Shown here: positions 1 to 64,000 of the stretch, one piece after another
How positions within the stretch are numbered: the stretch's first letter is position 1
Layout of the letters: every line of letters begins with the position of its first letter
Source of the DNA: Candidatus Limnocylindrales bacterium
Lineage (GTDB): Bacteria; Moduliflexota; Moduliflexia; Moduliflexales; JAUQPW01
NCBI GenBank assembly: GCA_035559535.1
Contig: DATMBG010000021.1
Span: 1 to 64,000 of the forward strand
Direction: 5' to 3'
DNA: 64,000 bases
Program-made: the position numbers and the translations under genes
Notes under the pieces: generated by a model
The model's input: the letters and a program-made list of their open reading frames with translations, nothing else
Told to the model about the DNA's origin: nothing
Databases searched by the model: none

Positions 1-208
1 CCGTCCCGGTTGACCCACCTTGCAAAAAGAGGGAGCTTGCCCTCACGAAGGAGATTCAATGCATTTCGCTACTCAACCAGCAAGATAGCTAAACCAGTTA
101 TTAATCCCCTGAAATGAAAAAATGTGGGTAATGGTTAGCTCAAGGGAGGGATGGAGGCAGGGTCGCTCCGAACTTTTTTGTAAGTCGGGGATTTTATTGA
201 ATTACAAA

Positions 209-363
209 AGCCCCACAGGGGCGATCTGTTTATAGTAGATCCATGTTCTTTTTATTAACCTGGCCTCAGAGGAGCCGGCCTGTTGGTAGACAGGTCGCCC
301 CACCAGGGCTATAGAAAAGGAGAAGGAATATTCTTCCTATAAACAGGCTGCCCCTCCGGGGCT
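209..363. repeat. Cluster of four REP-like palindromic units (two forward, two inverted)
   Basis: AGCCCCACAGGGGCGATCTGTTTATAG (209-235) and a degenerate direct copy (262-289), then inverted copies ACAGGTCGCCCCACCAGGGCT (290-310) and CTATAAACAGGCTGCCCCTCCGGGGCT (337-363); a related unit lies at 51118-51139. Confidence 0.8.
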
Positions 364-618
364 TACCCAGGTTATTGGATTTAAAATTTAATAGGTTCAA
401 GTTAAAAACTGCAAAAATTATAGAGTCCCACTTTTTCAAGTTGAGAAGGATACTTTAAGAGGGTCCTTGCCGATAACCCATGAAGTCATTGGGTACGGAG
501 AGGAGGAGAGCTATGCGTCCCCTGGCTTCTCTGGGGACTTCGGCTTACCTCACTTTTTGTAAAGACAGGTCTGGTATTAACTTGAAAAGATAGGACTTTT
601 ACTTATTGACGAGACCTT

Positions 619-1632
619 ATGGCGCTCAAGAAGGTGGTTTCCCTGGGTGGAAGCTCAGGTCCTCGATTGGTGTTTGAGAGTATCGGATCTTTCCCGGATA
701 TTCAGCTTACAGCCATCGTTGCCACAACAGATACCGGAAGCAGTACGGGGATCATCCGTAAGAATTTTTCCATTCCCGCTCCAGGGGATCTGCGGGCCAC
801 CCTGGCCCTCATGGCGGATCCTCCGGAGGCTTATAAACTTTTAAAAGAATTGTTTGAATATCGGCTTCAGCCGAGTCTTTCAACGGACCTTAGGAACATG
901 GCCTTCGGGAATCTCTTTATTACAGCCTTAGCCGAGTTGTTGGGAGATTTTGATGGGGCTATTCAATGGCTGCATCAGTTCTTACAAGTCCGGGGAAAGG
1001 TTTTACCCGTTTCCCTTCAAAGCACCCATATTTGTGCCGAGTTGGAAGACGGGTCTATTGTAAAGGGAGAGTACTCCATCCGACAACCCCACAAACCTCC
1101 CATTAAAAGAATCTTCTTGGAAGATCCGGAGGCTAAAGCAAACCCGGCTTGCCTTGAAGCTTTACATACGGCCGATCTTATCGTAATAGGCCCCGGCTGT
1201 CTTTATACCAGTCAGATCGCCTGTCTGGTTTTTCCTGGGATCGTAGAAGCCATTCAAAAATCTTCCGCCAAAAAGGTTTACATTTGTAATACAACGACCT
1301 ATCCGGGTCAGACCGATGGATTTACCTGCTTACGTCATGTGGAAGAAATTATGGCCTACCTTGGGAAGAATGTTCTGCACTATGCCCTCATCAACCAGGG
1401 AACCCCTTCCCAAGAGGTCCTGGACTTATATGCACAGGAGGGTTGTATGTTTATGGATTTAACGCCGGAAATGCGAGATCAAATTCAGAAGTTAAATATC
1501 CGTATCTTGAGTGGTTATCTCTTAGAACCTGAGAGAAAAGAGAAAAGAAAGCTTCACAAGTTGGATACCATCCGGCTGGATCCTGGGAAGGTTGGGTTAC
1601 TCTTATATCAGATCCTAACCTGTAAAGAATAA
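619..1632 (+). CDS. yvcK: YvcK/GlmR (UPF0052, CofD-like) family protein
   Basis: Motifs TDTGSSTGIIR, PGDLR, GNLFITAL, ADLIVIGPGCLYTS typical of the YvcK family. Confidence 0.85.
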   Translation: MALKKVVSLGGSSGPRLVFESIGSFPDIQLTAIVATTDTGSSTGIIRKNFSIPAPGDLRATLALMADPPEAYKLLKELFEYRLQPSLSTDLRNMAFGNLFITALAELLGDFDGAIQWLHQFLQVRGKVLPVSLQSTHICAELEDGSIVKGEYSIRQPHKPPIKRIFLEDPEAKANPACLEALHTADLIVIGPGCLYTSQIACLVFPGIVEAIQKSSAKKVYICNTTTYPGQTDGFTCLRHVEEIMAYLGKNVLHYALINQGTPSQEVLDLYAQEGCMFMDLTPEMRDQIQKLNIRILSGYLLEPERKEKRKLHKLDTIRLDPGKVGLLLYQILTCKE

Positions 1633-2574
1633 TCAGAACCAGCGCTTCTTATCTACGATATTCTTTAAAGGTTCACCTCCCATAAACCGTTGAAGGTTTT
1701 CTTTTACAACGTGGATTCGGCGCTCTGCCGTATGAGGGTCTTCTCCTGCAGTATGGGGAGTTATAATGACATTTTCCATGCCCCAAAGGGGATGGTGAGA
1801 AGGGAGAGGTTCGATTTCAAAGACATCCAATCCTGCACCGGCAATTTCACCGTTCTGCAAGGCTGTAGTTAAGGCCGCCAAATCCACCACCACCCCGCGC
1901 CCCACATTGATAAAGTAAGCGGTTTTCTTCATCTGCCTGAACTGGGCCATACCGATCATTTTAACCGTCTCGGGGGTTTGCGGTACACACACTACGACAA
2001 AATCGGACTCTGCTAAGAGCCTGCTTAATTTATCGAGTCCCCACAACGCCTTAACAAATCTGGGTTTTCTTTTCTTGATGGCATCGACCGCAAGGACCCG
2101 CATCCCGGAAGTTGCTCCCCGTCTGGCCACCTCCGTTCCGATTCCACCCAACCCGATAATCCCTAAGGTCTGGTCCGCCAGATGGATGACAGGGACACCC
2201 CCCTGCCATTTTCGTTGGAGTTGCCGTCGGAGGTAAATATGAAACCCACGGGCAAAACACAGAATATATCCCATGACATGATCTGCAATATGATCGCTGT
2301 AAATCCCTTGCATATTGGTGAGAATCACGTCACTTTCTACCAATGCGGGGAACATATAGTGTTCAAGCCCCGCAATAGGCGTTTGAATCCACCTCAATTT
2401 TTTCGCCTTTGCCAAAAGGGCCGGTGTAATGGTTCCATACATGGCATCTACCTCGTCCATAACCTCAAGCGCTTTCTCTTCTTCCTGGATATTCAAAACT
2501 TCAACCTCCTTTGAAACGGATTGGATCTCTTGAAGGGATTTCTCATCTATTGCGGGATAAATCAGGAATTTCAT
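1633..2574 (-). CDS. D-2-hydroxyacid dehydrogenase (NAD-dependent)
   Basis: GIIGLGGIG Rossmann motif, INVGRG, GLDVFEIEPL, ITPHTAG. Confidence 0.92.
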   Translation of the reverse strand: MKFLIYPAIDEKSLQEIQSVSKEVEVLNIQEEEKALEVMDEVDAMYGTITPALLAKAKKLRWIQTPIAGLEHYMFPALVESDVILTNMQGIYSDHIADHVMGYILCFARGFHIYLRRQLQRKWQGGVPVIHLADQTLGIIGLGGIGTEVARRGATSGMRVLAVDAIKKRKPRFVKALWGLDKLSRLLAESDFVVVCVPQTPETVKMIGMAQFRQMKKTAYFINVGRGVVVDLAALTTALQNGEIAGAGLDVFEIEPLPSHHPLWGMENVIITPHTAGEDPHTAERRIHVVKENLQRFMGGEPLKNIVDKKRWF

Positions 2575-2642
2575 AAGGTATACTCCTTTTAGAAGTGATC
2601 TTTTAAAGTCAAAGATTTTATATTAACTTTAAATGGGGAGAT

Positions 2643-3080
2643 ATGGAGCGTCAAGGATTTTATCCACCGGAAAGTCATTATTTTTTCTTTTATGGGACCC
2701 TATGTCGGAGGGGTTCCAATTTCAAAAAGTACGCCTACGACGCCTTAACCATTCAAGAAGCCAGAACTTTAGGAGAACTTTATCGCCTTCCCCAGGGGTA
2801 TCCGGTCCTGCTGCCAGGTTCTACAGGATATGTTTACGGTGAAGTCATGACCTTTCCAGATACCCGGAAAACCCTGGAACGATTGGACGAGTTGGAGGAA
2901 TATAATGAGAAAGATCCTGAAGGAAGCTATTACCTTCGGGTTTTAAAGGACGTTGAGATTTTGGAAACCGGCGAACACCTCCAGGCCTGGTGCTATCTGT
3001 TTCCGGAGAGTCGTCGTAGAGAGCTGGAAAAGATTGCTGTCAGGCTTCCTACGGGATATTGGGATCCAACCGAACTTTAG
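2643..3080 (+). CDS. Gamma-glutamylcyclotransferase (AIG2-like) family protein
   Basis: FFYGTL, GYPVL, VYGEV, LDELEEY motifs. Confidence 0.85.
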   Translation: MERQGFYPPESHYFFFYGTLCRRGSNFKKYAYDALTIQEARTLGELYRLPQGYPVLLPGSTGYVYGEVMTFPDTRKTLERLDELEEYNEKDPEGSYYLRVLKDVEILETGEHLQAWCYLFPESRRRELEKIAVRLPTGYWDPTEL

Positions 3081-3090
3081 GGCTCTTTCT

Positions 3091-4671
3091 TTATCGAACC
3101 CTCCGTCTCAACACCCGACTGAGAACTTCTTTAGCAGCACGTTCACCGGATTCAGTAGCTCCGTTCATAAATCCTTGAAAATCAAGACTTGTATGTTCTC
3201 CGGCAAAGTGGAGGCCCTTAACCGGTTCCATTTCGGCTCCTGCCAGGGTGGTATATTGACCCGGTCTATAGCAGGCATAACTTCCTTCAACGAAAGGCGC
3301 CGTCGGCCAGTGGTAACGGGCAGCTTGCCCGGTATAAGCCGTCGTGGCTCCGGGGAAAATTTTGTTGATCTGGGAAACGAAATCGGCAGCTTGTTCCTGA
3401 GGAGTCCCCTTACCGACCGTAATTCCACGCTTTCCTCCCACGAAGTTTGTCAGAATTCCATGTTTACCGGCCTGTCCACGGCTTGTGTCCCAAGAGGATT
3501 GATAACTCAGATCTGAAAAAGTACTGCCGTTACTTCCGGCCATCTGCCAGATCCGTTGGGAAAAGCCTGCAATAATCTTCGCATTGGTACCATAGCCCAG
3601 GGTCTCTATAGCCAGTCGCTTAACCGGAGGGAGTGGGACCTGGATGTTAACCTGCCGAAGCATGGTAAAAGGGATGGCCAGAACCACCTCGTCGGCTGTA
3701 ATATCTTTGGCCTTACCGGCCTGGTTAACCGTCAAGCGATAAGTCCCATTGGCAAGCTGTCGGATGGCTTCCAGGCGAGTTTCAAACTCGATGGGTCGCC
3801 GAAGTCGCTGGGCAAGTTGCTTTGGTACACTATCATTACCTTCGGCGATATGGAAGCGCTCATCACTTTCCCCGAAGAGTTTGAAGTGATCTGGATCGGT
3901 TCCGATCAAAAAGAGTAAATTCAGAGCACTTTGTTCATCCACTTCAAGGCCGTATTCCCCCAGATAGGCTACTTCCAGTAAAGATCCAATGACCCCGGTT
4001 ACACCCCGTGTATTTAACCATTCGGCGATACTGAGACGGTCCAGGGCTTGACCATTGTGGGGGTTTTTATAGGTCACCGATCCATCCCCGGTAAGGGTTG
4101 CAAGATCTTTCAGAATAAGCGCAGCGACCGGACGAAAATTTTCTACGATCTCGGTATAGGGCACAGAACGGTTTTCAAAGTAATAAACATCCGAGACCAA
4201 GTTATCATCGGCCTTATGGACATCGATCAGTGTAAGTCCTAGTTCCTTAACCAGACGCCGAAGCGAGGTGTGGCTGGTATCGATGAACTCACCCCCCAGC
4301 TCTGCAATCTGGCCGTCAGGAAAGGCCTTACGCAACGTAAACATACGTCCTCCCACCCGGGTATCTGCCTCTAGCACACGGGCCTGGATCCCCGCTTGCT
4401 GAAGTCGATAAGCACAGGTCAGTCCGGCACAACCTGCACCCACAATGACAACCCGGGGACCCTCGGCGGCCATTACCGAAAATTCTGGAAACACTTTATC
4501 CACCACTATCCCGGCTACGACGGCGGTGGCTGTTTGAAGGAACCGACGGCGACTCCATTGAACCTCGGCAATCTGTTCAAGCCCCTCCGTTGTGGAAATA
4601 CCTTTCGTTTCAAAGTATGCGGCAAGTTTTAAAGCACGTTGAATTTTAGAAAAAAGTTGGGTTCTGGCCAT
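3091..4671 (-). CDS. Flavin monoamine oxidase / L-amino acid oxidase family protein
   Basis: VVIVGAGCAGL, RVGGRM, ELGGEFID, FAGEHTS, GFMNGA..SG. Start placed at ATG 4671 behind a GGAGG SD (ORF track starts at 4743). SRRRFL twin-Arg-like motif about 40 aa in. Confidence 0.88.
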   Translation of the reverse strand: MARTQLFSKIQRALKLAAYFETKGISTTEGLEQIAEVQWSRRRFLQTATAVVAGIVVDKVFPEFSVMAAEGPRVVIVGAGCAGLTCAYRLQQAGIQARVLEADTRVGGRMFTLRKAFPDGQIAELGGEFIDTSHTSLRRLVKELGLTLIDVHKADDNLVSDVYYFENRSVPYTEIVENFRPVAALILKDLATLTGDGSVTYKNPHNGQALDRLSIAEWLNTRGVTGVIGSLLEVAYLGEYGLEVDEQSALNLLFLIGTDPDHFKLFGESDERFHIAEGNDSVPKQLAQRLRRPIEFETRLEAIRQLANGTYRLTVNQAGKAKDITADEVVLAIPFTMLRQVNIQVPLPPVKRLAIETLGYGTNAKIIAGFSQRIWQMAGSNGSTFSDLSYQSSWDTSRGQAGKHGILTNFVGGKRGITVGKGTPQEQAADFVSQINKIFPGATTAYTGQAARYHWPTAPFVEGSYACYRPGQYTTLAGAEMEPVKGLHFAGEHTSLDFQGFMNGATESGERAAKEVLSRVLRRRVR

Positions 4672-4711
4672 GACCAATCCTCCAAATCGATGGGTAAAAA
4701 AGCGGCCTCTT

Positions 4712-5359
4712 TTACACGGCCTCTTCCATATCCAAAAGGTCAAAATCGGTTACCACACGACTGACGCGTCCATCCGGGCCGTATCCCAGGTAGGTTGCAT
4801 AAAAACCATCTCCAAAGCCCGACGAAAAGGCTATGAGATTTGCTCCATTGGAAGGATTCATACATATATTCATCCAAGACCAGGAGGGAAGGTAGGTTTT
4901 TTCAAACTCCGAAATTAACCTTTCCCGATAGCCCTCTTCATGTTCTAATTTTTCCATAAGTATCTGAGCCGTTTCTGCATCCATAAAACATCCCATTTCC
5001 GAATCAACCCCATAACCAAATATCTCCCTTTCCCTCAGGGAGCCCAGATCCTGACCCGGAATTGTAGCCATTTCCCATCGTACGGGCATCTCAGAACCTG
5101 TCTGGATCATAGCACAGACAACCCTCTCATCCCCGGTATCCAGGAAATGGGCAACGCTTAAAATAACCGGATAAGAACCCGGTCTAAAACTTACCGTAAA
5201 GGGTTTGGGCTCCGGACAAACCAGGGGATCACAGGCAACTAACTTGCCTGAAGTCAAAACCAGCTCCCCAATGGGATGACATTTTAAAAGGATTTCTTCA
5301 TCTGCAACCACTATTTTTTGACCATCCTGAAAGGCCTTGGAAAAGTCGGGATGTTTCAT
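4712..5359 (-). CDS. DUF4241 domain protein
   Basis: SGKLVACDPL, YGVDSEMGCFMD, FSSGFGDGFYATYLG, VVTDF. Confidence 0.85.
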   Translation of the reverse strand: MKHPDFSKAFQDGQKIVVADEEILLKCHPIGELVLTSGKLVACDPLVCPEPKPFTVSFRPGSYPVILSVAHFLDTGDERVVCAMIQTGSEMPVRWEMATIPGQDLGSLREREIFGYGVDSEMGCFMDAETAQILMEKLEHEEGYRERLISEFEKTYLPSWSWMNICMNPSNGANLIAFSSGFGDGFYATYLGYGPDGRVSRVVTDFDLLDMEEAV

Positions 5360-5544
5360 AGGTTATCCTCCAAACATCATCAAACAGATAACGTATAGCC
5401 GGGGTTTACCTCTAGATTTGTCGTCATTATAAAAATTAATGAGAAGGATGCAAGGGGAAAATGCCGGGAATCGAAAGAAAGAATTCTCAAGCTAAAGATT
5501 TCTCTTCCTCAACCAGCTTGATTCAAACGATCCAAAGAAATAAC

Positions 5545-5574
5545 TTGACGGAGTATTCCTCCGACAGATATATA
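5545..5574 (+). promoter_or_regulatory. Candidate sigma70 promoter with overlapping palindromic operator upstream of the thiolase
   Basis: TTGACG-18-TATATA; imperfect palindrome TGACGGAG-TATTC-CTCCGACA overlaps the -35 and spacer. Confidence 0.4.
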
Positions 5575-5691
5575 ACAGATAGATAAAAGCTATACTTTCA
5601 AGGTTTAATTTTGCAAAAATAACGATTAGAGAAAACGGACTAAAGTATCCGGCTTCGATTTAGTCGTCAGCGAGAAGGGAGGAGAGTCAGT

Positions 5692-6891
5692 ATGCATAAA
5701 GATGTTGTCATTATCGGAGGAGCCCGGACCCCTTTCGGGAAATTCTTGGGAAGTCTCAAAGATATAGACTCTGTAGAGCTGGCCACCGTAGCCTCTAAGG
5801 AAGCCATGAGGCGGGCTCGAATCACACCGGATCGGATTGATCATGTGGTCTTTGGGAATGTTATTCAAACCCATAAAGGATCTATTTATTTAGCCAGACA
5901 CATCGGCTTAAAATCGGGGGTTCCGATTTCAACTCCGGCCCTTACCGTAAACCGACTGTGTGGTTCCGGTTTACAGGCCATAGTTTATGGAGCCCAATTG
6001 CTTTTGTTAGGTGAAGCAACCTTTGTACTGGCGGGTGGAACGGAAAATATGAGTCAGGCCCCCTATGTTTTACGTGGAGCTCGGGAAGGCTTCAGACTCT
6101 CATTTGCCGGAAATGAGCCGGTATTGCAGGATTCTCTAGGAGACGCTTTGGTAGACACATACCACGATACGCCCATGGCCATCACGGCTGAAAACTTAGC
6201 ACAGAAATATCAAATCACCCGACAGGAAGTAGATGAATTTGCTTTGCGGAGCCAGATGAAAGCCCGGGCGGCTATTATGGAAGGAAGACTTAAGGAAGAG
6301 ATCGTCCCCATGGAGATAACGGACAAAAAAGGACGGACCTCTATTTTTGACACCGATGAACATCCCCGTATGGATACCACCCTGGAAGGACTTTTGAAAT
6401 TACCTCCGGTATTTAAAAAAGACGGATGTGTGACGGCGGGTAATGCAAGTGGCATCTGTGACGGTGCAGCAGCTGTTGTTTTGACCACGGCAGATATAGC
6501 CGAAAAAGAGGGCCTGACCCCCCTGGGAAGATTGGTTAACTGGGGGCTGGCCGGTGTAGATCCCGATATCATGGGAATCGGACCGGCAGACGCTACCAGA
6601 ATCGTACTGAAAAAAGCAAATCTGAGCCTGAAGGACTTAGATCTGATCGAGATTAATGAAGCCTTTGCCGCCCAATATTTAGCCGTAGAGAAAGAATTAG
6701 GCCTCGACCGGGAGAAAGTGAATGTAAACGGTGGCGCCATCGCCTTAGGGCATCCGGTAGGCGCCAGCGGGGCCCGGCTGGCTTTAACCCTCCTCTATGA
6801 ACTTCGACGTCGAGAAGCTAAATACGGTCTGGCAAGCCTCTGTATCGGAGGTGGGCAGGGAATCGCAGCGATTTTTGAAAGAATATCGTAG
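5692..6891 (+). CDS. Acetyl-CoA C-acyltransferase (thiolase)
   Basis: NRLCGSG catalytic Cys, NEAF, GHPVGASG, CIGGGQG. Confidence 0.95.
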   Translation: MHKDVVIIGGARTPFGKFLGSLKDIDSVELATVASKEAMRRARITPDRIDHVVFGNVIQTHKGSIYLARHIGLKSGVPISTPALTVNRLCGSGLQAIVYGAQLLLLGEATFVLAGGTENMSQAPYVLRGAREGFRLSFAGNEPVLQDSLGDALVDTYHDTPMAITAENLAQKYQITRQEVDEFALRSQMKARAAIMEGRLKEEIVPMEITDKKGRTSIFDTDEHPRMDTTLEGLLKLPPVFKKDGCVTAGNASGICDGAAAVVLTTADIAEKEGLTPLGRLVNWGLAGVDPDIMGIGPADATRIVLKKANLSLKDLDLIEINEAFAAQYLAVEKELGLDREKVNVNGGAIALGHPVGASGARLALTLLYELRRREAKYGLASLCIGGGQGIAAIFERIS

Positions 6892-7038
6892 GTCAAACGT
6901 CCTTGTTTGACAATGGAAAAGACTCTTTCGCCTCTAAGACCCAAAGGTACTAAGATGTGCTAAAACTCTGAAGGTCTTTAGGTTCCTTCCAATCGGTAGA
7001 AAACAGGCTTAATGCCTTTGAGTCTTAGGGTTCCGGAT

Positions 7039-7893
7039 ATGCAAATTAAACATGTTGGGGTCGTTGGATGTGGATTGATGGGTTCGGGTATTGCCCAGGT
7101 TTGTGCACAAGCCGGATATCCGGTTACCGTAAGGGAGATTTCCCAAGATTTGCTGGATAAAGGACTTCAAAGTATCCATAAGTTTTTGTCAACCGGCGTT
7201 GAAAGAAAGAAGTTGACCGAAGAACAGAAAAATCAGATCCTGAGCCGAATTAAGGGAACAACTCGACTGGAGGATTTGGGGAATTGTGATTTGATCATTG
7301 AAGCCGTGGTAGAAGATATTCATATAAAAAAGGAAGTGTTTGGTGCACTGGACAAGATTTGTCCTTTTGAAACCATTCTGGCCAGTAATACCTCCTCCCT
7401 GACGATTATTGAGATGGCTGCGGCTACCCGTCGCCCAGATCGGGTTGTAGGCTTGCATTTTTTCAATCCGGCTCCCTTGATGAAATTGGTCGAGGTGGTA
7501 CGAACCATCGCTACAAAGGAGGAAGTCTTTCAGACAGCCTTTGAGTTTGTAAAGTCCCTGGGGAAAGAGCCTGTAGCGGCTAAGGATAACTCTGGATTTA
7601 TCGTTAATTTTCTACTGATTCCTTATCTGCTGGGAGCTATTCGGGCTCTCGAAAACGGATTGGCTTCTAAAGAGGACATCGATAAGGCCATGAAGCTGGG
7701 CTGCGGATACCCCATGGGGCCCTTTGAACTCCTGGATTTTGTAGGATTAGATACCACTTACAAAGTGGCCAATATTTTCTTTGAAGAATATCGAGATCGT
7801 CTTTATGCTCCACCCCCCCTGTTGAAAAAAATGGTTCTGGCCGGTTATCTGGGACGAAAATCCGGGAAAGGATTTTATGATTATCCCAAGTAA
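7039..7893 (+). CDS. hbd: 3-hydroxybutyryl-CoA / 3-hydroxyacyl-CoA dehydrogenase
   Basis: GVVGCGLMGSG, EAVVE, SNTSSL, GLHFFNP, GYPMGPF, GRKSGKGFY; start at ATG 7039 (track 7012). Confidence 0.9.
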   Translation: MQIKHVGVVGCGLMGSGIAQVCAQAGYPVTVREISQDLLDKGLQSIHKFLSTGVERKKLTEEQKNQILSRIKGTTRLEDLGNCDLIIEAVVEDIHIKKEVFGALDKICPFETILASNTSSLTIIEMAAATRRPDRVVGLHFFNPAPLMKLVEVVRTIATKEEVFQTAFEFVKSLGKEPVAAKDNSGFIVNFLLIPYLLGAIRALENGLASKEDIDKAMKLGCGYPMGPFELLDFVGLDTTYKVANIFFEEYRDRLYAPPPLLKKMVLAGYLGRKSGKGFYDYPK

Positions 7894-7942
7894 CTACACA
7901 CAGATTTCCCCCCTTCCTTTCTGAAGTAGGTTTTTCTTAACA

Positions 7943-8019
7943 CCTAACCCTCTCATCCCCATACTCCTTCCCCCCGTCCACGGGGGGATACAGGGGGGTA
8001 TGGGGATGAGAGGGTTAGG
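7943..8019. repeat. Perfect 22-bp inverted repeat with internal C6/G6 hairpin between convergent genes
   Basis: CCTAACCCTCTCATCCCCATAC (7943-7964) / GTATGGGGATGAGAGGGTTAGG (7998-8019); inner TCCCCCCG-TCCA-CGGGGGGA; similar inner unit at 51143-51161. Confidence 0.85.
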
Positions 8020-8118
8020 GTAGGCAATCCAACGGTGGGTCCTCCAAAACCATTTCGTCGAATGATGACACTACCATCCGTATTCTCGAGCTACTGCGGA
8101 TCGTGTAGGGGATAAGGT

Positions 8119-10410
8119 TTAGGAAGAAGTATCTGGAACTTTATAAATAATCACCTCACCTTGATGATAAACCGGCTCAAAGGTGGTGTTAAATCCTTCC
8201 AACCCCACCGGGCTGTAAGTTTGCCTTTCCAGGGAACCTACGTAAATGTACTGAATGTGATATTTTTTTAATAAATCTTGAACGGTGGACTTATCCGGAG
8301 CTGTATAAATCGTCTGAATGTCCTGGGTGCGTTCCATAATGGATTTCCAGGTTTGATCCCGCCAGAGAGCTTCATGATTCCCCCAACCCAATACAGTTGG
8401 AAATCCTGTATTGGTGGAAACCCTCCCATAGAAGGAATAAGGTTTCCCGGTGGCTTCTAAAATAACAGGTTGCCCGGAGAGGTTTTCTTTTAGCCATTTT
8501 ATAGCCCGATACTCTTGAGGATAACGAAATTGAATATACAGGGTACCGTCCAGGGTTGGAAGATAGGGAAGGCCTCCATGTTTTGAATCTTTGAATCGAT
8601 TACATTTCTCGTAGGTAGCGGCCACGGGATAAATAACCAGAGCTACCAGCAAAAACATGAAAACATAATCCCAGTAAATTCGGACTTTTTCCTTCAAAAA
8701 CCCCTGGGTATCGATCTCATAGAGTAGATAAGGAACCCCTATGGATAAGAAAATCCAAATCTGATAATAAAATTTGAAGATAGTGTTCTGCCGTTCGAGG
8801 GGATGGGCGTAAAAATCCTTAATATATATCAACTCGCATCCTATCAAAATCGCCGTAGCCACGAAGATCAATCCATAGATAAATTGCGAAGAGGCTTCTC
8901 TCTCCTGTAAGGTTAATACTAAAAATAACAGGGTAAGGGGCAAGGTCAGAGGAATAACCCAGGTATTAAAGACAAGGTATAAGATGGGAAAGGATAACAA
9001 AAGACCTCCCCACAGGGTCCTTTGAACATCTTGCGTAAAGGAACCTAGGATATGTGTGAATTTACAGAAGGCAAAGGTGACCAGGATAAACAAGAAAAAC
9101 CCATAGATAATGAGGTAATAAGCCACCCCGGTCCGTTGAGAGCTTGAAACCATTCGGAGGCTACTGAGAGGAACCTGAGATTTAAAAGATAGATGGAAAG
9201 GCAGGTACAGGATATAACTCCCGGCCAGTAAGACTAAAAAGGTGAAGAAGGTCCATCCAGCATAAGCAGATAATTTCGGTTTCTGGAAATGCGGGCCAGA
9301 AGTTTCTGCCTTTCTAAGATTTCCTAGGAAAAGGCACAAAAGGGTTAAAAGGAGATACGTGGGAAAATCCCATGTGTTAAGAAAGGGAGTTGCACCAAGG
9401 GAGAGACAGAAGGGGAGAAGGGGAAAAAGGGAGCGTGGAAGAACGCGAGGGTGAAAGAGGGAAAGGAAGGAGGAAGGGAACGGCTCTTCCCCTTCTCTGT
9501 TCCTGTTTTCGCCCTTTCTCCCTTTCTCCTTTTCCTTCCAGGTCACCTCATACAACAGGGAAAGAAATAACAAGGCAAGGGGGATCGACATAAAATGGGC
9601 ATGAAGATCTCCCAGTAAGAAGCTGAAGAAGGGGAACTCGTTGATAGTATCTGGAATAATCCGGGAGCTTCTCCACCAGTCAAAGGGAAACAGTCTTCCT
9701 CTCTCCAGCCACTGGATAAGGGCATCGAGATTACCTGCCAGGCACAATAAAAACCCGGTCAAAAAACCATAACGAAATCGCCCTGTTAGCTTAAAACCCA
9801 GACTAAATGCGCCCACGAGGGATAAAGCCGGTATAGTGGCTATGGCTAAATTAAATCCGATGGAAGAGGGAATCCTGGATAATTTAATGACTTGAGCCCA
9901 GATAAAATAGCCAAAATAATAATAGTTAAGAGATTCTCCGGCAAACCAGGTATCCAGGGGGGGAAGGGTTTTACTTTGTAAAATAGCGTTGAGGAAGGTG
10001 AAATCCGGCTCCTTTTCCGCTCCTGTAATATCTGGATTATAGGATCGGATAAAGGCAAAGACCGAATAGGCCGATAAGAAGATAACTTCCAGGAGGAGCA
10101 GCAGTTTAAGGTTTCGTTGAAGGAACTTGATCAGATCCTTACGATGGGGTTGGACGAGTCCGAAACCCACTCCTAAAACGAGAATAAAGGCTACTGACAA
10201 CCAGGCCGTTGTAGTCTGATAAGGGAGCAGATGCAGGCTGGTGAGAAGCCAGCTTATATAAGCACAGAATAACAGTCCCTGGATTTTAGCCAGGGCATAA
10301 CCCCGGTCTGGAAAACTGGGAAAAAGGCGATAAGAAATGGGAAAAGTACTCCATGCCAGAATCTGGAGGATAAGATACCAAATAAACAGGGATAAAAATT
10401 CAGAATTCAT
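8119..10410 (-). CDS. DUF2298 (YYY-domain) polytopic membrane protein, GT-C-like
   Basis: EKEPDF, LNYYYFG, INEFPFFSFLLGDLHAH, NTWDFP, NTIFKFYYQ, PTVLGWGNHE; many TM segments. Confidence 0.88.
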   Translation of the reverse strand: MNSEFLSLFIWYLILQILAWSTFPISYRLFPSFPDRGYALAKIQGLLFCAYISWLLTSLHLLPYQTTTAWLSVAFILVLGVGFGLVQPHRKDLIKFLQRNLKLLLLLEVIFLSAYSVFAFIRSYNPDITGAEKEPDFTFLNAILQSKTLPPLDTWFAGESLNYYYFGYFIWAQVIKLSRIPSSIGFNLAIATIPALSLVGAFSLGFKLTGRFRYGFLTGFLLCLAGNLDALIQWLERGRLFPFDWWRSSRIIPDTINEFPFFSFLLGDLHAHFMSIPLALLFLSLLYEVTWKEKEKGRKGENRNREGEEPFPSSFLSLFHPRVLPRSLFPLLPFCLSLGATPFLNTWDFPTYLLLTLLCLFLGNLRKAETSGPHFQKPKLSAYAGWTFFTFLVLLAGSYILYLPFHLSFKSQVPLSSLRMVSSSQRTGVAYYLIIYGFFLFILVTFAFCKFTHILGSFTQDVQRTLWGGLLLSFPILYLVFNTWVIPLTLPLTLLFLVLTLQEREASSQFIYGLIFVATAILIGCELIYIKDFYAHPLERQNTIFKFYYQIWIFLSIGVPYLLYEIDTQGFLKEKVRIYWDYVFMFLLVALVIYPVAATYEKCNRFKDSKHGGLPYLPTLDGTLYIQFRYPQEYRAIKWLKENLSGQPVILEATGKPYSFYGRVSTNTGFPTVLGWGNHEALWRDQTWKSIMERTQDIQTIYTAPDKSTVQDLLKKYHIQYIYVGSLERQTYSPVGLEGFNTTFEPVYHQGEVIIYKVPDTSS

Positions 10411-10906
10411 AAACGTTACTACCTAACCAACCCTATACAGGGTAAGTTCTAAGGATGTCAGGTGGCTGAACTGTGGGTATCATAAAATTGTTTTTACTAA
10501 AAGTCAATCAAATCCAGGAACTTTTTTCTAATACCGGCTTCAAACTGGTGAGCTGCTTTACTCTCCTTTTTTGGAGCTTTAGCCTACGATTCGAGCTGTT
10601 AAAAGTCATCAAACTAAAGATATTCGGATAATGGGTTGGGTTGGATCGGTTATGAAGGGTGGGATTTGCTATGACGTTCTTTCAGAATTTTAACCTTCAG
10701 GTTTGGACAAACTGTCAAACTAGGCTGTTCCCTCCGGGGGAAGAAGGAGTAGTATTAAATCCCAGACAGAATGTCGAAAGAATCTGGTTCGGTTTAGATA
10801 GATTTCGATTCAGAGTGGGAAAACGGCCATAGAGAACCACCCCTACCGGGTTCTCCTTCAAGATTATAGGAACCTACAAGATAGGGGCCTTCTCTTAGGC
10901 TGGAGA

Positions 10907-10934
10907 CCGGTAGAATAAAACGGTATTCTACCGG
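10907..10934 (-). terminator. 11-bp perfect hairpin directly after the 10936-11403 gene
   Basis: CCGGTAGAATA-AAACGG-TATTCTACCGG. Confidence 0.5.
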
Positions 10935-10935
10935 G

Positions 10936-11403
10936 TTAACGACGATTGAGACGAGATTTGGAATTTAAACGGTTAACATCTCTGATCTGTACAGATTCCT
11001 TGGCTGCAATGGGAGCCTGACCAACTCCTGACGTCTGGTACTGTGGCCATCTCGCATTCTCTGGATTAAACGCAACACGGTCCGATGGTAAAGGTGGTGT
11101 CACGCTCCCAAATCGGGACGTATTTGAAAGACCGTTGTTGTTAAACCAGGGCCACCGTGCACCTTCCGGATTAAAGGCAGTTTGATTTGAGTTCTGTCCT
11201 CTATCCGGTAGTAAAGCAGGTGGAAGGGGTGTTACAGGCTCAGCGGTCGACTGATTGAACCAGGGCCATTTAGCCGCTGCCGGATCAAATTCTGTACGAT
11301 TTCCATTACCAAACCGATCCAGAGCTGTAACTCCGGTCACCGTGAAAAGCAACAGGCTTATCACCGCAACAAAAAAGATAGACTGAATTTTAAACCAAGA
11401 CAT
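10936..11403 (-). CDS. Secreted hypothetical protein with three F[DN]PxxA[KR]WP repeats
   Basis: AAGGAGG SD, hydrophobic signal peptide, repeats FDPAAAKWPWFN / FNPEGARWPWFN / FNPENARWPQYQ. Confidence 0.75.
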   Translation of the reverse strand: MSWFKIQSIFFVAVISLLLFTVTGVTALDRFGNGNRTEFDPAAAKWPWFNQSTAEPVTPLPPALLPDRGQNSNQTAFNPEGARWPWFNNNGLSNTSRFGSVTPPLPSDRVAFNPENARWPQYQTSGVGQAPIAAKESVQIRDVNRLNSKSRLNRR

Positions 11404-11585
11404 ACTGTAACCTCCTTTTTTTAAGAATGTTGTGGGTTATACCCTCTCCGTGTTGGAATGTAACATAACTGGTAGGAGCAGTTCTCTATGGCTATCCTGT
11501 TAAAAGGCAATACCGTAAGGTCGTCCTACCCTTTATGAAACATTTTCACGGTAAATGGGTAACCATTAGACATTTTAAATTATCT

Positions 11586-11600
11586 CCAAATTTTATGCCA
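11586..11600 (-). promoter_or_regulatory. Imperfect sigma54 (-24/-12) promoter candidate
   Basis: TGGCATAAAATTTGG on the minus strand: GG-N10-GG, with GG replacing the -12 GC. Confidence 0.35.
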
Positions 11601-11742
11601 GAGCTTTTAAAGCAAAAAAGCCCTCCCTACACAGGGAAAGGCCATTGATATTCCAGAAATTTTGACAAAAAGTCGTTGGTTTCTTGTTTCTGACTCCACT
11701 TTTTATGACACTACTTAGAAGTTGAGAAGTTTTCCTCAAATT

Positions 11743-13299
11743 TTATTTTTGACTTAATCCGCTTCCTTTCCAGCTTCTTAGGAACTCAACCAGCAACCGT
11801 ACTCCAAAACCGGTTCCTCCTTCAGGAATATAAGGTTTCTCTTCAAAATTGCGGGCCACATTGGCAATATCCAGGTGAACCCAGGGAAAACCTTCGGCAA
11901 AATAGCTCAGGAAAGCTCCCCCCATAATCGTACCGGCTCCTACATCTTCGGTAATATTTTTTAGATCGGCTATCTTACTCTTGGCCAATTCCCTGTAATC
12001 CTCCCATAAAGGAAGTTCCCAAACCCGTTCACCGGAAGTTTCTCCGGCCTGACGGATCTTATCCAGAAGAGATTTATCATTTCCCATCATAGCGGCTGCA
12101 ACCCGACCGAGGGTAATGGCGCAGGCACCGGTAAGAGTTGCCAGATCAATAACGGCCTGGGGATTGTATCTTTTAGCATAGGCCAGGACGTCCGCGAGGA
12201 TCAACCGACCCTCCGCATCGGTATCTAGAATTTCGATGGTGATCCCGGAGAGGGAAGTAACGACATCACCGGGTTTTGTGGCTTTACCACTGGGGAGGTT
12301 CTCGGCAGCTCCTATCAATCCCACTACGTGAAGGGGGAGATCCAGCAGCGCTATAGCCTGCAGGGTACCTAACACAACCGCGGCTCCGGACATATCGGTC
12401 TTCATCTGGTACATCCCCTTTGAGGGTTTCAGAGAAATTCCCCCACTATCAAAGGTTACACCCTTACCGGCTAAAACTATGGTACCCAAAGCCGAACTAC
12501 CCTCTGGTTCTTTGCCGATTGCTGCTTGCTTCGGATCGTGTTCCAGAATTACAAATCGGGGAGGCTCTTCGCTTCCCTTTGCAACGGCTAACAAAGCTCC
12601 CATTTTAAGATCTGAGATCTCTTTTTCCGTCAGGATCTGACATCTTAAACGGCAGGTTTCGGCCATCCGCCTGGCCTGATGGGCCAGCTCCGAGGGAGTC
12701 AGGATATTCGCCGGCGTATTAATCAAGTCCCGAGCAAAGTTAACGGCTCCTGAGATAATCCGGGCCGTACGAATTTCCTCTTCTACTTCTGCTAACCTTT
12801 GCTCATCGGTGCAGATAAGGATCATGCGATCTATCTCCCTGGCATCCTCTTCTTTCTTAGACTTATAGGGATCAAATTTATAGAGTCCCAGTAACGTTCC
12901 TTCAACCAAAGCCTGGGCTTCTCTGGGATTACCTGTTCCGGGAAGCAGAGTCGCAAAACTGGTAAATCCCTTCCTTGAAATTTCTTTTGCAGCCTTACCT
13001 GCCGCACGACGGAGGGTTTCCAGATTAAATTCCTCTTTTTTTCCAAGCCCTACAAGCAGAACGGCTTTTGCAGTGAGAGTCGGATCGGTTCCCTGTTTGC
13101 TTAAATAAATCAGTTGGGTTTCCAGGACCTTTCCTTTGAAGTTGTTTCCTTGCAAGACCCGATGGATCATCCCCTGGAGGGATTGATCCAGGGACTTGAC
13201 AGGTTCTGTGAGATCTTTCGTTTTCTCAAAAAAATTCAAAACGAGGACGTCCACAGACTCCTCGTGGATCTTTCCTGTTCTGGCCAGAATCTGTTTCAT
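11743..13299 (-). CDS. pepA: Leucyl aminopeptidase (M17)
   Basis: GKGVTFDSGG, MKTDMSGA, DTDAEGRLILAD, ATLTGA, WVHLDIA; start at ATG 13299 (MKQILAR). Confidence 0.93.
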   Translation of the reverse strand: MKQILARTGKIHEESVDVLVLNFFEKTKDLTEPVKSLDQSLQGMIHRVLQGNNFKGKVLETQLIYLSKQGTDPTLTAKAVLLVGLGKKEEFNLETLRRAAGKAAKEISRKGFTSFATLLPGTGNPREAQALVEGTLLGLYKFDPYKSKKEEDAREIDRMILICTDEQRLAEVEEEIRTARIISGAVNFARDLINTPANILTPSELAHQARRMAETCRLRCQILTEKEISDLKMGALLAVAKGSEEPPRFVILEHDPKQAAIGKEPEGSSALGTIVLAGKGVTFDSGGISLKPSKGMYQMKTDMSGAAVVLGTLQAIALLDLPLHVVGLIGAAENLPSGKATKPGDVVTSLSGITIEILDTDAEGRLILADVLAYAKRYNPQAVIDLATLTGACAITLGRVAAAMMGNDKSLLDKIRQAGETSGERVWELPLWEDYRELAKSKIADLKNITEDVGAGTIMGGAFLSYFAEGFPWVHLDIANVARNFEEKPYIPEGGTGFGVRLLVEFLRSWKGSGLSQK

Positions 13300-13592
13300 A
13301 TTTCTACTAAAATCTTCCAAATGGTTGGATTGAAGAGGACAAGATTTGCCTGTGATTGGGTTTCTGTCTTTACATAATCCAGCATTTCCCAGATCCGATC
13401 TTCGGTAGGCGGAACTACCGGAAGCCCATCGGTCCAGCCTTTCTGGAAATAAAACTCAATAGCTTCTAGAGAATCCTTCACTTCAAACCTTCGGGATAGC
13501 AATTCTCTGCTGGCATTTAGCTCAAAAATCAAAGAGGTAGAAGGTAAAAGCCATAAAGCAGCGGCCGTTAGGCAGGTTTGTATAGACTTCAA
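13296..13592 (-). pseudogene. Short ORF carrying only an N-terminal GWTDGLPVVPPT segment (gene fragment or mini-protein)
   Basis: FYFQKGWTDGLPVVPPTEDRIWEML motif, recalled from much longer uncharacterised proteins; the flanking residues do not look like the rest of that family. Confidence 0.5.
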
Positions 13593-13957
13593 TCTCCCAT
13601 AATAGGCGTCGGTCGACCGTTTTCATCGACCGCCACGTAAATAACTTCAGCCTCCGTTACCCTAACCTTGGATTTATGACTCGTTCCACGTTCTGCTTCG
13701 ACTATAACGTGGACCGTTAAAGAGGTGCGCCCTACCCGAATGACCTGGGCATAAAAACTTACCAGATCTCCCACATATACAGGGGCCACAAACTCTACTT
13801 CCCGCATGGCCTTGGTAACAAACCTTTTAGGAGCGTATTTATGGGCCTCTATCCCCCCGGCCAGGTCAATATAGCTCAAAATAACCCCACCAAAAATAGT
13901 CCCAAACCCGTTGGTATCCCGGGGGAGCATCATCACGCGAATAGCTGGCTCTTGCAC
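13589..13957 (-). CDS. Acyl-CoA thioesterase (hotdog fold, YciA-like)
   Basis: [38 protein letters not shown]. Confidence 0.92.
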
Positions 13958-14040
13958 AAATTAATCGATGCCAGATAAGGGATGACCCTTAAGGTCAGAA
14001 GTTAAAAGCCAGAGGTCCTTCCGGCTTCTAACCCTATCCT

Positions 14041-14937
14041 TTACCCTGCATCACTCGGTGAGAGGGTTTTGATCAGATTCCCGGTTTTGGCGTCCCAAAT
14101 GCGAATAGTATCGTCGAAGCTGCCGCTGGCCAGATAATTACCATCCGGGCTGTAAGAAACCGACATAACCTGTTTGGTATGCCCTTTAATTAACAACTCT
14201 AAGTTTCCCGTTTCAAGATTCCAGATTCGAATGGAATGATCATCCTTTCCCCCTCCACTGGCCAGGTGCTTTCCATCCGGGCTATAAGAAAGACTCATCA
14301 CAGATCCCGTATGACCCAGCAGCCTGTGAATTTCCCTTCCTGTCTGGGTATCCCATATTTTGATGGAATCATCAAAACTTCCGCTGGCTAAATAGGAACC
14401 ATCTTCCAGATAAACCAGGGTTTTAACATGTTTTAAATGCCCTTCCAGTATAAATTGGGTCTCTTCCGTTTCCACATTCCAGATTCTGATCTTTCGATCC
14501 ATTCCTCCACTAGCTAAATAGCGGCCATCTGGACTGTAACAAACCGTAAAGACCTGATCTGTATGACCCTCCAGGGTTTTTACCTCTTTAGTAGTCAGAT
14601 TACAAATTTTAACCTGCCTGTCCCGACTGCCACTGGCTATACTCTCTCCATCAGGACTATAAACTACACTGAATACATCTGCCGTATGGATTTTTAAGCT
14701 GTATAATGCTTTACCCGTTGCCGCTTCCCATATTCGAATACTTTTATCTCTACTTCCACTGAGGATGTACCTTCCATCTGGACTGTAACAGACGCTATAC
14801 ACCGCATCATAATGTCCCCCCAACATCATGACTTCTTTGCCGGTTTGAACTTCAAAGATTTTTACCTGGCTATTGCTACTACTGGCTACCAGATAATTTC
14901 CATCTGGACTATAAGCAACACAGGTAACTTTAATCAT
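14041..14937 (-). CDS. WD40-repeat beta-propeller protein (about 7 repeats)
   Basis: Repeated GH....V..V.YSPDG..LASGS.D..I.IW. Confidence 0.93.
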   Translation of the reverse strand: MIKVTCVAYSPDGNYLVASSSNSQVKIFEVQTGKEVMMLGGHYDAVYSVCYSPDGRYILSGSRDKSIRIWEAATGKALYSLKIHTADVFSVVYSPDGESIASGSRDRQVKICNLTTKEVKTLEGHTDQVFTVCYSPDGRYLASGGMDRKIRIWNVETEETQFILEGHLKHVKTLVYLEDGSYLASGSFDDSIKIWDTQTGREIHRLLGHTGSVMSLSYSPDGKHLASGGGKDDHSIRIWNLETGNLELLIKGHTKQVMSVSYSPDGNYLASGSFDDTIRIWDAKTGNLIKTLSPSDAG

Positions 14938-15076
14938 TTTAACCTATCAGAATTCAGAGGCCAGAATTCAGAAGAAGGAATACAACCTCTTAACCTAGTT
15001 TTGCCCTTCTATCCATCCGGGAATGATTCCGTGGGTAAGATCTAAATTCTGACTCCTGAGTAACTTCTAAAACGAT

Positions 15077-15532
15077 TTACAGTTCATGGTACTTCAAAAT
15101 CTTCAACATCACTCTAGGCTGACGGGGATCTAACTTTTGCCTGACTTCATAAAACTCGTTGAGTTTAGTTATTTCTTCTGAAACGTAGGCCTGATAGGCT
15201 TCATGAACCTTTTCCAGGGTCCAGTCGACTCGGGTTGGACTCCAATGATAACCCTTAGAAAACTCCATAGGATCATTCTCCACCTGAGTGATATAATTTA
15301 CGGCACATTTTGTACAAACAGCATAACCTTGAAACCACCAATCTCTGCGGAGCTCGCGCTCTGAACCTTCCACCTTCTCGTAATCACAGCTAAAAAAGCG
15401 TACATTTAACCTGTTTCCACAATTCAGGCAAGGTTGTTTCTTTAATATTTCTACAGCTCCTCTGGCATTTCCAGGGGAAATAAGATCATATTTGAAACGA
15501 TCCCACAGTCCCATTTTTGCTTGTGGGTCCAT
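15077..15532 (-). CDS. Hypothetical protein with two CxxC motifs (putative Zn-binding)
   Basis: CLNC and CTKC; 151 aa, co-oriented with neighbours. Confidence 0.65.
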   Translation of the reverse strand: MDPQAKMGLWDRFKYDLISPGNARGAVEILKKQPCLNCGNRLNVRFFSCDYEKVEGSERELRRDWWFQGYAVCTKCAVNYITQVENDPMEFSKGYHWSPTRVDWTLEKVHEAYQAYVSEEITKLNEFYEVRQKLDPRQPRVMLKILKYHEL

Positions 15533-15608
15533 GTAAATACAGGAGCAATTTCAGACAACCAGCTTATCCACCGGTCATTTTGGATTAAGACAAGGACCCA
15601 GGACCTCT

Positions 15609-17687
15609 TTATTCTAAAGATAGCCAGGGGACCTGAAAAGTTCCAGGAATTTCAATAATAGTTGTAAAATTCGAATATAGAGCCTCTTTAAGGGCAGATT
15701 TTAGTTCTGAAGGATCCTTTAATCGAATTCCTCGCGCCCCAAAAGCTTCTGCAAACTTTACAAAATCAGGGGTATAGAGATCTACCTCAAAGCTACGACC
15801 ATATCGAATTTCTTGAAAACCCTTGAGAACCCCATAGCTTCTGTCGTTAAAAATTAGTATGGGAATATTTAGCTGATATTTGACTGCTGTAGCCAGTTCC
15901 TGGCAAGTAAACATAAACCCCCCATCTCCACAAAGGGCTATAACCTGTCGGTCAGGATAGGCCACTTTAGCTCCAATTGCAGCAGGTAAGCCAAACCCCA
16001 AGGTGGTAGAACCATAAGGATATAAGAACGTCCGTGGCCGACGTACTTTAAAATACCGCCCAGTCCAGTAAGTCATAATGGTCATATCATTGGCCACAAT
16101 GGCATCTGGCTCTAAAACCTCTTGGAGATCCCAAACTATCTGGAGTTCTTTTTCCCGACGGCCCGACTTGAGAAGCCCTTCAATTTCCTTTTTCAACTCA
16201 GTCACCGTATTTTGTACTTCTTCCCATTCAGAGACTCGAGATAGATTTTTTTCTTTTAGTTCCTTCAAGATTTCTGCCAAAACTTGTCTGGCATCCCCCA
16301 CAATACCTACCTCGACCGGATAGTTTTTTCCGATCTCTTTCTCATCCAGGTCAATCTGGATCCTTCGCACCGGTAAAGGTAACCGCCAATTATCGGTGGT
16401 CGCTTCACCCAGTTTTGTCCCAATGATCATTAAACAATCGACTTTAGATAGAAATTTCTGTACGAAGGGACTCTTCACCGGATTTCCTCTATAGATAAGG
16501 AGTCCATTTATACAACCCAGGGCCAGAGGGTGATCTTCGGGGAGGATTCCCTTTCCCTGAAAGGTTGTTATAACCGGAGCACTCAACCGTTCTGCAAGCT
16601 CACGGATTTCTAACTCAGCCCCTGATCGAATCGTTCCACCGCCGGCTAAAATTAAAGGATTTCTAACTTGATGTAAGATGTCTATCGCCTCTTTAATCTT
16701 TTGGGGATCACCGGATCTCCTCGTCCACGGAACCTTCTCCGGGATAGTTATCTGACCTTCGCTACTTAGAATATCTGTGGGAATTTCGATCTGTACCGGC
16801 CCGGGTCTCTGGGTTTTTAATTTTTTGAAGGCTTCCCGGATCACGGAAGGGATTTCCTCCACTGACTTCACGCGATGATTCCATCGGGTAACCGATTTAA
16901 ACAGATTATAATGATCTTTAACTTCATGAACCCCTCCTTTTCCGCTATCCACCAACTTAGAATGAATTTGTGCCATGAGAATTAAGACCGGAGAAGAGCT
17001 CGCGTAGGCTTCCATAGCCGGGGTAATGACATTACCTCCCCCTGGACCCGGGGTTATTAAACAAACGCCCGGTTTTCCGGTTACCCTTGCATAGGCATCG
17101 GCCATAAATCCGGCTCCCTGTTCGTGCATAGTCTGAATGTGACGGATCTCGGGGTAATCTATCAACACATCATAAAGAGGTAGTGCATGAACTCCAGGAA
17201 TCCCAAAAATAACTTCGGTCCCCTCTGCCTTCAGGGTTTGAATAACTGCCTCTGCTCCCTTCATCCGATAGGATTTCCCTGACAGGCTATCTGTTGGTTG
17301 TTCCGGTTTTGCTTTGGCTGCAAACCTCTTTTTATCGATAATCGCCCGTTCATGGAATCCTTCCCCGATTTTTTCCCTTTCGTTATAGGCTTCTACTTCG
17401 AACATACAGCGTCTATCACGGATCTCGATCAACCGGGATCTGGCCGTAACCTTCATTCCTATCGGGGTTGGTCTCAGGTGTCTGATATTCACGGCTGTTC
17501 CCACAGAACTTTCTCCTTGATCTAAATAGGGCTCTAAGAGCTTCCTGGAGGTATCTTCCATGAGTCTGATCATGGAAGGAGTCGAGAAAACCGAGGGATA
17601 CTCGGGACCTAAGTACGTGATTCCCTCTTCAGGTGCTACGGTAATCGTCTGTTCAAAACTTAATCCAACTTTAAGTCCTTCTTTCAT
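15609..17687 (-). CDS. Fusion: FlK-like hotdog thioesterase + TPP-dependent acetolactate-synthase-family enzyme
   Basis: N-terminal ~125 aa VFSTPSMIRLME / SVGT.VNIRHLRPTP / GFHER; then IFGIPGVH, HEQGAGFMADAYAR, GDGGF..FNDRSYG. Confidence 0.88.
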   Translation of the reverse strand: MKEGLKVGLSFEQTITVAPEEGITYLGPEYPSVFSTPSMIRLMEDTSRKLLEPYLDQGESSVGTAVNIRHLRPTPIGMKVTARSRLIEIRDRRCMFEVEAYNEREKIGEGFHERAIIDKKRFAAKAKPEQPTDSLSGKSYRMKGAEAVIQTLKAEGTEVIFGIPGVHALPLYDVLIDYPEIRHIQTMHEQGAGFMADAYARVTGKPGVCLITPGPGGGNVITPAMEAYASSSPVLILMAQIHSKLVDSGKGGVHEVKDHYNLFKSVTRWNHRVKSVEEIPSVIREAFKKLKTQRPGPVQIEIPTDILSSEGQITIPEKVPWTRRSGDPQKIKEAIDILHQVRNPLILAGGGTIRSGAELEIRELAERLSAPVITTFQGKGILPEDHPLALGCINGLLIYRGNPVKSPFVQKFLSKVDCLMIIGTKLGEATTDNWRLPLPVRRIQIDLDEKEIGKNYPVEVGIVGDARQVLAEILKELKEKNLSRVSEWEEVQNTVTELKKEIEGLLKSGRREKELQIVWDLQEVLEPDAIVANDMTIMTYWTGRYFKVRRPRTFLYPYGSTTLGFGLPAAIGAKVAYPDRQVIALCGDGGFMFTCQELATAVKYQLNIPILIFNDRSYGVLKGFQEIRYGRSFEVDLYTPDFVKFAEAFGARGIRLKDPSELKSALKEALYSNFTTIIEIPGTFQVPWLSLE

Positions 17688-17956
17688 GGGTTATAACCCA
17701 CGAATTATACGAATCACATAAATCCGTTTAATCCAGGGTTGTAGGAGATTTAAAGCCTGCCTTCTTTAGAATGATCCTGTTACCTGTATTTAATGCGATG
17801 GGGTCCCTGTTGTCAAGATGCAGTTTGGACTTACCCGGCAAACCTAGTCGGAAATAAACTTTTTATTGACGGGATCAACCTTTCTTTTATAAAATTTAAA
17901 TAGTTATTCACTCTAAAAATCCAAAGAACGTAAAAGGAATAAAGGGGGCTAGGGAA

Positions 17957-18190
17957 TTGAACGAACTTTTTCAAGCTTTGGATCTGCTCTTAGAACAGAT
18001 GATTTCCCAGCAAAGGGAAAAAGTCTACCAGGTTGCTCAAGAAATTAATCCTCGATTAACTCGGGAGGATATCCTGGATCCTCCCGGTTTTCCAGAGCTG
18101 GCTTCCAACCCCAGGTTTAATTATGAAGATGGTATTCTGGCCGGGCTGATCAGTGCCCAGATGGCCCTTCGGGCTCATATACAACGTTAA
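17957..18190 (+). CDS. Small conserved-looking hypothetical protein
   Basis: 77 aa, TTG start, motif LTREDILDP..F..L...P.FNYEDGILAG; next gene starts 2 nt later. Confidence 0.65.
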   Translation: MNELFQALDLLLEQMISQQREKVYQVAQEINPRLTREDILDPPGFPELASNPRFNYEDGILAGLISAQMALRAHIQR

Positions 18191-18191
18191 G

Positions 18192-18797
18192 ATGAAACAA
18201 CATCCTATTTTTGCAGCTACCTATAACTGGATTATGATTCCGCAAGAGTGGTTGGGTCTTGGGAAGCAGAGACAAAAAGTGGTCTCGGCTGCAAAGGGAA
18301 AAGTCTTAGAACTGGGGATTGGAACGGGATTAAACCTTCCTTATTATCGGGACGTCGAGAAAGTCGTAGGGATTGATCCAGAACCCCATATGCTTGAAAG
18401 GGCCTATAGGGAGTTAAAAAGGGCTTCCGTATCAGTTGAGCTTATCCGGTGTAGTGCCGAAGACCTTCCCTTCAAAAATTCTAGCTTTGATACGGTTATA
18501 TCAACGTTGGTCTTCTGTTCAATTCCGGAGGTAGATAAAGCAACCAGAGAAGTTCATAGGGTCTTAAAACCTGCCGGAACCTTTAGATTTCTGGAGCATG
18601 TCAGGACCAAAACCCCGATTTTGGCTAAAGTTCAGGATGCCTTAACTCCGGGTTGGAAAAAACTCTGTGCCGGTTGTCATCTGAATCGGGAGACTCTGTC
18701 CATTTTCCGACGAAACGGTTTTGAGATTATGGAATTACAGAGCGTCGTATACGATGTGGTATTACGAGGTATGGCTAAACCCCAGAGGATCTCCTAA
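18192..18797 (+). CDS. Class I SAM-dependent methyltransferase (METTL7/YtbB-like)
   Basis: VLELGIGTG, AEDLPF..SFDTV, FCSI, RVLKPAG, FLEH, GCHLNR; start at ATG 18192. Confidence 0.9.
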   Translation: MKQHPIFAATYNWIMIPQEWLGLGKQRQKVVSAAKGKVLELGIGTGLNLPYYRDVEKVVGIDPEPHMLERAYRELKRASVSVELIRCSAEDLPFKNSSFDTVISTLVFCSIPEVDKATREVHRVLKPAGTFRFLEHVRTKTPILAKVQDALTPGWKKLCAGCHLNRETLSIFRRNGFEIMELQSVVYDVVLRGMAKPQRIS

Positions 18798-18872
18798 CGA
18801 AAGGGAAATGAAATTTTTCCGAAATAAATCTTCCGGAATCCCGACCCAGAGAGAATTCCGGATTCAAAAGGA

Positions 18873-18900
18873 GTAGGGACGACCAGCCGGTCATCCCTAC
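18873..18900. repeat. GTAG-type REP palindrome between convergent genes
   Basis: GTAGGGACGACC-AGCC-GGTCATCCCTAC (12-bp arms, one mismatch). Confidence 0.75.
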
Positions 18901-18951
18901 AAGAGCTTATCCGGTCTATGGGATCAGAGGGGGTAGGTAGGGTAAAACGCA

Positions 18952-19281
18952 TTATCGGAGAGGATGTCCTGCTCCACCTGTGCCGGAAGCCTGTCCCCCG
19001 CCCATTGCTTTACCGGTGCCGGTAGCACTCCCTTTGCCAATAGCAATTCCCCTACCAGAAACGGTGCCGGTTCCTTTTTTAGCACGGACTTTACCGTGAT
19101 TACCTCGATAGATAACCATTCCGGTACCGCTGGCACTACCTGTACCCAGGGTTGTACCACCACCATGAATACTGCCGGTTCCCCGAACTCCGCCTCTTCC
19201 ACTCACTTCACCGGCCATAACCGGAACAGAGAATATAGCCAACAAAACTACCATACATATGGCTATAAGCATTCTTTTCAT
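18952..19281 (-). CDS. Secreted Gly-rich (GxGxxx)n repeat protein, paralog 1
   Basis: AGGAGG SD, signal peptide ending PVMA, hexad repeats GTGSIH GGGTTL GTGSAS GTGMVI. Confidence 0.8.
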   Translation of the reverse strand: MKRMLIAICMVVLLAIFSVPVMAGEVSGRGGVRGTGSIHGGGTTLGTGSASGTGMVIYRGNHGKVRAKKGTGTVSGRGIAIGKGSATGTGKAMGGGQASGTGGAGHPLR

Positions 19282-19648
19282 AAGGCACCTCCTATTTATA
19301 TTGGGTGAAATTTACCTGAATTCCCTTGTAAGTAACCCATCGTAAACCTTTGTAATAAATTCCCAAACAATCAGTAGAAGCGAGTTTCTACCCTATCTCT
19401 ATTCCCACGACTACGAGGGTAGAAATCTTAAAATTATTCAGGATCGTTTGTTTATTACCTCAGCCTTTTTTCAACCTGAGTAAGATCATTCTACTTTAGA
19501 ATGACGTACTGACCTGAAAAAGGTTCCCAATAAATTATCTTGGCCGGAGATGCAGGTTAAAAAAGTTCTCAGATTCTACCAGTCCTGATTCGGACAAACC
19601 GGTTGAATAAATAAACCTGAGAGGAAAAGCCATCGGTAAGAGAGGAAG

Positions 19649-19673
19649 TGCAGCGGAACAGACATCCGCTGCA
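19649..19673 (-). terminator. 9-bp perfect hairpin downstream of the 19721-20173 gene
   Basis: TGCAGCGGA-ACAGACA-TCCGCTGCA followed by a pyrimidine run on the minus strand. Confidence 0.45.
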
Positions 19674-19720
19674 GCTCAGGATCAGGTGGGTTTCATCTTT
19701 CCATAAAAATTTAAGTGGAG

Positions 19721-20173
19721 TTATTGCTTAGTATTGCTCGTTGATCCAGTATTTCCGGTTTCTGTAGTTGTTCCGGTATCGGTACCTGTATGGGAGTCAC
19801 CATGATGTCTGGGATTACCGGCTGTACCCGTCCCCGTGGCAGCCCCTTTACCTGCTGCAGTACCCTTACCGGAAGTAGTACCTTTACCTATGGCAACGCC
19901 TTGACCAGAAACACTTCCTTTTCCCTTCTTAGCATGAACCGTAGTTTTCTTCTTACCTTTTCGAGTCCGTTTCTTACTTTTGTAAACTACGACGCCGGTC
20001 CCCGTGGCACCTCCAGTCCCCTTGGTTATTCCCGTACCTTCGGTGGTACCTGTACCCTTCGCACCGCCGGTTCCGGTTACTGTATTTCCGGTTTCCGTAT
20101 TCTGAGCTATACCAGGAACAGAAGACGCAGCCATTAGGGCTGCCATGGATATTGCAATCACGGTTTTCTTCAT
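19721..20173 (-). CDS. Secreted Gly/Thr-rich (GxGxxx)n repeat protein, paralog 2
   Basis: AAGGAGG SD, signal peptide, GTGGAK GTGTTE GTGITK GTGGAT GTGVVV; aligns with 18952-19281. Confidence 0.8.
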   Translation of the reverse strand: MKKTVIAISMAALMAASSVPGIAQNTETGNTVTGTGGAKGTGTTEGTGITKGTGGATGTGVVVYKSKKRTRKGKKKTTVHAKKGKGSVSGQGVAIGKGTTSGKGTAAGKGAATGTGTAGNPRHHGDSHTGTDTGTTTETGNTGSTSNTKQ

Positions 20174-20662
20174 AACTTACCTCCTTGGAGGGCCCGAGAA
20201 AAAACGCCGAAGGTTTTTAATCCGGCCCTTGTTTTAATTCTCCTGAAAACGGAATAACACCAGCTCAAAAGACGTAATCCTTTGAGAAAAGTTTCTATAC
20301 CTGTTGGGAATTATCACTCAAGACCTTATCCAACAGATATCTAAAACCCTCTCTGGGGATACCCAAAAGGGTTTGCATCTTTTCGACTTTCCTTACTCCG
20401 TTTCAACAACTTAAAAATTATCTACCCGGTGTACGAGCTAGGCTAACTAGAAAACATAACATCTTGTCCGTAGCCTGGTTTCAGACTCCTTCTGGGAACA
20501 TACCTCCATCAGGCTCTCTGCTCCGAATCCCCTTTACGACCAGGCAAAGTTTCTGAATCTACCTTTTAAGGTAGAACCCGGGAGCGAGAAAAACTGGTCA
20601 CGGATCGAAATGTCAGGTTTAGCGTGTATTTTTTAATTCTTTTAGTCTTAAGTTTATTTAAT

Positions 20663-20691
20663 TTGACAATATGGAATTACTAGCTTAAACT
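20663..20691 (+). promoter_or_regulatory. Sigma70-type promoter of the ferritin-like gene
   Basis: TTGACA-17 bp-TAAACT. Confidence 0.6.
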
Positions 20692-20771
20692 CATAGACTA
20701 AAATATCATAAAAAATACAACTACTGAGAATCTGGTATCATTTAGAATCTGAGTCAAGGAGAAAGATAAGT

Positions 20772-21431
20772 ATGGATATAGAAACTTTTGTAAAAGAACT
20801 GGAAGCGTCTAACAATGAACTCTTAGATCAGCTAAGGGCTATGGATGCCCGTAAAGCTTTTGGAGAAGGAAATCTGGATGTTAGAGACCTTTTAAAAATT
20901 GCCCTTAAAAACGAGATCGAGGCTGCAGAAATTGCGGCCAGGTGGATAGGAACTACCCCTCAGGCGGAAGTAAAACTGGCCTTTGCTCGTCAGGTAGGTG
21001 ATGAAGCGAAGCATTACCGGTTAATCGAACAGCGACTCAAGGAGTTGGGGGTAGATCTTACCGGATTTGATCCTCTGGCCCAGGGATATAGCCTCCTGTT
21101 TCAGTATTTGACAACCCTTACAGATACCGTTGAACGTGTAGCCGCAGGACAATTTACCCGAGAATCGATTGCCCTTATTAAGAACCAACAATTCATTGAT
21201 TTTTGCGAATCTATAGGAGATCAGGCAACCGCCGGTCTTTACCGGGATATCATCCAACCGGATGAGCGGTTTCACCACGAGCTGGGTCGACGTCTTTTGC
21301 TAAAATACGCTTTAACGCCTGAACAGCAGGAACAGGCCCGACGTGCGGCGGCACGTACTTTAGAATTAGCCGAAGAACTCCAGGACCTTGCCTGGACCAG
21401 GGCCAGGATCCATCACGCCCCGGGATGCTGA
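20772..21431 (+). CDS. Ferritin-like di-iron four-helix protein
   Basis: NEIEAAE, QVGDEAKHY, RESIA, PDERFHH (two ExxH motifs). Confidence 0.85.
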   Translation: MDIETFVKELEASNNELLDQLRAMDARKAFGEGNLDVRDLLKIALKNEIEAAEIAARWIGTTPQAEVKLAFARQVGDEAKHYRLIEQRLKELGVDLTGFDPLAQGYSLLFQYLTTLTDTVERVAAGQFTRESIALIKNQQFIDFCESIGDQATAGLYRDIIQPDERFHHELGRRLLLKYALTPEQQEQARRAAARTLELAEELQDLAWTRARIHHAPGC

Positions 21432-21438
21432 GAGGTTT

Positions 21439-23649
21439 TTAGATCGGTTCTGAAGGCTCAATCCACTTTCCATGGGCTTTAATAAGCTCGATCAACTTTT
21501 CGTCGGCAACTTCTTCGGGTATGTTTCGGGCCACCCGTTCTTTCCCGACATAGAGATCTACCCGCCTGGGGCCTGATCCAACATATCCAAAATCGGCATC
21601 AGCCATCTCACCTGGACCATTAACAATACATCCCATGATGGCGATTTTAACCCCTTTAAGGTGGGACATCTTAGACTTAATACGTTGGGTGGTAGTTTGG
21701 AGATCGAACTGGGTGCGACCGCAAGATGGGCAGGATATAAAATCGGTTCGAGATATTCGCAATCGGGTAGCCTGAAGCAAATTATAACTCACTTCAAGGG
21801 CTTCGAGAGGATCATCGTATCCGGCTATCTGGATGGCATCGCCGATTCCATCGCATAGCAGAGAACCCAATATCACCGAAGCCTCCAGGAGAGGATCTTC
21901 AGTTTCAGGAGTCGGACTATACCTTAAAAGGAGGGGAACGTCCATTCCCGAAAAATCCAATTTATCAACAAGCTTACGGTAGGCAAAGATCATTTGAGAG
22001 GTTTTCAGAGAGATAAGAACATTCTCATAATTCTGATCCAGACCCAGTCCAACAAGCTGATAGCACGTCTCTACAAGACCTTCGAGGGTTTTTCCATGGG
22101 TCTTTAAGATAAACTCAGGAATCTGGGCTTCATCAACATCCCATTGAATCGTCCTCTGATACGTCTTGGCCAACTGGATATACGGTAGAATCCGAGATTT
22201 CCAATCTGAGCTGGATCCTTCTGGATCAGGACTCAGGTTGATTTTATCAACCTCTGGAAGAATACGACAGATAGGATCCGGATCTATCAGATGAGGAGAA
22301 ATTTTAAGGGCCAGAGGGACTCGACCCGAAACCATGGGCCCGGTTTCCGATTGAATAAGGGGAAGGGATAAGGACCTGGAACCCTGAAGGTTTCTTCGAA
22401 TTTCTGTTACATAATCTATTTCTATGTCCTTTTCCAGGGAAAGCTGAATAATCTCAGAAGGTGGACAGTTTTTGGACTTCGGATTTAGAAGTCGGTCCAT
22501 TTGCTGTAAGGTAGCTTCTACATCTGAAATCGGCGTTGTAACGGCAATTTCTACCCGGATCGGATGGGTATTTCCGAGTTTAAGACCGTTTAAATCCAGT
22601 TCCCGGGTTTTACGACGGGAGTAAGTGTAAGGATTTCGTAGGGAAGCAGGCATAGGGGAAAGTAGGGGTTTGGGAGAAGAGAGAACAATGGGCGTCCTGG
22701 CCTCTCTATCTTTATGGTCTTCTTCCTCCATCTTTCCGTACTTCCTTACTTTCTCGAGCAAATCATTATACTTCTTAACCAAAGCATAGGCCACAGGAAT
22801 TTCTGCAACCGGATCTTCCGTTAAAGAGACGCGAATGGTATCTCCGATCCCATCTTCCAACAGGGAACCGATTCCAACGGCGGATTTCATACGTCCATCC
22901 ACCCCATCCCCGGCCTCCGTCACACCCAGATGAAAAGGATAATCCATTCCCAATTCAGCCATCCTGGCAGCCAACAACCGATAAGCCTGGATCATAATCA
23001 GAGGATTGGAAGCTTTCATGGATAGAACCAGATCCCGGTATCCATATTTTTCACAGATTCGTACAAATTCCAGAGCAGATTCTACCATGCCCTCCGGAGT
23101 ATCCCCATAGCGGTTCATGATCCGATCTGAAAGGGAACCATGATTGGTTCCGATCCTCATGGCAACTCCATATTGTTTAGCTTTTAAAACTAAGGGTTTA
23201 AATTGGGTCTCTAACCGTTCCAATTCCCGGGCGTATTCGCTATCGCTGTATTCTTTTTGCTCAAAGTGTTTCCGATCTGCATAATTTCCCGGATTAATTC
23301 GAACCTTCTCCACATACTCTACAGCTTTTAAGGCAGCATTCGGGGTAAAATGGATATCTGCTACCAGCGGAACTTTAATACCCCGCTCTCGTAAAGCGGC
23401 TTTAATATTTTTCAGGTTTTCAGCATCGGCCAGAGAAGGCACCGTTACCCGGACGATTTCACAGCCGGCTTCCACCAATCGGATGATTTGATCCACCGTG
23501 GCAATGGTATCCTTTGTATCCGTGGTAGTCATGGACTGAACCCGAATAGGATAATTTCCCCCAAGGGGAACATCCCCCACATAAACAACTCTTGTTTTTC
23601 GGCGATAATAGGTATAAGGGTCTTGACAATAAGGTAAGATGTTAATCAT
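21439..23649 (-). CDS. ispG: (E)-4-hydroxy-3-methylbut-2-enyl-diphosphate synthase, long three-domain type
   Basis: VQSMTTT, LVADIHF, RINPGN, GTNHGSLS, HLGVTEAG, ISCPSCGRT, MGCIVNGPGEM; large internal insertion domain; start uncertain (23649 or 23691). Confidence 0.95.
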   Translation of the reverse strand: MINILPYCQDPYTYYRRKTRVVYVGDVPLGGNYPIRVQSMTTTDTKDTIATVDQIIRLVEAGCEIVRVTVPSLADAENLKNIKAALRERGIKVPLVADIHFTPNAALKAVEYVEKVRINPGNYADRKHFEQKEYSDSEYARELERLETQFKPLVLKAKQYGVAMRIGTNHGSLSDRIMNRYGDTPEGMVESALEFVRICEKYGYRDLVLSMKASNPLIMIQAYRLLAARMAELGMDYPFHLGVTEAGDGVDGRMKSAVGIGSLLEDGIGDTIRVSLTEDPVAEIPVAYALVKKYNDLLEKVRKYGKMEEEDHKDREARTPIVLSSPKPLLSPMPASLRNPYTYSRRKTRELDLNGLKLGNTHPIRVEIAVTTPISDVEATLQQMDRLLNPKSKNCPPSEIIQLSLEKDIEIDYVTEIRRNLQGSRSLSLPLIQSETGPMVSGRVPLALKISPHLIDPDPICRILPEVDKINLSPDPEGSSSDWKSRILPYIQLAKTYQRTIQWDVDEAQIPEFILKTHGKTLEGLVETCYQLVGLGLDQNYENVLISLKTSQMIFAYRKLVDKLDFSGMDVPLLLRYSPTPETEDPLLEASVILGSLLCDGIGDAIQIAGYDDPLEALEVSYNLLQATRLRISRTDFISCPSCGRTQFDLQTTTQRIKSKMSHLKGVKIAIMGCIVNGPGEMADADFGYVGSGPRRVDLYVGKERVARNIPEEVADEKLIELIKAHGKWIEPSEPI

Positions 23650-23729
23650 AGAAACGAGAATCAGGATCAGCCTCCAGGAACCGGAATTCAAAACATTCTG
23701 ATCCCTGAGCCCTTATCTTTAGATCACCT

Positions 23730-24566
23730 TTAATTGGTACTTGCAATGAGCTTCCGAAGTACCTGAATATGTCCTTGAATGATATCTCTATCCGGTGCAT
23801 CGGGTACCATTTTTACATATCGCTCCAAATCCGCCAATGCCTGGACGTAGCGCTCCAGATTGTAGTACAATAACCCCCGATCTCGGATCTCCTGAGGATG
23901 GTTAGGATTAATAAGAAGAATGCGCTCGATAGCCGAAAAGGCTTTGGAATAGTTTTGCTCGCGAATATAAATTCCCTTAAGGTTTTGGAGCACTCGAGTT
24001 AAGATCTGTTTTTTAGTAACTATCGCCAGAAACTGCTCCTGAAACAAGAGGGCACCACCATAAATCTGATCTAACCGGGTCTGGCAGTCTGCATAAGAAA
24101 GAATGGCTCCTTTATTAAAGGGATCGATAAGGATTTCTCCACTTTCAGAGGGACTCTTAACCAGGAAATGCCCGGGAAAACCGACCCCAAAGACCGGGAA
24201 TTCGATCCTGCGCCCGATTTCCATGTATAAGATAGAAAGGAGGATAGGAATACCTGTCTTCCGGTCCAATACCTGGTTCAAAAAACTGTTTCGAGGATCG
24301 TAATAGTTTTCTGTATTGCCGGTAAATCCCTCCTCCTCAAAGAGATACCGGTTCATGGTTTGAATAATCCCTAAGGGGCTATGAATCCCTTCCAACCAGT
24401 TTCTGACTTCCTCAGCCATCCTATCTAATCTTCGAAGATATTTCTCTACCTCCAGATCCGGATATTCTTCCCTGGCAATGAGGAGAGCAGCTCTATCCAG
24501 CTCAATCTCGCCTTCAGAACGCCGCATCATCTCGACAAAGAGCTGACGGGTGCTGATAGATTGCAT
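23730..24566 (-). CDS. SirB1 / transglutaminase-like core + TPR protein
   Basis: YYDPRNSFLNQVLDRKTGIPI, GVGFPGHFLV, IDPFNKG, RDRGL. Confidence 0.9.
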   Translation of the reverse strand: MQSISTRQLFVEMMRRSEGEIELDRAALLIAREEYPDLEVEKYLRRLDRMAEEVRNWLEGIHSPLGIIQTMNRYLFEEEGFTGNTENYYDPRNSFLNQVLDRKTGIPILLSILYMEIGRRIEFPVFGVGFPGHFLVKSPSESGEILIDPFNKGAILSYADCQTRLDQIYGGALLFQEQFLAIVTKKQILTRVLQNLKGIYIREQNYSKAFSAIERILLINPNHPQEIRDRGLLYYNLERYVQALADLERYVKMVPDAPDRDIIQGHIQVLRKLIASTN

Positions 24567-24576
24567 CAGTTAAGTA

Positions 24577-24787
24577 GGGGAGTGTGGGAGTGTGGGAGGA
24601 TGGGGGTGTGGGAGTGTGGGAGTGTGAAAGCAGGAAATTTTTTGTGGTAACGTCGCGTTAGCTGTTTATGGGATAAAAGAAAATATGGAGGTGAGGAGTA
24701 CATTTATACTCTTACATCCCCATCCTTCCCTACTTCCACACCTCCACACTCCCACACCCCCATCCTCCCACACTTCCACATTTCCAC
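24577..24787. repeat. Inverted arrays of the octamer GGGAGTGT forming a long nested hairpin
   Basis: Perfect 31-bp inverted repeat 24589-24619 / 24744-24774, plus an inner inverted pair at about 24685-24723. Confidence 0.9.
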
Positions 24788-25477
24788 CTAGAATAATTTT
24801 TCTGCTTCTTCTATATTATAGCTCTCTAGACTGGGAATGACCAGATCAGCACCGGCAGATTTAAGAGCTTCTTCGGAATAGGTATTCAAAACGGCTAAGC
24901 ATTTCATCTGGGCACTTTTGCTGGCCTGAACTCCGGCTAAAGAATCTTCAATAACCAGACATTGGGAAGGACGAATAAGAGGGGCTGTTTTCATAATTTC
25001 TTGATTAATTTTTTTTAATGCCTTAAGGAAGCCCTGGGGATGAGGTTTGCTATGTTCGATGTCCTCAGCGCTTACAATAACTTTAAATTTATCCCGGATC
25101 CGCGCAGCTTCCAGTACAAACTCTATCTCGTTTCGCAAAGCTCCAGACGCAATAGCTGTTATATACTTTTCTGCCGTCTTTGTTATAAAATTGACCACCC
25201 CGGGGAACAAAATCAGATGATGATGTAACTGTTCCTGATAATACCCAGCCTTACGTTGGGCCAGGTTTTCAATCCATGCAGGATCCAAGGGTAAGTTCAG
25301 ATCCTTCAAAATAGCCCGAAAGGCATCTAGGTCATCATAGCCCAGATATCTGGCATAAAAAGCCTCTCGGGTTAGAGGGATTCCTTCTTCCTCTAAAACC
25401 TTTCGAGTTGTTTCGTAGTGCATCCCTTCGGTATCTACAATAGTACCATCAAAATCAAAAATAACGGCTCTGAGCAA
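24788..25477 (-). CDS. HAD-superfamily phosphatase (CbbY/beta-PGM-like)
   Basis: FDFDGTIVDT motif I, SKPHP, VIEDS..G. Confidence 0.92.
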   Translation of the reverse strand: MLRAVIFDFDGTIVDTEGMHYETTRKVLEEEGIPLTREAFYARYLGYDDLDAFRAILKDLNLPLDPAWIENLAQRKAGYYQEQLHHHLILFPGVVNFITKTAEKYITAIASGALRNEIEFVLEAARIRDKFKVIVSAEDIEHSKPHPQGFLKALKKINQEIMKTAPLIRPSQCLVIEDSLAGVQASKSAQMKCLAVLNTYSEEALKSAGADLVIPSLESYNIEEAEKLF

Positions 25478-25490
25478 GACTCTTCTAATC

Positions 25491-25615
25491 TTGAACCATG
25501 AAGATCACGAAAGGACATGAAAATTACGAAACAGGAAAAGGTCTATATAAGGTGGAGAAGAGGGATCTTTTCACATTTCGTAGGCTTTGGTTTTTTCGCG
25601 CTCTTTATGGTCCAA
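25491..25615. repeat. Inverted degenerate 9-mer (xxxCACGAA) repeat element
   Basis: TTGAACCATGAAGATCACGAAA (25491-25512) matches the reverse complement of 25594-25615 at 18/22; related arm at 38882-38896. Confidence 0.65.
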
Positions 25616-25807
25616 ACACTCCTTACCACCTGGTCGTTTCTTTATATGTAAACAGGTATGAACATAAAGTATTCTTATCCCATCCGTCAATAGAAAAATA
25701 AACCCATCTTTAAAAGCATTTTTGGTCTAAACCATCTCCTTAGCGAAACTTTTCACCGGCTAGGGTTGCGGGAGGAGGAAGGAGGATTAAGGAGATAGCC
25801 CCCGATT

Positions 25808-28549
25808 TTACTGTTTTCTTAATGCTTCTAATTTAACTCGGGCCTTCTCGGTGAGATCTTGATCCGGAGAAGTCTCTATGACTTTTTCATAAAGGGTAAT
25901 GGCTTCCTGGATTCTTCCGAGTTTGGCGGTAATCTCGGCAGAAGCAAAGGCTGCGGCTGCGGTATAAGATTTTTGGTCCGGATAAAGGTAGATGACTTTT
26001 TGATAAATGGCAAGGGCTTTATCCAAATTATTGGTTTGGGTATAACACTGGCCGATCTTGAGTTGAATTTCAGCAACCGAGGTATTTTTAAGGGGAGCGC
26101 CCTCGATCCCTCTTTCTACTTTCTCGGCTTCCTCACATTTATTCTCATGGGTTAAAGTCAAAGCAAGTTGGGCATAGGCCTCGGGAACCAGGGGATGCTG
26201 AGGATATTGTTCTACAATCTTCTTGAAATGATCTTCCGCCTCAGAGGTTTTTCCCGTCTTTAACAAGGTTAAACCGATTTGAAGGAGGGCTTCAGGGATG
26301 AGAGGACTGTCAGGAAAACTTTGGGTAAAGATTCTATAGGTTTCAAGAGCCTGTTCGTAGTGGCCGAGTTTAAATTGAAGGGTGGCTTTATCATATTGAG
26401 CACGGATTCGGTACTCGCTGGTCGGATAAGTATCCAATAATTTTTGAAATTCTTCCAAAGCCCTATCCAGATTCTCCATCTGCAAATAGCTCCAGGCGAT
26501 CTTATACTGAGCATCATCGGCCAGTTCACTCTGAGGTTGATGATCCACAATCCATTGATAGGCCTTCAAAGCCTCCGGGTAATTTTTTTGTTGCAGGTAC
26601 TGCTCACCCAATTGATATTGGGTTGCAGCACTTAAAGGACTTTCGGGATACTTCTGAACAAATTCCTTAGAAGCTTCTATATAAGCGGTGGTGTCTCCCA
26701 GTAGATACCTGGAAAGATTCAGGTTGTACTGGGCTTCGGCTGTTTTAGGATGATCGGGATGCTCAATAAGAATCCTTTGATAAGCTTCTATGGCCTTTTG
26801 ATAATCGCCCATATTAAAATAACAATCGGCTATTTTGAGTTTAGCGTCCACAACCAGGTTACTTTGAGGGAATCGCTCAACAAGGAGTTGGAATTCCCGA
26901 ATAGCCCCTTTAAAATCCCCTTTCCGAAAATAAGACCAGCCTATCAGATTTTGGGCTTCAGCCGCCAGGGGGTTGTCCGGAAATCTTTTGATAAACTTTG
27001 TAAATACCTGCCGGGCTTCATCAAATCTCTCAAGCCGATAGTGGGTATATCCTATCTGATAAAGGGCATCCTGAGTCGAGGGATCGTTAGGATAGCGTTT
27101 TTCAATTTTTTGATAAGTCTCCAAAGCCTTCTTGTAATTTTTTAAATTGAAATAAGCATCGCCTTTAAGGAGCAAGATGTCAGGCTGTAGCCGGTCTTCA
27201 TCAATGTTCTTTAACTCATCCAGGACCTCGTTCCATTTTTCCTCTTGATAAAGGATTTTAGCCAATTCTATATGGATTTCATCGGAAACAGATCCTGCCT
27301 GCTTTTGATTCAATAGAGTTGTAAAATACTCCCTGGCTTTTTGATAATCTCCCGAACTTATCAGCATCTCTCCCATCCAATGGCGGGCCTGTTCTACCAG
27401 GTCAGGTTTAAGTCCGGGCTCTGAAAGAAGCCGGGTTAGCGAACGGATTCCTTCCTCGTAATCACCCTGCCGATAATAAGAAAGGGCCGAATGAAGTTGA
27501 GCTTCCGGCCATAAAGTATTCCCCTGGGGAACTTTTTCATATTCTCGAACTGCTGCACGGTATTCTCCTATGTGGAACAAACTTTCCCCCCTCATAAAAT
27601 AGGCTACAGGTACCTCTGAGCTTTCTGGATAAAGGCTTATCAATCTCTGGTAAGCCTCTAGAGCTTTTTGGTAAGCTTCCAAATGGACATAAGAATGTCC
27701 TATATGGAGCAGGGCCTCATCGGTATAAGCCGATTGAGGAAACCGGTTTACCAAACGATAAAACCCTTCGAGGGCTTTGGCATAATCCCCGGCCTTTTCA
27801 TAGAGTAAACCGATTTGATATAGGGCCGCCGGGAGTGCGGGGTGATTAAGGTAATCCTGGGTAAAGATTTTCAGAGATTCCAGGGCTTTTTGTTCCTCTC
27901 CTATATTTAAATAACTTAAGCTTAACTGGTAGAGGGCTTCTCCTCGTCGGGGACCTTGAGGATCCTTTTCGATGAGCTTTTCATAAAAAGAAATGGCTTT
28001 TGAAAACTCTCCTAAACGAAATAAAATTTCACCCGAGTTAAATAAAGCTTCTCCTGATTTATCTGATTGGGGATTTAGCTGGATAAACTGATCATAGACC
28101 TGAAGAGCTGTTTGAAAATCCTCTAAATCCATGAGACATTGCCCTAGATAAAAAAGTGAATCCGAATAAGAAGGACTTTTAGAAAGTTCCTCTCCCAGGG
28201 CATGGAGTCGGGCTACGGCTGAAGAACAATTTCCGGTCTGGTAGTAACTTAACCCGAGGTAATAGTAAACATCCAGTGGATGAGATTGAAACTTAGCCAA
28301 AATTTGTTCAAAAATATCGATAGCTTTGTCAAATTCCCCCAGTTCAAAGTAAGTTTTTCCCAGTTGGTAATAAGCATCCTGGTTGAGAGGATCCTTCTGA
28401 ATAGCCAGTAACAGCTCCCTTACTGCCGCCCATCTATCACCCTGTTCCAGATGCTTGACCCCTTTCTCGTAAGGACCAGGACACCCGAGAAGCAAAAGAG
28501 ATAATATAAGAAGAAGGAGGCCTTTAAGAATCCACTTATACCCTACCAT
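25808..28549 (-). CDS. Large TPR-repeat lipoprotein (BamD/YbgF-like TPRs)
   Basis: Lipobox LLGC after a hydrophobic stretch; around 20 TPR repeats with YP.S..A..A.Y..G signatures; start ATG 28549. Confidence 0.88.
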   Translation of the reverse strand: MVGYKWILKGLLLLILSLLLLGCPGPYEKGVKHLEQGDRWAAVRELLLAIQKDPLNQDAYYQLGKTYFELGEFDKAIDIFEQILAKFQSHPLDVYYYLGLSYYQTGNCSSAVARLHALGEELSKSPSYSDSLFYLGQCLMDLEDFQTALQVYDQFIQLNPQSDKSGEALFNSGEILFRLGEFSKAISFYEKLIEKDPQGPRRGEALYQLSLSYLNIGEEQKALESLKIFTQDYLNHPALPAALYQIGLLYEKAGDYAKALEGFYRLVNRFPQSAYTDEALLHIGHSYVHLEAYQKALEAYQRLISLYPESSEVPVAYFMRGESLFHIGEYRAAVREYEKVPQGNTLWPEAQLHSALSYYRQGDYEEGIRSLTRLLSEPGLKPDLVEQARHWMGEMLISSGDYQKAREYFTTLLNQKQAGSVSDEIHIELAKILYQEEKWNEVLDELKNIDEDRLQPDILLLKGDAYFNLKNYKKALETYQKIEKRYPNDPSTQDALYQIGYTHYRLERFDEARQVFTKFIKRFPDNPLAAEAQNLIGWSYFRKGDFKGAIREFQLLVERFPQSNLVVDAKLKIADCYFNMGDYQKAIEAYQRILIEHPDHPKTAEAQYNLNLSRYLLGDTTAYIEASKEFVQKYPESPLSAATQYQLGEQYLQQKNYPEALKAYQWIVDHQPQSELADDAQYKIAWSYLQMENLDRALEEFQKLLDTYPTSEYRIRAQYDKATLQFKLGHYEQALETYRIFTQSFPDSPLIPEALLQIGLTLLKTGKTSEAEDHFKKIVEQYPQHPLVPEAYAQLALTLTHENKCEEAEKVERGIEGAPLKNTSVAEIQLKIGQCYTQTNNLDKALAIYQKVIYLYPDQKSYTAAAAFASAEITAKLGRIQEAITLYEKVIETSPDQDLTEKARVKLEALRKQ

Positions 28550-28628
28550 ACTTGTATGGTACGGAAATGCCCTTCTCCTTGTCAAGGGATTATATTTAGT
28601 TTAGTGAAGGTTCCCTCTAGCACCCTAT

Positions 28629-31511
28629 TTAAATCGAAATGTCCTGTTTTTTATCCAGGGAACCAGCCAAATAGGCGATCATATCCTCTATCATCAAGGT
28701 GGCTACAGGGTGATTTCCGACATGCTTCTGCAAACGGAAGGTAGAGACCAGTAAACGTCCGTTACCGATACGTCGTTCGGCCACCAGAGCCACCGTGTGA
28801 TGTAACCATCCTACAAACAATCCAGCATGGACGTCTGCGGCAAAATCTCGAGGGTTTAAACCCACAATAACCTGTTCCGGGGTTAAATCGGCGAAGGCGA
28901 AATCGACGACTCCTCCGGAGGGTATATCTTTGAACATCCGATCTTGACGAATCCAACTCATACTACTGACCCAATCCCCTTGCCAGCTTCGCCCTTGCCG
29001 TTGTGCTATCCCCAGACTACCCAGATAGGTATGTTGGGAATCGCTGGATTCAGCAAGCCAGAGTACGTTTCCACCATTTTGGACGTACCAACGCAATTCA
29101 TCGGTCATTTTGGTTGCCAGCACTACGTCAGCAGTAGCTAAATTTTCGGTTATCTGATAACCCAGGGCACTTAACCGTTCGGCTAACTCCGACAGGCCGG
29201 GAGCACTCAAAATAGCAGTTCTTAATGTTTTCGACCGATGGGGAAAGAAATATAATTCGTGATGATTGGTTGTTATCAGGTTTCCTGATCCATCCAACAG
29301 CCGTAGTTCTAGACGGGTCCGTACACTCTTGTTTAATTTTGGTACCTCAAAAGTCACCGTACCCACATGGGTCACCTGGGCTTTTTGGGGTTTGAATCCG
29401 GCAAAATGACCCCGGATATCCGGCCACAAATCTAGATTCCACTCCAACCTGCATTCAGATAAATCTACCTCTGAAAAATGAGATAACATCACGCGTACTT
29501 CACAGCGGGTATCTTCCCAAAAAGCTATACATTCCCAATCGGCAGGTATAATAGCATCGGCTCTATTGATTTGACCCATTGCGTCGTAGAAAGCCTTGGG
29601 GTTACGACACATATCCAGTAAACCGTTGGCTTCCCAATAGACATCGGTAAATTGAGTGATGATATAGCCTACAATACCGGGATGGCGACGTATCTGTTCG
29701 ATTTCATATTTAAGTGCAGTAAACTGCATACGCTGACTGGCTGCTGTTAAATCGGATAGGGTTGGGAAGACTTTATCCAGGTGGAAGACTTTGAAGCGTT
29801 GTTCAATACCATGGGGATAAACCACTCCATTAACCCATTCGATCCCTGTTTCAAACCACCAGGGTTCTTTACCTCCATAGTGCTCTTTTAACTGGTTGAT
29901 GTCCGGCAAACCCCAGTTACCGAACTCGGCAATGACCACAGGTTCTTTGCCATGGCGGTGTATTTCAGGCGCCGGAGTACGAGGGATCAGGCTCCAGGGA
30001 TCCCGGATAAATTCCCGCCAGGTTTCAAGATTTTCGTAAACATGGACAAACATCCAGGATGGACGACCGGCAAAAGTCTGCACCCAGCTCCGCCATTGAC
30101 GGTAGTGATCCGGAATAGCATAGTAGTCATGAAAGTCCTCAATATCGGTTACAACATGAAAGTTGGTAAAGCAGGGAGAATTACCGATCACTAATCGGTA
30201 GGGATCGAGTTGCTTGAGATAAGAATAAGTTTCGGCCAGCCATGCTCGATGCTCGGCATTGACGGCTAAATCTACTCCCCAACCTTCGTTGATAATGGTC
30301 CAGATAATAATGGAAGGATGATTCCAATCCCGCTCCACCATTCCGGTCAGGGTCTCTCGGGCCCGACGCTTGGCTGCATCTGTCAGGTTTTGCCAGTTAG
30401 GCAATTCGGTCCAGATAAGCAGGCCAACACGATCAGCCACATCGTAATAGCGGGGATCTGTAATCTTGATATGGGTCCGCAAACAGTTCAAGCCCATATG
30501 TTTGGCTTTAGTGAATTGATCCTCCAATTCGGCATCACTAAAGGGGGTATAGAGCATATCTGGATAGTAATCCTGATCCAGTGCCCCACGTAAATAAAGA
30601 ATACGTCCATTCAGCATAAGATATCCATCCGGCGAGGTCGCAATACTGCGCATTCCAAAATGGGAAGATAATGAGTCCAGGACAAGTCCCTTATCATCAT
30701 TACTGACCAATGAGGCTTCAAGTTGATAAAGCTGCGGATTTTGAGGATCCCATAGGAGGGGGTTTGGTATGGGTAATTCCCCTTCAAATTGTTGCTCCCC
30801 TACATCGATAACAAATCGATGGTCATCTTTCTGCCCCAGGGGATTCTTTACGGTGAGAAGGAGTCCTATACGCCGCTCGGTCGGTTGGTTCAATTTTAAA
30901 CTTACCCGAGCCTTTTCGTCTGCTACTTGGGGAGTTATATGCAGACGGGTGATATGGACAGCATGACGCATCTCCAGATAAACACTTTGCCAGATACCTC
31001 CTATGGACCCATACCAGCTCTGTTTCCCATGGGGAATTTCCGCAAAGGTAAACTGGGGAAAGAAATCGGCATCATTACCGGGATCAATAACCCGAACCAC
31101 CAGTTCATTCAAACCTGTGAGATGTAAGGCATCATCTAAGATAAATTCAAAGGGTAGATAACCCCCTTCGTGTTCTCCAATCAACTGGCCGTTTAGCCAT
31201 ACCGATGCGTAGTAATCCACTGCGCCAAAGTGAAGCACATAGGTAGGATCTGGAATAATCTCTCCTTTCTGCAAAGAATCTGCATTCATAAGCTCAAAAC
31301 GCCGCCGATACCAGGCTACGCCACTGTAATCACGTAAATCTTCGAATTGAGCCTGCCAGGGACCAGGAACCCAAATATTAAGGGGTGGACCCGCACTTTC
31401 AAGGGTTTGTAATTCTAATCGCTGATAGGGGTCCAGGAAGAAATCCCAAGAACCATCCAGGCTTATACGGATCCGCGTCATATACGACTCCATTGTTCCA
31501 TTAAGATACAA
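28629..31511 (-). CDS. Glycoside hydrolase family 2
   Basis: ISLDGSW.F, LHFGAVDY, HEGGYLPF, GGIWQSV, GLNCLRTH, NHPSIIIWTIINE, IAEFG; exact start uncertain. Confidence 0.9.
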   Translation of the reverse strand: MYLNGTMESYMTRIRISLDGSWDFFLDPYQRLELQTLESAGPPLNIWVPGPWQAQFEDLRDYSGVAWYRRRFELMNADSLQKGEIIPDPTYVLHFGAVDYYASVWLNGQLIGEHEGGYLPFEFILDDALHLTGLNELVVRVIDPGNDADFFPQFTFAEIPHGKQSWYGSIGGIWQSVYLEMRHAVHITRLHITPQVADEKARVSLKLNQPTERRIGLLLTVKNPLGQKDDHRFVIDVGEQQFEGELPIPNPLLWDPQNPQLYQLEASLVSNDDKGLVLDSLSSHFGMRSIATSPDGYLMLNGRILYLRGALDQDYYPDMLYTPFSDAELEDQFTKAKHMGLNCLRTHIKITDPRYYDVADRVGLLIWTELPNWQNLTDAAKRRARETLTGMVERDWNHPSIIIWTIINEGWGVDLAVNAEHRAWLAETYSYLKQLDPYRLVIGNSPCFTNFHVVTDIEDFHDYYAIPDHYRQWRSWVQTFAGRPSWMFVHVYENLETWREFIRDPWSLIPRTPAPEIHRHGKEPVVIAEFGNWGLPDINQLKEHYGGKEPWWFETGIEWVNGVVYPHGIEQRFKVFHLDKVFPTLSDLTAASQRMQFTALKYEIEQIRRHPGIVGYIITQFTDVYWEANGLLDMCRNPKAFYDAMGQINRADAIIPADWECIAFWEDTRCEVRVMLSHFSEVDLSECRLEWNLDLWPDIRGHFAGFKPQKAQVTHVGTVTFEVPKLNKSVRTRLELRLLDGSGNLITTNHHELYFFPHRSKTLRTAILSAPGLSELAERLSALGYQITENLATADVVLATKMTDELRWYVQNGGNVLWLAESSDSQHTYLGSLGIAQRQGRSWQGDWVSSMSWIRQDRMFKDIPSGGVVDFAFADLTPEQVIVGLNPRDFAADVHAGLFVGWLHHTVALVAERRIGNGRLLVSTFRLQKHVGNHPVATLMIEDMIAYLAGSLDKKQDISI

Positions 31512-31545
31512 AAACTTGCTCTGAAATTACCCATGTAAAAATGGC

Positions 31546-31560
31546 GCAAAAGTTATGCCA
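31546..31560 (-). promoter_or_regulatory. Sigma54 promoter for the GH2 gene
   Basis: TGGCATAACTTTTGC on the minus strand, GG-N10-GC. Confidence 0.75.
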
Positions 31561-31681
31561 AAAGCTCCAATCGACACGGGGTAAAATTTTACGTAGACAA
31601 GGAAGATTCCATGAGATCCACATAGATCAAGTCGAATTAAGGGGAAATTCAAGATGATTTGTTTTCTCTTGTCAAATATGA

Positions 31682-31695
31682 GGTAAGCTGATACC
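31682..31695. promoter_or_regulatory. Candidate enhancer (bEBP) site GGTA-N6-TACC
   Basis: GAGGTAAGCTGATACCCT between divergent sigma54 promoters; counterpart at 51331-51344. Confidence 0.45.
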
Positions 31696-31804
31696 CTCTT
31701 TTTATCGCCTCCAGATCGGATTTTAGCATATCTGTGGAAAAACAAGGGCCTTTCCTCAAAGTCTGGAGTTTTAAATGGCACGGGAGACGGAGGAGTTCAG
31801 GGAA

Positions 31805-31819
31805 TGGCATACAAATTGC
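31805..31819 (+). promoter_or_regulatory. Sigma54 promoter for the stress cluster
   Basis: TGGCATACAAATTGC, GG-N10-GC. Confidence 0.78.
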
Positions 31820-31913
31820 CCGAAACATATTTAAAGGACGAGGTTTTAAGCTTCTATAGCGGGGAAAACTCTTAAAGGAACATTCTTGAAATTGGACCTG
31901 AAGGAGGCCAGTT

Positions 31914-32399
31914 ATGAAAAATAAAGATAAAAACCAAGGAACCGGCATAAATGCCCTAGAAATGCTTACATCTGACCATGACAAAGTGAAGGAGTTATTT
32001 CGGGAATATGAGGCCGCAGGAGATCGGGCCTATAAGAAAAAAAGAGATATTGCCGAGAAAGCCTTTATGGAATTGGAGGTTCACACCATGTTGGAAGAAC
32101 AGATTTTCTATCCGGCCATTCAGGAAGACGGAAACAGGGAGGATAGAAAACTGGTTGCCGAAAGCATCGCAGAACATGATGTGGTTAAGGGTTTGATTGA
32201 GGAGCTTAAAAAACTCGATCCTGAAGATGAGCAATTCGACGCCAAGTTTAAAGTGCTCATCGAAAATGTTGAACACCACATCCAGGAAGAAGAAGAGGAG
32301 ATGTTCCCGGAGGCCCAAGAGCAACTTGGCGAGGAACTCCAACATCTGGGTATTCAACTGAAAAAGCTCAAGGAACGACTTCTGGCTTCCATAGACTAG
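31914..32399 (+). CDS. Hemerythrin/HHE cation-binding domain protein
   Basis: DHDKVK, VHTMLEEQIFYP, AEHDVV, HHIQEEE..MFP; GGAGG SD. Confidence 0.9.
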   Translation: MKNKDKNQGTGINALEMLTSDHDKVKELFREYEAAGDRAYKKKRDIAEKAFMELEVHTMLEEQIFYPAIQEDGNREDRKLVAESIAEHDVVKGLIEELKKLDPEDEQFDAKFKVLIENVEHHIQEEEEEMFPEAQEQLGEELQHLGIQLKKLKERLLASID

Positions 32400-32563
32400 A
32401 CGAGAAGTTCCAAAGGTACTAACAATCCCGTAACTTTTACTGTTTGGATAAAAACACTTTAGTTCATGCCTGTCAAAGAAGGTTCCTTCTATACCCGAAA
32501 AGAAAATAAAGGAATCGGCAGGGCTATGGTACTTTCTAAATAAACGATAAGGAGAAAAGTTTT

Positions 32564-33022
32564 ATGAATATAAGCCATCGTGAAGCAATTTCCGTACTGA
32601 ACAACCTGATTGAAACCTGTAAAGATGGGGAAAACGGCTTTCAGACAGCAGCAGAAGGGATCAAAGACAGTCAACTTAAGAGTCTTTTTAATTCCTACGC
32701 TCAGCAACGGGCCCAATTCGCTTCGGAATTGCAAAGGGAAGTCCGGCGTTTAGGAGGCCAACCCGAGGACAGCGGAAGCGTAACTGCATCGATCCATCGC
32801 GGCTGGATGAACATTAAATCGGCAGTAACCGGTGAGGACAAAGCTGCGATTATTTCCGAATGTGAACGTGGAGAAGATGTAGCTGTAAAAACTTATAAGG
32901 AAGCCTTGAACGCCAACTTACCTGCAGATATAAGAGTTATTGTGGAACAGCAGTATGCAAAGATTCAAGAAGCCCACGATAAAATCCGTTCATTAGAAAA
33001 AGCAACCAGTTTCCAGAAGTAA
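32564..33022 (+). CDS. PA2169-family (DUF2383) ferritin-like four-helix-bundle protein
   Basis: LNNLIETCKDGENGF, IHRGWMNIKSA, ECERGED. Confidence 0.92.
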   Translation: MNISHREAISVLNNLIETCKDGENGFQTAAEGIKDSQLKSLFNSYAQQRAQFASELQREVRRLGGQPEDSGSVTASIHRGWMNIKSAVTGEDKAAIISECERGEDVAVKTYKEALNANLPADIRVIVEQQYAKIQEAHDKIRSLEKATSFQK

Positions 33023-33036
33023 TTTCCCTCAGCTCC

Positions 33037-33079
33037 GGTTCGTTGTTCGTGTTTTACTCTGGATAACGGACAACGAACC
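33037..33079. repeat. Inverted heptamer-derived hairpin
   Basis: GGTTCGTTGTTCGT / ACGGACAACGAACC (one mismatch). Confidence 0.65.
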
Positions 33080-33089
33080 CGACCTCACC

Positions 33090-33956
33090 ATGGATAAAAA
33101 ACAAAAGGAATCCAAACAGCCGGCACAACCTCAAGACCATCAACCTGGAATCGAATCGGAAATGAGACCCAAACCCAGGGCTGAAGACCGTCAGTATCGT
33201 GGAAGTGGAAAATTACAAGATAAAGTTGCCCTTATTACAGGGGGTGATAGTGGTATCGGTCGTGCGGTAGCCATTGCCTATGCTAAAGAAGGTGCATACA
33301 TTACTATTGTATATTTAAACGAGCATAAAGATGCAGAAGAAACCAAGAAAAAAGTGGAACAAGAAGGTCGTCGTTGCCTTCTCATGGCGGGAGATGTGGG
33401 GAATAAATCATTCTGCCGGCAGGCGGTTCAACAAACTATCAAGGAGTTTGGGAAGCTGGATATCCTCGTGAATAATGCGGCTGAACAACATCCTCAGGAT
33501 AGCATCGAAAATATTAGCTCGGACCAATTGGAGAGGACCTTCCGAACAAATATTTTTTCATTTTTTTACATGACCCAGGCCGCTCTCAGATATTTGAAAG
33601 AAGGAAGTGCTATTATCAATACGACTTCCATAACAGCGTATAAAGGAAATCCGAAATTATTGGATTATTCGGCCACGAAAGGAGCTATTGTGGCCTTTAC
33701 CCGATCTCTGTCCCAGGCATTGGTTGAAAAGGGGATCCGTGTGAATGGTGTGGCCCCCGGACCGATTTGGACCCCTCTAATTCCTTCGACGTTTCCACCT
33801 GAGAAGATCGAAAAATTCGGTGAGGATGTACCTTTGAAGCGCCCAGGCCAGCCGGAAGAGGTTGCACCCAGCTATGTGTTCCTGGCATCCGATGATGCCT
33901 CCTATTTTACCGGCCAAATTTTACATCCCAACGGTGGCGTCATTGTCAATGGGTAA
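33090..33956 (+). CDS. SDR oxidoreductase, YdaD/YhdF general-stress type
   Basis: QPGIESEM.P.P, GSGKL, TGGDSGIG, NNAAEQ, YSATKGAI, PGPIWTPLIP. Confidence 0.92.
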   Translation: MDKKQKESKQPAQPQDHQPGIESEMRPKPRAEDRQYRGSGKLQDKVALITGGDSGIGRAVAIAYAKEGAYITIVYLNEHKDAEETKKKVEQEGRRCLLMAGDVGNKSFCRQAVQQTIKEFGKLDILVNNAAEQHPQDSIENISSDQLERTFRTNIFSFFYMTQAALRYLKEGSAIINTTSITAYKGNPKLLDYSATKGAIVAFTRSLSQALVEKGIRVNGVAPGPIWTPLIPSTFPPEKIEKFGEDVPLKRPGQPEEVAPSYVFLASDDASYFTGQILHPNGGVIVNG

Positions 33957-33989
33957 AATCTAAAACAAACCGTTAGAGGAGGTGAGAAA

Positions 33990-34397
33990 ATGGAATCAAA
34001 ACTATCCACCGGGATAAACAGACAAATGACCTCTGAGGTTCAGCAACAGAGAATGAACCGCATCAATGTGGGGGAGGTTGAGCGCTGGTTATCCGTCCTT
34101 GCGGGCGGTGCGTTGACACTTTATGGTTTATCGCGCTCTTCTTGGGGTGGGCTTATGTTAACCTGGATTGGAGGAAGCCTTCTCCATCGAGGTATTACCG
34201 GACATTGTTATCTTTATGAAGCACTGAACGTAGATACTAGTCAGGTTTTCTCACCTGTTAGTTCCAGACTTCCTTCCAATAATGAAGTTTCGTCTACTTC
34301 ACAGCATATTGTAGGGATAGCCTCTGAAGAATCATTCCCTGCCAGTGATGCACCGTCCTGGACACCTACGACGGCTCTAGGCTCCCCTCGAAAATAA
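33990..34397 (+). CDS. DUF2892 (YgaP-like) membrane protein with a C-terminal SEESFPASD motif
   Basis: NVGEVERW.S...G, RGITGHC.LY.AL, ASEESFPASDAPSW. Confidence 0.8.
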   Translation: MESKLSTGINRQMTSEVQQQRMNRINVGEVERWLSVLAGGALTLYGLSRSSWGGLMLTWIGGSLLHRGITGHCYLYEALNVDTSQVFSPVSSRLPSNNEVSSTSQHIVGIASEESFPASDAPSWTPTTALGSPRK

Positions 34398-34412
34398 GAT
34401 CGAATTCAAGAA

Positions 34413-34441
34413 ATCTCCAGGGTCTTCAAACCCCTGGAGAT
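34413..34441. terminator. 10-bp perfect hairpin between convergent genes
   Basis: ATCTCCAGGG-TCTTCAAAC-CCCTGGAGAT. Confidence 0.55.
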
Positions 34442-34665
34442 CTTCCAGGAACCAACATCCTTCAAATCGAATGGAAGATAAAGCAAATTCTGAAATAAAA
34501 ATAAAAATCGCCGAAGTGAATATTACTTCCCTCCAGCGGCTTCTTTTTTAAATTAAGAAAAGATCCCCAGAGTCAGGCTACCCACCTATCGCTGACCGGG
34601 TTGACCGGGATTTCCCGAAGTCCTGGGAAAGGATCGTATCAAAGCCGGTCACACTACTTATCACC

Positions 34666-35577
34666 TCACCGTTCTCCACCCAATGGAATTCCGGTCATGA
34701 TACCTGTTGTAATCCCAGTTTGACTACCTGACGTGATATCCAGGGAATTAAAGGTAGTTACCAGCGGGGGAGGGATCATAAAAGTCCCACTCCCTACCGT
34801 CCCAACCGGATTATTCAAGGTGATATCCAGGGAATTAAAGGTAGTTACCAGTGGGGGAGGGGTTATAAAAGTCCCACCTCCTACCGTCCCAACCGGATTA
34901 TTCAAGGTGATATCCAGGGAATTAAAGGTGGTCACCAGCGGGGGAGGAGTCAGGATAGTGCCGGTGAAAGTTCCAACTGGATTAGTGGGAAACACATTTC
35001 CAATTTGAGTGGGGATTAGGAAGGTACTTTGTCCCAGCTGGCCGATTCTTATGGTTTGACTTGCAAATCCCGGTTGGAGAATGGTAGTCGTTCCCGTGAT
35101 AGTTCCAGAGGGATTGGTTAAGGTAATCCCGACCATGGCCCCGGGCTGGGTGATGGTTAAAGTGGTGAGGGTTGTAGTCCCAAACCGATTACCTGGAAAA
35201 ACTGGATTCATTTGCGTGTTAACGATAAGGCTACTTGGACCTCCCGGTTGTTCGACTCTCGTTGTGCTGGTTGAAAACCCAGGCTGGACAATACTTACCG
35301 TATTGGATAGTATACCAGATGGAGGGGGGAAGGTAATACCAGACGGACCTTTGGTTACCGCACGTAGCTGATCCCCCGATGGGTCTTGAAGTTGCCGATT
35401 TGCCACATGACCGATGCCGATTTGACCTATCCGACTAGTCTGACCGGCGATTATAATTCCCGTTCGATCACCGGAAACGTGCCTGGTTATATCACTTGCA
35501 GATTGGGCAGCGTCGCTGGGTACCGGCCAGGTGATAATGATCATCAAAAACAAAGTAAAAATACCTGATCTTCTCAT
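34666..35577 (-). CDS. Secreted Thr/Gly/Pro-rich repeat protein
   Basis: GGAGG SD, signal peptide, recurring xQPG motifs and 29-aa C-terminal repeats. Confidence 0.75.
   Translation of the reverse strand: MRRSGIFTLFLMIIITWPVPSDAAQSASDITRHVSGDRTGIIIAGQTSRIGQIGIGHVANRQLQDPSGDQLRAVTKGPSGITFPPPSGILSNTVSIVQPGFSTSTTRVEQPGGPSSLIVNTQMNPVFPGNRFGTTTLTTLTITQPGAMVGITLTNPSGTITGTTTILQPGFASQTIRIGQLGQSTFLIPTQIGNVFPTNPVGTFTGTILTPPPLVTTFNSLDITLNNPVGTVGGGTFITPPPLVTTFNSLDITLNNPVGTVGSGTFMIPPPLVTTFNSLDITSGSQTGITTGIMTGIPLGGER
34733..34950. repeat. 87-bp tandem repeat (about 2.5 copies) inside the CDS
   Basis: GTGATATCCAGGGAATTAAAGGT starts at 34733, 34820 and 34907; encodes PPPLVTTFNSLDITLNNPVGTVGxGTF. Confidence 0.92.
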
Positions 35578-36140
35578 TATTTCTCTACCTCCTCACCCTT
35601 TTATACCGAATGTTACTCGGTATTTTCCTTCAAAAGGGTTAAGTTGATTTCATTTTGGACTCAATTTATCAGGTAGCCAAACCCATCTGGCTTTTAATGT
35701 CGATTACCTTTCAGGTGAAAATTAGACCATTCTCAAGAAGAACAGATGTGAAACACTCCCCTATGTATGAAACGCAAATGGGTAAAATCCATGGCTGACC
35801 TTTCAAAACAGATAAGTTCTAATTCCTCTCTTTAACTTAAAGATAAGAGTATTTTTTATTTATATAAAGGAGTAATTTTTGGATCAGAGGGTATTCTTGA
35901 GTAAATTCTACAGTAAGAAGGAAGAATTCTTTTCCACGTTCAACTAACTTCCCTCAGAGGTGGAAGAATACCCGGTTTACCCGGGATAGAAGGAAAGATT
36001 TTTAGAAAGGTTAAGTCTCCCATAGGGAGTTTGGGGTCATACCCCTTTGGTTCTGTCAGAAAGATAGACAAAAAGAACCGGGATTTTATTCCAGGACAGG
36101 AGTTAAGCCCTTCTTTTAGACAATCCTTAGAAACGAGGTT

Positions 36141-36440
36141 TTAATGTCCTGGATAGGTCAACCAGCTTCGGGTCAGATAATCGCTGAGGGTTAAAGCGAT
36201 CATAATTCCCAACCAGAAGAGGCCTCCTAAAATAACCACCCAGGTTAAACGCGTACTGTAGCGGACATGCATAAAAAAGAGAGCAACCAGAGTAGCTTTG
36301 CAGACCGCGATCCCCAAAGCCAGGATATTATTCAGCCATCCCAAATCCATAAAGGCAACCTGGATGGTAATAAAAGTCAAAACCATCAGGACTACAAAGA
36401 CGGTGAAGTAGACTTTTTTAGATTCAACATGCTCGACCAT
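36141..36440 (-). CDS. ctaF: Cytochrome c oxidase subunit IV
   Basis: IAVCKATLVALFFMHVRY, three TM helices, operon position. Confidence 0.9.
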   Translation of the reverse strand: MVEHVESKKVYFTVFVVLMVLTFITIQVAFMDLGWLNNILALGIAVCKATLVALFFMHVRYSTRLTWVVILGGLFWLGIMIALTLSDYLTRSWLTYPGH

Positions 36441-36482
36441 GTTTTACAAACCTGCAAGGTGTAATGAGTACGGAATTAAAAC

Positions 36483-37142
36483 TCATGACCCCTTTAAATG
36501 CAGTCCAATTAAATAGAGTAAGGGAAAGAGAAAAATCCAGATAATATCTACGAAATGCCAGTAAAGTCCTGCCAATTCCACAGGCGTATAGTATTCTGCC
36601 GAAAAGAGGCCCCGGCCGGCCAGAATCAAGAGAATAGTTAATACCCCGACTCCTGCCACCATATGTAAAGCATGAAGACCGGTCATAAAGAAATAAAAGA
36701 CAAAAAAGAGTTCTACATGACCGGCCTCTGGCCCTGGATAACTAAATCCAAAGCCTGGGACCAGATGATCTCTAAACTTATGGCCATATTCCACCAATTT
36801 AATTCCAAGGAAGGTCAGACCAAGGAGAATGGTTAAAATTAGAAATATAACCAGCGATTTACGGTTACTCATCTGGGCACTTCGAACTGCCAGTGCCATG
36901 GTCAGGCTACTGGTGATGAGTACAACGGTATTGATTCCACCCAGGGTGATATCTAGATGATGGCTCCCTTCGGCAAATACCCCGGGATAAATCGTCCTAT
37001 AGACCACATAACCTGTGAACAAGCCTCCGAAGAACATAATTTCTGTTACCAGAAATATCCACATTCCCAAGGAGGAAGCTTCACGCTGTTGTTCTATACT
37101 ATCGAAATGATGTGCCAGTACGGTCGAATGACTCTTAGCCAC
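36483..37142 (-). CDS. ctaE: Cytochrome c oxidase subunit III
   Basis: [38 protein letters not shown]. Confidence 0.95.
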
Positions 37143-37224
37143 TGTTAGTTTAGGATCTGTGATCGATTATCTATCCCTTGTCCTTATCCTTCCGGTTGAT
37201 GGACAATCGATCACAGAGAGCAAA

Positions 37225-38874
37225 TTAACCGGATTCGTCATTTATGTTCAGTTTTCCGATAACTTCCATTTCTTCTCGGGGTCTAAATTCATAAGGCTCC
37301 CAGGTTACAACGGGAGTTTCCTTAAAGTTCTCCGTTGGAGGCGGTGAGGGGGTTCGCCATTCCAGACCGGTTGCTGGCCAGGGATTTGAGCTGGCTCGGG
37401 GTCCATATCGCATAGACCAGATGAGATAGATCATAGGAAGTAGATAACCAACCCCAAGGATGGAGGCCCCTGCCGAAGACATAACGTTTAATACCTGGAA
37501 TTCATCGGGATAGGCATAATAACGCCGTGGCATTCCTAAATAGCCCAGAACGAACTGTGGGAAGAAGGTCAGGTTGAACCCAATGAAGATGACCAAGGCC
37601 CCCAACTTGGCCCATCCTTCAGGATACATTCTCCCACTGATTTTAGGCCACCAATAATGTAGCCCACCCAGATAAGCCATGATCGTTCCACCCACCATGA
37701 TATAATGGAAGTGGGCTACCACAAAATAGGTATCCGTTACATGGACATCAATCCCCAGGGAAGCCAGAAACAATCCAGTAACACCCCCTATGGTAAACAG
37801 TCCGATAAATCCAAATGCATAAAGCATTGGAGTTTGATAGGAAATGGAGCCTTTGTAGAGAGTGGCAGTCCAATTGAAGACTTTAATGGCGGAAGGAACG
37901 GCCACAAAGTAAGACAGAAATGAGAAAATCATGGCTCCATAGACAGATAAACCGGCCACAAACATATGGTGAGCCCAAACAAGAAATCCCAATACAGCGA
38001 TAGCAACACTTGCAAAGGCAACAAAGCGATAACCGAAAATATTCTTCCGGGAGAAGGTAGCCACCAGCTCGCTAATCACGCCCATGGCAGGTAAAACCAT
38101 GATATAAACCGCCGGATGGGAGTAAAACCAGAATAGATGTTGGAAGAGTAAGGGATCCCCTCCCAAGGCCGGGTCAAAAATACCTACGCGAAGTATCCGT
38201 TCAACGGCTACCAGCAGGAGGGTAATGGCAACCACCGGCGTTCCTAAAACGATAATGACACTGGTTGCATAGAGCGACCAGATAAACAGCGGCAGGCGGA
38301 ACCAGGTTAAACCCGGAGCCCGCATCCGGTGGATGGTAACAATAAAGTTTAATCCTGTGAAGATGGATGAGAAGCCACTTAAAAATATCCCCAGTATGGT
38401 AACGGCTACGTAAGTTGTCGAATAGCTACTACTGTAAGGGGTATAAAATGTCCAGCCGGTATCCACCCCACCTGCTAAAATCGCCCATATGGCAATAAGT
38501 CCTCCCAGAATAAAGAAATACCAGCTTGCCAAATTCAGGCGAGGGAAAGCCAGGTCCCGGGCCCCGATCATCAGGGGCACGAGAAAATTTCCCAATACGG
38601 CGGGAATAGCAGGAATCAGAAAAAAGAAAATCATGGTTACCCCGTGCATGGTAAACAACTTATTATAAGTTTCTGCCTGGACCAGATCCCCTTGTGGGGT
38701 TAATAGCTCTAGTCGAATTAAGACAGCAAACACCCCCCCCACAAAGAAAAACAGCGTAACCGATACCAAATAAAGTAAGGCGATCCGCTTATGATCTGTG
38801 GTTAGTAACCAGGATTTTATCCCGTAATCTGCATTTAAATAATTCTCTCTCGGTTCAACCCGATCTACAATCAT
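37225..38874 (-). CDS. ctaD: Cytochrome c oxidase subunit I (A2 type)
   Basis: [25 protein letters not shown] (A2 YS motif), WAHHM, VAHFHY, GMPRR. Confidence 0.97.
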
Positions 38875-39024
38875 AATTTAAGGACCACGAAGAGCGGAGG
38901 AGTATGGAAGTATGGGAGTGTGGGGGTATTTACTACCATACCCCCCATACTCCCACACTCCCATACTTTTAGCGTCCTTCATGGATAAACCAAGAATAAC
39001 TTAAGAAAAAATGCAAAGGTATCA

Positions 39025-40104
39025 TCATTTAAGAGACTTGATATAAGCGATGAGCTGGATCAATTCTTCTTCACTTAGCCGGCCTTCATAAGGGGGCATA
39101 ATAGGCTGAAAGCCTGCAACAATTTTAGCTTGCGGATGAAGAATCGATTCACGCAAATAATTTTCATCTGCAACCACCGTTTCTCCATTTTGTAAAGCAA
39201 TGGATTTACCGAATATTCCTACCAGATTGGGTCCTCGTCCCTGGGTACCCAGTCGATGGCAGGTTATACAACCTAAATCTCGAAATAGCTTCTCTCCGGC
39301 TGATGCAAGGGAGCCTTCAGCAGCACCGGTACCTGGAGCTTCTGCTAAAGGTGCTGCAGATCCTGGAGCCATACCCGTTGTCACCCCAGCAGGGGAGGTA
39401 GACCCCTGTGGGGTACCTGAAGTTGGAGCTTCCCCCGTCATTACGGGGGAAGGGGTAAGGGCACCTGCCTGTTGTATCACGTTTCCACTTAACCAAGCCT
39501 GGTATTGTGCGGGTTCCATAACGATTACGCGACCTATCATACCGGAATGCTGAGTCCCACAATATTCAGCGCAAAATAAATGATAGGTTCCAGGTTTGGT
39601 TGCCTGGAACCAAAGGGTTGTATAGCGCCCGGGAATCACATCCCCTTTGACACGAAAAGCAGGTACAAAGACGTCATGAATGACATCTTGGGAAGACATG
39701 ATCAGCTTAATGGGACGATCTACCGGTATATGGAGTTCATTAATTTCCCTTTGTCCTCCAGAATGTTGAAATTTCCACATCCACTGTTTACCGATAACAT
39801 AAATATCTAAGGCATCCTCTGGAGGGTGGGCCAGGGTAGAATAGATACTGGCTCCCCAAAAAAACATAACCATGAAAAGGCCGAAGGTAAATACCGTCCA
39901 TAGTATTTCCAGAGGTAAAGAACCTTCTACGGGCCTTGGCCTTTCAGCTTCCGACCGACGATGATACTTGATAGCAAAGTAAATAATCAGGAGAACAACC
40001 AGCAGAGATAAAAAACCGGTGATGATTAGCAGGAAATAGAAAAGCGCATCCACACGTCCGGCAATGGTAGATGCTTGCTCGGGAAATAAGGGAAGTTGTT
40101 TCAT
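39025..40104 (-). CDS. ctaC: Cytochrome c oxidase subunit II with C-terminal cytochrome c (caa3 type)
   Basis: QWMW, DVIH, CAEYCGTQHSGM CuA site, CITCH heme motif. Confidence 0.96.
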   Translation of the reverse strand: MKQLPLFPEQASTIAGRVDALFYFLLIITGFLSLLVVLLIIYFAIKYHRRSEAERPRPVEGSLPLEILWTVFTFGLFMVMFFWGASIYSTLAHPPEDALDIYVIGKQWMWKFQHSGGQREINELHIPVDRPIKLIMSSQDVIHDVFVPAFRVKGDVIPGRYTTLWFQATKPGTYHLFCAEYCGTQHSGMIGRVIVMEPAQYQAWLSGNVIQQAGALTPSPVMTGEAPTSGTPQGSTSPAGVTTGMAPGSAAPLAEAPGTGAAEGSLASAGEKLFRDLGCITCHRLGTQGRGPNLVGIFGKSIALQNGETVVADENYLRESILHPQAKIVAGFQPIMPPYEGRLSEEELIQLIAYIKSLK

Positions 40105-40111
40105 CTATCTT

Positions 40112-40951
40112 TTAGGGTCCCTCCTTGGTCCTCTGCAAGGAATCATCCTGCAAAGGATAAGAAACAGAAGACCAATTACGATCCCGTCGCCACATGACAA
40201 ACATAAAAATCCCCAGAGCCAGAACCGTCAGGATACCTCCCAAGCGCACAAGACTTAAAACCGTAGCACTATACTTTCCAGTCGTAGGATCATAGTGGTA
40301 ACAGAGTAGCATCACCTGATCGACCAGGGAACCGATTTTGTTTGCTGAAGCCTCTACGAGACCAAGGCGTAGGTCTCTGGGTGCAAATTCTACTCCAAAG
40401 AAGTAGCGGGCAATCTTTCCCTGAGGGGTTAATAGAATGATGCCGCTGGCATGGGCATATTCATCCCGCTTTGCATCGTAAGTATAATGAAACCCCACGA
40501 CCTGTGTTAAACGTTCAATGGATGCTTCTTCCCCCGTCAGGAAGTGCCAGCCTTCGGTTGCTCCAGAACGGGCATATCTTCGAAGGTATTCTTCTTTTTT
40601 GGTTGCGGCGATCTCCGGGGTATCTTTAGGATCAAAGCTTACCGTAATTACCGAAAAATGCTCCCCAACGTTAAGAGAGAGCACGCGAAGACTACTTATA
40701 AGTCCTTCCAGAACCGTGGGACAAAGCAGGGAACACCTGTAATAACTCAATACCAGGATGAGGGGTTTGTTACCAAAGTAATTCCCCAATTGAATCAACC
40801 GTCCCGTTTCATCTCGAAATACCAGATCCCCAGGTACCTGCTCGTTCAATCTCTGATCGATACGGAGGTCACCGGGTGATAGAGATTTTTCCTGATGAGC
40901 CTGCACCGGAACGGCTACTAAAAGACAAAACATAAAAATTACCCACTTCAT
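40112..40951 (-). CDS. SCO1/SenC copper chaperone
   Basis: YYRCSLLCP CxxxC, SFDP, WHFLTG, YAHAS, LLCYHYDP. Confidence 0.93.
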   Translation of the reverse strand: MKWVIFMFCLLVAVPVQAHQEKSLSPGDLRIDQRLNEQVPGDLVFRDETGRLIQLGNYFGNKPLILVLSYYRCSLLCPTVLEGLISSLRVLSLNVGEHFSVITVSFDPKDTPEIAATKKEEYLRRYARSGATEGWHFLTGEEASIERLTQVVGFHYTYDAKRDEYAHASGIILLTPQGKIARYFFGVEFAPRDLRLGLVEASANKIGSLVDQVMLLCYHYDPTTGKYSATVLSLVRLGGILTVLALGIFMFVMWRRDRNWSSVSYPLQDDSLQRTKEGP

Positions 40952-41850
40952 TTTTCTTTACTCCCCAAGGATTTAATGTATGCGACAAGTTTTGATACCT
41001 CCTCGTCACTAAGTTTACCTTCATAGGGAGGCATAATAGGGGGAAAGCCGGCAACGACCTTTGCCATTGGATTGAGGATCGATTCACGGATATACGCTTC
41101 ATCAGCTATGACCGTTTCCCCGTTTTGTAACTGCACAGGCTTACCAAACACTCCCGCAAGATCCGGCCCACGGCCCCGGGAGCCAATTTTATGACAAACA
41201 TTGCAACCTGTTTCCTGAAAGAGTTTTTCCCCTTCTGATGCCAGGGATTTTAAAGAAGGTTCTCCAGACGGCCCAGGTTTCTCAACTGTCGGTGCAGCCA
41301 CCAATCCAGGAACCTGCTGAATACCGGGAAGTTTCAGGGGAGCGCGATAAGGTTCTCCTCGAATGGTTCGACCCGAGCTGGAGTCCTCCACCAACTCATA
41401 GGAAAAAAACTCCTGTGAAGATGTATTTTCTTGGCCCTGTGTCCCGTCCCTGGATCTTACCGGCAGACCTTTTTCGGCTATCAATTTCATGGCCTGCTCA
41501 ATGGGAATTCGGACCGTATTCGTTTTTTGATCAACCCAACCATAGCTATGAAGTAGGGCATCTTCCGATGCACGCATTTCTTTCATATCCCGGGCCGGAG
41601 AAACCTGTAATCGAGGCTCTGGAGGAAGCTCTTTCTGGGGACGGGAAACCGTTGGCACCCGGGGCTGGGTCTGCTTCTGATCACGGGCGGAAAAATAGTC
41701 AAATAGCCACCAGAGTAAAAGATGAGCCACAACGGCAAGAACAATGAGTCCCACCCCAAAGATGAAAATCCCCCGAACATTTACATCGCTATGCTCATGG
41801 CTCACCTGGGGATTCTCTTTATCGGTGGTACGAAGGCTTGTCTTCTCCAT
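40948..41850 (-). CDS. actG: ActG-like ACIII subunit fused to a C-terminal monoheme cytochrome c
   Basis: HEHSDV + one TM + PPEPRLQ + YGWVD + RIPIEQAM (ActG-like), then a CNVCH cytochrome c domain. Confidence 0.8.
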   Translation of the reverse strand: MEKTSLRTTDKENPQVSHEHSDVNVRGIFIFGVGLIVLAVVAHLLLWWLFDYFSARDQKQTQPRVPTVSRPQKELPPEPRLQVSPARDMKEMRASEDALLHSYGWVDQKTNTVRIPIEQAMKLIAEKGLPVRSRDGTQGQENTSSQEFFSYELVEDSSSGRTIRGEPYRAPLKLPGIQQVPGLVAAPTVEKPGPSGEPSLKSLASEGEKLFQETGCNVCHKIGSRGRGPDLAGVFGKPVQLQNGETVIADEAYIRESILNPMAKVVAGFPPIMPPYEGKLSDEEVSKLVAYIKSLGSKEK

Positions 41851-41925
41851 TTAAATATAAAAATACTCCTTCAGGAGTCAGGAGCCAGGGATTATGTTAG
41901 CTTCTGACCCCGTTTTTTCCTACAT

Positions 41926-43161
41926 TCAATGTTTACTTCCAGTCGAGCTAAAGGCTTCTTCTAAATAGGGATCATAAAGAGGTAATAAAGGTCGACTCTT
42001 CAATTGTTGGATAAACTGCGCCAACCAAACACCCCCCACTCCTATGGGGGCCAGGATATCCATCACGTGAACATGCAGATAAGAAACGACCCCTGTTTCC
42101 ATTTGGGCGGCAGGGGCTATCATCCAGAATAAATCGACCAGGCGCATCAAAAGCATCCAGACGGCTATGATGGCAAGCACACGCCGGTTGCGTTTTATAG
42201 GTCTCGATAGGAGCAACAAGAATGGCAAGGCAAAGTGAAAGAGAATAACAAATAAGCCTATCCACTTCCAGCCACCCTCCATTCGACGCAGGTACCAGGG
42301 AGTCTCTTCGGGGAGGTTACCCGACCATATGATAAGGAATTGAGAAAATGCGAAATAAGCCCAAAGCATTACAAAAGCCAGTAGCAGCTTACCGAGATCA
42401 TGGAAATGGGTTGGTGAGATAACATAGCGTAGGGGCCGTGCATATAAGGGGTCGGGGACTCCGGACTCCGTACGATCTGTCAGCAAAACTGCAACAACAA
42501 TTGCAAATGAAAGAGCCGAGATTCCCTGCCCTCCCATAAACATAATTCCAAAGATGGTGGATAACCAATGGGGTTCCAGGGACATCACCCAATCAATCGA
42601 GGCAAAGGTAACGGTTAAGCCATAGATTACCAATCCAGGACCGCTAAGTAATCGAAACCGTCTCAACTTGGCGTACTCTACATGTTCAGGAAGACGGTGA
42701 TCCGCCATCTGATCCTGCTCCAAAGACCACTTGTTCAAGAAGTGGGAGACGCTCAACCATGCCACAAAGTAAAGGGCTGCCCGAACCAGAAAGAATGGAA
42801 TATTTAAGTAAACACTTTTATGCTGGAGGATAACATCCTTGACAACCTCTTCTGGACGTGCCCAGGGGTATAAGTAACGAAGACCCAACACAAGGGGTAG
42901 AAACAGAAGTACCAGGAGTGGGAATGTTCGGGTTGCGGCTTCGAGTAGGCGTCGGATGACCAATCCCCATACTCCACCCGACAGGTATTGCACCATTAAC
43001 AGGGCAAAAGAGCCAAGGGCAATTCCAATCCAGAACATATAAGCCAACAGGTACGAATGAAAAAACTGTCCGGGATTGAAGAACGCCCATATAATACAAA
43101 GTGCCAGGCCTACCACTCCAATCTTGAAAGATCGCTGCTGTATCTGATCCAGGTCTTGCAT
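41926..43161 (-). CDS. actF: Alternative complex III subunit F
   Basis: Multi-TM; DWVMSLEPHW.STIFG, HDLGKLL, SQFLIIW.GNLPEE. Confidence 0.93.
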   Translation of the reverse strand: MQDLDQIQQRSFKIGVVGLALCIIWAFFNPGQFFHSYLLAYMFWIGIALGSFALLMVQYLSGGVWGLVIRRLLEAATRTFPLLVLLFLPLVLGLRYLYPWARPEEVVKDVILQHKSVYLNIPFFLVRAALYFVAWLSVSHFLNKWSLEQDQMADHRLPEHVEYAKLRRFRLLSGPGLVIYGLTVTFASIDWVMSLEPHWLSTIFGIMFMGGQGISALSFAIVVAVLLTDRTESGVPDPLYARPLRYVISPTHFHDLGKLLLAFVMLWAYFAFSQFLIIWSGNLPEETPWYLRRMEGGWKWIGLFVILFHFALPFLLLLSRPIKRNRRVLAIIAVWMLLMRLVDLFWMIAPAAQMETGVVSYLHVHVMDILAPIGVGGVWLAQFIQQLKSRPLLPLYDPYLEEAFSSTGSKH

Positions 43162-43271
43162 GGGTAAACTATTTAGATTTATTTAAAGTGAACGGAGAGT
43201 GTCTAAAGTTAAAAGAACCCAATCCTGGAGGTTCCTTTGACTTCGGGTATGTATCCTTTAGACACTTTAGT

Positions 43272-43928
43272 TCATCTGCTGAGTTTGGCACGCTCCTCCG
43301 CCGGTATATCTTCAAGTCTAGCATGCTGACTGAGCTGTAGTGCACGAATATAGGCAATAATGGCCCATCGATCCCGGGGTGGGATTTGGGTCGCATAATC
43401 CGGCATAGCTCCGAAGCCGTTGGTAATAACATCAAAGAAATAACCAACCGGAGCTTCTCGCAATCGATCTTGATGAAACGAAGGGGGAGGGGTATAACCC
43501 CTGCGTACAATCATCCCATTTCCACTCCCTGTACGATCATGACAGGGGGAGCAGAAAATATTATACCGCTCCTGCCCACGTTCTAATACCGTCCAGGTTA
43601 CCGGGAATGGAAAAGTGTTGGTAAAGTCCTTACCGGATTTACCGGTATAGAATTCTGTATCCTCCCGGAGATAACCCCGGGCTACAGTACCGGGTGGAAG
43701 AGGCCGTGCAGATTGACCATCGGCAAAAAATGTACTTGCCTCAAAGGGGTCATATCTGGGTTGCTCGGCCATATCTTGACGACAACCCACGATCAAAAAA
43801 GCAAAAAGCAACAGGCAAAGGATAAACATCCAACGATTATCCAGGGATCCTGAAAACCCGTAAAATATTTCATTCCAGAATCGTATTTCTGTCTTCGGTT
43901 TTTGACCTTTTAGCTTTTGACTTCTCAT
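43272..43928 (-). CDS. actE: Alternative complex III subunit E (monoheme cytochrome c lipoprotein)
   Basis: VGCRQDM..QP lipobox, [23 protein letters not shown]; true start may be downstream (about 43829). Confidence 0.93.
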
Positions 43929-43933
43929 CCTGA

Positions 43934-44473
43934 TTAATGCTCCACCTCATAGACCACACGGGGTGCCAGCCTTTCCAGGAAGTACCTGGTCGTTTCTGGA
44001 TCAAAACGGGGGTCTGTAGCTTCAATACACAGGAAGAATCGATCTCGTGTTGCAAGGGCGAAACGAGGTACATTAAAAACGGGATGGTAGGGCATGGGAA
44101 GACCGTTCAAGGCCAACATACCCAACACCGCAAACAGAGATGCCACGAGAATCGTACACTCAAAAGTAACCGGGATGAAAGCTGGCCAGCTATTTAGAGG
44201 ACGTCCCCCGATATTGAGGGGATAATCTATCACGGCGGTATAATACTGCAAAAAATATCCTCCCACACACCCTATCAAACCTCCTATGAGCACGATAAGT
44301 GGAAGACGGGTTTGACGGAAACCCAGGGCTTCCGTTAATTCCTCAATGGGAAAGGGAGTATAAGCATCCATCTTCCGATAGCCTTCTTCATAAGCCTTAC
44401 GGGCTGCAGCGACCAGATCACTTGGATTCTCAAATTCGGCCATTAAACCATATATCGGAGGCCTTCCATCCAT
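43934..44473 (-). CDS. actD: Alternative complex III subunit D (DUF3341)
   Basis: [29 protein letters not shown]; start ATG 44473. Confidence 0.93.
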
Positions 44474-44554
44474 CAAAATGAAAGAGATCCAGGAAATTAG
44501 AAGCAAGGAAGCCTGAAATCTTGCTTCTAGCTTCTGGTATCTGACTTTGAATTT

Positions 44555-45979
44555 TCAATCTTCTATATAATCAACCAATTCCCTGACTTCCGCCTGAGGT
44601 AAAATCGTCCGCATTTCAAAGATGGAAATCATGGGAAGGAAGCGAATAAACAAGAACAGCAGAGCAAGGAACAGACCGATTGTACCCACAAACATAGACC
44701 AATCAAACAGGGTTGGAACATACATATTCCACGAGGAGGGAAGAAAATCCCGATGTAGACTGACGACGATGATAACAAAACGCTCTAACCACATCCCGAC
44801 ATTGACGATCAAAGCGATTACAAAAAGGGCCGGTACACTCGTTCGTACCCGTTTGAACCAAAGTACCTGGGGGATTAAAACATTACACAGTATTAAGGCC
44901 CAATAAAGAGGGGCATAGGGTCCCTGCATCCGATTCAGAATCATATATCTCTCGTAAGGATTCACACTATACCAGGCCATGAAGGCTTCCATCATGTATC
45001 CATAGGCTACAATAAGGCCTGTGACCAGGATAATCTTGGCCATATTTTCCAGATGCCTCATGGTAATAAAATCTTCCAGTTTATAAACTGCCCGGATCGG
45101 AATCGCAAGGGTCATCACCATGGCAAAACCGGAATAAATGGCCCCGGCCACAAAATAAGGAGGAAAGATGGTAGCATGCCATCCGGGCACGATCCCCACG
45201 GCAAAATCAAAACTTACGACGGTGTGAACTGAAACCACCAAAGGAGTTGCCAATCCTGCAAGTAACAGATAAGCCGTCTCATAGCGGTGCCAATGTTTCG
45301 CCGAACCGCGCCATCCCATTGCCAGGATTCCGTAAATAATACGACCCAATCGACTTTGCGATCGATCTCTCAAAGTGGCTAAATCAGGAATCAATCCCAC
45401 AAACCAAAACAAGAGGGAAACGGTACCGTAAGTCGAGATTGCAAAGACATCCCAGACAAGGGGACTGCGGAACTGGGGCCAGAGCCCCATGGTATTGGGA
45501 TAAGGAAGCAGCCAGTAGTCAAACCACGGTCGCCCGGTATGAAAAGCCGGATATAATCCTGCACAAGCCACTGCAAACAAAGTCATGGCCTCTGCAAACC
45601 GGTTGATCGAAGTTCGCCATTTTTGACGTAAAAGCAGCAGAATGGCCGAGATTAGGGTCCCAGCATGCCCGATCCCAATCCACCAGACAAAATTAAGAAT
45701 ATCAAACCCCCATCCCACCGGGATATTGACGCCCCAAATCCCAACCCCAACCACCAGCAGGTAACCGATAGTATATAACAACATCAGGGTTAACAGGAAG
45801 GTTATCCCAAAACCTACAAACCATCCCCAGGGAGTCTTGCGAGTCAGTACGATGGAACTGATTTTATCGGTGATCGACTCGAAGGTGTGTCCCGGCTCGA
45901 TGACCGGAGAAAGGCCCGGCTGACGAACGGATCCTATTTCCTTGGTTCTAGTCGTTTCGTGTGGAAGTTCCGATTTCAT
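44555..45979 (-). CDS. actC: Alternative complex III subunit C (NrfD/PsrC family)
   Basis: [44 protein letters not shown]. Confidence 0.96.
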
Positions 45980-46049
45980 GGATACCCAGTTCAGAGAGGA
46001 TAAGGCGTTAAGTAGACAGGCGTTCCTTCTATACCCCGCTCCTTACCTC

Positions 46050-49000
46050 TTACCCTCTATTATTTTCGGTCATTTCAGGGTTAGGATTACGAATCACCGC
46101 CAGATAAGTAGTCCGCGGTTTTGTATTCAATTCTGCGAGTAATCCATAGTTACGAGGTTCGGCCTTGAGCTTTGAAACGCGGCTGTTGGGATCGTTAATA
46201 TTACCAAAGACAATAGCATCGGCCGGGCATACAGCCTGACAGGCTGTTAAAATCTCCCCATCACGGATCTGCCGACCTTCCTTTTCCGCTTCAATCCGAG
46301 CTGCATTGATTCGCTGAACACAATAGGTACATTTCTCCATAACTCCCCGGCTTCGGACCGTTACATCGGGATTTCTTAACAATTTAAGGCTTGGGGTATT
46401 CCAGTCTGAATACTGGAGGAAATTAAAACGGCGGACCTTATAAGGGCAGTTATTGGAGCAATAACGGGTACCTACACACCGATTATATACCATATCGTTC
46501 AACCCTTCTGCGCTATGGGAGGTAGCTGCAACGGGACAAACCACTTCACAAGGAGCCTTCTCACACTGCATACACAAGACGGGTTGATAGTAGGTTTCCG
46601 GATTATCCAGCCCTCCGGCGTAATAGCGATCAATGCGCAGCCAATGCATCTCACGGCTCTTCATGACCTGATCCTTACCGACGATGGGAATATTATTCTC
46701 GGACTGGCAGGCGATAATGCAGGCATTACAGCCTACACAGGCACTTAAATCGATGGCCATGCCCCAGGCATATCCTTTATATTCGTATTCAGGATATAAG
46801 GAAGGATAGGGGCCGGCTTCAGATTCCCCTTCATGTACAAAATTGGGATTTTCCCGGTATTGCTCCAAACTGGCCGAGCGAACCAGATTACGGCCCTCCA
46901 TACTATGGTGCATCTGGGTACAGGCCAAGGGATACTTCTGGCCTGTTTTTTGAATTTCCAGTCCGGAACCAAACCAGGGTCCGTCAGAGGTACGAAGGAC
47001 ATAGGCATTGAATCCCTGGCCTGTTCCGACCCGACCTGCACGGGTCCGACCATATCCTAAATGCACCGTAACCGAATGATCCGCGTGACCCGGCATAATC
47101 CAGACCGGGGCACTCACCACACGCCCCCGATAAATCAGTTTAACCACGTCCTCATTGGAAAGACCCAGGCGTTCGGCGGTAGCTGGACTGATGAGCGCGG
47201 CATTATCCCAGGTAAGTTTGGTCAGCGGCTTTGGTAATTCTTGAAGCCAGCCGTTGTTCGCGAATCGACCATCCCAGATACAGGGGTCCGGTTGAAACAC
47301 AATTTCTAAAGAGGGAGAACCGATTCCCGGGCCTTCGGGTTTTTGTAATTCTATAGCTCTTTGTACCCAATCCGGTTTTAAGGATACCGATTTAGGTGGA
47401 AGCGCCGTATCGGGGATAAATCCGGCATTCAGTACGGTACGCCAGAACTGTTCAAAGTCACCGGAAATCTTCCGGCTTTTCCAATAATCCCGAACGATAT
47501 CGTAGCTGGTCTGCTCTGGCTTATCGGTAAATGCGGCTAATACTTCATGGGCAGTCTTTCCCCCATAAAGAGGTGCAATCAAGGGTTGAAGGATGGTAAT
47601 GGTCCCGTCGTAGGCCCGGGTATCACTCCAGGATTCCAGATAATGGGCTTCGGGAATATGCCAATGACACAGGACCGAAGTTTCATCTTCATACAGGCTC
47701 AGATGAACACTGAATCCTACTTTTGCCAGACGCTCACCAAACGGAAGATCTGCCGGGGCAGTATAAGCCGGGTTGCCTCCTAGAATTACAAGTACATCCA
47801 CAAGGCCCTGATCCATATCCTGGACCAATTCCCGGAGCGAAGCCATTTGATCCACCGGATTGGCTTCTACCGGATCTGTATAAACCACCGTATTCCCCAC
47901 GTTACCCAGGGCATGGTTCATAGCGTGGGCCAGGGCATGAACCAGGGGAGGTTGTTCCGGGCCAACTAAAATTAAACTGGTTCCCCGATGTTGCTGAAGA
48001 TCCCGTACAAGGGCACCTATCCATTGGGCAGGGATAATGGGCGGAGTGATCGACTGATTGCCCAGGGCTCCTATCTCAACACCCAGGGCTACGGCAACGG
48101 CCCGTGCAAAACCCTCAATTTCATCGGCCCGTAGCGGAAGTCGGTGATCGGCTACAGCCCCGGTATTGGAAGGCGTACACTCCACCACATACAAACGGTT
48201 CATTTTACCCTCACCCATCTGCATCCGCCGTTTGGTAACGAAATCCCGAGTATATCGCAGGCTTCCGGGCCCCCATGTCAAAAAGTCCGACCCCAGAGCC
48301 AGGACGATTTCCGCTTTGTCAAAACGATATTGAGTTTCGACATACTCCCCAAATGCCAGCTTAGCCCCTGCCCGGACATTATCCCGTCCCACAGGCTCAT
48401 ATTGATGCCATTTTGCCGATGGGAACATCGTCAACACACCTTGCAGTTGATGGGCCAGGGTTGGTGAGGTAACGGTTTCGGTCAATATCCGCAGGCGAGT
48501 CCCTCGGGTTTTACGCTGCTCCGCCAACACCTTACGAAACTCCGCCAGGAAAACCTCCCAGGGTCGAATATCCCCTCGATAGGTCACGGTCTCTGAGCGA
48601 TCGGGATCATAGAGTGTCAGGACGGAAGCCTGGGCAAACACATCGGTTGCTCCCAGGCTGGCAGGGTGATCTGGGTTTCCTTCTATTTTGGTCGGACGTC
48701 CCATATGGCTTTCAACCAATAGACCCGTAGCAAAACCGCCCAGGGACATGGCCGTAGCGAAAAACAAAGGCTTACCGGGCACAATTTCTTCGGGGGGCCG
48801 GACATAGGGTACAATCTTTTCATCGGGTGGACGTGCGCAGGCGTTTAAACCAGCAAGGGCTAAAGAGGCCCCCATTAGCCTCAAAAATTGACGACGACTG
48901 ACCGGGTCTGGCCATTCTGCCGCCTGCTGCGGAAATTCACGATGGAGGAATTCCTGAAAATCTTCGGTTTCGGCCAGTTCTTCCAGGCTCCGCCAATAGA

Positions 49001-49115
49001 GCGAACCTTGAGTTGCTTTCAGACGCGCACGAATCGAAGCAAGATCCAGTCGCTTATCGGTTGTCTGTTGTCCGTTGTCCATGATTCCTTGTCCGCTGTT
49101 CACCGTTCGTTGCAC
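46050..49115 (-). CDS. actB: Alternative complex III subunit B (molybdopterin-like + Fe-S)
   Basis: YWRSLEEL, Tat/lipoprotein SRRQFL...NAC, CVGCNAC..AC, CMQC..APC..VC, CVGTRYCSNNC, EKCTYC; start may be ATG 49082. Confidence 0.95.
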   Translation of the reverse strand: MQRTVNSGQGIMDNGQQTTDKRLDLASIRARLKATQGSLYWRSLEELAETEDFQEFLHREFPQQAAEWPDPVSRRQFLRLMGASLALAGLNACARPPDEKIVPYVRPPEEIVPGKPLFFATAMSLGGFATGLLVESHMGRPTKIEGNPDHPASLGATDVFAQASVLTLYDPDRSETVTYRGDIRPWEVFLAEFRKVLAEQRKTRGTRLRILTETVTSPTLAHQLQGVLTMFPSAKWHQYEPVGRDNVRAGAKLAFGEYVETQYRFDKAEIVLALGSDFLTWGPGSLRYTRDFVTKRRMQMGEGKMNRLYVVECTPSNTGAVADHRLPLRADEIEGFARAVAVALGVEIGALGNQSITPPIIPAQWIGALVRDLQQHRGTSLILVGPEQPPLVHALAHAMNHALGNVGNTVVYTDPVEANPVDQMASLRELVQDMDQGLVDVLVILGGNPAYTAPADLPFGERLAKVGFSVHLSLYEDETSVLCHWHIPEAHYLESWSDTRAYDGTITILQPLIAPLYGGKTAHEVLAAFTDKPEQTSYDIVRDYWKSRKISGDFEQFWRTVLNAGFIPDTALPPKSVSLKPDWVQRAIELQKPEGPGIGSPSLEIVFQPDPCIWDGRFANNGWLQELPKPLTKLTWDNAALISPATAERLGLSNEDVVKLIYRGRVVSAPVWIMPGHADHSVTVHLGYGRTRAGRVGTGQGFNAYVLRTSDGPWFGSGLEIQKTGQKYPLACTQMHHSMEGRNLVRSASLEQYRENPNFVHEGESEAGPYPSLYPEYEYKGYAWGMAIDLSACVGCNACIIACQSENNIPIVGKDQVMKSREMHWLRIDRYYAGGLDNPETYYQPVLCMQCEKAPCEVVCPVAATSHSAEGLNDMVYNRCVGTRYCSNNCPYKVRRFNFLQYSDWNTPSLKLLRNPDVTVRSRGVMEKCTYCVQRINAARIEAEKEGRQIRDGEILTACQAVCPADAIVFGNINDPNSRVSKLKAEPRNYGLLAELNTKPRTTYLAVIRNPNPEMTENNRG

Positions 49116-49167
49116 AAACCAACAGCAACGAACAACTCACAACGGACATCTTTTTACCTATTTACTC

Positions 49168-49827
49168 TTATCGATGACAGGTAGAACAACTGGTAAGAAA
49201 GGCAACATCGGGGATATTGTATTCCTTTACAAGCTTTTGTCCCAGCGCAATCTGATCGGCCGGTGGCTGCCAATCCATACTAAAGACATACTCCCGAGGT
49301 CTGATGAAACGTTCCGGCTGGCGGTGACATTCCAGGCACCACTCCATCTGGAGAGACTGCTGCTGCCAGGTTAAGGGCATTTGATCAATCCGCCCATGGC
49401 ACGTCACACATCCAATTCCCTTATTTACATGGATACTGTGATTAAAATAAACAAAATCGGCCAGATTGTGAACCCTTGTCCATTGAATAGCTTTACCAGT
49501 TCGCCAGCTCTCGCGCACAGGTTCCAGATAGGGACTGTTAGCCCAGATCTGAGAATGACAATTCATACAAGTCTTCGTCGGGGGAATTCCGGCAAACGAG
49601 GATTCCTCCACGGTGGTATGGCAATAACGACAGTCAATTCCCAATCCACTGACATGATGTTCATGACTGAATTGGACCGGTTGTACACGGACTATATTGG
49701 CCTGGGTCACATACTCCGAACGATTGATTTGCATCAAGACCCAGGCAAACACTACAAGCATGAAAACGGCTCCAAAGATACTCAGCTTGGATAAGGTATT
49801 CGTACTACGGTGAAAGATCTGAGGCAT
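49168..49827 (-). CDS. actA: Alternative complex III subunit A (pentaheme cytochrome c)
   Basis: MPQIF, one TM, five CxxCH (CRYCH, CMNCH, CVTCH, CLECH, CSTCH). Confidence 0.96.
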   Translation of the reverse strand: MPQIFHRSTNTLSKLSIFGAVFMLVVFAWVLMQINRSEYVTQANIVRVQPVQFSHEHHVSGLGIDCRYCHTTVEESSFAGIPPTKTCMNCHSQIWANSPYLEPVRESWRTGKAIQWTRVHNLADFVYFNHSIHVNKGIGCVTCHGRIDQMPLTWQQQSLQMEWCLECHRQPERFIRPREYVFSMDWQPPADQIALGQKLVKEYNIPDVAFLTSCSTCHR

Positions 49828-49918
49828 TTTAGCGTATCAAGTTCATCTTATTCTTTCTAGAAAAGATTATCATATCCTGCTCAATTATCAGAACGCACAT
49901 TGACGTGTTAATACCATG

Positions 49919-49947
49919 AATATCATGAATGAATGGCGAACTGTCAA
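49919..49947 (-). promoter_or_regulatory. Candidate sigma70 promoter of the act-cta operon
   Basis: TTGACA-17 bp-GATATT on the minus strand. Confidence 0.45.
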
Positions 49948-50122
49948 GCGAAATTTATAGATTCTCACTTAAATTTGTGGGCTAAAGGGGAGTAACTGAA
50001 ATCCTAGCGGGATACAGCAAACCTCTCTCTTAGAGAATTATTTAACTCCCTAACGAAGACCAGGACTTGACCTGGCTAAATAAAAGGGAATTCTCTATGA
50101 AGGACTTCCCCAGAAAGGATCC

Positions 50123-51079
50123 TTATACTTTCTTTTCACCGGGCCCCTCCCCTTCTGATGCTGCCTGCGCAAGGATGGCGTTAATTTCTCCTCCCACCAA
50201 AATAAAAAACCCCGTCAGATACATCCAGGTTAAAAGGACTATCACGGCCCCGATACTTCCATAAGTCTTGTTATAAGAACCGAAATGACTGACGTAGTAA
50301 GAAAATCCAAGTGAGGTGATAAGCCAGCCGATCACAGCAAAAACAGATCCCGGGGTAATCCATTTCCACTCCTGTTCTACATCGGGGGCAAAATAATAAA
50401 TCATCGCCATGGCTAAAATCAAAAACATGAAGATAACCGGCCATCGTAGGATGGTCCAGGTTACCTCAAAAATACTTCCCAGGCCTATACTACTTACCAT
50501 CCAACTCCCTATTTGGGGGCCAAAGATCAAAAGGATCGTGGCCGTGATGAGGAGGATTGAAAGCCCAAGGGTCAGGAGAATAGCCGTACCTTTCACCTTC
50601 CAAAAGGGACGTCCTTCCTGAACCCCATAAGCTCGATGGAGGGTCTCTATAATAGCGGTCATAGCACTGGAAGAGGCCCAGAGGGCCGTCAGAATACCAA
50701 AGGACAAGAGTCCACCTCTCGGGTTAGAAACCAGATCCCGAATATGATCCTGAATAAGTTTTAAAGCCTCCTCTGGAACTACCTTTGCCAGGAGCTCCAA
50801 GATCCTATCCATCAGATCAGGAACCGGCACATATCCCAAAAGACTCGTAAGAAAAAGTAAAAACGGGAACAGGGCAAATAAGAAATAATAAGCTAATTGG
50901 GCGGCAGATCCCAGGCAATCGTGTTTTTGAACCTTTTTAACCAGGCATCGTAATAATTCTACCTTGCTGAGTCCGCCCAAACGCCAAACTTCTTTGAGTT
51001 GTTCTTTGAGAGAAGTCCTTTTTCTTACCTCGAATTTTTCTGTTTCCCGGGTTTTTGTTTTTTTACCATAGTTATTCAT
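50123..51079 (-). CDS. YihY / virulence factor BrkB family membrane protein
   Basis: AAQLAYY.LFALFP, ALWASS, ITPGS, YNKTYGSIGAVIVLL.W.Y, GGEIN. Confidence 0.92.
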   Translation of the reverse strand: MNNYGKKTKTRETEKFEVRKRTSLKEQLKEVWRLGGLSKVELLRCLVKKVQKHDCLGSAAQLAYYFLFALFPFLLFLTSLLGYVPVPDLMDRILELLAKVVPEEALKLIQDHIRDLVSNPRGGLLSFGILTALWASSSAMTAIIETLHRAYGVQEGRPFWKVKGTAILLTLGLSILLITATILLIFGPQIGSWMVSSIGLGSIFEVTWTILRWPVIFMFLILAMAMIYYFAPDVEQEWKWITPGSVFAVIGWLITSLGFSYYVSHFGSYNKTYGSIGAVIVLLTWMYLTGFFILVGGEINAILAQAASEGEGPGEKKV

Positions 51080-51281
51080 GTTATTTCGATCCTGTTAAAT
51101 TAGGTTTTAACCTTAAAAGCTCCGCAGGAGCGATCTGTTAATTCCCCCCGCATGCGGGGGAAAAGAGCGATAGAGAGGAAAGGGGGGCTTCCTTTGGTAG
51201 CAACCCTCTTACCTGAACACCCTAAGCCCCATAAGGGCGGCGTCGAGTTATTTATTAGGTTATTCATTATTCAATAGTATC

Positions 51282-51296
51282 GCAAAGATCAGGCCA
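51282..51296 (-). promoter_or_regulatory. Sigma54 promoter for the yihY-family gene
   Basis: TGGCCTGATCTTTGC on the minus strand, GG-N10-GC. Confidence 0.68.
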
Positions 51297-51330
51297 GAAA
51301 CCTCTCTTAAGTTATCGAAGTAAAGGAAGA

Positions 51331-51344
51331 GGTAAAAATATACC
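51331..51344. promoter_or_regulatory. Candidate enhancer (bEBP) site GGTA-N6-TACC
   Basis: GAGGTAAAAATATACCCT, same flanks as the 31682 site. Confidence 0.45.
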
Positions 51345-51564
51345 CTTATCGGGGAAATAAAATTACCCCTGGTTACAGGCTGATGTTGGGGTAGGGGTTA
51401 TTCAAAACTCTCCCAGGGGAGTTAGTTGAAGGAATTGAATCCAACCTTTTGTCTTTAAACCGATTCATTCACAAGAAAAATAGACCTCCTGGATAGAGAC
51501 GAGGAGAAGGGCCCATAACCCTCCTAAATTCTTAAAGATCCATGGGAAAATTTCTTCTTTGCTT

Positions 51565-51579
51565 TGGCATACTTATTGC
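51565..51579 (+). promoter_or_regulatory. Sigma54 promoter for the lipoprotein/kinase/activator genes
   Basis: TGGCATACTTATTGC, GG-N10-GC. Confidence 0.78.
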
Positions 51580-51622
51580 CCCAATGTAGGTATTATCCAT
51601 ACCTGATGATAGGAGGGTTTTT

Positions 51623-51934
51623 ATGAGCTACTTCAAGCTAAAAATACTAAATTATTTCAGGGTTTTTCTCTTCTTAGGTCTTTTTTCCTTATCTGGATGC
51701 TTCAATATCTTACAACTTACCCCCAAAGACAGGCCTCCCACTCAAGAAACCGGTCAAAGGAACGAAGTCATCCTTAAAGATTTTCCCATTTCTTCCCCTC
51801 TACCACAAGGAGAAGAGCAATTATCTGAAGCTGAGGCCTTTTTAGAGAATGCAAACTCTCAAAAAACTCCCTACGCCGGCTATTCGGACCAGGCAGAGTT
51901 TTATAGTCAGTTTATTCTAAACAAGGCCAACTAA
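51623..51934 (+). CDS. Small hypothetical lipoprotein
   Basis: AGGAGG SD, hydrophobic N-terminus, lipobox LSGC. Confidence 0.65.
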   Translation: MSYFKLKILNYFRVFLFLGLFSLSGCFNILQLTPKDRPPTQETGQRNEVILKDFPISSPLPQGEEQLSEAEAFLENANSQKTPYAGYSDQAEFYSQFILNKAN

Positions 51935-52095
51935 AAACGAAAGGAGGTTATGGACAAATCAAGAAATAATAGCTAAAATTAGCTAAAGGAATAGGTGGAG
52001 AGGGTTAATTATAACCTTTTTTTCAATAATTCAGGAAAATATTCCTCAGTTATCAAACGGGACGTTTGACCTACTAACTTGAGAAATCATAACTT

Positions 52096-54984
52096 ATGAG
52101 TCCTTCCATATTGGAAAAAGTAAAAGATCAGCTTGGGTTCAATTTTGTGGTAGTACTTCTGGCCGGATTATTAGGTTTTCTGTTAAATACCCTTCCCATA
52201 GAGTTATTCTATAAAGTATGGATCTTTTTCGGAAGTATCCCTGCTTTAATTGTTACCCTTACCCTGGGTCCCTTATGGGGATCTCTAACAGCCCTTCTTG
52301 CTTCGAGTTATACTGTTTATCTGTGGAATTCCTTTCACGGGGTTGTTCTTTACACCCTTGAAGCTCTCGTACTTGGTAGCCTGGTCAGCCAACAAAGGTC
52401 TCCCATTATCATGGACATGTTTTACTGGATTCTGATAGGGTCTCCACTGACCTATTGGTTTTATACTTCCTGGTTAGGTTATTCAAAGATTTACGTAAGC
52501 ATCCTGTGGGTTGGATTAATTCTAAATGGATTTATCAACATAACTTTGGCTAAATTGCTGCTGTTGCTGTTCCCCGGCATCAGTCTCGGTATTTCTAGAG
52601 GAAAGAAACCTTATCCAAGCGAAAGTCTTCAATCTTATCTTTTTGTGACCTTTATCATCGTAGCCATTACCCCGGTTGCCATAATGAGCCTCGTTAACAG
52701 TCGCTCCCTGATTAAAAGCAAACTGGAGGAGCGAAAAAATAATCTAAAAGAAATCTCCAACTCGGTAAGTATCAGCATTGATAAATACATAAAACTCCAT
52801 ATGGAAGGGCTCCAGACCCTGGTCAAGCAGCTTGAATCCAGAAAAAATCTGGCGCCTTCCCCAGAAATTGAAAACCTGATCGAAACGGCTTACAAGGAGT
52901 ATCAAGGATTTTCCGCTGTTTATCTGGCAGATGCCTCCGGCCAGGTCATGGTAATAAAACCGAGTTCCAGTGCTTCAGAGGTGATGAACTTTAGTAGCCG
53001 GGATTATTATAAGCAGCTTGTCCAAACGAAAAATACCACGATTTCAGAGGTATTTTTTGCCATAGAAGGAGGTTTTGAACCGACGGTTGTAATCGTTAGT
53101 CCGGTTCTAGACGAAAAAGGGCAAATGATGGCTTTTATCGGGGGAACACTGAACCTGAAGGTTATCAATCATTTCATCGACAAATTTAAAACCGATAAAG
53201 ACCGGGAAATTATCGTGGTAGATGAACGAAATCGGGTGATCAGTTCCAGTAATCCAAAACGTTATTGGGCCCTCAAGGATCTGGGAAACACAGAACTTAT
53301 AACCCAGGCTCTTAAAGAAGAATCTGAAGTTTTTCAGTATCAGCTCGATGAAGCGAAGGAGAGGGTCTCACCGGAGTCGGCCATCCGTCTGGTTGGGTTC
53401 CAGGTTCTTCGCCCTCTAGGATGGAAAGTTCTTATTGAGCAATCCTTACAAGAAATCTACTCGGAAATTCAAGTTATTTATCAACGACTGGCTTTCTGGA
53501 TCTTTGGAATCTGTGGATTTTCTATCTTTATCAGTATTTTACTTTCCAGAACGATCTCACAGCCTATTAAAGAATTAGAAGCAGAGGCTAAATCCTTCAT
53601 CAGCAACCTGGGACATAGAAAAGTCTCCTCCCGAAGCCTCATTGCTCCTACGGAGGTAACGACCCTGGCCAGGGCTTTTTCTGAAATGGCTCAAGAGATT
53701 GAAGGCTCTTACTCAAAGCTGGAGAGAATGGTTAAGGAAAGAACTGAGGAATTGGAGACTAAGAATTTTGAACTTCAGCAAATGAATAAAAAACTTGAAG
53801 AAATCAATCGACTCAAATCGGCTTTCCTGGCCAACATGTCCCATGAGTTGAGAACCCCCTTGAACTCCATCCTGTCCCTGTCAGAAGGTCTGATTCGCAA
53901 GATCCCCGGAGAACTCAACCAGGATCAGGAAAAATATTTAAAGATCATCTTCAAAAATGGCAAAGACTTGTTGGAGTTGATCAATGATCTCCTGGATCTG
54001 GCTAAAATAGAGGCTGGAAAGATGAAGTTAAATCACCGGGTTTTTGTAGTTAATCGCCTCATCGAGGAGGTTGTGGAGATCATTTATCCCATGACCCAAG
54101 AAAAGGGGTTACACTTCTTTGTTGAAGTGGATACATCTACACCCCCTGTGATTTACAGTGATGAAGAGCAAATCAAAAGGATTATTTTAAACCTGGCCAG
54201 CAATGCAGTTAAATTTACAGAGAAAGGACTGGTGGTTCTTGGGGTCAAAAGACGCCTCCAGCAAGATACCCAAAGACCATATATTCAATTTTCTGTATCG
54301 GATACCGGAATCGGAATTTCGAAAGAGCATCAAGAAGCCATATTTGGAGAGTTTATCCAGGTGGATATTTCCAGGGCCCGTCGCTATCAAGGAGCGGGGT
54401 TAGGCCTTGCCATATGTAAAAAACTGGTTCAAATCTTAGAAGGAGAGATCTGGCTTAACAGTGAGCCTGCAGAAGGCTCCACCTTTATGTTTACTATCCC
54501 TACCTGTGAAGATCAGATAAGTCCTGAAGCCCTGGCCTATATCCTAGAAGGGGAGAAAAATGTAGAAGCCAGATTTCGAAAATTTGAACTCAGACTTAAG
54601 AATGACCAGGGTCGCAAAGTTCTATTGATAGAAGATGTTATATCTACCCAGTATGCGATCAAGTTCCTCCTGGCAACCAGGAACATCCAGGTTATCATCC
54701 CAGACCACAGACCAGAAGAATGTTATAAGAATCTGGAGGTTCAACCTGATTTAATCCTGGTGGATGTGTCGATTCCAGATCGAGATGGACACACGATCCT
54801 TAAAGCTTTTAGAGAAATCCAAGCATTTAGGGAAATTCCTATCCTGGCGATTACCTCAGGTTCTAAAGAAGAACAGGGAAACAAATGGATAAAAATGGGG
54901 TATAATGATTATATTACAAAACCGATCCAGGACTCGGATTTGTTAGATAAAGTAACCTATTGGCTTAACCCAATCTGTTGTTAG
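52096..54984 (+). CDS. Hybrid sensor histidine kinase (TM sensor-Cache-HAMP-HisKA-HATPase-REC)
   Basis: FLANMSHELRTPLN, NLASNAVKFT, DTGIG, GAGLGL, C-terminal receiver PDLILVD. Confidence 0.93.
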   Translation: MSPSILEKVKDQLGFNFVVVLLAGLLGFLLNTLPIELFYKVWIFFGSIPALIVTLTLGPLWGSLTALLASSYTVYLWNSFHGVVLYTLEALVLGSLVSQQRSPIIMDMFYWILIGSPLTYWFYTSWLGYSKIYVSILWVGLILNGFINITLAKLLLLLFPGISLGISRGKKPYPSESLQSYLFVTFIIVAITPVAIMSLVNSRSLIKSKLEERKNNLKEISNSVSISIDKYIKLHMEGLQTLVKQLESRKNLAPSPEIENLIETAYKEYQGFSAVYLADASGQVMVIKPSSSASEVMNFSSRDYYKQLVQTKNTTISEVFFAIEGGFEPTVVIVSPVLDEKGQMMAFIGGTLNLKVINHFIDKFKTDKDREIIVVDERNRVISSSNPKRYWALKDLGNTELITQALKEESEVFQYQLDEAKERVSPESAIRLVGFQVLRPLGWKVLIEQSLQEIYSEIQVIYQRLAFWIFGICGFSIFISILLSRTISQPIKELEAEAKSFISNLGHRKVSSRSLIAPTEVTTLARAFSEMAQEIEGSYSKLERMVKERTEELETKNFELQQMNKKLEEINRLKSAFLANMSHELRTPLNSILSLSEGLIRKIPGELNQDQEKYLKIIFKNGKDLLELINDLLDLAKIEAGKMKLNHRVFVVNRLIEEVVEIIYPMTQEKGLHFFVEVDTSTPPVIYSDEEQIKRIILNLASNAVKFTEKGLVVLGVKRRLQQDTQRPYIQFSVSDTGIGISKEHQEAIFGEFIQVDISRARRYQGAGLGLAICKKLVQILEGEIWLNSEPAEGSTFMFTIPTCEDQISPEALAYILEGEKNVEARFRKFELRLKNDQGRKVLLIEDVISTQYAIKFLLATRNIQVIIPDHRPEECYKNLEVQPDLILVDVSIPDRDGHTILKAFREIQAFREIPILAITSGSKEEQGNKWIKMGYNDYITKPIQDSDLLDKVTYWLNPICC

Positions 54985-55224
54985 TCATCTATTGTCCGTT
55001 GTTCATGGCAGGATTATCAGCTTGACCCTATTAAGTTCCTTAGAATCTCTTAATTACAAGGACAAAAAATCCTGGGGATCAGAAAATTTTATGTTGACAC
55101 CCATATCCTTGGAATCTTTGGCCCTGACAGTGAAAGAATTCTTTCTGACTAAACAGGGTTCGTTTAAACAGGTAAAGAGTAACAGGGGACAACAGATAAC
55201 GGACGACTGGCAATTAAGATAGTT

Positions 55225-57174
55225 ATGGCAAAAATCTTAATCGTCGATGATAGAAGAGACAATATATTTTCTGCGACGGTCAAATTAAAAGAGGACAACT
55301 ATGAAATCCTCACGGAGACTCAGGCCGAAGAAGCTCTTAAGAAGGCTGAAGAGGAGTTACCGGATTGTATCCTGCTCGATGTAAACATGCCGGAAATGGA
55401 TGGATTTGAGATTTGCAGGAGACTTAAACAAAATCCCAAGACCCAGGATATTCCAGTTTTGTTTACAACTGCCATCTATCGAGATACAGAGAGTATTGTA
55501 AGGGGGTTGGAAGTTGGAGGAGATGATTATATTGTATCACCGTTTGAAGCTCAAGAACTCAGGGCTCGGGTCAAGGTTCTGGTTCGTCTCAAAAAGAGCC
55601 GGGATGAATTAAGAGAGAAGAATCTGGAGTTGGAACTGGCCAATGAGCAACTCAGAGAAAAGAATAACGATCTCATCCGGGCCAATAATTTTCTCAGCAG
55701 TATTATGGATTGGTCCGATTATTCTATTCTGACCGGCGATTTGCAAGGGACTATCTTGACTTTTAATGAAGGGGGGAAACGGACGTTTGCTTATGAAGCA
55801 GGGGAAGTTATCGGAAAACCCATAGGTATCTTATTTACGAAGGAGTTTAATGAGCCTGAGCAAATCCAGAACATGATCGAAGCCATTGTTACAACCGGAC
55901 GCTATGAAGGGGAAATGAAAGGAGTTCGAAAGAATCAGGAAATTTTCCCGGTGCATGCAGTATTTACCCTGAGAAAGGATGAAAACGGAAAACCTTTCGG
56001 ATTTGTCAATATCTCAAGAGATCTTTCTAAAGAGAAGAAACTGGAATTAACCGTTGAGCAGAAGGAGGAAGAACTCCAGAGAGCTACCCAAGAATTAGAA
56101 CGGAAAAATAAAGAACTGGAACTACGCTACAAATTCAAGAAGGATATCATTGGATATAGTCCCAAAATGCTGCAGGTATTTAAGATTATCGAACAGGTCT
56201 CCCAGATTGATTCTACGGTTTTAATTCAGGGAGAAAGCGGGACCGGAAAGGAATTAATCGCTAAAGCCATCCACTACAATAGCCCACGAGCCAAAGGCCC
56301 CCTAAGAACCGTTAATTGTGCTGCACTTCCAGAAACTCTGATCGAAAGTGAGCTATTCGGCCACGAAAAGGGAGCTTTTACCGGAGCAGACCGACAAAAG
56401 AAGGGACAGTTTGAGCTGGCCAATAAAGGAACGATCTTCCTGGATGAAATCGGAGAAGTCTCCCTGAGTACTCAGGTGAAACTGCTGCGGGTTCTTCAAG
56501 AAAAAGAGATCATCCGGGTCGGAGGGGATAATCCAATTAAAATAGATGTCCGAATTATTACCGCTACCAACAAAAATCTGGAAGAAGAAGTCAAAAAAGG
56601 AAATTTTAGACAGGATTTGTTATATCGACTCAATGTAATCCCTATCGTTTTACCTCCACTCAGAGAAAGACGGGATGATATCCAGTTGCTGGTCAATCAC
56701 TTTCTAAAGAAAACCTGTGAGCGCCTGGGAAAGAAAGTCAAAATCTCCCCAGAGGCCATGCAGGCCCTTACGAATTATCAATGGCCCGGTAACGTAAGAG
56801 AACTTGAAAATATCATCGAACGGGCCGTGGTTTTTGAAGAGACCGATACCATTACCTTAAGTTCCTTACCTCAGACCATAGCTGAAAATGCTATTCTCAA
56901 TCCATCCTGGGATAAAAAGGATCAAGGATTTCTAAAAAAGACCTATCAGGAGTTAAAAGAACAGGCCATTGAAAACTTCCATAGGGAACTCTTAGACTGG
57001 ATTCTGATCAAATACAAGGGCAATGTGGGAGCCGCAGCCAGAGAGCTTGGATTAGATAAAAGTAATTTCAGGAAAATCATTAAGAAATACCATATTAATG
57101 TACGGAATTACCGTCAAGGCCTGGCAAGTACCATGGGACGTACCCCAATCAAAAAGGAAGAGAATACCAGCTAA
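55225..57174 (+). CDS. Sigma54-dependent activator (REC-PAS-AAA+-HTH)
   Basis: ILLDVNMP receiver, [34 protein letters not shown], Fis-like HTH. Confidence 0.95.
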
Positions 57175-57841
57175 ACCCCCTTGAATTTAAGACCAGAAAT
57201 ATGTAAAGATCCTGATTTATGAAGGTTTCTCAAGAGGTACGGGTTTTCGAAGGGGTAGATCTAAACCTTACCATTTAAACAAATCCAAAAAGGGTAAAAG
57301 CACAGATAATACCAGATCGGTATTGAAATAGGGTGTAAAATAGGAACAGCTCCTCCCCAGGAGGCAACCTCTTCAGAGGGAAAGGAAAGGGTCTATTCTG
57401 GAGTTGGAGTAGGCCACACGCCAATAAGAAAGTCAGGGAAACGGTCCTGGATATCCTCCCCATCCAGAGGGATAATTACTTCATCCTCCCTGAACCGGCT
57501 CGTCCATCTCCCGCCTGATACTTTTAACAACTTAAATCTTATTTTAAGAAGAAAGAGGGGAGTTTCTTCGTTTAAATTAAACCTGACCTCCTAATCATCG
57601 TAGAATCCCTATGGATCATAACCTTTGATTTAATTTCCTAATACCTGAGGTAAAGAACGGTAAGTTTCCCATTGATCTCGCCACGCGAAGTTATAATCTT
57701 AGATTAGCATAACTTTGTGTAGGCTTCTATCCTACTCTACCATACTTTAATGGATTATCTTTAACCGTATTTTTACAAAATAACTGCTATGGTATTCATC
57801 TTGAATGCCAGAGGAGTATTCTTGTAAAAAGGATATAAAAA

Positions 57842-58525
57842 TTGAAAACGACAGCGAAAAGGCAAAAGGAGTTTTCTCGCCTTCCTCAACATGTAGGTAT
57901 TATTCCAGACGGAAACCGTCGTTGGGCAAAGAAGCGAGGTCTTGCGCAGCAGGAAGGTTATGAGGCTGGAATTGAGCCCGGACTTCGTCTCCTGAATCTT
58001 TGTCGGGAACTGGGAATTAAAGAAGCTTCGGTTTATGGTTTCACCAAGGAGAATGTACATCGACCGTCCGAACAAATCGAGAAGTTTCGAGAGGCCTGCG
58101 TAAAGTTTGTTTTCTCTGCCATTGAAGTGGGTGCGGCTTTGCTGGTCGTGGGTGATTCGGACTCTCCCGTTTTTCCAGATGCCCTTCGGCCTTTTACAAA
58201 ACAACGGACCCAGGGAGATATTCGGGTTAATTTGCTGGTAAACTATGGCTGGCAATGGGATCTCCTGTCAGCTCTGGAACATGCACGAACCAACAATACC
58301 CTTTCCTACTCTGGAATACCACGGGCTTTGGCTTCCGGGGATGTTTCACGCGTGGATCTTGTTGTACGTTGGGGTGGACGTCGTCGTCTTTCCGGCTTTC
58401 TGCCGATCCAATGTGCCTATGCAGATATGTATGTCATCGATACTCTTTGGCCGGACATGACTCTAGAGGAATTCTTAGATGCCCTTCGCTGGTATCAGGA
58501 ACAGGACATCACCCTGGGCGGATAA
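57842..58525 (+). CDS. cis-prenyltransferase (UppS family), divergent paralog
   Basis: PQHVGIIPDGNRRWA, YGFTKEN..R, NYGW, DLVVRWGGRRRLSGFLP. Confidence 0.88.
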   Translation: MKTTAKRQKEFSRLPQHVGIIPDGNRRWAKKRGLAQQEGYEAGIEPGLRLLNLCRELGIKEASVYGFTKENVHRPSEQIEKFREACVKFVFSAIEVGAALLVVGDSDSPVFPDALRPFTKQRTQGDIRVNLLVNYGWQWDLLSALEHARTNNTLSYSGIPRALASGDVSRVDLVVRWGGRRRLSGFLPIQCAYADMYVIDTLWPDMTLEEFLDALRWYQEQDITLGG

Positions 58526-58848
58526 TCCCCTTTGAGAACGACTGTAGAGGTGTTACAGATGCTCTACAGCCGTTCTTAACTCATCTAGAGTAGCCCGTCC
58601 TACCGGCTTGCAGATACCTCAAACCTGGAAGATGATACGCTTCCCCCCTATAGAACGCCCTTCTATCTGCGACTGGATTTCAATATCGAAGGGGTATAAA
58701 TCCATAGTTTATGGGAACAGATCGCCATGGATCCTTATCCAGGTCTTCCCCACCGAATACCTCTCCATATTTATTCTTAATGGGTGTAAATTTAAAGATC
58801 AATTGACCCAACCGGTTTTTCAGTACCCGGCCCTCAAATCGGATCCGA

Positions 58849-61800
58849 TTACTTTACCCTGATCTCAATACCCGGGATCGTCCCGACTTTTTCTGCATCA
58901 TACATGTCGTGAACGGATATATAAAGCCTGCCATACCCCGGACGGATAGCAACGGCATCGACCGTGAGTTCTTCTCGCTCGATAGGGAGGTAAGCGGTTT
59001 GTGCGTTGGCTCCTCCTTTGAGTAAGGCCAGGTTACCGGGCAAGAAAAGCCGTACCAGCGGAGCAAGAGCCTGCTCTCTGGGGGTAATGGTGATCTGGAC
59101 CCGTTCACCCACGCGAAGCCGGGCCTTGGTCAGTTTAACCGCAAACTGGAAATGAGCCCGTGGCTCCAGGTGATTGATCTCGATCTCTTCATCTATCCGC
59201 ACCATCAGGTTATCGTTGAGGGCTGTGACTTCCTGACCTATGGTAACATCCTTCAATATGACTTCCTTCCCGTCTATCACCGCCCGAGGGGATGGGTCAA
59301 ACCGAAGAAAGGCCAGCAATTCTACCAATGCTCGGGTATCGGCCGTGGAGTATAGCATGCCGTTGATTAGCCTGCTGGTAACAAAGGTAAACGCCGGACG
59401 AAATAATTCATCCCCGGCATGGTACATTACTCTGGCAACATCGGCAGTTACCTCTAGATTACCGCCCCAGGCCGACTTTGCTTTCCAGTAGGCCTTGTCC
59501 CCTTCTCGCTGAACGGTCCGGCGCAAAAATTGTAAAGATATATCGCGTTGGTTATTGCCGGCAAAGTAGTAGGCAACTGCGTCTTCCGGGCCAGACATCT
59601 CCCTACGGAAATGCATATCCAAAAGTAGAAGTGCATTATCCCGATACCCGGCTCTGAGCAAAGCACCTTTGGCTTTATTCAACATGGTCTCGGCCAGAGG
59701 AAATGGTAGATCTCGCAACCCCAGCAGACGGTGTACCACACGTGCTGTAATGTCTATTTCAGGCTGTCCCCCACACCAGAGGGAATATAAACCGTCGGGA
59801 TATTGGAATGTCGACAGGTGGTGTAGGCCTGCAAGTATACGGCCATGGGTAGCAGGCAAGTCCCCAGGTACCACCCCGCTAACAATGCCACAATAGGCTA
59901 CGGCCAGCCCATACAGGGCGCTTGCGGTCTGCTCTGCTCAGCCAAAGGGGTAGTGAATCAGGGCAGTAACAGTGTCCCTCAGTACCGGTCCCATGGAAGG
60001 GTAAACGACCACCCGCTCACCCTGGACGGTCTGACCCTGGTCCAGGATCATCAACCGGGAAGCCGTCACCTTCTGCACCCCGGGTCCATCTATGGCACGA
60101 ACACTCCAATCTGATCCGGTCTGATTTTCAATGCGAACCTCCACACGACCTGGGCCTTTGATCAAGATGCATTCCGTACCCTCACCCTGGACCCGAGTTT
60201 GGGTTCTATCAAAAGGCGTGGCAATAATCAGATCAGCAGGCTCGCGGGTATGATAATGAACCGCGGCGGTAATAGCATCTCCGACACTGGCAATGGTGGG
60301 TAGATCCAACTCAGCATATAGTGGTTTATCCACTTGAATATCCGAAGTGAGTTCGCGGTAGTCTACCTCCTGGAATAAGTAAGCCCGCACACGCCAGGTA
60401 CCAATCTGATCCCCCAATTTGACCTTGCGTGAAACCTGACCATTCAGGCAAAGTAGCTCCAGGTGGACCATCTCAGGGAACTCCATGCGGATAGGAGCTA
60501 CCATTACCTCCGGTAGCTTGTCTGTAGTCATGAGGAAGTCTAACTCACGCGCAGCCCCCGCCGGGCTGATGTCGGACTGCAGAGAGAAATCTTTTTGAAA
60601 GCTCATAATGATGTCGGGCTCCATAATAAGGAAATCAAGGTCACCAGGTAGAACTAAGTCCTCGTCTTGTAGGTTAGATACCGACCCGGCAGCCAAACTA
60701 TGGGTCGCCTCTCGGATGCTTTCGTAAATCCTTTTGGCGAGTTTGGGGAGGAGGCTCTCGTGTTCCAGTCGGGCGTCGTAGACCAGAAGCAGACAAAAAA
60801 GTGGATGGATGGAAGACCCAACAGGGGAGATAGAGGAAGGAAGATCACCATTTTCAGTCCCCGATTTTGGATCCTGAACCTCTCCACCATTCTCCCATGT
60901 TGTTTTAAGGTGGATTGTAACTTCTTCACCGGGCTGTGCAGTGGCCGGCACGGTTAGCATGGCTTCAAACGCCAGTGGCTTGATCACAACGCCCCAACCC
61001 TCAAAGGGTTTTTCTCGGGTAAATGCCCCAACCGTGAACAGGGTATAGGGTGCTTCGGCGTCAAACTCGAGGGTTTCACCCTGTTTGAGGTCGGCCCGGT
61101 CGATTACCTGGCTGATTCCGGTACGTGGGTTGAAGACGATGAGCTGGGTCGTTAACAGGTCTGTAACCACCTGCAGTCTGCCTCTGACTGCCTGGATACT
61201 TTCCAGGACCAGGGGAGTCCTGTTAACTTCACCCAAACCGACATAAAAGCCCCGCAAAGGCTGAGCGTTCTCCCAGGGTATCAACCCCATCCTGGCCGTC
61301 TGACCCAGCAGGTTGATCGGGATAGGTTTTCGTTCTTTGACACCGGTTCCCGGAAACGAAACAAGCGCTGTATGACCTTCTGGCGTGATGACTTGTACAT
61401 GGAACGGACCACTATGATTTGAAAGATTAAATTGACCCCGAACGATACCCTTTTTGGCCTTTACCTTTTGCACGGCTACTACGCATTCACTACAAACCTG
61501 GCATTGCAATCCAAGCTCCACCGGACCCGAATAGGGTGTGGAAAGCAAAAATAGCTTGAGGGTGAAGGTAAGATATTGTCCTGTATACTGATATGTTTCC
61601 AGGATAGCCAGAAGGGGGGAAAGGGTAAACTCGGCTACACTGAAGGTACATTCAGCCTGGGTATTATCGGATAAGGTAACGATGGCCTTATACTCCCCTT
61701 CTTTTAGATCTGGGTAACGATGCAAAGCCAGACCTCCTGGATTGAGAGTTACCTTTGCCTCATACACCTTTTGTCCGGCCAGTTGGATCTCAACAGCGGC

Positions 61801-62196
61801 TTCATCCTCCGCCATATCCGGTGCAACAATGAACAGAGCTGCCTCGCTACCGGTTCGGTAAATCTTACGGTCGGTCACCACGGTCAGTAATTTAAGCGAA
61901 GGCCAGGGAAGTCGAGGCCGATCAGGTAATGATCCCTCTTGTCCCCTTGTTTTACCGCCGCCCGAGTTATCCCCGAAACTCACCCCGTGCCGGTGGAGCG
62001 AAAGGATCGTAGTCGCACAGTAGGTTTGAAGGGTTCCATCTACCTCTAACGTCACGGGGTGTTCGTTATCGGCCTGGACAAAGATAAACTGCTGGCCGAC
62101 AAATACCCGGTCGTATAAGTAACCTATATTCTGTTTACAATGGATACATACTTCAGCGTCAGCCGGATTAGGACGGAAACAGGTGGAACAATACAT
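58849..62196 (-). CDS. Alpha-2-macroglobulin family protein, 1115 aa, with in-frame UGA (putative Sec753) at the thioester cysteine
   Basis: The two track ORFs are in frame and joined by 21 sense codons after TGA (59938-59940). A2M motifs TDRKIYRTG, IRMEFPE, LGDQIGTWRV, KPLYAELDLP, YPFG-U-AEQT, FQYPDGLYSLW, DMYDAE. Confidence 0.82.
59903..59925 (-). promoter_or_regulatory. Bacterial SECIS-like stem-loop downstream of the in-frame UGA
   Basis: UGA-GCAGAGCAGACC-GCAAGC-GCCC-UGUAU-GGGC-UGGC; apical loop has GU at +24/+25. Confidence 0.65.
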
Positions 62197-62325
62197 AGAA
62201 ATCTCCTTTTTAATAACACTGATTTAAGAGTACTGGGTATCGAGTACTAGTAAATCAGTCCAGAGGGCCTGGTAGAGTGTCTAGGCAGATCTGGTAGACG
62301 TAGAAATTCTCTTTCCTTTCAGGGA

Positions 62326-64000
62326 TTACGGCCTGGGGAAAGCGGGAGGCATTGGCTCGATACAACCACTTCGACCCGCGTTCCGACAACGATCGTACTC
62401 ATCTTTTCTGCTATCGTAGTCGAGCCAGGCGTCTGCAGCGTCATTGGCCTGCCGCTCACCCATCAAATAGCTAAAGCGCTCAGCTTCGTTTCGGAATACC
62501 CTGCCTCTGGGATCTCGATAAGTACGAAACCCGATGAGTTGCCGTTCCTCCTCTGTACGGAAGGTAACGCTCAGGATTTGTCGCAGGTGCCGGGCCATAT
62601 AGGCTGCCTGGGCGTGGCCGTGTGCTGCGGCTTTATCGTACCAGAAGATGGCGGTGTTACGATCCTGGGGAACCCCCATACCATACTCGTAAGCGCGTCC
62701 TAAGCGGAACTCGCCCAGGTCATGGCCTTGCCTGGCACTCAAGGCATACCAATAGGCAGCGGTCATCCAATCCTCGGGTACCCCCTTGCCATCTTCGTAA
62801 AGGGCACCCAGGTTGCTCTGCGCCGTAGCGTTACCCTGCCGGGCCGAGAGCTGATACCACCGAGCTGCTTCGGTGTAATTCTGGAGGACTCCTTCCCCGT
62901 ACTCATATTGATACCCTATCTGTAATTGAGCCTGATCATAACCCAGTTTTGCCGCCTCCAGAAACCGTTGTGCGGCCGCTGCATAGTCCCCGGCGAGATA
63001 AAGTTCTTTGCCCTGCTCAAAGAGCGTGCGGGCATGGGTGGTTGCCTCGGTACTGGGGGTCGAGGGCTGACTTTGAATCGCATCGGAAGTAGATCCCCTT
63101 TCAGGTAGGGTCGACTGCGCCATCCCTGGTTTCGGTGGGGACGGAAAAGACCTGTCGTCTCTATCTGGTTCCTTGAGGTTCGTCTGTATCTCACTACTTC
63201 GTCGCCACACACCTGTGCCGAGATTACCTGTGGCTATCAGCGTGTCTGTATCCGGCAATTGATAAGTGCCCTCATCTGTATAACCGTGGGTTGACTTTAA
63301 ACTCCAATGTCCGTCCTTGATCGTAACACTTCCGCTATGGGGGGCCGGAGAGCCGGGCCCTTCACTTCGGAAGTTGTAAGTACCATCAGATTGGATCTCC
63401 CATATCCAGCGTGCCACACCCCTTGCATTGGGTACCTTGAGTTCCCAGATACCCACCACTGACGGCTCAACCGGACCGACAATGGCCGAAGTAGTTTCCG
63501 AAGGTTGTAACTTTGAGGAATCTTTCTTACCCACACGGACCCATAGTATAGTACCTTCCTTATCGGTCATCTCCAACCTATCGGCCTGAAGAATTTCATA
63601 GGTAGCTTCTGTGATCGGTCCATCAACCGGTATCATCTTCAACTGCCCATTGTCGGCTTCCACATGCATCTTAACTTCTGCACTCGAAATGACACGAATC
63701 GAATGGCCATTTGGACTGATCCGCCAAACCAGGGTCAACGGAATACCGTCCTTTACTACACTTGCCTGCCAGAGACCCACCAGGGCCGAATTTAATGGAT
63801 TTTGCGGAGACCCTCCTTGAGGAGCAGCCAAAACCTTATCTAAAAAAATAGGATCTATACCCGACGGTCGTGTTCCGGACGGAATCCGGGTCCATTGAAT
63901 TTCATCATAAGGGGATCCGGCTTCCTGGGTCGAAAAGGCATTGGTACTCTTCACAGCATATTTGCCATGGGCAAGATCCCCAGGCTTATTGGGAACCCTT
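62326..64000 (-). CDS. Sel1-repeat protein with repeated beta-rich domains (5' end outside window)
   Basis: Sel1 repeats (AQLQIG..YEYGEGV..NY.EAA.WY..SA.QG); two similar VGxW...WxIxxxG domains; frame stays open to the window end. Confidence 0.85.
   Translation of the reverse strand, partial: RVPNKPGDLAHGKYAVKSTNAFSTQEAGSPYDEIQWTRIPSGTRPSGIDPIFLDKVLAAPQGGSPQNPLNSALVGLWQASVVKDGIPLTLVWRISPNGHSIRVISSAEVKMHVEADNGQLKMIPVDGPITEATYEILQADRLEMTDKEGTILWVRVGKKDSSKLQPSETTSAIVGPVEPSVVGIWELKVPNARGVARWIWEIQSDGTYNFRSEGPGSPAPHSGSVTIKDGHWSLKSTHGYTDEGTYQLPDTDTLIATGNLGTGVWRRSSEIQTNLKEPDRDDRSFPSPPKPGMAQSTLPERGSTSDAIQSQPSTPSTEATTHARTLFEQGKELYLAGDYAAAAQRFLEAAKLGYDQAQLQIGYQYEYGEGVLQNYTEAARWYQLSARQGNATAQSNLGALYEDGKGVPEDWMTAAYWYALSARQGHDLGEFRLGRAYEYGMGVPQDRNTAIFWYDKAAAHGHAQAAYMARHLRQILSVTFRTEEERQLIGFRTYRDPRGRVFRNEAERFSYLMGERQANDAADAWLDYDSRKDEYDRCRNAGRSGCIEPMPPAFPRP

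What the first reader, a model, noticed from the sequence alone, without database searches (positions are those of the whole stretch)
58849..62196. Putative selenocysteine alpha-2-macroglobulin: a selenoester instead of the thioester
Seen: the minus strand reads ATT CAC TAC CCC TTT GGC TGA GCA GAG CAG ACC (IHYPFG-UGA-AEQT). It is the only stop in a 1115-codon frame, with intact A2M motifs on both sides and a SECIS-like hairpin downstream. Established: A2M/complement thioester proteins use CxEQ, where Cys and Gln form an internal thioester that traps attacking proteases; bacterial Sec is encoded by UGA plus an adjacent 3' hairpin and replaces catalytic Cys. Inference: Sec753 would form an intramolecular selenoester with Gln756, a more reactive acyl donor and a non-redox role for Sec. 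I am not aware of a described selenoprotein A2M, but could not search. A single TGY>TGA nonsense change or a sequencing error remains possible.
Basis: partly seen in the sequence, partly recalled or inferred. Interest (0 to 1): 0.95.

Follow-up and report, generated by a model that had tools for sequence, protein, structure and literature searches.

The report
Selenocysteine at a macroglobulin's thioester site
A bacterial relative of the protease-trapping alpha-2-macroglobulins carries a conserved UGA (selenocysteine) codon exactly where these proteins normally have the cysteine of their reactive thioester, so its warhead is probably a selenium ester, a use of selenium not found in the literature searched.

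Summary
Window 58849-62196 (-) is one 1115-codon frame with a single TGA at codon 753, in IHYPFG-U-AEQT.

It is neither an error nor a nonsense mutation.
- Of 74 database homologues, 71 predicted proteins end exactly at ...YPFG and 2 read through with Cys.
- Of 44 related loci, 41 can be read at the site: 39 have TGA, 2 have TGC, none has TAA or TAG. All continue in frame with AEQT.
- The part after TGA is under stronger purifying selection than the part before it.
- Synonymous sites are most constrained, gene-wide, just after TGA, over a conserved CCC-UGUAU-GGG hairpin.
- The genome has SelA, SelB, a Sec-containing SelD and tRNA-Sec.
- An independent run also shows the TGA.

The fold is a native-state A2M/TEP, and U753 aligns with the thioester Cys of E. 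coli YfhM. Unlike known bacterial A2Ms, it has an N-terminal zinc ribbon and no signal peptide.

Selenoester formation is inferred, not shown. Seven literature searches found no description of such a protein. This scan noted the same idea before on two other genomes.

The parts
58849..62196 (-). Whole gene: 1115 codons plus a TAA stop, with one in-frame TGA. It encodes an A2M/TEP-like protein.
   Evidence: The full-length AlphaFold model (pLDDT 85.5) matches native A2M-superfamily structures.
62203..62208 (-). AAGGAG, a Shine-Dalgarno-like motif 6 nt upstream of the ATG.
   Evidence: Sequence printed. The motif name is recalled, not tested.
62122..62196 (-). N-terminal Cys4 zinc-ribbon-like motif (C3, C6, C17, C20). 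There is no signal peptide.
   Evidence: C3, C6, C17 and C20 are nearly invariant in A1. No hydrophobic N-terminus or TM segment was found. The name 'zinc ribbon' comes from the CxxC...CxxC pattern; Pfam gave no hit.
60772..61899 (-). Run of beta-sandwich (MG-like) domains, residues ~100-475.
   Evidence: DSSP of the model. MG2 hits in homologues are weak. Distant relatives match only this part.
60484..60699 (-). Hypervariable, disordered segment (residues 500-571). Candidate bait region.
   Evidence: pLDDT is below 50 over residues 513-571. Length varies from 70 to 95 aa, and column identity is the lowest of the protein (0.32) across 22 full-length sequences. The bait function is inferred.
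60253..60444 (-). A2M domain (Pfam PF00207), residues 585-648.
   Evidence: 25.4 bits, above the cut-off of 21.
59308..59994 (-). Helical thioester-type domain (TED), residues 735-963.
   Evidence: Helices 735-963 in the model. Pfam TED_complement scores 19.6 bits, below its cut-off. Alignment to the YfhM TED.
59938..59940 (-). TGA, codon 753: the proposed selenocysteine codon.
   Evidence: 39 TGA and 2 TGC of 41 readable loci; present in two runs.
59929..59940 (-). U-A-E-Q, the counterpart of the CxEQ thioester motif (U753, E755, Q756).
   Evidence: C/U753, E755, Q756 and T757 are invariant in 34 full-length rows. The motif aligns with YPYG-C-LEQTAS of YfhM.
59902..59922 (-). Candidate SECIS hairpin: an invariant CCC / UGUAU loop / GGG core (59908-59918), with a lower stem that forms in varying registers. 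22 nt separate the UGA from the loop.
   Evidence: 32 of 36 MFE folds show it. The lowest synonymous entropy of the whole gene falls here. Covariation is not significant.
59893..59912 (-). It cannot form at the same time as the proximal one.
   Evidence: MFE of the window sequence; 70.8% of cells paired across 36 rows, no better than shuffles.
58852..59286 (-). C-terminal beta-sandwich domain (residues 971-1115), in the position of MG8/RBD. It is the best conserved part of the protein.
   Evidence: column identity 0.72-0.84.

Best explanation
The gene encodes one 1115-residue protein of the alpha-2-macroglobulin/thioester-protein superfamily. The reactive cysteine of its CxEQ motif is replaced by selenocysteine. 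That selenocysteine is inserted at UGA-753 by the genome's SelA/SelB/SelD/tRNA-Sec system, guided by a small hairpin that begins about 15 nt after the UGA (CCC-UGUAU-GGG core).

Shown here: the UGA is conserved, read through in frame, and interchanges with Cys. The RNA just downstream is under synonymous constraint. The Sec machinery is present. The fold is a native-state A2M.

Inferred: Sec753 and Gln756 form an internal selenoester, buried in the native state. Cleavage of the disordered bait-like segment (residues ~500-571) exposes it, and it then acylates a nucleophile of the attacking protein faster than a thioester would.

The protein has a zinc ribbon and no signal peptide or membrane segment, so it probably acts in the cytoplasm. 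Known bacterial A2Ms are periplasmic lipoproteins. The gene is rare, lies mostly in Chloroflexota MAGs, and was probably acquired by this genome by horizontal transfer.
For: (1) Conserved stop at one codon. Of the 74 homologues (38-61% identity; leaving out the window's own N-part, P0002, and a distant canonical A2M, P0077), 71 predicted proteins end exactly in ...YPFG, 2 are full length with Cys (YPFG-C-AEQT, SSFG-C-AEQT), and 1 is a fragment that ends earlier.
(2) DNA. 44 related loci were found with N-terminal peptide patterns, so the search did not select on this codon. 41 are readable at the site: 39 TGA, 2 TGC, no TAA or TAG. All continue in frame with AEQT. 36 distinct TGA-bearing 60-nt rows remain after removing 3 duplicates and 1 short row.
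(3) The downstream part is translated. Amino-acid identity is higher downstream than upstream in 231 of 231 pairs (0.641 against 0.495). In the 14 closest pairs dN/dS is 0.065-0.147 downstream and 0.127-0.222 upstream. The invariant residues E755, Q756, T757, G763 and L764 lie before the first possible downstream start codon.
(4) RNA element. The lowest synonymous-entropy windows of the whole gene are codons 753-761 (0.38) and 755-763 (0.41), against a gene mean of 0.689. L761 is CTG in 21 of 21, G763 is GGG in 21 of 21, and E755 is GAG in 21 of 21. 32 of 36 MFE folds give the CCC/UGUAU/GGG hairpin. The one Cys-form DNA (L040) reads CTC TAC GGT there, which breaks the hairpin. The SelD gene of this same genome has TGA followed by a hairpin whose loop starts 20 nt after it.
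(5) Machinery. G000 has SelA at 540 bits, SelB at 409 bits, SelD at 389 bits with one in-frame TGA, and a tRNA-SeC with anticodon tca. SelA was found in 9 of 10 other genomes that hold the gene. The tenth, G048, has SelB at 326 bits.
(6) Reads. A 241-nt contig from a run of a different study covers 59817-60057 with no differences.
(7) Family. The Foldseek top hits are native CD109, Salmonella A2M, ECAM, C5, TEP1r and A2ML1 (E 7e-38 to 1e-35). TMq is about 0.43-0.56 for native forms and about 0.31-0.33 for activated forms. phmmer aligns U753 with the Cys of YPYG-C-LEQTAS in YfhM.
Against: - No protein-level data exist. No RNA run was listed.
- Covariation in the proposed hairpin is not above the shuffles. 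Its 3-bp core never varies, so it cannot be tested that way. A competing distal hairpin exists.
- The window's own 76-nt stretch folds no better than shuffled sequence.
- Pfam TED_complement is below its cut-off.
- In one genome that holds the gene (G041), SelB was found only as a 42-residue N-terminal fragment. It runs into 200 N in the assembly, so this is most simply an assembly gap.
- In G048, SelA was not found.
- A selenoester is a higher-energy bond than a thioester (recalled chemistry). Whether it can form from a Gln amide and survive in a thiol-rich cytoplasm is unknown.
- The release of synonymous constraint in Cys forms rests on a single DNA sequence.
Confidence: 0.85

Rival explanations
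1. Sec is inserted, but no selenoester forms. Sec753 would work as a free selenol, for example as a redox or metal-binding residue or as a nucleophile that attacks a target directly. The conserved E and Q would then serve structure.
For: Most known selenoproteins are redox enzymes (PMC1794560, passages read). No tool here can show the bond. The predicted cytoplasmic location is an unusual setting for a labile acyl-selenide.
Against: C/U753, E755 and Q756 are invariant in 34 full-length rows, and Cys and Sec forms interchange without any change to the motif. The Cys forms carry the exact CxEQ of proven thioester proteins. No second Cys is conserved next to the site to act as a resolving partner: the motif is G-U-A-E-Q-T.
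Confidence: 0.1
2. The UGA is read through by something other than the Sec system: near-cognate Trp, Cys or Arg insertion, or leaky termination. This would give a minority full-length product and a majority 752-residue product.
For: No protein data exist. SECIS covariation is not significant.
Against: The stop is always TGA, never TAA or TAG, in 39 of 39 loci that have a stop there. It sits on a residue that is Cys in homologues. At least one Sec-specific gene was found in all 10 other genomes tested that hold the gene, and the full set is present in G000. Synonymous constraint is concentrated just 3' of the codon. TGA is an ordinary stop elsewhere in the window, ending 7 of 22 long ORFs, a count that includes this gene's own 752-aa part.
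Confidence: 0.03
3. The TGA is a real stop. The gene would then be a pseudogene, an assembly error, or two separate genes.
For: Gene callers split it. All 71 truncated database entries are annotated that way.
Against: The same codon recurs in 39 loci from many assemblies and in two runs. The downstream part is more conserved than the upstream part. Invariant residues lie between the TGA and any possible start codon. The model folds as one A2M with a TED that spans the TGA.
Confidence: 0.02

Closest known systems
Type I bacterial alpha-2-macroglobulins (E. coli YfhM/ECAM, PDB 5a42, 4ziq, 4rtd; Salmonella A2M, 4u48)
   Same: The overall MG-domain, TED and C-terminal-domain fold is shared (Foldseek E 2.3e-36). 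The YP[FY]G-C/U-xEQT motif aligns residue for residue. A disordered variable segment precedes the A2M domain, where a bait region would lie.
   Different: It has Sec instead of Cys. It is about 1115 residues against about 1650. Sequence similarity is very low (phmmer E 3.7e-4, about 13-14% identity in the structural alignment). It has an N-terminal zinc ribbon and no signal peptide or lipobox. No penicillin-binding-protein gene lies beside it; that this association is typical of type I A2Ms is recalled.
Eukaryotic thioester proteins (CD109 8s3o, TEP1r 4d94/2pn5, A2ML1 7q1y, A2M 7von, complement C3/C4/C5)
   Same: These are the best structural matches, and in the native conformation (TMq 0.53-0.56, E down to 7e-38). 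The CxEQ chemistry is the model for the proposed mechanism.
   Different: They are secreted or GPI-anchored, larger, and use Cys. Sequence identity is 11-14%.
Cys-containing sister family of short A2M-like proteins (e.g. P0079, P0080, P0082, P0089; ~1030-1130 aa, unnamed)
   Same: They are 27-35% identical over the full length, have the same domain order, carry YP[FYH]G-C-[AG]EQTS[AS]K, and have no obvious signal peptide.
   Different: They use Cys at the site and lack the zinc ribbon. NCBIfam and PADLOC have no model for either group. Four rows in that group also end at YPFG. No DNA was seen for them, so their stop codon is unknown.
Established bacterial selenoproteins (SelD, FdhA and the thiol-oxidoreductase-like families)
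   Same: An in-frame UGA replaces a reactive Cys. A hairpin lies directly downstream. Sec/Cys homologue pairs exist, and Sec-to-Cys reversions occur within Sec-decoding organisms (PMC1794560, passages read).
   Different: Those families are almost all redox enzymes. Here the Cys being replaced is an acyl carrier in an intramolecular ester, not a redox residue.

Membership tests
Alpha-2-macroglobulin / thioester-containing protein superfamily | Chain of MG beta-sandwich domains with an A2M domain, and the overall A2M fold | tested here: met
   Pfam A2M scores 25.4 bits, above the cut-off of 21. The model has pLDDT 85.5. Foldseek gives E 7e-38 to 1e-35 to CD109, bacterial A2Ms, TEP1 and C5.
Alpha-2-macroglobulin / thioester-containing protein superfamily | Helical thioester domain carrying the CxEQ motif | tested here: inconclusive
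   The helical domain spans residues 735-963. The motif G-U-A-E-Q aligns with G-C-L-E-Q of YfhM. E and Q are invariant. However, the Cys is replaced by a TGA codon, and Pfam TED_complement is below its cut-off (19.6 against 22).
Alpha-2-macroglobulin / thioester-containing protein superfamily | Protease-sensitive bait region | tested here: inconclusive
   A disordered (pLDDT below 50), hypervariable segment of 70-95 residues lies before the A2M domain. Cleavage was not tested.
Alpha-2-macroglobulin / thioester-containing protein superfamily | Intramolecular Cys-Gln (here Sec-Gln) ester bond | not testable with these tools
   This needs mass spectrometry, amine reactivity or a solved structure.
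Type I bacterial A2M (periplasmic lipoprotein, YfhM-like) | Signal peptide or lipobox, and periplasmic location | tested here: not met
   The N-terminus is MYCSTCFRPNPADAEVCIHC. The highest 19-residue hydropathy window (1.75) is a TED helix at residue 758. No dedicated signal-peptide predictor was available.
Type I bacterial A2M (periplasmic lipoprotein, YfhM-like) | Adjacent pbpC-type penicillin-binding protein gene (feature recalled) | tested here: not met
   The neighbours are a Sel1-repeat protein and an undecaprenyl-diphosphate synthase. No neighbour is conserved across 18 loci.
Bacterial selenoproteins | In-frame UGA at a position that is Cys in homologues, with a conserved coding sequence on both sides | tested here: met
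Bacterial selenoproteins | [quoted passage not shown] | tested here: inconclusive
   The hairpin has a UGUAU loop, with 22 nt between the UGA and the loop. 32 of 36 folds show it, and the strongest synonymous constraint of the gene lies there. No significant covariation was found. Rfam gave no hit.
Bacterial selenoproteins | selA, selB, selD and tRNA-Sec in the same genome | tested here: met
Bacterial selenoproteins | Selenium in the polypeptide | not testable with these tools
   This needs 75Se labelling or mass spectrometry.

The most novel reading that the evidence does not exclude
This would be the first natural protein with an intramolecular selenoester (Sec753-Gln756). That would put selenocysteine in a non-redox, acyl-transfer role. 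The bond would serve as a faster-firing warhead in a cytoplasmic, zinc-ribbon-bearing A2M-like covalent trap that tags or cages intracellular proteases, perhaps those of phages or toxins. The family has kept Sec across most of a deep clade and has reverted to Cys at least twice.
Probability: 0.45. Interest if true: 0.95.

Novelty: new variant of a known kind. Interest (0 to 1): 0.86.

Why it matters
Selenocysteine is known almost only as a redox catalyst. Here it replaces a cysteine whose job is to hold an acyl group.

If the ester forms, it is a natural counterpart of the selenoesters that peptide chemists use because they acylate much faster than thioesters (listings and abstracts seen). It would also add a new kind of post-translational bond.

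The result points to a rare, unannotated clade of probably cytoplasmic A2M-like proteins whose targets are unknown.

There is a practical consequence too. All 71 truncated database entries of this family are miscalled as about 750-residue proteins, so selenoprotein catalogues and A2M surveys built on predicted proteins would miss them.

The family offers natural Sec/Cys pairs (P0003, P0004/L040) for a direct comparison of selenoester and thioester reactivity.

Tried and rejected
- Rfam with lax thresholds over 58500-62500 gave only a chance lncRNA hit.
- Folding the window's 76 nt alone gave z +0.86, so it is not informative.
- RNAalifold kept only the invariant 3-bp stem. My first structure string for the count of structure pairs was off by one column and is void. 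The corrected proximal hairpin and the distal hairpin both fail to beat the shuffles. I therefore rest the RNA claim on synonymous constraint, not on covariation.
- Relatives of the window's genome: none of 40 other genomes holds the gene, including the same-genus G001. None of the other 8 genomes of its phylum holds it either.
- An even sample of 401 genomes from the phylum of G041 gave only G041 itself. Eight other genomes matched only residues ~84-433.
- Conserved neighbours: none across 18 loci. Clusters c1-c3 are shadow ORFs on the gene itself.
- NCBIfam and PADLOC gave no family.
- Sequencing runs: no RNA holder was listed. X2 covers only 16 of 30 bins.
- Seven literature searches found no selenoprotein A2M and no natural protein selenoester. 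PMC1794560 has 0 occurrences of 'macroglobulin' or 'thioester'. Supplementary tables of selenoproteome surveys could not be opened and might list the family.
- SelB in G041: the two best hits are IF-2 and LepA. The true SelB is a 42-residue fragment cut off by 200 N.
- No coordinates of the model were available, so the U753-Q756 distance and burial could not be measured.
Full report
OBSERVATION

Translating window 58849-62196 on the minus strand gives 1115 codons and a TAA stop. The single internal stop is TGA at codon 753 (window 59938-59940), in the context ...TALIHYPFG-TGA-AEQTASALYGL. Under the standard bacterial code the frame falls into a 752-aa ORF and a 341-aa ORF whose first possible start is a GTG 22 codons after the TGA.

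Pfam finds the A2M domain before the TGA (residues 585-648, 25.4 bits, cut-off 21). It finds the A-macroglobulin TED domain across the TGA (residues 735-825, 19.6 bits, just under the cut-off of 22).

The hairpin in this one sequence is not evidence by itself. The 76 nt after the TGA fold no better than shuffled versions (z +0.86), and Rfam has no match.

THE UGA IS CONSERVED, NOT AN ACCIDENT

A search of 5.8 billion predicted proteins returned 76 hits. One is the window's own N-part and one is a distant canonical A2M.
- Of the other 74 (38-61% identical), 71 are about 720-800 residues long and end exactly in ...YPFG.
- Two are full length and read YPFG-C-AEQT (P0003) and SSFG-C-AEQT (P0004).
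- One is a fragment that stops earlier.

I then fetched DNA. The peptide patterns used for the scans lie in the N-terminal half (CLLLVYDAR, FPEL...), so they do not select on the codon in question. This gave 16 loci from species-representative genomes and 28 from metagenomes.
- Two of these loci end before the site, and one has masked letters there.
- Of the 41 readable loci, 39 have TGA and 2 have TGC. None has TAA or TAG.
- Every one continues in the same frame with AEQT[SA]S[AT]LYGL.
- The two TGC loci are L040, a Cys member of the family, and L068, a distant canonical A2M.
- Three loci duplicate others over the site. 36 distinct TGA-bearing rows remain, including the window.

Contigs of the likely source run carry the TGA. 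So does a 241-nt contig from a run of a different study, with no differences over 59817-60057.

THE PART AFTER THE UGA IS TRANSLATED

Across 22 full-length coding sequences, amino-acid identity is higher downstream of the TGA than upstream in 231 of 231 pairs (means 0.641 and 0.495). In the 14 closest pairs dN/dS is 0.065-0.147 downstream against 0.127-0.222 upstream.

In an alignment of 34 full-length rows (Sec forms read through, plus Cys forms), G752, C/U753, E755, Q756, T757, G763 and L764 are invariant. All of them lie before any in-frame start codon of a putative second gene. Two separate genes, a pseudogene and a sequencing error are thereby excluded.

AN RNA ELEMENT SITS JUST 3' OF THE UGA

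I measured the entropy of synonymous codon choice at 430 columns where the amino acid is conserved, in 21 Sec-form genes.
- The gene mean is 0.689 (sd 0.20).
- The lowest 8-codon windows of the whole gene are codons 753-761 (0.38) and 755-763 (0.41).
- Leu761 is CTG in 21 of 21, Gly763 is GGG in 21 of 21, and Glu755 is GAG in 21 of 21.

The invariant letters form CCC-UGUAU-GGG: a 3-bp stem with a 5-nt loop, with 22 nt between the UGA and the loop. The loop is UGUAC in 3 of 36 rows.
- A lower stem forms in different registers in different lineages.
- 32 of 36 minimum-energy folds of the 33-nt stretch show this hairpin, and 2 more show a version shifted by one base.
- The only Cys-form DNA available (L040) reads CTC TAC GGT at these codons, which destroys the stem.
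- The SelD gene of the same genome has an in-frame TGA followed by a hairpin whose loop begins 20 nt after it.

Against this, formal covariation is absent. The position and the G in the loop fit what I recall of the bacterial SECIS rule. [quoted passage not shown] I rate the SECIS as probable, not proven.

THE DECODING MACHINERY IS PRESENT

The genome holds the following:
- SelA at 540 bits.
- SelB at 409 bits.
- SelD at 389 bits, itself with one in-frame TGA.
- A tRNA-SeC with anticodon tca.

TGA is otherwise an ordinary stop here. It ends 7 of 22 long ORFs in the window, counting this gene's own first part.

Among 10 other genomes that hold the gene, SelA was found in 9. The tenth, G048, has SelB at 326 bits.

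One result looked contrary. In G041 the SelB model's best hits are IF-2 and LepA. The true SelB appears only as a 42-residue N-terminal fragment, but that fragment runs straight into 200 N in the assembly. G041 also has SelA and a tRNA-Sec at 67.5 bits. I read this as an assembly gap.

WHAT THE PROTEIN IS

AlphaFold with the 34-row alignment gives a confident model (mean pLDDT 85.5, pTM 0.71).
- It has a small N-terminal module, a run of beta-sandwich domains, and a long disordered segment (residues 513-571).
- More beta-sandwiches follow, then a helical domain (735-963) that begins just before the UGA, and a C-terminal beta-sandwich.

Foldseek against the PDB returns only A2M-superfamily proteins at the top: native CD109 (E 7e-38), Salmonella A2M, E. 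coli ECAM, C5, TEP1r, A2ML1 and A2M. TM-scores are about 0.43-0.56 for native states and about 0.31-0.33 for protease- or methylamine-activated states.

By sequence, the nearest solved protein is E. coli YfhM (E 3.7e-4). The alignment puts U753 on the Cys of YPYG-C-LEQTAS. That this Cys is the thioester cysteine is recalled knowledge of ECAM.

The segment 500-571 is the least conserved of the protein (column identity 0.32) and varies from 70 to 95 residues. It lies where a bait region would be.

Three features set the protein apart from known bacterial A2Ms:
- It is short, at 1115 residues.
- It begins with a nearly invariant CxxC-x10-CxxC zinc-ribbon-like motif.
- It has no hydrophobic N-terminus or membrane segment.

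It is therefore probably cytoplasmic. No neighbouring gene is conserved across 18 loci. In the window the neighbours are a Sel1-repeat protein and an undecaprenyl-diphosphate synthase. NCBIfam and PADLOC have no model for it.

FAMILY HISTORY

An exhaustive profile-free search found 661 relatives at E <= 1e-3. They include a sister group of about 1030-1130-residue proteins, 27-35% identical, with YP[FYH]G-C-[AG]EQTS[AS]K and no zinc ribbon.

I built a FastTree of 105 N-terminal parts, with the site itself excluded.
- The zinc-ribbon clade has 81 rows (support 99). 79 of them end at YPFG.
- The two Cys forms are nested inside a 52-row subclade (support 100). This implies at least two Sec-to-Cys reversions.
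- The sister group has 18 Cys rows and 4 rows that end at YPFG.
- At least 5-6 state changes are needed in all.

Three caveats apply. This is FastTree only. The sister group has long branches. And 'Sec' for protein-only rows is inferred from truncation at YPFG, not from DNA.

The gene is rare.
- It was not found in the same-genus genome G001, nor in the 8 other genomes of the window's small phylum.
- In an even sample of 401 genomes of the phylum of G041, only G041 has it.
- All named holders are Chloroflexota MAGs, except one bin labelled Planctomycetia.
- The gene's G+C content is 52.1%, against 45.7% for the genome.

Together these suggest horizontal acquisition.

MECHANISM

Shown: there is one reading frame. 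The UGA is conserved and interchanges with Cys. The RNA 3' of it is constrained. The Sec machinery is present. The fold is a native-like A2M, with U753 at the thioester position and E/Q invariant.

Inferred: Sec753 attacks the Gln756 carboxamide during folding, releases ammonia, and forms a buried selenoester. Cleavage of the bait-like segment triggers rearrangement. The exposed selenoester then acylates a Lys or hydroxyl of the attacking protein. The higher acyl-transfer reactivity of selenoesters is known to me from ligation chemistry (listings and abstracts agree), and it would make capture faster.

My odds are about 0.9 that Sec is inserted, and about 0.5 that a selenoester is the functional form. 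The target and the reason for a cytoplasmic location are unknown.

NOVELTY

Seven full-text searches found no selenoprotein A2M and no natural protein selenoester. The 2006 catalogue of 25 bacterial selenoprotein families, of which I read passages, has no occurrence of 'macroglobulin' or 'thioester'. It states that most selenoproteins are redox proteins. Supplementary tables of later surveys could not be opened.

This scan has noted the same idea twice before, on other genomes (e1-1166815 and e1-1168202; the latter shares sequence words with this gene). My tests here were run independently of those notes and agree with them.

I class this as a new variant of a known kind: a known superfamily and a known recoding system, combined to give a chemistry that has not been described.

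Noticed in passing
G000 contig C29:76668-77594 (locus L010): The genome's selenophosphate synthetase SelD is itself a selenoprotein (VECGG-U-AAKL). Its TGA is followed by the hairpin GCCCAAC-GGU-GUUGGGC.
   Followed up: partly
window 58849-62196 against the whole genome: The gene has 52.1% G+C against 45.7% for contig and genome. It is missing from the same-genus genome and the rest of the small phylum, while all other holders are Chloroflexota MAGs. This suggests horizontal transfer.
   Followed up: partly
L040:1020-7603: The Cys-form gene (1361 aa) has TPR repeats at the N-terminus instead of the zinc ribbon. It is followed directly by a 749-aa truncated paralogue that breaks off before the A2M domain.
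   Followed up: partly
L037 (downstream of its TGA): This locus has one extra stop within 300 codons after the Sec codon, although tblastn matches on to residue 1114. It may be a frameshift or a decaying copy.
   Followed up: no
L032, L033, L036, L047: One subclade shares neighbours: a beta-eliminating lyase (PF01212) upstream and a metallo-beta-lactamase-fold protein downstream. The other loci do not have this arrangement.
   Followed up: partly
window 62326-63999 (-), 55225-57174 (+), 52096-54984 (+): A Sel1-repeat protein lies directly upstream and runs off the window end. A sigma-54 activator response regulator and a hybrid Cache/histidine kinase lie nearby. No link to the A2M-like gene was seen.
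   Followed up: no
proteins P0151-P0224; G395, G339 and others: A large, distant group of 1100-1400-residue proteins matches only the MG-domain part (residues ~90-433) and shows no CxEQ motif. These are apparently thioester-less relatives, also without an obvious signal peptide.
   Followed up: no
L072 (G041:C1:132500-137000): The SelB gene of this 'chromosome'-level MAG is cut after 42 residues by a run of 200 N, about 14 kb from its tRNA-Sec.
   Followed up: yes

What the first reader, a model, noticed from the sequence alone, without database searches (positions are those of the whole stretch)
59903..59940. bSECIS-like hairpin at the expected distance from the UGA
Seen: 12 nt after UGA a stem begins (G13-C35, C14-G34, G17-U32, bulged C18, GCCC/GGGC at +19-22/+28-31) closing the loop UGUAU with G+24 U+25. 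Established: the E. coli fdhF SECIS has a bulged upper stem and an apical GU at about +23/+24 bound by SelB. This supports recoding over pseudogenisation, although the core stem is short.
Basis: partly seen in the sequence, partly recalled or inferred. Interest (0 to 1): 0.78.

Follow-up and report, generated by a model that had tools for sequence, protein, structure and literature searches.

The report
Selenocysteine signal hairpin in macroglobulin-like gene
A small RNA hairpin just after an in-frame UGA codon is the most strongly conserved piece of RNA in a bacterial alpha-2-macroglobulin-like gene, which very probably makes the protein's reactive "warhead" residue selenocysteine instead of cysteine.

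Summary
The hairpin is real. It lies on the minus strand: UGA at 59940-59938, stem GCCC/GGGC, loop UGUAU at 59919-59907. In this one sequence it is no better than chance (z +0.5; 15.8% of synonymous recodings do as well).

The comparative evidence is strong:
- The UGA replaces the thioester Cys (G-U-A-E-Q) of an A2M/TEP-fold protein.
- 33 of 34 homologous sites carry TGA and 1 carries TGC.
- CCC-UGUAY-GGG is invariant in 30 unique sequences.
- Its four codons are the most synonymously constrained window of the gene, rank 1 of 375.
- The one Cys orthologue with DNA has lost the stem and the loop G.
- The hairpin meets all four printed bSECIS criteria.
- The genome has tRNA-Sec, SelA, SelB and a Sec-containing SelD.

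There is no covariation, because the core never varies.

Verdict: a genuine bSECIS apex directing Sec insertion into an apparently unpublished selenoprotein family. Two notes of this scan reported a Sec-for-thioester-Cys case on other DNA.

The parts
58849..62196 (-). Gene of 1115 codons for an alpha-2-macroglobulin/TEP-fold protein, read through one in-frame UGA; true stop TAA at 58851-58849
   Evidence: two ORFs in one frame joined by TGA. (Pfam A2M E 1.3e-5; TED_complement E 5.5e-4, below its cut-off). (profile hits E. coli YfhM/ECAM 5a42, E 8.9e-13). (AF2 pLDDT 83.3, pTM 0.72). (Foldseek: CD109 8s3o 2.1e-40, ECAM, human A2M, TEP1r, C5/C3). (stop TAA).
59938..59940 (-). In-frame UGA (residue 753), read as selenocysteine, at the position of the thioester Cys
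   Evidence: context HYPFG-U-AEQT. (full-length homologues P0003 and P0004 have FG-C-AEQT; the 7 truncated homologues aligned all end in PFG). (33 TGA and 1 TGC among 34 sites). (aligned with YPYGCLEQT of ECAM).
59929..59943 (-). Codons for G752-U753-A754-E755-Q756, the CxEQ-type (thio/seleno)ester motif
   Evidence: G752, C(U)753, A754, E755, Q756 and T757 are invariant in 22 full-length sequences.
59907..59919 (-). SECIS apex in the window: stem GCCC/GGGC with loop UGUAU (G24 at 59914, U25 at 59913); the family-invariant core CCC-UGUAY-GGG is 59918-59908
   Evidence: 3 core pairs 30/30. (synonymous constraint, rank 1 of 375 windows). (bSECIS criteria).
59897..59932 (-). The lower stem differs in register between relatives.
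   Evidence: pair counts.
59887..59919 (-). Competing hairpin (positions 19-51, loop GCCG 33 nt after UGA, -13.4 kcal/mol) that shares UAUGGG with the apex; this is the MFE fold of the single sequence
   Evidence: It is seen only in the 'LAVAY' clade, and its 3' arm codons +13 to +15 have ordinary synonymous identity (0.43, 0.29, 0.48).
60493..60657 (-). Residues 514-568: disordered, sequence-variable stretch, read as a bait-region analogue (inference)
   Evidence: pLDDT below 50 for 514-568.
59308..59994 (-). Helical TED-like domain, residues about 735-963, carrying the Sec
   Evidence: helices 735-963. (TED_complement 735-825). (aligned to the ECAM TED, residues 1137-1319).
62137..62190 (-). 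N-terminal CxxC-x10-CxxC (residues 3-20), zinc-ribbon-like; no hydrophobic signal sequence or lipobox seen by eye
   Evidence: sequence. (C3, C6, C17 and C20 are at least 90% conserved). No signal-peptide predictor was run.

Best explanation
The hairpin apex CCC-UGUAU-GGG, 22 nt downstream of the UGA at 59940-59938 (minus strand), is the SelB-binding tip of a bacterial SECIS element.

Proposed mechanism: when the ribosome reaches the UGA, SelB with GTP and Sec-tRNA(Sec) is held by the loop G-U and the G+C stem. It decodes UGA as selenocysteine, so one 1115-residue protein is made rather than a 752-residue fragment. The Sec sits where every thioester-forming alpha-2-macroglobulin/TEP protein has its Cys, in the motif G-U-A-E-Q. 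The most likely consequence is an internal Sec753-Gln756 selenoester warhead.

Shown here:
- the UGA/Cys correspondence;
- conservation of UGA;
- amino-acid-level selection on the codons right after the UGA;
- RNA-level selection on exactly the 11 apex bases;
- loss of the apex in the one Cys orthologue;
- compliance with the bSECIS model;
- presence of the Sec machinery.

Inferred: SelB binding, actual Sec insertion in this host, and selenoester formation.
For: 1. Position. The UGA aligns with the thioester Cys. Full-length homologues P0003 and P0004 read FGCAEQT. The family profile aligns ypfGCaEQT with YPYGCLEQT of E. coli ECAM (5a42, E 8.9e-13). Seven distant paralogues read YP[FHY]GC[VI]EQ.

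2. Conservation of UGA. 73 of 76 database homologues are 626-796 aa and match only the first 67% or less of the query. At the DNA level, 33 of the 34 sites that could be read are TGA and 1 is TGC; 11 further loci end before the site.

3. Translation continues past the UGA. Codons +1 to +6 (A E Q T S S) keep their amino acids while their synonymous sites vary, for example ACC/ACT/ACA/ACG and TCG/TCA/TCT/TCC. The first in-frame start after the UGA is 22 codons downstream.

4. TGA is not reassigned. 7 of 20 related genes end in TGA.

5. RNA constraint. Codons +7 to +10 are GCC/ACC (third base C, 31/31), CTG 31/31, TAT 28/31 and GGG 31/31. Over the whole gene (20 genes, 758 scored columns, mean synonymous identity 0.48), only 7 columns reach 1.0, and 4 of them lie at residues 755-763. 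The 4-codon window starting at residue 760 ranks 1 of 375.

6. Core pairs are 30/30.

7. bSECIS criteria, as printed in the Fig. 2 legend of PMC13188914 (passages seen): the loop is 5 nt, the stem 4 bp, G is the second loop base and is followed by U, the spacing is 22 nt, and the energy is -8.6 or -10.6 kcal/mol. In the family, 20 of 30 reach -7.5 or better and 30 of 30 reach -5.0 or better.

8. The Cys orthologue L039 has GCC CUC UAC GGU, and its best compliant hairpin is only -3.0 kcal/mol. In the tree, the two Cys orthologues are nested within Sec forms (13-row clade, support 98), which fits a Sec-to-Cys reversion followed by SECIS decay.

9. Machinery in this genome: tRNA-Sec 74.5 bits, SelB 408.6 bits, SelA 622.1 bits, and SelD with one in-frame TGA. 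[quoted passage not shown]

10. Other carriers: tRNA-Sec in 5 of 5, SelB over the cut-off in 4 of 5, SelD with an in-frame TGA in 4 of 5.
Against: - The single sequence is not thermodynamically special (z +0.50). 15.8% of synonymous recodings match it. The MFE fold prefers an overlapping hairpin.
- There is no compensatory covariation. The three core pairs never vary, and the structure does not beat column shuffles.
- Position 19-31 fails to pair in 11 of 28 distinct rows. In 10 of 30 sequences the core hairpin is weaker than the -7.5 kcal/mol criterion.
- The stem is shorter and weaker than the SelD SECIS elements of the same lineages (-10.6 to -16.6 kcal/mol, 6-7 G+C pairs).
- The loss in Cys homologues rests on one DNA sequence.
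- One UGA carrier, the complete chromosome G061, showed only a 42-residue SelB N-terminal remnant, although its SelD needs Sec.
- In this genome the gene lies in a higher-G+C island (0.51-0.53 against 0.41-0.46). It is found in 1 of the 9 genomes held for the phylum. The host SelB may therefore not be the one the hairpin evolved with.
- Rfam gave no match in the window.
- No protein or RNA experiment exists.
Confidence: 0.8

Rival explanations
1. Sec is inserted, but the working SECIS is the other, more stable hairpin that overlaps the apex. In the window this is positions 19-51 with loop GCCG, 33 nt after the UGA. The reader's hairpin would then be only part of its 5' arm.
For: It is the MFE fold of the window and scores -13.4 kcal/mol. 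In 14 of 30 sequences some hairpin other than the UGUAY one is the best bSECIS-compliant hairpin; 6 of these have a 4-nt GC-N-G loop (GCCG, GCUG or GCAG) at spacing 33. SelD SECIS elements of three Chloroflexota carriers (G061, G062, G065; 4 of the 5 genes read) have spacing 32-33.
Against: This hairpin does not form in the 'LATGY' clade. Its 3' arm codons (+13 to +15) show ordinary synonymous variation (0.43, 0.29, 0.48). The constrained stretch includes CCCUG, which lies outside its stem. Its loop G is followed by C, not G or U (one search gives the usual pattern). RNAalifold keeps only CCC/GGG as consensus.
Confidence: 0.08
2. The TGA is a true stop. The family would be a split or decaying gene (an N-terminal MG-domain protein plus an untranslated or separately started TED part), and the hairpin would be chance or serve another role.
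For: Gene callers in public data end the protein at PFG in 73 of 76 homologues. The single-sequence fold is not significant. G061 lacks a detectable full SelB.
Against: The stop sits exactly at the Cys codon in 33 of 34 sites across sequences only 40-68% identical. The downstream 362 codons stay in frame and conserved; 20 read-through genes translated without a further stop. The residues immediately after the stop (AEQTSS) are under amino-acid selection with no start codon before them. The AF2 model folds both halves into one A2M/TEP architecture. Sec machinery is present.
Confidence: 0.04
3. The 11-base element is conserved for an RNA or translational reason other than SelB binding, for example a pause site that helps folding of the ester pocket. 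UGA decoding would then depend on something else.
For: There is no covariation to prove pairing. Another milder peak of synonymous constraint exists at residues 1004-1007 (0.72), so constraint alone is not unique to SECIS.
Against: The constrained bases coincide exactly with a stem-loop-stem (CCC, 5 nt, GGG). The loop has G-U at the consensus position and sits at a consensus distance from the UGA. The element is lost when UGA becomes UGC. A published Sec/Cys comparison reports the same behaviour of the loop G: 100% in Sec-type against about 26% in Cys-type (PMC13582414, passages seen).
Confidence: 0.05
4. The element is a genuine SECIS in its Chloroflexota source lineage, but in this genome the gene is a recently acquired passenger that is poorly decoded or not decoded by the host SelB.
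For: The gene lies in a G+C island at C21:58.5-69 kb. It is in 1 of 9 genomes of the phylum and not in the same-genus genome G001. Its nearest relatives are Anaerolineae-type sequences. None of its neighbours is shared with the 44 related loci.
Against: The reading frame, the UGA, the apex and all invariant residues are intact. The host decodes SECIS elements with varied stems and G-containing loops at spacings 16-26.
Confidence: 0.12

Closest known systems
Bacterial SECIS elements (consensus model of bSECISearch as printed in PMC13188914, Fig. 2 legend; E. coli fdhF as the recalled archetype)
   Same: A stem-loop in the coding region just 3' of an in-frame UGA. It has a 5-nt apical loop with G in second place followed by U, a G+C upper stem, 22-nt spacing and energy at or below -7.5 kcal/mol in the window. 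It is lost when the codon reverts to Cys.
   Different: The invariant stem is very short: 3 bp, or 4 bp in the window. The lower stem changes register between clades. It is weaker than the SelD SECIS elements of the same genomes. No bulged U like that recalled for fdhF is conserved.
Type I bacterial alpha-2-macroglobulins (E. coli ECAM/YfhM 5a42, 4ziq, 4rtd; Salmonella A2M 4u48)
   Same: The family profile matches the TED domain, with the motif aligned (E 8.9e-13 to 2.1e-9). The whole-chain fold matches (Foldseek 7.2e-39 and 1.1e-37). Gln of the CxEQ motif is kept. There is a variable, disordered stretch where a bait region would be expected.
   Different: UGA (Sec) stands in place of the thioester Cys. 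The protein has about 1115 residues against about 1600-1650. The N-terminus is CxxC...CxxC with no visible signal peptide or lipobox (by eye). No conserved neighbour gene was found. Sequence identity is only 12-14% in the fold alignments.
Eukaryotic thioester-containing proteins (CD109 8s3o, insect TEP1r 2pn5, A2ML1 7q1y, complement C3/C5)
   Same: These are the best or near-best fold matches (E 2.1e-40 to about 1e-35).
   Different: All are secreted Cys proteins, and none is known to me to use Sec. No paper joining selenocysteine with alpha-2-macroglobulin or thioester proteins was found.
Sec/Cys pairs in known bacterial selenoproteins (SelD, AhpC/redoxin-like and OsmC-like proteins of this same genome)
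   Same: UGA aligned with a functional Cys of homologues and followed by a G-loop hairpin.
   Different: In those proteins Sec is a redox or selenium-transfer residue. Here it occupies an acyl (ester) bond-forming position.

Membership tests
Bacterial SECIS (bSECIS consensus model, PMC13188914 Fig. 2 legend) | Apical loop of 3-9 nt on an upper stem of 4-16 bp | tested here: met
   The window has loop UGUAU (5 nt) and stem GCCC/GGGC (4 bp). Only 3 bp are invariant in the family. The fourth pair (19-31) is a standard pair in 17 of 28 distinct rows.
Bacterial SECIS (bSECIS consensus model, PMC13188914 Fig. 2 legend) | At least one G in the first two loop positions, usually followed by G or U | tested here: met
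   G24-U25 is the second and third loop base in 30 of 30 unique UGA sequences. In the Cys orthologue L039 the loop is UCUAC.
Bacterial SECIS (bSECIS consensus model, PMC13188914 Fig. 2 legend) | [quoted passage not shown] | tested here: met
   22 nt in every sequence.
Bacterial SECIS (bSECIS consensus model, PMC13188914 Fig. 2 legend) | Minimum free energy of -7.5 kcal/mol or lower | tested here: met
   The window scores -8.6 and -10.6 with the core enforced. In the family, 20 of 30 reach -7.5 or better and 30 of 30 reach -5.0 or better.
Bacterial SECIS (bSECIS consensus model, PMC13188914 Fig. 2 legend) | Lies directly 3' of an in-frame UGA that aligns with Cys in homologues, in a genome with tRNA-Sec, SelA, SelB and SelD | tested here: met
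   (the Cys pair). (the machinery).
Bacterial SECIS (bSECIS consensus model, PMC13188914 Fig. 2 legend) | Pairing supported by compensatory changes | tested here: inconclusive
   The core pairs never vary. The whole-structure measures do not exceed shuffles, and the RNAalifold covariation term is 0. The support comes from synonymous-site constraint instead.
Bacterial SECIS (bSECIS consensus model, PMC13188914 Fig. 2 legend) | Binds SelB and directs Sec insertion | not testable with these tools
   This needs a reporter assay, a binding assay or mass spectrometry.
Alpha-2-macroglobulin / TEP superfamily | Chain of MG (beta-sandwich) domains with an inserted helical TED domain | tested here: met
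   The AF2 model has pLDDT 83.3. Foldseek top hits are all A2M/TEP/complement proteins, with E 2.1e-40 and below for at least 500 chains. Pfam A2M passes its cut-off (25.4 against 21 bits).
Alpha-2-macroglobulin / TEP superfamily | C-x-E-Q motif whose Cys and Gln form the internal thioester | tested here: inconclusive
   The motif is G-U-A-E-Q. A, E and Q are invariant, but the Cys codon is UGA in 33 of 34 sites. Whether a selenoester forms cannot be computed here.
Alpha-2-macroglobulin / TEP superfamily | Protease-sensitive bait region | tested here: inconclusive
   A disordered, hypervariable stretch at residues 514-568 (and 437-461) is present. Its function was not tested.
Type I bacterial A2M (ECAM/YfhM-like periplasmic lipoproteins) | N-terminal signal peptide with lipobox; about 1600 residues | tested here: not met
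   The N-terminus is MYCSTCFRPNPADAEVCIHCKQ, with no hydrophobic stretch (by eye; no predictor was run). The length is 1115 residues. There is no NCBIfam hit. The protein is therefore not filed as a Type I bacterial A2M, only as a member of the superfamily.

The most novel reading that the evidence does not exclude
This is a natural selenoester warhead. A compact A2M/TEP-like protein that looks cytoplasmic (N-terminal zinc-ribbon-like motif, no visible signal peptide) forms a Sec753-Gln756 selenoester. That bond should be far more reactive towards amines than the thioester of complement or macroglobulins, so the protein could covalently trap a protease or tag a target inside the cell. It would be a use of selenocysteine in acyl-transfer chemistry rather than redox chemistry, maintained in at least 70 lineages (mostly Chloroflexota), spread by horizontal transfer, and dependent on the minimal CCC-UGUAU-GGG SECIS described here.
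Probability: 0.45. Interest if true: 0.9.

Novelty: new variant of a known kind. Interest (0 to 1): 0.75.

Why it matters
Nearly all known selenoproteins use Sec for redox chemistry. Here a conserved SECIS places Sec at the one residue that forms the covalent-capture bond of the macroglobulin/complement superfamily.

If the ester forms, this would be a natural protein selenoester. It would allow a direct test of why selection prefers Se over S in acyl chemistry.

In practice, public gene calls cut this family at the UGA in 73 of 76 homologues, so the family is misannotated as two pieces. The invariant 11-base apex gives a simple marker for correcting these annotations, and a compact SECIS for engineering Sec insertion.

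Tried and rejected
- Rfam at gathering thresholds gave 0 matches in the window.
- Single-sequence folding and a synonymous-recoding null model were not significant.
- Covariation counts on three structure models gave no signal beyond shuffles. One search used a string mis-set by one column and was redone.
- Search for more Cys orthologues:
  - the order holding G062 and G061: 2 of 56 genomes carry the gene and no new Cys form appeared;
  - a sample of 401 Chloroflexota genomes: 1 orthologue and 8 distant Cys-type paralogues;
  - the DNA of the Cys protein P0003 could not be fetched.
- Conserved neighbours: none of 6 window neighbours has a homologue in the 44 loci. No neighbour is shared across the 16 loci examined; a downstream gene recurs in 7 of the 16.
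- NCBIfam and PADLOC gave 0 hits.
- Literature:
  - three full-text searches joining selenocysteine, selenoprotein or selenoester with macroglobulin or thioester proteins found nothing relevant;
  - the main texts of PMC13188914, PMC13326102, PMC12013277 and bioRxiv 10.1101/2022.07.06.499078 hold no 'macroglobulin' or 'thioester';
  - their supplementary lists were closed, so the family could still be listed there.
- Considered and rejected: global TGA reassignment, because 7 of 20 related genes end in TGA; and a misbinned contig, because the 226-kb contig has host-like G+C outside the island.
- The first tree run gave no answer. It was repeated with FastTree and 4 of the 7 paralogues as outgroup. 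L040 was left out because of a frameshift.
Full report
WHAT IS THERE

The finding lies on the minus strand. Two ORFs, 62196-59938 (752 aa) and 59874-58849, are in one frame and are joined by a TGA at 59940-59938. Read through, they give a protein of 1115 residues with the context ...HYPFG-U-AEQTASALYGLAVA.

G19 C20 C21 C22 pair with G28 G29 G30 C31 around the loop U23 G24 U25 A26 U27 (window 59919-59907).

IS IT MORE THAN CHANCE?

Not in the window alone:
- RNAfold of 59945-59880(-) chooses a different, overlapping hairpin. Its energy is ordinary: z +0.50, and 128 of 200 shuffles fold as well.
- I re-encoded the same peptide 1000 times with the gene's own codon usage. 15.8% of the recodings gave an equal or better GU-loop hairpin than the observed -8.6 kcal/mol.
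- Rfam finds nothing in the window.

The case therefore rests on comparison with relatives.

THE PROTEIN AND THE CODON

- Pfam gives A2M (E 1.3e-5) and a sub-threshold TED_complement match across the UGA.
- A profile of 22 full-length sequences hits E. coli ECAM/YfhM (5a42, 4ziq, 4rtd; E about 9e-13) and Salmonella A2M (4u48). In these alignments ypfGCaEQT lies on YPYGCLEQT.
- An AlphaFold2 model (pLDDT 83.3, pTM 0.72) matches the whole A2M/TEP/complement superfamily: CD109 2.1e-40, ECAM 7.2e-39, human A2M, TEP1r, C5 and C3.

The UGA thus stands exactly where these proteins have the Cys of the internal thioester. That ECAM's Cys forms a thioester is recalled and was not tested here.

G752, U753, A754, E755, Q756 and T757 are invariant in the 22 sequences. 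Residues 514-568 are disordered and hypervariable, as a bait region would be.

The N-terminus is CxxC-x10-CxxC with no hydrophobic leader (by eye). Unlike known bacterial A2Ms, the protein therefore looks cytoplasmic. This is an inference.

THE FAMILY

Protein level. Of 76 database homologues, 73 are 626-796 aa and match only the N-terminal 67% or less of the query. Two (P0003, P0004) are full length and read FG-C-AEQT. One is a distant classical A2M. The 7 truncated ones I aligned all stop after ...PFG.

DNA level. I examined the window and 44 loci. 34 hold the site: 33 have TGA and 1 (L039, a Caldilineaceae MAG) has TGC. 11 loci end before the site.

TGA is still a stop in these organisms, because 7 of 20 related genes end in TGA.

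The six codons after the UGA keep their amino acids (A E Q T S S) while their third positions vary. No in-frame start occurs for 22 codons. So this stretch is translated.

THE RNA ELEMENT

- In 30 unique UGA sequences the 11 bases CCC-UGUAU-GGG are invariant (UAC in 3). RNAalifold keeps exactly CCC/GGG as the consensus.
- Codons +7 to +10 are GCC/ACC (third base C, 31/31), CTG 31/31, TAT 28/31 and GGG 31/31. Other Leu and Gly columns nearby have synonymous identity 0.26-0.54.
- Over the whole gene (20 genes, 758 scored columns, mean 0.48), only 7 columns reach 1.0, and four of them are at residues 755, 760, 761 and 763. The four-codon window starting at residue 760 ranks first of 375, followed by its own overlaps.

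The constrained bases coincide exactly with stem, loop and stem. That is what selection on an RNA hairpin predicts, and codon bias does not predict it.

There is no covariation, because nothing varies. The lower stem is not fixed:
- G13-C35 occurs in 2 of 28 distinct rows.
- C14-G34 occurs in 28 of 28, but both bases are dictated by the amino acids.
- G17-U32 occurs in 21 of 28.
- G19-C31 is a standard pair in 17 of 28.
- An alternative reading, G17-C35 (22 of 28) and C18-G34 (25 of 28) with a 2-nt 3' bulge, pairs 88.1% of cells across the six pairs of the model.

With the core enforced, every sequence forms a hairpin of -5.0 kcal/mol or better, and 20 of 30 reach -7.5 or better. The window reaches -10.6.

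AGAINST THE PRINTED bSECIS MODEL

The Fig. 2 legend of PMC13188914 (passages read) asks for:
- a 3-9 nt loop on a 4-16 bp stem;
- G in the first two loop positions, mostly followed by G or U;
- 16-37 nt of spacing from the UGA;
- MFE of -7.5 kcal/mol or lower.

The window meets all four: 5 nt, 4 bp, G24-U25, 22 nt, and -8.6 or -10.6 kcal/mol.

THE CYS CONTROL

- L039 reads GCC CUC UAC GGU. These are three synonymous changes that break C20-G30 and remove the loop G. Its best compliant hairpin is -3.0 kcal/mol.
- Among 8 Cys sequences (L039 and 7 distant paralogues with YPxGC[VI]EQ), one has a compliant hairpin of -7.5 or better.
- In a FastTree tree rooted on 4 paralogues, the two Cys orthologues are sisters (support 86) nested among Sec forms (13-row clade, support 98). 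Sec therefore looks ancestral to the family, and Cys a reversion followed by SECIS decay. Rows left out: 3 paralogues, L040, and the partial loci.
- The same pattern of loop-G loss in Cys forms is reported for Sec-type hydrogenases (PMC13582414, passages read).

The weakness of this control is that only one Cys orthologue has DNA.

MACHINERY

This genome has tRNA-Sec (74.5 bits), SelB (408.6 bits), SelA (622.1 bits) and a SelD with its own in-frame TGA.

It also has two other read-through candidates in known redox families: an AhpC/redoxin-family W-U-G-I-C protein and an OsmC-like protein. Their hairpin loops (GGU, AGUUA, GGA; spacings 20, 16, 26) all carry the G.

Five other carriers were checked:
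- tRNA-Sec in 5 of 5.
- SelB over the cut-off in 4 of 5.
- Sec-containing SelD in 4 of 5.

The exception for SelB is G061, a complete chromosome. Only a 42-residue N-terminal SelB remnant was found there, although its SelD needs Sec. This is unexplained.

The SelD SECIS elements of the carriers are stronger than the element studied here: 6-7 G+C pairs and -10.6 to -16.6 kcal/mol.

RIVAL HAIRPIN

In the window and the 'LAVAY' clade, a more stable hairpin (loop GCCG/GCUG/GCAG, spacing 33) overlaps the apex. I think it is not the functional element, for four reasons:
- It is absent from the other clade.
- Its 3' arm is not synonymously constrained.
- It does not explain the constraint on CCCUG.
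- Its loop G is followed by C.

It could still compete with the SECIS fold or modulate it.

CONTEXT

- The gene sits in a higher-G+C island (0.51-0.53 against 0.41-0.46) at C21:58.5-69 kb of a 226-kb contig.
- It is found in 1 of the 9 genomes held for this phylum, and not in the same-genus genome.
- Its closest relatives are Anaerolineae-type sequences.
- It is also patchy in Chloroflexota: 2 of 56 genomes in one order, and 1 orthologue in a sample of 401.
- It has no universally conserved neighbour.

It behaves as a stand-alone, horizontally moving gene. Whether this host decodes it efficiently is open.

NOVELTY

I found no paper that links selenocysteine with macroglobulin or thioester proteins. 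Term look-ups in the main texts of a 2026 review, BSepDB, deep-Sep and a 2022 preprint on new selenoprotein families also found nothing. Supplementary lists were closed and may bear on this claim.

Two earlier notes of this scan (e1-1166815, e1-1168202) report a UGA at the thioester Cys of A2M-like genes in other genomes, so the scan has seen the phenomenon before on other DNA. No look-alike of this window's stretch is indexed, so I cannot say whether those cases belong to the same family.

VERDICT

- The apex is a genuine, selected RNA element with all the features of a bacterial SECIS.
- The outer part of the stem as drawn is window-specific.
- The RNA is an ordinary though minimal SECIS. 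What it serves is unusual: Sec at an ester-forming position.

Noticed in passing
window 58500-64000 and G000:C21 up to about 69000 (L087 2500-13000): A higher-G+C island (0.49-0.54 against 0.41-0.46 in the flanks) holds the A2M-like gene, a 643-aa Sel1-repeat protein with a signal-like N-terminus, a glycogen-debranching enzyme and an alpha-amylase-family gene, all on the minus strand. This looks like horizontally acquired DNA.
   Followed up: partly
window 59176-59187 (residues 1004-1007 of the gene): A second, milder peak of synonymous-site conservation (4-codon mean 0.72, rank 5 of 375). Residue 1007 has synonymous identity 1.0. It is unexplained.
   Followed up: no
G061:C1:135772-135897 (L090): This complete Anaerolineales chromosome carries the UGA form, tRNA-Sec and a Sec-containing SelD. 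Only a 42-residue N-terminal remnant of SelB was detected, and nothing more within about 4-5 kb upstream and 3 kb downstream.
   Followed up: partly
G000:C32:13376-13981 (L096 76-681, minus) and G000:C42:132117-132590 (L097 217-690, plus): Two further likely selenoprotein genes of this genome: an AhpC/TSA-redoxin family protein with W-U-G-I-C, and an OsmC-like protein with G-G-U. Each has a G-loop hairpin after the UGA.
   Followed up: partly
L039 / G062:C25:12190-17629: The Cys-form orthologue (P0004, 1361 aa) has a long N-terminal extension that looks TPR-like by eye (no domain search was run), and it lacks the CxxC...CxxC start. A partial second copy (759-aa frame matching residues 29-507) lies next to it.
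   Followed up: no
L040 4001-7369: This UGA-form homologue has 4 further stop codons when translated in one frame (a frameshift or an assembly error). It was left out of the protein alignment.
   Followed up: no
L034, L035, L037, L040, L047, L048 and L030, downstream of the gene: Seven of the 16 loci examined share a gene of about 250-330 aa just downstream (six of them are 'LATGY'-type, plus L030), and five share a further conserved gene. Neither was identified.
   Followed up: no
G000:C2:5113-7167: The formate dehydrogenase alpha homologue of this genome (855 bits) has no in-frame stop, so it is not a Sec form.
   Followed up: no
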